This document shows, in pieces, positions 1 to 22,140 of a stretch of DNA of 22,140 nucleotides. This stretch comes from Candidatus Undinarchaeota archaeon (GTDB lineage: Archaea > SpSt-1190), in contig CAYVAH010000012.1 of the NCBI GenBank assembly GCA_964449215.1, positions 1-22,140 of the forward strand. Reading direction: 5' to 3'. Position 1 is the first letter of the stretch. Every line of letters starts with the position of its first letter. A program made the translations under genes and the position numbers. The notes under the pieces were generated by a model. That model ran no database searches and was not told the origin of the DNA. It saw only the letters and a list, made by a program, of their open reading frames with translations.

Positions 1-185
1 TTATACCCTATATAGAGGGCGAAGAGTCCAACGAGGGCGTACACAATCGTCACCAGCACGGGCACGGACCCGAAGATCAGCTCTATCAGGTTCATGTCCA
101 TGAGGCCGACGAGCCCCCAGTTAATGCCACCAACCAGGACGAAGATCATTGCGATCAAGTCCATGGTGTTGCCTTCCATTTCCAT
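1..185 (-). CDS. DUF378 (YuzA-like) small membrane protein, runs off the left edge
   Basis: Not in ORF track. Manual translation from ATG at 185: MEMEGNTMDLIAMIFVLVGGINWGLVGLMDMNLIELIFGSVPVLVTIVYALVGLFALYIGY, with the GxxNWGLxG...IVYxLVG pattern. GAGGT RBS just upstream. Confidence 0.85.
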   Translation of the reverse strand, partial: MEMEGNTMDLIAMIFVLVGGINWGLVGLMDMNLIELIFGSVPVLVTIVYALVGLFALYIGY

Positions 186-245
186 TACCTCAAGAAACAG
201 GGGTTTCTACGGATATATAACCCTTATCCGTTAATTGACGAAAAA

Positions 246-707
246 TCAGCCAAATCTGGCGGCCACCCACCCCCCCACGAGCTGGCTCGTCAGTATCACG
301 GTGGCGGCAATCAGGAGATGTTCCAGGACCGCCTTCCCGCTTCGCGCCACATACCAGCTCAGCAAGGCCAGGAGCATAAGCCCCCCCACAATGCATGTCG
401 TGACTGCCGTTTGAACAGGTAGTAGCAGGAGCGGGGCCGCAAAGCTCATGGCGACAAGGAACTTGAAAAAGAATGTTGCCAGGGTGGCTTCCCATATCTC
501 TGTCGAGCTGTGAATGGCTTCCGATTCCTCAGAAATGTGAATCCCCAGAGCATCCGAAAATGCATCCGCTATGGCGATTGTTATTATCCCTCCGAGAACG
601 GCCAGCCTTGAGTGTGTGCCTGCATACAGCCCGACAACCAGCCCGAGTGTTGTTATAACACCCGAGGTGAGCCCGAAGCTAAGGCCCACCTTGAGGGAAT
701 GACGCAT
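246..707 (-). CDS. VIT1/CCC1 family transporter (Fe/Mn)
   Basis: Motifs FGLTSGVITTLGLVVG and IAIADAFSDALGIHISEESE with several TM helices. Start probably ATG 707 (MRHSLK); the ORF track starts at 722. Confidence 0.85.
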   Translation of the reverse strand: MRHSLKVGLSFGLTSGVITTLGLVVGLYAGTHSRLAVLGGIITIAIADAFSDALGIHISEESEAIHSSTEIWEATLATFFFKFLVAMSFAAPLLLLPVQTAVTTCIVGGLMLLALLSWYVARSGKAVLEHLLIAATVILTSQLVGGWVAARFG

Positions 708-737
708 GCAAGTAGCAGGCATGTAAATTAATAAGGT

Positions 738-812
738 TGGCGGGGGCGGGTTTCGAACCCGCGGCCTCCAGATTATGAGTCTGGCGCTCTAACCAGGCTG
801 AGCTACCCCGCC
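738..812 (-). tRNA. tRNA-Met(CAT), probably elongator
   Basis: GGCGGGGTAGCTCAGCCTGGTTAGAGCGCCAGACTCATAATCTGGAGGCCGCGGGTTCGAAACCCGCCCCCGCCA folds as a cloverleaf with anticodon CAT and G1:C72. An Ile2(CAU) identity is not fully excluded. Confidence 0.95.
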
Positions 813-861
813 AAGATTTTTCATCGTCACCCTTCGGGCTCCTCGAAAAACCTTGACCAAA
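812..861. repeat. tRNA-abutting hairpin element CAAG-ATTTTTC...GAAAAA-CCTTG-ACCAAA
   Basis: Imperfect inverted repeat with a central CCC-TTC-GGG hairpin (GAA loop on the minus strand). Shares CTTGACCAAA with 21793-21802. Confidence 0.6.
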
Positions 862-913
862 CTATGTGGTTTTTCTTTGGGCTCGATGGGACTAACAACA
901 TGGAACAGTTGTG

Positions 914-923
914 TTTTATAAAA
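914..923. promoter_or_regulatory. Palindromic TATA box TTTTATAAAA
   Basis: About 20-25 nt upstream of the C/D sRNA on the plus strand. May also drive the divergent tRNA-Met. Confidence 0.55.
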
Positions 924-939
924 TGAGCGCAGGTAGCCT

Positions 940-992
940 GTGGGATGAAACTGTTTCGCTCTGATCGGTGATGAGTCTGTTATCAGCTGAAG
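940..992 (+). ncRNA. Box C/D methylation guide sRNA (dual guide)
   Basis: C-like GGGATGA 942-948, 12-nt guide, D' CTGA 961-964, C' GTGATGA 968-974, 12-nt guide, D CTGA 987-990. Canonical archaeal spacing, intergenic, upstream TATA. Confidence 0.8.
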
Positions 993-1021
993 TTATTTTA
1001 ACTTCTGTGCGGGCTTTTCAC

Positions 1022-1771
1022 GTGCCCGCCAATCTCACACCCGAGTTCAACAAGAAATACAGGGAATACAAGGACGCGAAGTCACCCGCGCAAAAGATTC
1101 GCCTTCTGAAGGAGCTTATAGGACTCGCACCGAAGCACAAGGGGACGGAGAACCTGCTCGCACGGCTCAAGAAGACACTGTCCCGCTTGGAGGACAAGCA
1201 GGAGGCGGAGCGACGGGCAAAAAAGGCTCGCTCCCGCAAGGGCATCAGGAAGGTGGCTCCCTTGGTGGTGATAGTGGGCCCTCCGAACTCGGGCAAGACC
1301 ACGTTGTTCAGGGAGTTCACAGGGGAGGGCGAACCTGCGGAGCACCCGTTTTCCACACAGGAACCGGAGACGGCTGTGGGATTTTACCGTGGTGCCAGGC
1401 TGCAGTTTATTGACTGCCCCAGCTTTGATTTCTCTTATGCCAACAACGCCGATGTTGTCCTGCTAACAGTCCCCGACCGGAAGCTCGAGAGCAAGTATCC
1501 ACGGCATGTGGTTGCTGCGGGCAAGAGCAGGGAGGAGATTCTCCAGCAGGTTTGGGAGAAGCTCGGTCTGATCAGGGTTTACACGGAGACCGGGAAGGAG
1601 CCCATGCTCCTGAAGAGGGGCGCCACGGTCAAGGACGCCGCAGAGGAGATACACAAGACCCTGGTGAAGCGGTTTCAGTGGGCCAGGGTCACCCGTGCGG
1701 GTCGGACCTTCAGGGTCGGGCTGGACTTCCCCTTGCAGGAAGGGGATGTGGTGTGGATAAAAAGTGCCTAG
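1022..1771 (+). CDS. DRG/OBG-like GTP-binding protein with C-terminal TGS domain, shortened
   Basis: N-terminus (M)PANLTPEF...PKHKGTENL, P-loop GPPNSGKT, switch PFST, TGS-like GATVKDAAEEIHK...LQEGDVV. GTG start 1022 preferred because the track start at 968 overlaps the sRNA. Confidence 0.85.
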   Translation: MPANLTPEFNKKYREYKDAKSPAQKIRLLKELIGLAPKHKGTENLLARLKKTLSRLEDKQEAERRAKKARSRKGIRKVAPLVVIVGPPNSGKTTLFREFTGEGEPAEHPFSTQEPETAVGFYRGARLQFIDCPSFDFSYANNADVVLLTVPDRKLESKYPRHVVAAGKSREEILQQVWEKLGLIRVYTETGKEPMLLKRGATVKDAAEEIHKTLVKRFQWARVTRAGRTFRVGLDFPLQEGDVVWIKSA

Positions 1772-1910
1772 CGCCTGTAGCCGGCGATTGCGGCCCTAAC
1801 GTAGTCACTGACGTTTTCAAAGTTTAGTTTCCCGTTGCTGCCCAGGAGATTTCCTTCCGCGTCCTTGCCGGAAGTCAGTCCTGTGACGCCGATACAGGTT
1901 CCTTTGCCAT
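1768..1910 (-). pseudogene. Possible degraded ribbon-helix-helix (CopG-like) regulator
   Basis: Fragments in two frames: MAKEPVS, LPARTRKEI and KLNFENVSDYVRAAIAGYRR*. The stop overlaps the convergent GTPase stop (CTAG). Confidence 0.35.
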
Positions 1911-1991
1911 GGAGACCCCCAGCCTCGGATTAATAAGCCCGTGTCGTCCCTGAAAGTGACGAAGCATTTTAGGCCACACAATCAATAAGTC

Positions 1992-2168
1992 GTGGTGTTT
2001 ATCCACACCGTAGGCTTCCTGGGCAGGCTCCTCTGCAGAATTGGAATCCATAAGTGGAGCAAAGCGAGGGTTTGGTTCCACTTTGATTCAAACGTGATGG
2101 ACAAGGAGTTCATCTGCCGCCGGTGCGGAAAAAGGAAGAGGAAGTCAGTGCCTGTGAAGGGCGAATAG
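1992..2168 (+). CDS. Small Cys/His protein (58 aa), DUF1660-like
   Basis: Below the track cutoff. MVFIHTVGFLGRLLCRIGIHKWSKARVWFHFDSNVMDKEFICRRCGKRKRKSVPVKGE, with an LLCxxGxHKW...CxRCG pattern. Confidence 0.7.
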   Translation: MVFIHTVGFLGRLLCRIGIHKWSKARVWFHFDSNVMDKEFICRRCGKRKRKSVPVKGE

Positions 2169-2226
2169 TTTGCGTGCAAAGCCCCGGCGGTCGGAAGCAA
2201 TTTAAATTAGCACGTATAACTTCCCT

Positions 2227-2685
2227 GTGGAGAACCCCGCCGGACTCTATAAGACTTCGACGGTGATTCTTTCCATATTATTGGTAGTATTTGCAGCATT
2301 ATATTTTACGGGAACAACTCTAGATAACACTCCTACAACAGAAAAAGCTATGTTAGTTCCTTTTGTGACAGAATGGGGATACAATCCGTATAACGAAGAC
2401 GAAGTTCTGTTCAACGTCATTGTTTACAATTATGGTTACTCAGAAGCCAGGAACATATACGTTAAGTGTGAGTTGTATGAAGTAACTGAAGAAGGTGCCT
2501 TAATTAATACATCACCTATTGTTCATTCAACACAAAAAATATCAAATTTGGCATCCACGTCTTACAGTAAAGAACAACTGAGTGCTTCAGGGGGCAACCA
2601 GTTAAAAGAGGATTCCTACTACATGTCTCTCTGTGAAATAGTCTCTTGTGACAACTGTGAAATTCTTGATGACAGAATAACTTGA
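2227..2685 (+). CDS. Membrane-anchored hypothetical surface protein, copy 1
   Basis: N-terminal TM helix, beta-rich domain (VIVYNYGYSEARNIYVKCELY), C-terminal CEIVSCDNC. AT-rich. TTTAAATT box about 25 nt upstream. Confidence 0.8.
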   Translation: MENPAGLYKTSTVILSILLVVFAALYFTGTTLDNTPTTEKAMLVPFVTEWGYNPYNEDEVLFNVIVYNYGYSEARNIYVKCELYEVTEEGALINTSPIVHSTQKISNLASTSYSKEQLSASGGNQLKEDSYYMSLCEIVSCDNCEILDDRIT

Positions 2686-2782
2686 ATTTTTATGCAAAAG
2701 GAGTACTTTTTGTGCAGAATCTAGTTTGCGTGCAAAGCCCCGGCGGTCGGAAGCAATTTAAATTAGCACGTATAACTTCCCT

Positions 2783-3241
2783 GTGGAGAACCCCGCCGGA
2801 CTCTATAAGACTTCGACGGTGATTCTTTCCATATTATTGGTAGTATTTGCAGCATTATATTTTACGGGAACAACTCTAGATAACACTCCTACAACAGAAA
2901 AAGCTATGTTAGTTCCTTTTGTGACAGAATGGGGATACAATCCGTATAACGAAGACGAAGTTCTGTTCAACGTCATTGTTTACAATTATGGTTACTCAGA
3001 AGCCAGGAACATATACGTTAAGTGTGAGTTGTATGAAGTAACTGAAGAAGGTGCCTTAATTAATACATCACCTATTGTTCATTCAACACAAAAAATATCA
3101 AATTTGGCATCCACGTCTTACAGTAAAGAACAACTGAGTGCTTCAGGGGGCAACCAGTTAAAAGAGGATTCCTACTACATGTCTCTCTGTGAAATAGTCT
3201 CTTGTGACAACTGTGAAATTCTTGATGACAGAATAACTTGA
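2783..3241 (+). CDS. Membrane-anchored hypothetical surface protein, copy 2 (identical)
   Basis: Same translation as 2227..2685. Confidence 0.75.
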   Translation: MENPAGLYKTSTVILSILLVVFAALYFTGTTLDNTPTTEKAMLVPFVTEWGYNPYNEDEVLFNVIVYNYGYSEARNIYVKCELYEVTEEGALINTSPIVHSTQKISNLASTSYSKEQLSASGGNQLKEDSYYMSLCEIVSCDNCEILDDRIT

Positions 3242-3341
3242 ATTTTTATGCAAAAGGAGTACTTTTTGTGCAGAATCTAGTTTGCGTGCAAAGCCCCGGC
3301 GGTCGGAACCTTTATATACTGTAACCACCAAGGAGTAGTTT

Positions 3342-3974
3342 ATGTCTGACGAAAGAATCAAGTTGAGGAAATACGACAAGGGAGGCATTCCCATGGATAT
3401 GGACGTTGAACACGATTACATGCTCGATAGTGCTTTCTCGAATGCTCTCAATCAGATTGGGAGAGAATCATTCATCGAACTCATGAACGTTCTTGGGGAA
3501 GATAGGGGATTCCAGGAAAAGATGGGGAAAGGTGACAGGAAATATGTCGGTATGGAAACCTACGTTTTTGGCAATCTGGGTGGCGAATACGTCTGCAAGG
3601 GTCCTTTCAAGATAAACGAAGGCGAGGACTTCGACAAGCTTATGGACCTCGACTTAGACCTTGACCCCTACGATACCCTGGGTTCCATCCTTTCGGAAGG
3701 CAAGCTGGAGGGCGGCTACGGAACCTCCCTTAAGGAGGTTGCTGGATACATGGGTCCTGAAAAGGCCTTGGGTGCGTTTAAGCCTCTGGATGAGAAGCTC
3801 TTTGGCTCACTTGTGCCTGCGGTATCCGGCGTGACAAAGGAAAAATACGGCATGGAGAACGGAAGGGTCCTCGTGAGGTTCGTCTGCTACAACGGCCAAC
3901 CCGAGAACGTGGAAACAATCTCAATCATGGACAGCCCCAGTATGGGCCACCCGATAAGCTGCATGAAATACTAA
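3342..3974 (+). CDS. Hypothetical acidic protein (210 aa)
   Basis: Long ORF with TTTATATA box at 3311 and AAGGAG RBS. No family recognised. Confidence 0.8.
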   Translation: MSDERIKLRKYDKGGIPMDMDVEHDYMLDSAFSNALNQIGRESFIELMNVLGEDRGFQEKMGKGDRKYVGMETYVFGNLGGEYVCKGPFKINEGEDFDKLMDLDLDLDPYDTLGSILSEGKLEGGYGTSLKEVAGYMGPEKALGAFKPLDEKLFGSLVPAVSGVTKEKYGMENGRVLVRFVCYNGQPENVETISIMDSPSMGHPISCMKY

Positions 3975-4021
3975 AGGCTCAAAATGTAGCTGGGAATTTC
4001 GTCCATTGTTTCCCATTCTTC
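3971..4021 (-). repeat. Orphaned duplicate of the 3' end of gene 6792..7379 (att-like)
   Basis: Encodes EEWETMDEIPSYILSL* versus EEWETMDEIPSYILSP* at 6792-6842. A 26-bp identical core lies at 3996-4021 and 6817-6842. Confidence 0.9.
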
Positions 4022-4115
4022 CTGTCCCAGCCCTCCGACGTGGACGAGGTCCTGAAGAGCGGTTTGCCTCTGAAGAAGATTTGGGTGCTTGATTCAGGAG
4101 ATGCACGAGATGGGA

Positions 4116-4559
4116 TTATCCCTGGCTTTTTAGACGCCCGAAACGCCATTTGACATACGAAAAGAGAACCATAACCATAACTAACAGAACAAACGGGGCG
4201 TATGCCCAACCGAGAAGGGAAGACGGGCCTTGTCCCTGTAGAGACTCCCAAAAGGTTGTATTGACACTTATGTTTGCAGCGCCAGCTGCGGTTGCATTAG
4301 CAACTTCACAGAAACCCGTGACATTATAGGCATAACATATTTCCATTGACCTTATTGTTAAATCCATAAGTTTCAGTTTTGTGTTACCCAAATACATGTA
4401 GCTCTCAAAAATCATACTGAAAAGGAAGGGCATGAAGCTCACAAATAGCAGCAAGAGAACATTAACAAAAATTCCGAAAATACTTACCATAGTCTGAATT
4501 TCAGCTATTTCCCTGTCCTGCCTAAGTTTTTTATCCACAAGCTGAAACCAATCACACAA
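4116..4559 (-). CDS. Hypothetical membrane protein (2 TM), start uncertain
   Basis: AT-rich ORF with two hydrophobic segments. TTG start, may be 5'-truncated. Confidence 0.6.
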   Translation of the reverse strand: MCDWFQLVDKKLRQDREIAEIQTMVSIFGIFVNVLLLLFVSFMPFLFSMIFESYMYLGNTKLKLMDLTIRSMEICYAYNVTGFCEVANATAAGAANISVNTTFWESLQGQGPSSLLGWAYAPFVLLVMVMVLFSYVKWRFGRLKSQG

Positions 4560-4628
4560 TTAAATTATTTCAGTTTGTTAAAAAAGTCGCTCTGGAACGT
4601 CACTTATTTAGCAAAGCCGCTGGAAACT

Positions 4629-4640
4629 AAAAAAATAAAA
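4629..4640 (-). terminator. Oligo-T terminator
   Basis: TTTTATTTTTTT on the minus strand just after the stop of 4657..5349. Confidence 0.45.
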
Positions 4641-4656
4641 CAGTGGCATCAGGTGA

Positions 4657-5349
4657 TTACTCGCCCGTGCCGGATTTATACCTGAACAGGAAGCCGAACA
4701 AACCTTTAATCTTCCTTTCGGATTGAATTTTCTCTTGGATTTGTTCAAGATTCTGCTCCATGTTCTGAATCTGTTCCCGTATCATAGCCCTGACAGCTTC
4801 ATCGCTGACATTGGCGAGCTTCTGCTCCATTTCAGTTATTCTGGACCTAACCTGGTTCATCTGCTGCTCCATCTCATCCACCGCTTCCTGGTCTGCTCCG
4901 ATAAAGAATTTGACCAGGATGCTACGGGACTGAACTCTCTCTTCAGCCTGAACCATCAGTTTCACAGACTCATTCATGTTCCGGGCGACGGTTCTCACCT
5001 GCTGGCCGATTGGTCCTTCCATCAACTCTGCAGTTTCAAGCAGGCCATGAACATATGCCTGAACCTGGTAGCCGTGGACATTCCTGACCCGGGCTTTGGT
5101 GGAACCGGCTGTCTGATTGATCCTGAGCTGAATCTGCTCCCGTATCCGATAGAGCTCCATGCCTTTTTCGGTTGAAGTATCAATGGTGACGCCCCCTATC
5201 CTGTAGGTGGCCGGAACTGCTGTAACTGAAGAACCCCCTGTGGTTCCCTCGTTGCCTGGGTATCCCCTGCCTGTAGTTTCCGAGGCAAAGACGACTGCAC
5301 TGAAGGCCAGAAAACCCACCAATAGTGCCAAAATTTTAGTATTGTTCAT
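4657..5349 (-). CDS. Secreted coiled-coil hypothetical protein
   Basis: Signal peptide (MNNTKILALLVGFLAFSAVVFA), Gln/Glu-rich helical body, C-terminal GLFGFLF. Confidence 0.85.
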   Translation of the reverse strand: MNNTKILALLVGFLAFSAVVFASETTGRGYPGNEGTTGGSSVTAVPATYRIGGVTIDTSTEKGMELYRIREQIQLRINQTAGSTKARVRNVHGYQVQAYVHGLLETAELMEGPIGQQVRTVARNMNESVKLMVQAEERVQSRSILVKFFIGADQEAVDEMEQQMNQVRSRITEMEQKLANVSDEAVRAMIREQIQNMEQNLEQIQEKIQSERKIKGLFGFLFRYKSGTGE

Positions 5350-5397
5350 AAAAATGCCACTGTCCTGTTATTAAAAAGATTTCTTGGAAATTCTGCT

Positions 5398-5478
5398 TTA
5401 GAAGCTGTTAAAACTCATGTAGCGGGGGTATACGTGCCAGTAAATGTGGGGCTCCCAGTTACCGAGGAGTTCATAGTA
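5398..5478 (-). pseudogene. 3' remnant of a HIT-family hydrolase gene
   Basis: Translates as YYELLGNWEPHIYWHVYPRYMSFNSF*, matching the HIT NYxxLGNxxPHLHWHxxPRY motif with the central His changed to Tyr. No start codon. Confidence 0.65.
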
Positions 5479-5492
5479 AAAAAGGGAAAAAA

Positions 5493-6665
5493 TCAGGGCG
5501 CCGAAGGCAGCCCAAATCCTGTTGCGGTGTCGTCACCTGCAGTCCATATATCGGTTGAAACAGATTGCAGATATTCGCGAGTTGTATCTGCGCTTCCCTG
5601 CCAGAGCTTGGCAGCCAGTCCGCTTATGTGCGGTGTCGCCATTGAAGTCCCTGACATAGTGGTGTAGCATCCGTCGTTGTTGGTTGAATAGATGCTGACT
5701 CCGGGTGCTCCGAATTCAACTTCATTCTCTTCAACCACATAGTCTCCGTCGTTAATACCACGGGATGACCAGTCAGGCACATTGTCACTGGAGTCCGTTG
5801 CTCCAACTGCAATCACCTTGTGATAGGCTGCTGGGTAGTCTATGCTTCCGTCTGCGGGTCCATCGTTGCCGGCGGCTGCGACCACCATAACGCCATTGGA
5901 AACAGCGTAGTCAATAGCAGCCAGGACCTGGCTGTCAGGGGTGTTGCCTCCAATACTCATGGAGGTTATGTTCGCCCCGTTGTCGGTTGCATAGTAGATG
6001 CCTGCTGATATGTCGTCACCGTAGCAGTTGCCCCGCCTGTCACAGACTTTCACTGCAATCAGACCAGCTTCCGGAGCTACGCCGTAGATACCTAAACCGT
6101 CTGTGCCTCCGTTGGCCAAGATATTCCCACTACATGGGTGCCGTGCCCGTGAAAGTCCTCGCAGCTTTTTCTGTCGGGGGAAAGTGCGTCACCTTCGACA
6201 CGCATCTGAGGATGTTGCCGGACAGGTCCAGATGGCCCTGGTTGACCCCTGTGTCAAGAACTGCAACTACTGTTCCTGCTCCGCCGGAGCCGCCATTCAC
6301 TCTCTCAACACCCCATGGGTACTGATCTGAGGGATAGCAACTCCTTTCTTCAGGGGTGGGTTCTTCGTGGTTATTCTTGCAGTCGGCGCAGCTGGGTTTT
6401 CACCGAGTTCCGATTCACAAACACCGTTGTTGTTGCAGAACGGTTTGGTGATGCTAAAAATCCCCACCGGTTCCGTTTCAATTCCCAATACTTCCAAGGC
6501 CCTAAGCTGTCCCTGATTCAGTTCCGCTGAGAAGGCTCCGGGGAAGTTGTGCACGGAGCCGAATATGGCCCGGACCACCCTGCTGTCAGTTTTGACATAG
6601 TAACGGTCGGCCATAACCGGAACGGCCAGAAACACGAAAGCAAAAACAATTGAAAGTTTCTTCAT
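5493..6665 (-). pseudogene. Secreted S8 (subtilisin-like) serine protease, frameshifted
   Basis: Signal peptide MKKLSIVFAF from 6665. VAVLDTG, HGTHV and GTSMATPH lie in successive frames. Three apparent 1-bp deletions near 6394, 6178 and 6123. Confidence 0.9.
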
Positions 6666-6791
6666 ATATTTTACAGGAGACATCAGCTTAAAAAAAACTT
6701 TCAAAAAACTGATTTTGACACGGTTGAGCCGGCAAAACACTGTCTTTTTGTATCAGCATTAGAAGGGGGTCTGGGTCCCTCTCTAAACTCC

Positions 6792-7379
6792 TTACGGGCT
6801 TAAAATGTAACTTGGGATTTCGTCCATTGTTTCCCATTCTTCAATCTTCCCGTCCCCGTTGATGACAACGCGGTAATATTTTCCCTCGCCGTCCTTCAAG
6901 TAGATGGCCCAGTGCTTGAACTCCTTTTTGCTCGCCACGAGCTTGGTCCTTTTGCCCGTGACCTTTTTTATGTGCTCTTTGGCAATCTTCTCGGCCTTGT
7001 CAACGTCAAGACCGAACCTGACCCGTTCGATGTATTTCCTCCTCTCCTCCTCGATCCCGAGCATCCTTTCCTTTTTCCAGGTTTTGTAGAGCTGGTCCAG
7101 TATTATTCCCACCGCCCCAGCGACCAGCAATGCTGTCCCGACCCGGACATAGAGCTGGGTCCATGTCTGGAAAGGTGCCAGGAAAGGAATGCGGCTGGAG
7201 AGGAACACAACAAGCAGGAGTATGGCACCGACAATTGTGAGGAGCAGCGACACCCCGAACAGCCCCTTTTGCCAGAACCACCTGCCGCTTTTTCTCAGCC
7301 GGACGCTGAGCCACAGCAAAATCAGGAAACCCAGCAGGGCGACAAGGACCGTTTCAATCGCGACCACAACATTCCCCAC
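6792..7379 (-). CDS. Hypothetical membrane protein, 3 TM plus a possible PepSY-like C-terminal domain
   Basis: Three hydrophobic helices, then DKAEKIAKEH...WAIYL...YYRVVINGDGKI. Confidence 0.8.
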   Translation of the reverse strand: MGNVVVAIETVLVALLGFLILLWLSVRLRKSGRWFWQKGLFGVSLLLTIVGAILLLVVFLSSRIPFLAPFQTWTQLYVRVGTALLVAGAVGIILDQLYKTWKKERMLGIEEERRKYIERVRFGLDVDKAEKIAKEHIKKVTGKRTKLVASKKEFKHWAIYLKDGEGKYYRVVINGDGKIEEWETMDEIPSYILSP

Positions 7380-7414
7380 CGCTTGAGGATTTAAACATTT
7401 ACCTGCCTGCCGGC

Positions 7415-8209
7415 TTACCTGCGACCGAAGAGGCTGAGAATCCTTGAAAGCAACCCCCGCGGTGGCGGCTCCCAGCTGACTTCCCCTATGGCTGCCGCAA
7501 CTTCCATTATACCTTCGACTCCCGGGCTTCCAGGGCTGGAAATAACAGCCGGCACACCATACCCGAGTGAACGGCGGATTTTCTCGTCCTCCGGGACGAC
7601 CCCCAGGAGTGGCACACCCTTGAGGAAGCTCTGCACCTCCTCCGGGTGGAGTTCGTAGTCAAACCCCCTGTAGAAGTTCAGCACTATCCCACCAATTTCG
7701 GCCTTTCTCCTTTTGAGCAGGTCCTGGGTCCGCTTCGCCTCCATCATGCCTGATACGGCAGGTGTGCCCACGATTATGCATTCGTCCATCGCTTTGATTA
7801 TCCCTGCCGTTTCCTTTCCGAGCCAGGGAGGTGTGTCCACGAGAATGAAGTCATAGTCGTTTTTGAGCGGTTTTATGAACTTTTTGAAGTTCTTGAATGT
7901 GGAAGTCTGCTGATCCGGATGGAAAGGCCCCGGGATAATGGACACGCCTGTCCTCGGGTCCTTGTAAACCGTTTTTTCAGGGGGTAGCTTCCCGCTCAGC
8001 ATGTCCTTTATGTGGACGGGGGGGTTCAGCAGGCCGAAGTGGCTGGAAAGGTCGGCTCCGAGTATGTGCGTGTCAACCAGAAGGACCTCGAAGTCGAACT
8101 CGTGCTTCAGCGTGGCCCCGACATTGGCTGTCATGGTGGTCTTCCCGACCCCACCTTTGGTCGAGAAGAACCCCAGTATGTCCCCCACAGCATAAGGAGA
8201 ATCGGTCAT
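7415..8209 (-). CDS. minD: MinD/ParA family ATPase
   Basis: Deviant Walker A KGGVGKT, YDFILVDTPP, C-terminal amphipathic GLLSRILSLFGRR. Confidence 0.85.
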   Translation of the reverse strand: MTDSPYAVGDILGFFSTKGGVGKTTMTANVGATLKHEFDFEVLLVDTHILGADLSSHFGLLNPPVHIKDMLSGKLPPEKTVYKDPRTGVSIIPGPFHPDQQTSTFKNFKKFIKPLKNDYDFILVDTPPWLGKETAGIIKAMDECIIVGTPAVSGMMEAKRTQDLLKRRKAEIGGIVLNFYRGFDYELHPEEVQSFLKGVPLLGVVPEDEKIRRSLGYGVPAVISSPGSPGVEGIMEVAAAIGEVSWEPPPRGLLSRILSLFGRR

Positions 8210-8222
8210 TTAAAATAACTGC

Positions 8223-9773
8223 TCAATTCCTGCTCAATGCCGCCTTGACAAGCCCGAGGAACAGGGGATGCGGTTTCAGGGGCCGGCTTTTGAATTCAGG
8301 GTGGAACTGCACGCCGATAAAGAACTGTCCCGGTATTTCCAGCACTTCTATTGTTTCATCGCAGGGTGCGATTCCTGTGAACTTCATCCCCTTTGCCTCC
8401 AGTGCCTCCCTGTATCTGGGGTTCAGTCCATAGCGGTGGCGGTGTCTCTCTGACACACGGGTGGAACCGTAGAGCTTTGCTGCCAGGCTACCCTTTTCGA
8501 GCACCACTTCAATTGCTCCGAGTCGCATGGTCCCCCCGAGAACGTCCTGTCGGGCTTCCCAGTGGGGAACAATTACAGGTTCCTTGGTGTTGGGTTCAAA
8601 CTCCGTGCTGTTGGCTTCCAGTCCGAGCTCGGTTCGTGCGAACTCCACCACGGCCAGCTGGAAACCCAGGCAAAGCCCGAGCCATGGGAGCTTGTGCTTG
8701 CGGGCCCAGTTTATTGCCCGGATTTTCCCTTCAGTCCCCCTCTCGCCGAAACCCCCCGGCGTTATCATGGCATCCAGTCCCTGCAGTTCCTTCTCTTTGA
8801 AGTTCTCGGAGTCTATCCACACTACCCTTACGTTTGCCCCCGCCGCGGCCCCGGCGTGCACCAGAGCCTGTGTGATGCTGAGGTAGGTGTCTCCGCGCGA
8901 GTATTTTCCAACTATCCCCACATGGATCTCCTTGCCCTTTCCGAGCGACTCCACAAATCTCTTCCAGGCTGTGAGCTCCGGTTCCTTCACGTCCAGTCCC
9001 AGCTTTCTCTGGATTATCCGGTGTATGCCCTCCTTGGCGAGGTGCAGTGGCAGCTTGTAGGTGCTGTCCAGCGTGGGGTTGCTTATCACTGCCCCCTCCT
9101 CGACATCGCAGAACAGGGCTATCTTGCGCTTTGTTTTCTCGGTCAGAAGCTTGTCGCATCTTCCCACCACAATATCCGGCACTATGCCCATGCCCCGCAG
9201 GGCTATGACGCTGTGCTGTGTGGGCTTGGTCTTCTGGTCAATCCCAAGCAGGGGAATGTAGGTGAGGTGAACATTCACAAGTTTCTCCTCATTTTTTAGC
9301 TGCCGCAGGGCTTCCAGGAAAGTCATGCCCTCAATATCGCCGACGGTTCCACCGACCTCAACTATCAGGATGTCCCTCCCTTTTGCCAGTCCCCGCAACG
9401 TTTCCTTTATCTCGTTGGTTATGTGCGGCACAATCTGGACGGTCTTGCCAAGGAAACTGCCCTTGCGCTCCTTTTCAATCACGGAGGAGAATATCTTTCC
9501 GGTTGTGAGATTGTGGTCCTTTGTCAGCCCGTTGTCGAGGAAACGCTCATAGTGCCCGAAGTCAAGGTCGGTTTCCCCACCGTCGTCCAGCACAAACACC
9601 TCCCCGTGCTCGAACGGGCTCAGGGTGCCGGGGTCCACATTCAGGTAGGGGTCTATCTTGACGACAGTCACGTTGTAACCGCATGACTTGAGTATGCGCC
9701 CGATGCTTGCGGACAGAATGCCTTTGCCGATTCCGCTCATGACCCCGCCGGTAATGACAATGTATCGTGGCAT
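8223..9773 (-). CDS. pyrG: CTP synthase
   Basis: ITGGVMSGIGKG, KIDPYLNVDPGT, KTKPTQHS, GLCLG, ERHRHRY, QFHPEF. Confidence 0.99.
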   Translation of the reverse strand: MPRYIVITGGVMSGIGKGILSASIGRILKSCGYNVTVVKIDPYLNVDPGTLSPFEHGEVFVLDDGGETDLDFGHYERFLDNGLTKDHNLTTGKIFSSVIEKERKGSFLGKTVQIVPHITNEIKETLRGLAKGRDILIVEVGGTVGDIEGMTFLEALRQLKNEEKLVNVHLTYIPLLGIDQKTKPTQHSVIALRGMGIVPDIVVGRCDKLLTEKTKRKIALFCDVEEGAVISNPTLDSTYKLPLHLAKEGIHRIIQRKLGLDVKEPELTAWKRFVESLGKGKEIHVGIVGKYSRGDTYLSITQALVHAGAAAGANVRVVWIDSENFKEKELQGLDAMITPGGFGERGTEGKIRAINWARKHKLPWLGLCLGFQLAVVEFARTELGLEANSTEFEPNTKEPVIVPHWEARQDVLGGTMRLGAIEVVLEKGSLAAKLYGSTRVSERHRHRYGLNPRYREALEAKGMKFTGIAPCDETIEVLEIPGQFFIGVQFHPEFKSRPLKPHPLFLGLVKAALSRN

Positions 9774-9796
9774 TTACAAATGAGCCTGGGAAAGAT

Positions 9797-11053
9797 TTAT
9801 GCTTTAAGGTATTTTTTGAGCAACTCGCAGGGTTCCCTCTCCGGGCACACACCTGTCTTGCACTTCGGTCCTATCAGCTCCCCGACCCCGGGCAGTTTTT
9901 CATTTATTTGCCTTGCCAGCTCATAGACCATGGCTCGAATCTCATAGTCCGCTGTGGAGCACATGCGGACACCAAAGAAACCGAAGGGGTGGAGCAGGTG
10001 GTAGCCATTGAGTGTGATGGAGAACCTCAGTTTCACGGAATGCGGCACCAGATAAACGGCCTCCTCCACGCCGACTTTCCCGGCATATTTCTCGAATCCC
10101 TCCAGAGCTGTGGCGACCGCCTGCAGGTAGTCCTCGCCTGCCAGCGGCGGGATGTGAATCCACCTTGGGCGCTCTCCCTTCCCCAGGGAATTCAGCTCGT
10201 CGAAGGCCCTGTCGGCTGCCCTGTAAATGGATTCCGCCTTCTGCAGCACGGTCCGGTGTCGCTTGACTTCGTTCCACATCGCTATGGAACCGGAAACCAC
10301 GGCACGCACATTTACGAGGTCTATCACTTCTTCAGAGAGCTCGAACCAGTCTCCCTGATGCAGCTCCTTGATGCGGGATCTGGCTTCCAGACCTTCACGC
10401 TCCTTCCATTTCTTTATGTGAAATATGTTGGGATGATGATAGAAGAGTGAAGGCCTGCCTGCTGCTGCCTCATGGAGGATGGGTGACTTTTCCTTCAGGT
10501 GGTTCCTCATCTTTTTGGCTATCAGGTTGATCTCTGCAGGGACGTGGTCCCCTCCCATGTGCAGGAGCTCCTCGGCGGAGTATTTGAAAAACCCGTGGGA
10601 ACGGAACCCTATGGGAAGGACCTTTCTTGCCTGATCCTTGGACTTGCCCCACATCTCATGGTAGAGCCTCAGGGAGGGTAGCACATGCTTTATGGCATTT
10701 TCTGGGAGTTCATCAGACAGCACGAGGTCCTCCTCCCCAATCTCTATTCTCCGGGAGCTGAATATGAGGTATGAGCCGAAGGGGAAGCTGCTGAAGTAGA
10801 GGTCCACCAGACGGCTTCCGCCAACTTCAAAGAAAAACACAGGTGTGGTTGTCAGGGAAGCATGCCCCCTCCTTGTGGACTCCCTGTGAATGGCCCTCAC
10901 CTTTTTCTTTTTCAGCTTGCCAGCCTTGTCCCGTATCGAGCCTTTTTTGAATACCAGCAGGCTTGTGGCGGCTACCAGCTCGTCGATTCCCAGCTTGCCG
11001 TCCCTGGGACCATAGTCAACCAGCCGGAGCTCGAGAGCCTCGCTAACCTTCAT
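9797..11053 (-). CDS. thyX: FAD-dependent thymidylate synthase, two-domain form
   Basis: N half has RGHAS and ARKVLP. C half has RHRTVLQKAES (RHRx7S), AVYLVP, RMCSTADYEIR and a Cys-rich tail. Overlaps the glyA stop. Confidence 0.8.
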   Translation of the reverse strand: MKVSEALELRLVDYGPRDGKLGIDELVAATSLLVFKKGSIRDKAGKLKKKKVRAIHRESTRRGHASLTTTPVFFFEVGGSRLVDLYFSSFPFGSYLIFSSRRIEIGEEDLVLSDELPENAIKHVLPSLRLYHEMWGKSKDQARKVLPIGFRSHGFFKYSAEELLHMGGDHVPAEINLIAKKMRNHLKEKSPILHEAAAGRPSLFYHHPNIFHIKKWKEREGLEARSRIKELHQGDWFELSEEVIDLVNVRAVVSGSIAMWNEVKRHRTVLQKAESIYRAADRAFDELNSLGKGERPRWIHIPPLAGEDYLQAVATALEGFEKYAGKVGVEEAVYLVPHSVKLRFSITLNGYHLLHPFGFFGVRMCSTADYEIRAMVYELARQINEKLPGVGELIGPKCKTGVCPEREPCELLKKYLKA

Positions 11054-12299
11054 TCGACCACTCCCATGTGTAGTGGATCTGCTGGAACTCCTTCCGGAGG
11101 GCTATTACATCCTTCTTGACCTTCTGGGGCTCCTCACCCTTCAGCACCACACGGGCAATAAGTTCCGCTATCTCCTCCATCTCGTCCCTCTTCATCCCGA
11201 ACCGTGTCATCTCCTGCACTCCAATGCGGAGACCGCTCGGGTTTTCCACCGCCCCCGGGTCGTCCCACGGCAGGAGGTTTTTGTTCAGTATTATGTTGGC
11301 TTTTTCGAGTTTTCTCGCCGGTTCTTTTCCACCCCCTTGCTTGCGCATGTCCACCACCACTTGATGGCTTTCTGTGAACCCGCGCTCCTCCGCCACGACA
11401 TCAAAACCCAGGTCATAGAGTGATTCCGCCAGCCGCTTTGCATTCCGCAGCACCTGGCGCGAGTAGGCGCGCCCGAACTCCCGCATCTCATAAAAGGCCA
11501 CAAGCAGGGCAGGGATCCTGTGCAGGTGGTGGTTACTGAGTATTCTCGGGAATATTGCCTGCTCGACCCTTTCCCAGCCCTCCCCGTCCCGGCTTATGAT
11601 GATTCCCCCCTGTGGTCCGGGAAATGTCTTGTGCGTGGATGAGGTGATGAGGTCTGCTCCTTCCCTGAAGGGCTTCTGAAATTCCCCTGAAAAGATGAGC
11701 CCGAACACATGAGCGGCATCATAGATGAGGGGGCAGCCCACGTTTTTGCAGGTTTCTGCGATCCCTTCAATCTCGAGGGGGAACGGAATGAGCGAAGCGC
11801 CCACCACCGCCAGCCTCGGTTTGGCGCATTCTATCAGCTTGCTTGCCAGGTCCACGTCTATGCGCCACTCCTCAGCGTCAAAGGGCAGTTCCATGGTATT
11901 GAGCCCCAGTATCCCCCCGGCCACTCCCCCTTTGGTGTGGCTTGAATGCGCGCCGCACGGCACTGAGAGGCTTGCCAGGAGATGCCCCCGCTTTGTGAAT
12001 GCCCTCATCGCGGCCATATTGGCTATTGCCCCTGATATCGGGCGGACATCAGCCTTTTTTCCCCCCAGTGCCCTGGCGAACTCCCTGTTCGCGAGCTCTT
12101 CCAGCTCATCTATCACCCGGGTCCCCTGGTAACCGCGCTGGTAGGGGAGACCCTCAGCATACCTGTGGGAAAAATCACTCTTGTATGCCATATCTACCCA
12201 GGAACTGGTCACATTTTCACTGGCTATCAGGTTTATGCACTCCCGCCTCCACTTGTTTTGCTCAGCCACCTTCTCAAAAACAAAATCCCGTCCCGACAT
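11043..12299 (-). CDS. glyA: Serine hydroxymethyltransferase, archaeal type
   Basis: INLIASEN, RYAEG, YDAAHVFGLI, SSTHKTFPGPQGG (PLP lysine), PSGLRIG. Confidence 0.98.
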   Translation of the reverse strand: MSGRDFVFEKVAEQNKWRRECINLIASENVTSSWVDMAYKSDFSHRYAEGLPYQRGYQGTRVIDELEELANREFARALGGKKADVRPISGAIANMAAMRAFTKRGHLLASLSVPCGAHSSHTKGGVAGGILGLNTMELPFDAEEWRIDVDLASKLIECAKPRLAVVGASLIPFPLEIEGIAETCKNVGCPLIYDAAHVFGLIFSGEFQKPFREGADLITSSTHKTFPGPQGGIIISRDGEGWERVEQAIFPRILSNHHLHRIPALLVAFYEMREFGRAYSRQVLRNAKRLAESLYDLGFDVVAEERGFTESHQVVVDMRKQGGGKEPARKLEKANIILNKNLLPWDDPGAVENPSGLRIGVQEMTRFGMKRDEMEEIAELIARVVLKGEEPQKVKKDVIALRKEFQQIHYTWEWSNEG

Positions 12300-12380
12300 G
12301 GGAGTTGCAACGCCGGGGTATTAAATAGAAATCTGCACTACAATAGCTTTTTTAACCCCGTGGCGGGATAATCCCATGGA

Positions 12381-12455
12381 AGCGGGGTAGGGCAGTCTGG
12401 AGTGCCCGCCGGGCTCATAACCCGGAGGTCGGAGGTTCAAATCCTTCCCCCGCTA
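12381..12455 (+). tRNA. Initiator tRNA-Met(CAT)
   Basis: AGCGGGG...CCCCGCTA gives A1:U72. Anticodon stem CCGGG/CCCGG with three G:C pairs, anticodon CAT. Confidence 0.97.
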
Positions 12456-12465
12456 TGGTGCTCCC

Positions 12466-13503
12466 ATGAAGTTCGTCCGCGACCCCGTTCACGGGGAGAT
12501 TTCAATCCCGGATGGGTTCCTGCCCATTGTTGACCACCCCCTCTTCCAGAGATTGCGGGGTATAAAGCAGCTGGGAATAACCTACCTTGTTTATCCCGGA
12601 GCCACCCACAGCCGATTTTCACACTGTCTCGGCGCCTTCCACATAGCGAAGAGCTTCGGTGACGAGAGAATAATGCTTTACGCCCTGGTGCATGATGTGG
12701 GGCATGCTCCCCTTTCGCATGTGGTGGAATCCGCCTTGAAGAAGGTGAGGGTGAGCTTTGACCATGACGACTACCTTCGCAAGTATCTGAAGGAACTTCT
12801 TTCCGGCACCACCTTCACACTGCAGGACCTCCGTAAGGCCCGGAGGAAGGCCGCTCTTGTGGATGGTGACCTCGGTGTGGACCGCATGGACTATCTCATC
12901 CGTGACAGCTATTACACCGGTGTGACCGCCGGGAACATTCCCTGGCAGAGACTTGTGAGGCTGATGAAGGTGAAGGGCGGCAAGACCATAATTGACCCGA
13001 AGGTCGTGGAGTCCGTGGAGCATTTTTTCATAGCGAGGTTCATCATGGGTTCGACTGTTTACATGCACAAGACCGTGCTTATAGCCCAGGGGATGTTCCA
13101 GAAGGCACTCAAACACCTGCTGAAGGATATGAGCTACAAGGAAATTGTGGAGATGGATGATGCGGGTCTGGTGGCGGCACTCCGTTCAAACGAGAAGGCC
13201 AGGGAGATGTGGGGTAAAATAGAGTCTCGCAACCTCTACAAGCTTGTCAGGAAGTACGGATCGGAGAAGGAGGCCAAGGAGGACTACCGAAAGCTTGTTG
13301 ACCAGCTGGGCGAGGATGCGGTGGTGATGGGCAAGCGCGGGAAGTGGTACAAGCCCATAAGGGTGTCCCTGGAAACGGGAGAGCGTCTGCAGCGCGTCTC
13401 CCCGCTGGTCAGCTCGCTGATGAAGTCCGACCGCAAAAAGGAATATCACTTCGTGGCCGTGGACCGCTCCCAGTTCCGGAAGGCCAGCAAGCTTCTGAAG
13501 TAA
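12466..13503 (+). CDS. HD-domain phosphohydrolase (dNTP triphosphohydrolase-like, COG1078 type)
   Basis: DPVHG, FQRLRGIKQLG, YPGATHSRFSH, HDVGHAPLSH, VDRMDYLIRD, VYMHK. Confidence 0.93.
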   Translation: MKFVRDPVHGEISIPDGFLPIVDHPLFQRLRGIKQLGITYLVYPGATHSRFSHCLGAFHIAKSFGDERIMLYALVHDVGHAPLSHVVESALKKVRVSFDHDDYLRKYLKELLSGTTFTLQDLRKARRKAALVDGDLGVDRMDYLIRDSYYTGVTAGNIPWQRLVRLMKVKGGKTIIDPKVVESVEHFFIARFIMGSTVYMHKTVLIAQGMFQKALKHLLKDMSYKEIVEMDDAGLVAALRSNEKAREMWGKIESRNLYKLVRKYGSEKEAKEDYRKLVDQLGEDAVVMGKRGKWYKPIRVSLETGERLQRVSPLVSSLMKSDRKKEYHFVAVDRSQFRKASKLLK

Positions 13504-13552
13504 TAATTACTCCTCGAGAGGAGCAGAGGAAGGGTAAAAGCAACTCTGTGGA

Positions 13553-14302
13553 TTATACGGCCAATAACAGCTTCAAGCCCTCCATTATCAGGACCCCCAC
13601 CAGGAAAAGCAGGAAGTTGTTCAGCGGTGCCCTGTGGTGGAGTTCCGGGAGCAGGTCAACCGCGGCTATGTAGATGAAACCGCCTGCCGCCAGTGCTATC
13701 AAGAAGGGCTTGTATGCCGCGCCCAGGAAATATCCTGCCAGACCACCGAGCAGGCAGGTTGCCTGGCTCAGGAATGTCCACAGGGTGGCGCTTGTTCTTG
13801 AAAAGCCACCGTGTATGAGGACGGCGAAGTTCCCTATCTCCTGTGGCACCTCATGCGCTATTATTGCCAGGGTGGTGGTCCACCCCAGTGCCGCGTCAAC
13901 AAGAAAGGCCGAGGCTATTACGAGTCCATCCACCACATTGTGCAGGGCATCGCCAATTACCACGAGCCATCCCACGGAGTGCTTGTCACACTTCAGGTTG
14001 TGGCAGTGCTTCCAGCTGAGCAGCCTTTCGGACAGGAAGAAGCCCAGAAAACCCACAACGGCCAGCTCGCCCGCCGCCGCAGTCAGCTCCATGGCCTCAG
14101 GCAGCAGGTGCAGGAAGGCTCCACCTATCATGGCACCCGCGGCGAATGCCACCAGATAGTCCACAATCCGCTGGAGTTTTTCCTGGCTGAATGGCAGTGA
14201 AAACACCCCAACAAGCCCAACGAGGCTGTCCACAACAGTGGCCAGCAATATGTTGCCGAGCACCCCTTGATTTGTCGTGGTAGCTAAAAAGCCTGTCGGC
14301 AC
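13553..14302 (-). CDS. ZIP family metal (zinc) transporter
   Basis: AFLHLLPEA, GDALHNVVDG, IIAHEVPQEIG, FIYIAAVDLLPELH. The true start may be a few codons downstream. Confidence 0.95.
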   Translation of the reverse strand: MPTGFLATTTNQGVLGNILLATVVDSLVGLVGVFSLPFSQEKLQRIVDYLVAFAAGAMIGGAFLHLLPEAMELTAAAGELAVVGFLGFFLSERLLSWKHCHNLKCDKHSVGWLVVIGDALHNVVDGLVIASAFLVDAALGWTTTLAIIAHEVPQEIGNFAVLIHGGFSRTSATLWTFLSQATCLLGGLAGYFLGAAYKPFLIALAAGGFIYIAAVDLLPELHHRAPLNNFLLFLVGVLIMEGLKLLLAV

Positions 14303-14331
14303 GTTTTTATACTCCCTTGTCTCCCCGTTCC

Positions 14332-14832
14332 ATGAAATGGCTCGTTGCTTTGCTGGTTATGGGTGCGGCCTTCGCCACTTCTGTGAGGGTTCTGGACACT
14401 GAGCTGGGATATGTCGATGTTTCCGGTGTGAAGCTGGCGGGGGAGGTCTATGAGCTGGAAACGCTGTCCCCTGTGATCAAGGCTGTTGCGACCCGGGAGT
14501 TTGTGGCGGAGAACTATTCTGTGAGGGTCAATCCACGCAACATTGAGCGCCTTGCCATTGAGATGGGTTTCCCGCTCTCGGGGGACCTCGGTGTGGTAGT
14601 CCACCCCGGGAAGGTGGAGCAGACCGCTGAGCTTCCTGAGATTGCATGCGGGAATTACCGCATTGATGGTGAGGCTTACTACACCGTGAACGGCACTCTG
14701 AAAAGGTTTCAGGACACCGTCCACGTCCGGCTTCCGTGCAGGGATTTGAAGTCGCGGATTGTGTTCGGTCTCCTGTCTAGGCTTCCGTACCCAGTTCTGC
14801 GGGCAATTGCGGGATGGTTCGGCTTCCTGTAA
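14332..14832 (+). CDS. Secreted hypothetical protein
   Basis: Signal peptide MKWLVALLVMGAAFA, with a TTTTTATA box about 25 nt upstream of ATG 14332. Confidence 0.75.
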   Translation: MKWLVALLVMGAAFATSVRVLDTELGYVDVSGVKLAGEVYELETLSPVIKAVATREFVAENYSVRVNPRNIERLAIEMGFPLSGDLGVVVHPGKVEQTAELPEIACGNYRIDGEAYYTVNGTLKRFQDTVHVRLPCRDLKSRIVFGLLSRLPYPVLRAIAGWFGFL

Positions 14833-16036
14833 CCTCCCCGTTTTTCACTTCTTTTCTGAAGTGCCTGTAAAACAGAAATGTTGAGGCGAAGAGCAGGAGT
14901 CCTGCCACGAAGGAGGTCATGAAGCCAACATTCTCAACCACGAAGCCGCTCACGGCACTGGTTATGGAATAGACCAGCAGGCGCAGGGAGAGCTGGGTGC
15001 CGTATATCTCCTCACCGAGCTTCAGGCCGGAATACTCGAAGAATATCATGATGAAGCCCCATGCCAGCCCCTCCAGGAAGTAGAACAGCAGGAGCAGGGG
15101 GAAGTCGTGTAACCTCGCAGAGGCCAGAAGTGCAAAATAGGCAAGCACTCTGAATGGATACCCGTAGAGATATGCCTTGTGCCTGGCCCTCCCGGCCAGT
15201 CTGTTGAGGGCGGCACTTGTGGAAGCATCTATGAAATAGCACAGGTAAATGAGGTTCGGGGCGTTGAAGACCTGCTTGAGGAAGGTTGGGATCTGCGGAA
15301 AGGTCAGGCCGGATGAGAGGGCAAAGACCGCCCCGAACAGGTAGAGAGACAGTGCCCGTCGATCCACTTTTAGCTTCGGTACAGCGACCTTTTGCAGGCC
15401 ACCCGTGTGGAGGACCCACATCCCGAACCTCTCGAATTCTTTGAGTCCGTTCACCACACCCCCTCCGACGCTCGACCTCACAGCTATTGTGACCAGTGGA
15501 AGTGAAAACAGGGTAAGGCTGGCAAGCAGGAGAACAAGCTGGCGGAGTGTCAGCAGTTCAACCCCAAAGAACCCGAGGACAAGTCCCAGGGCCCACGCCG
15601 CACCGCTTATCTGTTCCAGCCTTCCAAGTGCCCTCCCAAGGCTCCCCTTTCTCCGCTTTAATTCAGCCAGGACTGCAAAATATGAGGCCTGGGGGAAAAA
15701 GGCAAGGACAAAAACTGCCAGGTATAGCACCTCCGGAACCATGAGGAGTGACAGCCCGGAAAAGAGTCCCAGGTAACCCAGAATCACGAGGTATTTCCGG
15801 TTTGTTACGGGAGCGAACTTGCTCCACACCAGGGGCCCAAGAAAGAGCCCCATGAGGTGAATGGAACTGACCAGTCCCACCTCAACCGCGCCTTTCCCCA
15901 TCGACAGAATCAGCAGCGGGGGCAGGAAACTGTATGCGGCAAATATCAGCTTGTAGGGTATCAGGCTCAGCAGTTCGTTCACAACTATCAGCCGGGCTCC
16001 TACAAATATGCTTTTTGTCACCGTTAGGGACAACAA
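14777..16036 (-). CDS. MFS transporter
   Basis: About 12 hydrophobic helices in two halves, with a loop motif GPLVWSKFAPVTNRK. Likely start GTG 15982. Confidence 0.8.
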   Translation of the reverse strand: MLSLTVTKSIFVGARLIVVNELLSLIPYKLIFAAYSFLPPLLILSMGKGAVEVGLVSSIHLMGLFLGPLVWSKFAPVTNRKYLVILGYLGLFSGLSLLMVPEVLYLAVFVLAFFPQASYFAVLAELKRRKGSLGRALGRLEQISGAAWALGLVLGFFGVELLTLRQLVLLLASLTLFSLPLVTIAVRSSVGGGVVNGLKEFERFGMWVLHTGGLQKVAVPKLKVDRRALSLYLFGAVFALSSGLTFPQIPTFLKQVFNAPNLIYLCYFIDASTSAALNRLAGRARHKAYLYGYPFRVLAYFALLASARLHDFPLLLLFYFLEGLAWGFIMIFFEYSGLKLGEEIYGTQLSLRLLVYSITSAVSGFVVENVGFMTSFVAGLLLFASTFLFYRHFRKEVKNGEVTGSRTIPQLPAELGTEA

Positions 16037-16042
16037 AGAAAA

Positions 16043-16067
16043 ATAAATTCACACCCGATGGAGTTCC
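16043..16067 (+). promoter_or_regulatory. Promoter-like ATAAATTC-N12-GTTCC before ATG
   Basis: Same motif and spacing at 16803-16827. Confidence 0.5.
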
Positions 16068-16406
16068 ATGAATGTGCTTGAGATTATGGAGTACAACAGG
16101 AGAAACAGTTACCTCTACGAGGTTGTGGGGGACAAAGAATTTGTTGATCATTACGTAGGGGAGAGGGGGAAGTTCATGAAACTCGCAGAAGAGGTGGGTG
16201 GCACGTACCCCATGACTAAAAAAGAGGAGAAACTTATTAGGGAGATTGAGTGGACCAAAGCTGTCTGTGGGCTGGTTGAGGCGTGCTGCAGGTTTTATTG
16301 TGCGCACCGTCCTGTTTCCGGGGTTGCGGACGATGAGCAGAGGAAATTCTATCGGGAGCGGATGGAGCGGCTCATAAAGGACTTCCAAAAATTTTATAGG
16401 AGGTGA
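16068..16406 (+). CDS. Hypothetical protein (112 aa)
   Basis: Charged helical ORF with an upstream TATA-like box. No family recognised. Confidence 0.75.
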   Translation: MNVLEIMEYNRRNSYLYEVVGDKEFVDHYVGERGKFMKLAEEVGGTYPMTKKEEKLIREIEWTKAVCGLVEACCRFYCAHRPVSGVADDEQRKFYRERMERLIKDFQKFYRR

Positions 16407-16410
16407 TCCG

Positions 16411-16782
16411 GTGGGCTACCTGAGAAGGCTGTTCGGGCTCAAGGAACGGAAGCCGTCGCCTCACGACATTTACAGGGGTCTTGAGCAGCTGCGGAAGGTT
16501 GTGAGCAAGTTTGAGAGGGCAACAACCCGTTTCCTGGTGGGGGCAATCCAGTCCTATTATGCCCTCCCGGATGGAAAAGAAAAAAAGGCATTAAGGGAAG
16601 AAATCAAAAAATACAGGGAGTTCCGGGGAGAAATACTGGAAGAACTTGGAAGGAAACTTGAGGGATTCAAGAGCGAATATTATGCGAAAGCTCTTGGGTA
16701 TGACACTCCACGCACCATAGAGGACGCACTCCGGAGCATGGAAGAGCTCAGGCGGCGGATAAGGTCAAGATACCTGAAGTGA
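16411..16782 (+). CDS. Hypothetical protein (123 aa)
   Basis: GGAGGTGA RBS before GTG. Basic and helical, with N-terminal GYLRRLFG. Confidence 0.8.
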   Translation: MGYLRRLFGLKERKPSPHDIYRGLEQLRKVVSKFERATTRFLVGAIQSYYALPDGKEKKALREEIKKYREFRGEILEELGRKLEGFKSEYYAKALGYDTPRTIEDALRSMEELRRRIRSRYLK

Positions 16783-16802
16783 TTTGCAACTACAAAATTA
16801 AT

Positions 16803-16827
16803 ATAAATTCCCGGTGAGTATGGTTCC
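16803..16827 (+). promoter_or_regulatory. Promoter-like ATAAATTC-N12-GTTCC before ATG
   Basis: Twin of 16043-16067. Confidence 0.5.
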
Positions 16828-17367
16828 ATGAAGAAACCTGTCGGTGAAGAATGGAAGAGGGTGGGGAAAGACCTGCTTATTTATTACGGTCTGGAGGGCG
16901 AACTGGTTGATATGCTTGGGGACTCAAAGAGTTACGAGAGAGTGGCATCCGAGATAGGCTTGATTGATTTCTGGAACGGTCCGGCCGACAAGGTTATTCA
17001 GAGCATGTGTATCTGGATGAAGGACTTCAAAGAGGACCCTGACAAGATAAGTGATGTACTATACAATATAGCCTGGATTGTTCAGAAGATATCCAGCACC
17101 AAGGATGAGAAGGATAAGGCGGAGGTTCGCCAGGCTATCAATAAGCTGACGGACCTGCTTGTGGAGATAAGCAAGAAGTACCACCCGAAGCCCGACGAGA
17201 AGCCCGACGAGTACGTGAATTTCATCAGTAGACTCAGGGAGGTCGCTCCGCCAGGGGATGCGAAAAAATTCGAAGAATATGTTATGGCAGTGAAAGAGAA
17301 AATCAGCGAATCGGGCAGTTTTGAGTCTTACAGGTCCGTGCTTGAGAGGTACAGTGTGGAGGGTTGA
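16828..17367 (+). CDS. Hypothetical protein (179 aa)
   Basis: Charged helical ORF. No family recognised. Confidence 0.8.
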   Translation: MKKPVGEEWKRVGKDLLIYYGLEGELVDMLGDSKSYERVASEIGLIDFWNGPADKVIQSMCIWMKDFKEDPDKISDVLYNIAWIVQKISSTKDEKDKAEVRQAINKLTDLLVEISKKYHPKPDEKPDEYVNFISRLREVAPPGDAKKFEEYVMAVKEKISESGSFESYRSVLERYSVEG

Positions 17368-17639
17368 AAATGTATCACCAAGACGTGAAGAGTAAGGAGT
17401 ACAAGCCGATAGATGCGGGGGAGATAACAAAAAAGCTAGATCTGGCGCTTGCAAGGAACATAAGAAGGTCCAACAAGTTGTTTGACAGGGGATATATCTG
17501 TCCAGAGGACCACAAATGGAACCGGAATGCATTGAGAAAATATCGTGAACTGGTCAAAGGGCTCAGCGAGCATCCGACCCCGGAACTCCTTGAAAAAGCC
17601 GAGGAGTTTATCGAGGAACTGGACACCCGGTATAGGTGA
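17364..17639 (+). CDS. Hypothetical protein (about 90 aa)
   Basis: Coupled to the upstream gene with a GGAGG RBS. Start is TTG 17364 or ATG 17370. Confidence 0.75.
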   Translation: MKMYHQDVKSKEYKPIDAGEITKKLDLALARNIRRSNKLFDRGYICPEDHKWNRNALRKYRELVKGLSEHPTPELLEKAEEFIEELDTRYR

Positions 17640-17645
17640 GGTGTT

Positions 17646-18737
17646 ATGGTCGATAAAACATCTGCTGAGGGGGATGTTTTTGATTTCTTGAAGTCCCTGG
17701 GTCCCACCACAGACGAGGAAAGGAAGAGGTTGGAAGAAGCGGTCCGTGAATACTCCCGGAAAATGGAGGAATGTGAGAGCTTCTGGGAGAATTACAGGAA
17801 GCTTTCAGAAAAGCTCGGTTCGGACCCGGAGCTGGCTGGTACTGTGGTGAAAGAGGGTGAGCGGTGGTTTGAAGATGTGGCCGGGGACTATGAGCTGTAT
17901 GTCTTTGTTCTGGAGAAGCTGGGCGATTTGAAGGAAAAGTCCGCTCCTGTGGCCCGCAAAGCCGCGGCCAATCTGGACACCATACTGTCGCATCTCAGCC
18001 AGCGTTATGACATGAAGAACTTTCTGGGATTCTTTAACAGGAAAAATTTTGCGGGCCTGATTGGCGGTTTCCTCGACGGCATAGGGATGCTGGCGGAGTC
18101 AAATGAAAAAGCTGCAGAGTTTGCACTCGATTATGCCTACAGGTGGCCTCTGAACACCAGGGCAAATGAGGTGTGGAGAGGCTATATATGCCCGCCGGGC
18201 CAGAGCCTTTGTGGTGACTATCTCCGGTTGATGAAGATTCTAAAGGAGGTTGCAGAGTCGCAGAAAAGAAAGGCTTGGGAAGGCCTGATAAAGAACACGG
18301 AGGACATGCTTAAGGAGCTGGAAGGCGATGTCAGGCGGTATTTCGAAAAAGTCAAGGGGGAATTCGGCATAAATGGAAAATACCTTGAGGGCCCGATGGA
18401 CTGGCTTGAGTATGATGGGGAATACCTGGGCCGCTTCACAGTGTCGGATTCCCATATAGGAGAGGAATACGCTGAGAAGTTCAACAGAAGTTTCGGGAAC
18501 GCCGTTCATTACCTGAAGAGATACTGGTATTTTGGGAGGAATTCCCCCGGATGCACAAACCCGAAGCCGGTTGAAGGGGCACTGAAGGCACTTATAGACT
18601 TCGGGAGCGACTTGGCCCGTGATATCAGGGGTTACCGTGCGGGTTCCTCCAAGCCCGGAAAGCTCGAAGAAATACACCAGAAGATTGAAGAATTTTCTGC
18701 CATGGTTAATAACTACAGGGAAAATTTCTGTATCTGA
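17646..18737 (+). CDS. Hypothetical protein (363 aa)
   Basis: GAGGTG RBS and a long helical ORF. No family recognised. Confidence 0.85.
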   Translation: MVDKTSAEGDVFDFLKSLGPTTDEERKRLEEAVREYSRKMEECESFWENYRKLSEKLGSDPELAGTVVKEGERWFEDVAGDYELYVFVLEKLGDLKEKSAPVARKAAANLDTILSHLSQRYDMKNFLGFFNRKNFAGLIGGFLDGIGMLAESNEKAAEFALDYAYRWPLNTRANEVWRGYICPPGQSLCGDYLRLMKILKEVAESQKRKAWEGLIKNTEDMLKELEGDVRRYFEKVKGEFGINGKYLEGPMDWLEYDGEYLGRFTVSDSHIGEEYAEKFNRSFGNAVHYLKRYWYFGRNSPGCTNPKPVEGALKALIDFGSDLARDIRGYRAGSSKPGKLEEIHQKIEEFSAMVNNYRENFCI

Positions 18738-18751
18738 ATGCGACCTGTTGT

Positions 18752-18825
18752 TGGGCCCACAGGGATTCGAACCCTGGACCTCTGGCTTATCAGACCAGCG
18801 CTCTAACCGACTGAGCTATGGGCCC
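18752..18825 (-). tRNA. tRNA-Ile(GAT)
   Basis: GGGCCCATAGCTCAGTCGGTTAGAGCGCTGGTCTGATAAGCCAGAGGTCCAGGGTTCGAATCCCTGTGGGCCCA. TTTTTAAA box about 25 nt upstream. Confidence 0.97.
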
Positions 18826-18869
18826 ACTGTATTTTCCTGTGCTTCTTGTTTAAAAACAATTCCGCGGGG

Positions 18870-21056
18870 TCAGGCAAGGGTCAGCACAGCCAGCACGACC
18901 GCAACTGATAGGAGCTCGGAGCTCGGGAAGCTGAGCCCGAGGTAGGGTGCCAGGAAAGCTGTTGCCAGCAGCTGAATACCGACAGTGGCAAGCAGGAAGG
19001 CAAGGGCAGTCTTGAGGCCGCGTGACCTGTACTTCCTCCGAATAACGGGCTGATAGCCTATCTCCGAGAGAATCAGGGTGTTGAGTGCTGCCGTTTTTCC
19101 CCACTTCAAAAAACTCCCCACCGTTCCTGCGGCCAATATTGCGCCGACTGAACCTACCTTCTTCCAGAGCTCGTCGGTGAGTATATTCTTGTTTTTTCCC
19201 TCGGTGGGGTTCCGGTCATATGCAAAAGCGAGGGCTGGAAGGCTGTCCGTGACCAGATTCATCCAGAGTATCTGCACGGGTTTGAACAGGACTTCTCCGA
19301 ACAGCATGCTGGTTGAGATTGCAAGAATCTCGGCGGCGTTCATCCCGAGAAGGTATTGTGTCGCTTTCCTCACATTGACAAACACGTTCCGCCCCTCTCT
19401 TGCGGCTTCCACAATCGTGTTGAGGTTGTCATCGAGCAGCACAATATCCGCCGCTTCCTTGGCTATCTCGGTTCCGGACCCCAGGGCGATTCCAATATCA
19501 GCTTTCTTCAGGGCGGGGGCATCATTGACACCATCCCCTGTCATTCCCACCTTGAGCCCCCTTTTCTGCAGCTCTTCCACAATCCGCAGTTTATCCTCTG
19601 GAGTAACCCTCGCGAATATGGAGGCATCTGCGACCTCAGTTTCGGAGAACCCGTTTTCGCCAAAATCGACCACCTTTCCGGATATGCCAACCTGCTCGGC
19701 TATCGCCCTGGCAGTTTCCGGGTGGTCCCCTGTTATCATCCGGACATCAATGCCAAGCTCCTTGGCTGTGGCAATCACCTTTTCCACACCCTTCCTTGGG
19801 GGGTCATAGAGACCTACAAGTCCGTGAAGTTCCAGCTTCCCCTCATGAACGCCGGAGGCGAACGCAATCACCTTGAGACCGCGGGAAGCCATGTCATGAA
19901 TGTCCTTCTCGAAGCCCGGGGGGAGCTTCTTGCAGTGCTTGGCAACCACCTCAGGTGCCCCTTTAAGGTACATCCTTCCTTTGAGAAAAGCGCGGGCGAA
20001 CTTCTTATCCGGGTCGAAGGATTCGAAGGACTCCGGACGCTTTTTTCCAGCCCACTCCCGCAGGGCATTATCAAGCGGGTCCTTCAACTCCTGTGATGTC
20101 AGGGCCGCAGCAAGCTTGAGTGATTCCACGTCACCACAGGCTTCCTTGACAACCAGCCGGTTTTCCGTTATTGTTCCCGTCTTGTCCACACAGAGCACGT
20201 CCACCGAGCCGAGAGCCTCCACAGCCGGAAGACGCTTGACGATGGCGCGCCGGTCGGCCATCCGCTTGACGCCGATGGCAAGGCACATCGTTGAGAGGAT
20301 TATCAGTCCTTCGGGGACTGCAGCCACGCCCAGGCTTATGCCCAGTTCGATCATCTTGAACAGTTCCTTCCCTTGGGCGATACCCACAACAGCTATGAGC
20401 AAAGACACGACCACCACAACCTTCCCGAGAAAGGCACTCAGGTTCTGGAGCTTCCTCTGGAAGGGTGTCGGTGTCTGCCCTTCTGACAGGCGGGAGATCT
20501 CACCTATCCGTGTGGACATGCCTGTGGCCATGACTTCAGCATGGGCGTTACCCTTCACCACCAGAGTTCCAGCATATACCATCTCTTTCTGTGACCTGAA
20601 TACGGGAAGGCTCTCCCCGGTGAGCATGGACTCATCAAGACTCAGGCTGCCCATGACAATCCGGCAGTCCGCGGGGACCCTGTCCCCCGCTTCGAGAATC
20701 ACAACATCCCCTGGCACGAGAAGACGGGCTTCGACCTCCTTGACTTCACCGTTCCTGAGAACCTTGCTTGTCACCCTTATGCGCTCCTTTATGCTCTCTA
20801 TGGTCCGCTCTGCCTTGAACTCCTGAAGGAAGCCAAGGAATCCGTTCAGCAGCACGATGGCCACGATAAGGGCGGCGTCCAGGTGCTCACCGATAAAGTA
20901 GCTCAGCGTGGCTGCAGCAAGCAGGAGCAGCACGAGCGGGTCCCTGAACTGCCCGAACGCCAGCTTCAGGGCTTTGAACCTATCGACCCGCCTTACTTCA
21001 TTCGGTCCGTGGCTGGTCAGTCTTTTCCGGGCTTCCTCTTCTGTGAGTCCCCACAC
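18870..21056 (-). CDS. Cation-transporting P-type ATPase (P2A-like)
   Basis: [42 protein letters not shown]. Confidence 0.96.
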
Positions 21057-21102
21057 CGAATTGCAAAATTTAAAGATTTATAAACCCCCCGCCGTCTCAT
21101 GC

Positions 21103-21570
21103 CTATTTCAATCCTCTAGCAAATTTTTCCGCCTTTTCAAGGTCTTCCCTGTTAGGTCTCCCCTTATTTATTCCACCTATCAGCTTGAGAATCCCGTAGG
21201 TGTCCCAGCCCGGGCAGTTGAACTCCCCGACAATGTCAAAGCCCTTGCTTTTCAGGAGGTCCCTCAATTTCTTGTGGGCATTGGACGCGTACCCCCGCCG
21301 CTTCACCCCTGCCGTCGAGAAAATAAAGGCTTTCTTTCCCTTCATCGGGGGGAGGCCCTCGACAAATTTCAGGAGCGACTGGTGGTGTTTTGCAAAGTAG
21401 ATGCCCGAACCAAACCCAATCAGCTTGAAGTCCTTGAGTTTCTCAACATTCGCTTCCCCCGCCTTCCAGAGCTTGGCCTTCAGAACCCTTCCCATGGCCT
21501 TGGCAACCTTCTCGGTATTGCCGTGGTGGATGGAAACATAGATTATGGCGGATTTCACAGCAGGAGTCAA
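21103..21570 (-). CDS. Flavodoxin family protein
   Basis: IIYVSIHHGNTEKVA, LIGFGSGIY, AFIFSTAG, GEFNCPG, NKGRP. Confidence 0.93.
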   Translation of the reverse strand: MTPAVKSAIIYVSIHHGNTEKVAKAMGRVLKAKLWKAGEANVEKLKDFKLIGFGSGIYFAKHHQSLLKFVEGLPPMKGKKAFIFSTAGVKRRGYASNAHKKLRDLLKSKGFDIVGEFNCPGWDTYGILKLIGGINKGRPNREDLEKAEKFARGLK

Positions 21571-21609
21571 GCGTATAATATTTAATCTTTTAGTGTCACC
21601 AGACTCTTA

Positions 21610-21681
21610 GCCAGGGTGGCCGAGTAGCGAGGCGGCAGACTGCAGATCTGCTTTACACGGGTGCAAATCCCGTCCCTGGCT
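21610..21681 (+). tRNA. tRNA-Cys(GCA)
   Basis: GCCAGGG...CCCTGGC-T acceptor stem with U73. Anticodon arm GCAGA-CTGCAGA-TCTGC. Confidence 0.95.
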
Positions 21682-21704
21682 CGCAGCCTTTGAAAGGTTG
21701 ATTG

Positions 21705-21776
21705 GGGCCGGTGGTCTAGTGGAATGACGCCAGCTTCGCAAGTTGGAGGTCGGGGGTTCGACTCCCCCCCGGTCCA
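21705..21776 (+). tRNA. tRNA-Ala(CGC)
   Basis: GGGCCGG/CCGGTCC acceptor stem with G3:U70. Anticodon loop TTCGCAA. Confidence 0.96.
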
Positions 21777-21804
21777 TCAAGCTTTAACAAGGCTTGACCA
21801 AAAA
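21777..21804. repeat. tRNA-abutting hairpin element TCAAGCTTT-AAC-AAGGCTTGA-CCAAAA
   Basis: Inverted repeat starting immediately after the tRNA-Ala discriminator. Related to 812-861. Confidence 0.6.
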
Positions 21805-21807
21805 CCT

Positions 21808-21862
21808 GGTGTCCGAAGGACACTCTAATGCGGATCAACCGGGCACCGGTTGGCATCAACGA
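21808..21862 (+). repeat. Two-hairpin structured repeat, copy A
   Basis: GGTGTCC-GAA-GGACACT, then CTAATGCGGAT, then CAACCGG-GCA-CCGGTTG, then GCATCAACGA. Confidence 0.85.
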
Positions 21863-21894
21863 AACCGAGCGGGTCCCGAGCGAAGGGTTGAGTT

Positions 21895-21979
21895 GCGGGG
21901 GTGCCGGAGTCAGGTCAAACGGGCTGGATTCAGGCTCCAGTGGCTAGTGCCTGCGAGGGTTCAAATCCCTCCCCCCGCA
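21895..21979 (+). tRNA. tRNA-Leu(CAG)
   Basis: GCGGGGG/CCCCCGC-A acceptor stem. Anticodon arm CTGGA-TTCAGGC-TCCAG, long variable arm. Confidence 0.96.
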
Positions 21980-22069
21980 CTCCGCGCATCTCAAAGCAAC
22001 TGTTCGAACGGAGTTCGAGAGGCCCCACGAGCCGCTGCTCGTGTGGGAGGGTGGAGCGAAGCAAAAATG

Positions 22070-22124
22070 AGGGTGCCGGAGGCACCCTAATGCGGATCAA
22101 CCGAGCATCGGTTGCCGTCAACGA
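22070..22124 (+). repeat. Two-hairpin structured repeat, copy B
   Basis: GGGTGCC-GGA-GGCACCC, then TAATGCGGAT, then CAACCGA-GCA-TCGGTTG, then CCGTCAACGA. Confidence 0.85.
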
Positions 22125-22140
22125 TTTCGCGACGAGGCGA

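Follow-up and report, generated by a model that had tools for sequence, protein, structure and literature searches.

A cluster of tRNA genes in which a two-hairpin repeat stands on either side of one gene raises the question of what the repeat is: an RNA module of the tRNA precursor, a site recognized in single-stranded DNA (ssDNA), or part of something larger. The window analysed here is the whole of contig C12 (22,140 bp), which belongs to a 94.9% complete archaeal genome of 787,686 bp (49 contigs); at least one fifth of the sampled words of this genome occur in each of six public DNA runs, all labelled as hydrothermal vent metagenome, and no RNA run was among those listed. An initial annotation had placed two repeat copies around tRNA-Leu, and both were recovered there as a 42-nt direct repeat (21821-21862 and 22083-22124; 88% identity, spacing 262 nt) on either side of tRNA-Leu(CAG) (21895-21980), with the shared exact 17-mer at 21825-21841 and 22087-22103 and the shared TCAACGA tail at 21856-21862 and 22118-22124. 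The number of copies was larger than two, however, with more of them elsewhere in the genome. The twin-hairpin repeat is real, and it is one building block of a family of tiny, gene-less cassettes located at tRNA genes in a family of small archaea. The cassette family is apparently undescribed in print: no description was found in the open-access literature, which was the scope of the search, and no trace of a "tRIP" element was found in print.

The twin-hairpin repeat and its arrays

The cassettes have a common plan consisting of a box, an A-run, a GC-rich stem 1, a linker of 8 to 11 nt, stem 2 and a junction with the target. The features of the window are as follows.

21610..21682, plus strand: tRNA-Cys(GCA), first in the cluster (tRNA calling, Rfam)
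21684..21700, plus strand: degenerate box palindrome CAGCCTTT-GA-AAGGTTG between tRNA-Cys and tRNA-Ala, read by sequence and resembling the boxes of the family
21705..21776, plus strand: tRNA-Ala(CGC)
21778..21804, plus strand: box, an A/T-centred palindrome CAAGCTTT-AAC-AAGGCTTG, followed by ACCAAAAA; begins 2 nt past tRNA-Ala and is the terminal module family-wide
21808..21824, plus strand: stem 1, copy 1, with a C-GAA-G triloop
21825..21835, plus strand: linker, copy 1, of which the CGGAT core alone is well kept
21836..21852, plus strand: stem 2, copy 1, with a CAAC...GTTG frame and a GCA triloop
21853..21862, plus strand: hub CRTCAACG, a module joint
21863..21894, plus strand: further module, the end of which (GGTTGAGTT) directly abuts G1 of tRNA-Leu
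21895..21980, plus strand: tRNA-Leu(CAG)
21981..22069, plus strand: other modules of array 2, including an A-run
22004-22018, plus strand: array 2 hairpin TCGAAC-GGA-GTTCGA
22026-22043, plus strand: array 2 hairpin CACGAGC-CGCT-GCTCGTG
22056-22062, plus strand: array 2 mini-hairpin GCGAAGC
22070..22088, plus strand: stem 1, copy 2, with a C-GGA-G triloop
22089..22097, plus strand: linker, copy 2
22098..22114, plus strand: stem 2, copy 2, with a GCA triloop (GTA in sister contig L013)
22115..22140, plus strand: hub and start of the next frame, which in L013 ends GGTT at G1 of tRNA-Val(TAC)
818..857, minus strand: related box cassette with a CCGAAGG mini-hairpin inside; its end abuts G1 of tRNA-Met(CAT) (735-813)

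The last of these lies upstream of tRNA-Met(CAT) with a polarity opposite to that of the arrays at 21.8 kb. Elsewhere in the window, a perfect 556-bp tandem duplication (2166-3308) carries two identical 152-aa ORFs without a Pfam family and is either a recent event or an assembly artefact. A 46-nt repeat (3976-4021 and 6797-6842; 91% identity) overlaps the stop codons of two different genes, and a gene at 5493-6740, named subtilisin-like by resemblance, is apparently split into ORFs 6297-6740 and 5493-6119, a start resembling its own being located on C18. A long coding tandem repeat with units of about 114 nt was also noticed on C41 of the same genome.

Stem 1 does differ in sequence while staying paired, as had been claimed: copy 1 (GGTGTCC-GAA-GGACACT) has 6 Watson-Crick pairs and an outer G.T pair, compared with 8 pairs in copy 2 (AGGGTGCC-GGA-GGCACCCT). 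Stem 2 reads CAACCGG-GCA-CCGGTTG in copy 1 and CAACCGA-GCA-TCGGTTG in copy 2. The linker had been taken to be single-stranded, but the first two bases of the 17-mer are part of stem 1 in copy 2. None of 2000 resamples of the stretch 21777-22140 contained an exact repeat of 17 nt, the longest being 15 nt, and the whole window gave one of at least 17 nt in 3 of 100 resamples. Folding z-scores of the two copies were -3.4 and -4.6 as DNA, and -1.7 and -3.5 as RNA. The initial annotation had asked whether another tRNA gene comes after the window edge; in sister contig L013, tRNA-Val(TAC) lies 40 nt on and is followed by tandem copies of another cassette.

In the genome as a whole, the exact 17-mer occurs at 4 places, with 3 more at one mismatch, and stem 2 has 10 copies (one partial), 6 of which are preceded by stem 1; stem 1 without stem 2 was also seen. 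Iterated self-BLAST of the genome revealed 24 array regions (2489 bp), forming a dispersed intergenic mosaic of short palindromes, 13 of them within 300 bp of a called tRNA and 10 no more than 25 bp from the end of a contig, so that assemblies are interrupted by the arrays at tRNA genes. At CRTCAACG hubs the modules have been stacked and rearranged, with 23 of the 36 genome-wide matches to this motif falling in array sequence (2.2 kb). Joints that skip or reorder modules were found in contigs of 3 of 4 runs, these joints and the differences between sister assemblies being possibly assembly chimeras through repeats. The repeat, first described as a self-contained element, is better regarded as a module within larger mosaics, the stems of which also occur apart. 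As a point against mobility, none of the matches listed from 4 runs shows the window locus as an empty site. It was also noticed that tRNA-Arg(CCG) and tRNA-Arg(GCG) have a near-identical TATA-like box and array upstream (C36:5945-6165, C25:10101-10346; L010, L017) and that two Val genes likewise have flanking cassettes in common, which suggests locus duplication or conversion. Outside this genome, the 17-mer pattern was matched, at one mismatch each, in only 2 of the 100 other genomes scanned, and a metagenome motif scan yielded 17 loci, of which 10 belong to near-identical strains and the other 7 are unrelated matches that lack the flanking modules; the joined box-plus-stem-1 pattern had 0 matches in the genome-contig scan, and the matches of the viral motif scans were without array context.

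The swap from G:C to A:T in stem 2 had been put forward as evidence for selection. Among 13 distinct copies, taken from this genome and near-identical strains and including 4 without stem 1 and one shifted, the closing pair was A:T in 5, G:T in 4, A:C in 3 and G:C in 1, and the covariation score was 0.139 versus 0.133 in shuffles, 182 of 500 of which scored as high. Because its two sides assort freely, the swap is no evidence. Conservation of structure was supported instead by homologues in other genera with changes on both sides of both stems. A first covariance model, built on 9 copies and used to search 141 genomes, detected homologues of the module in 3 of 9 family genomes, such as GGATGCC-GGA-GGCATCC plus TAAACGA-GCA-TCGTTTA in G009 and a stem 2 with a GTA loop in G007. 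When 4 matches from relatives were included in the alignment, 7 of 14 pairs were altered on both sides and 97.7% of cells paired, and the cross-genus covariation score was reached by 0 of 500 shuffles; this alignment was fitted to the structure, its matches were selected by structure, and it covers 3 genomes of 2 genera. A second model extended the homologues to 5 of 9 family genomes with the same plan, i.e. box, A-run, stem 1, linker, stem 2 and a junction with a tRNA end or T-arm copy. Judged from these alignments, conservation of the two-hairpin structure across genera holds. The linker of the relatives keeps nothing beyond a CGGAT-like core, in some copies. The 17-mer, which had been called conserved, varies between copies and is largely replaced in relatives, and the same fate befell the proposed nick site TAATGCGGAT, which is replaced by TGAT, CGAT, GTGG or CTAG in other copies and largely lost in relatives. 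Model matches outside the family (R2, E 0.003-0.05, 10 of 140 genomes) were at about chance level, the 7 that were inspected lacking stem 2 or lying inside genes. Comparison with Rfam (Rfam 15) agreed with the designation as an undescribed element, as only tRNAs exceeded the gathering score, and at E up to 10 there were sub-threshold matches only, with no ribozyme among them.

Docking sites, the box and the search for a mobilizer

Cassettes dock at G1, after position 72/73, in the T-arm and in the D-loop of tRNA genes, and their units end in tetranucleotides of the GTTG/CTTG type at the base of the target stem; the cassette ends themselves have, in some cassettes, only short CAAG...CTTG-type sequences. 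At 41 distinct tRNA loci, arrays on the 5' side end in GGTT/GCTT-type letters at G1 and those on the 3' side show AACC/AAGC-TTT after position 72, so that the junctions have a two-fold symmetry about the acceptor stem; the junction letters come from inspection by eye, and a start site would likewise be expected to have a T at -1. Many cassettes are flanked on one side by an intact tRNA and on the other by 15-34 nt copied from the end of that tRNA. A duplicated end was found within 450 bp of the gene for 7 of the 40 tRNA genes in this genome and its sister contigs, and family-wide, in a sample enriched for box loci, 36 duplications were counted among 145 tRNA sequences, with lengths of 15-34 nt, one of 69, and inserts of 33-251 nt. 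Also against mobility, no duplicated ends were found at the Ala, Leu and Val genes of the window cluster, and an intact tRNA accompanied by a displaced end fragment was thus seen at 7 of 40 genes but not at the window's own locus.

Targets other than tRNA genes were also observed: 1) a ribosomal-protein gene has a 24-nt copy of its start together with the ribosome-binding site, and at C11:9208-9341 and at the C11/C19 join the cassettes are bracketed by copies of ribosome-binding site and start codon, 2) cassettes are located right after paired C/D-box-like units (GTGATGA...CTGA; L025, C5:10400-10750; L339; L357), which are likely to be unannotated C/D small RNAs and are conserved in three genomes, and 3) in genome G001 the box lies within anticodon-loop insertions of Thr(CGT)-like and Arg(CCT)-like tRNA genes (L310:300-415, L315:90-215). 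These insertions are possible cassette-derived introns; one of the two folds with two 3-nt bulges 6 bp apart and the other without a clear motif, which does not establish a bulge-helix-bulge.

The most widely shared part of the element is the box palindrome at 21778-21804. Its 3' half was found in 10 of 10 family genomes, in 1-26 copies each and with 0 in the control; outside the family, 1 of 7 genomes from the phylum has it. In 60 regions fetched from six relatives there were 70 boxes, 46 of them within 250 bp of a called tRNA. For the 67 boxes with a clear partner arm, one outer pair was CG in 54, GC in 9, TA in 2 and other in 2, and the other outer pair was AT in 50, GC in 13, CG in 3 and other in 1; by these counts the two outer pairs covary. 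The box is also a dispersed bacterial repeat with at least 125 loci, Clostridia and Anaerolineae predominating among the matches listed, and five bacterial genomes (G101-G105) carry 11-194 copies each. There, 0 of 138 loci among the matches listed were close to a tRNA, 45 of these loci having short flanks only. Of 122 bacterial boxes, 16 were preceded by a hairpin with a TNC loop, 62 by one with another triloop, 27 by one with a larger loop and 17 by no hairpin; no protein common to the neighbourhoods of bacterial boxes was found, and 2 of the 5 box-rich bacterial genomes have a Y1 gene. The likeness of the archaeal and bacterial boxes may reflect either common descent or convergence. A box motif scan of viral contigs gave 9 loci, 0 near a tRNA. 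Five related viral contigs (L226, L228-L231) share the region in which the box lies, close to a gene which we take to resemble those for DUF932-type proteins.

Searches for a mobilizing enzyme covered genomes that were all incomplete. Y1 HUH transposase (PF01797) was found in 0 of 17 genomes (72-99% complete), and Y2 transposase (PF04986) in 0 of 17, a search of unproven sensitivity since the control exceeded the cut-off in 0 of 14. Tyrosine integrase was not detected in this genome and was present in 1 of 10 family genomes; with no tyrosine recombinase detected here, no XerA-like gene was detected either. Reverse transcriptase (PF00078), Cas1 (PF01867), TnpB and IS110 were likewise absent from this genome. 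A solo 92-aa GIY-YIG gene occurs in it, as in 4 of 10 family genomes overall, with no tRNA or array beside the gene. A regular expression for the HUH motif gave 13 candidates among 3735 open frames, and the three examined comprised a complex I subunit, a membrane protein of Cache-type appearance and one without a family. Because no mobilizer was found, mobility is argued from the duplications and the mosaicism only.

DNA or RNA folding and the possible explanations

Among perfect triloop hairpins with a stem of at least 6 bp, GNA/TNC loops account for 14 of 18 within 300 bp of a tRNA versus 31 of 208 elsewhere. Orientation was possible for 18 of the 24 array regions, and there GNA loops prevail on one strand: stems of at least 5 bp carry 14 GNA loops, 2 TNC loops, 4 other triloops and 3 GNRA tetraloops, compared with a mean of 0.2 GNA loops in shuffles (maximum, 3). 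The loops vary at N only (GAA, GGA, GCA, GTA); C-G closes 30 of 35 GNA loops, these being copies and not independent events, and the commonest loop is CGAAG (21 of 35), whereas stem 2 has another closing pair than the favoured C-G. The GC-rich triloop hairpins of relatives have GNA/TNC loops in 23 of 31 cases. Mini-hairpins of the GCGNAGC type are described as extraordinarily stable DNA structures, and the RNA counterpart tested in the same work (an 8-mer) as much weaker (PMC13037366). Substitutions outside the closing pair of stem 2 are G.T-compatible in 4 of 4 cases, which suits RNA equally with DNA. The cassettes nevertheless look built for folding as ssDNA rather than as RNA, and this is the reading we favour. 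Between the two functions first proposed, an ssDNA site and an RNA module in a tRNA precursor, the GNA triloops thus favour the former and the latter is disfavoured.

Taken together, the cassettes are probably non-autonomous units that fold as ssDNA and are copied into the ends or arms of structured genes, mostly tRNA genes. The folded substrate would be the strand with the GNA loops. A nick at the base of the target stem would allow the cassette to be copied in while 15-34 nt of the target are re-copied, later recombination between copies at the hubs would shuffle the modules, and template switching may keep the stems paired. RNase P and 3' trimming would remove the insert from the mature tRNA, and in the proposed mechanism the site would thereby be harmless. 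An unrecognized HUH-type protein acting in trans, or the host repair/priming machinery, would be candidate enzymes.

That the module serves the tRNA precursor as RNA, whether as a processing aid, terminator, promoter-proximal structure or small ribozyme, is quite unlikely. The stems do fold as RNA too, and 7 of 10 copies of stem 2 lie on the tRNA strand upstream of G1 and run into it; stem 1 with a T-run is terminator-like on the minus strand (3 sites versus 0.9 in shuffles), and the A/T centre of the box lies at TATA distance before some tRNAs. Yet 2 further copies of stem 2 run antisense into a 3'-end copy and 1 into a C/D-box-like unit, antisense copies also exist in relatives, the loops are triloops rather than GNRA/UNCG tetraloops, and most tRNA genes lack the module. 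Transcription of the three antisense arrays is possible, as they lie directly past stop codons of the same strand. No ribozyme family appeared at E up to 10, nor is a ribozyme needed for freeing 5' ends, since RNase P RNA and Rpp29 are present together with a partial match to PIN_5; the same finding ruled out the idea of leaderless tRNAs with a ribozyme replacing RNase P. An explanation by benefit to the host, in which the hairpins are ssDNA signals (ssi/primase sites or SSB-free marks) that aid the restart of replication or repair where tRNA genes are heavily transcribed, and that spread through gene conversion and not as selfish inserts, is also unlikely. It would suit the prevalence of CGAAG loops, the occurrence of CCGAAGG in plasmid ssiA and of GCGGAGC in the phage N4 promoter (PMC13037366), and the presence of the box in all ten family genomes with no control matches. 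However, such a signal does not need target duplications or insertions within tRNA copies, and the copy number ranges from 1 to 26 per genome. Arrays point in both directions on single contigs (C12, C36, C2), which rules out replichore polarity in this genome and argues against a replichore-linked route.

Decayed attachment sites of tyrosine-integrase islands or proviruses once present in these tRNA genes would explain why an intact tRNA is accompanied by a displaced end fragment, which is the island signature (PMC4383910), and a 1.8-kb insert of this kind with a recombinase is known in Caldiarchaeum (PMC3293823). We regard this origin as very improbable, as the inserts are gene-less and of 33-251 nt, this genome has no detected integrase and only 1 of 10 family genomes has one, the same modules are shared by many isotypes, by the two ends of tRNA genes and by non-tRNA sites, and none of the 9 viral box loci was near a tRNA. 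Template switching perfects palindromes. A neutral by-product of this process beside tRNA cloverleaves, with no protein recognition, would explain why the two sides of the stem 2 closing pair assort freely, why stem 1 can carry an extra, symmetric T-A pair and why the loop of one copy is inverted (TCC for GGA), all of which template switching gives; it is nonetheless barely credible, since 5 of 9 related genomes repeat both the plan and the loop class, and distant bacteria carry this box sequence as a high-copy repeat.

The preferred reading of non-autonomous ssDNA cassettes can be carried further, to distinct transposase-free elements that read the shape of structured-RNA genes in DNA, make long target duplications and have a terminal box common to archaea and bacteria; this is possible, although we consider it doubtful. 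The shapes read would then include the acceptor stem, T-arm, D-loop, anticodon loop and C/D boxes, and elements landing after position 37 would become tRNA introns and so provide a route of intron arrival. Such a route is called open for Asgard archaea in a 2026 preprint (10.64898/2026.10.13.758758). The box-bearing anticodon-loop insertions offer a testable route to new tRNA introns and to partial tRNA copies. More generally, a 0.79-Mb genome with none of the seven mobilizer families searched still remodels its tRNA loci by folded DNA cassettes, which points to an unrecognized ssDNA-processing activity or to host repair as the mobilizer, and the module is a small, defined substrate for finding that activity. 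The arrays can also be mistaken for structured RNAs.

Comparison with known systems

REP/BIME sequences with RAYT (TnpA-REP), including CGTC-tagged ones, are likewise intergenic, modular, GC-rich short hairpins in reshuffled mosaic arrays (PMC3733652, PMC6006769), and CGTC occurs in the cassette hub. A REP is defined by a GTAG/GTGG or CGTC tag 0-2 nt before a hairpin of 7-20 bp (PMC6006769), whereas in the cassettes a tag before the hairpin was found in 0 cases (18 oriented regions, both strands), 17 of 17 genomes have no detected Y1 gene, and docking is at tRNA termini with duplications of 15-34 nt. The NTS/SRM repeats of Ssn nucleases are directional ssDNA hairpin repeats like the cassettes (PMC11893778), and this genome has its solo GIY-YIG gene; in contrast, the SRM consensus occurs 0 times in the arrays and 6 times genome-wide, and the GIY-YIG gene, present in 4 of 10 family genomes, is not flanked by repeats here. 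Haloquadratum MITEs, SMRs and PATEs are small, transposase-free archaeal repeats, also like the cassettes (PMC3119063). SMR-A inserts into palindromes by an unknown route, but SMRs, unlike the cassettes, make no target duplication, and PATEs derive from IS605 ends (PMC3119063), while no Y1 or TnpB was detected in this genome. The cassette duplications are variable in length (15-34 nt, one of 69), which differs from the short, fixed-length duplications that a cognate transposase determines for MITEs.

Regarding IS91, the cassette junctions CTTG, CTCG, CTTC and CTGG, located at the ends of hairpins, match its target/cleavage spectrum, and tandem amplification fits rolling-circle read-through (PMC13181058). 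However, IS91 makes no target duplication (PMC13181058) whereas duplications accompany the cassettes, and no Y2 was detected in 17 of 17 genomes; the match is a resemblance only. Tyrosine-integrase islands in tRNA genes leave the tRNA intact with a 5' or 3' fragment of it displaced, as seen here (PMC4383910, PMC3293823), but the cassettes have no integrase, are far below the 2-kb floor, and use many isotypes as well as non-tRNA targets. Casposon/CRISPR-like integration calls for a Cas1-family integrase, and retroelements (retron, DGR) for a reverse transcriptase, neither of which was detected in this genome. The DNA mini-hairpins of ssiA, the phage G4 origin and the N4 promoter have the same C-GNA-G motifs (CCGAAGG, GCGAAGC, GCGGAGC), but are single functional plasmid or phage sites (PMC13037366), whereas the cassettes are dispersed mosaics at tRNA genes. 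The cassettes thus behave like passengers of the REP/BIME or MITE type, yet differ from them in tag, enzyme and target duplication.
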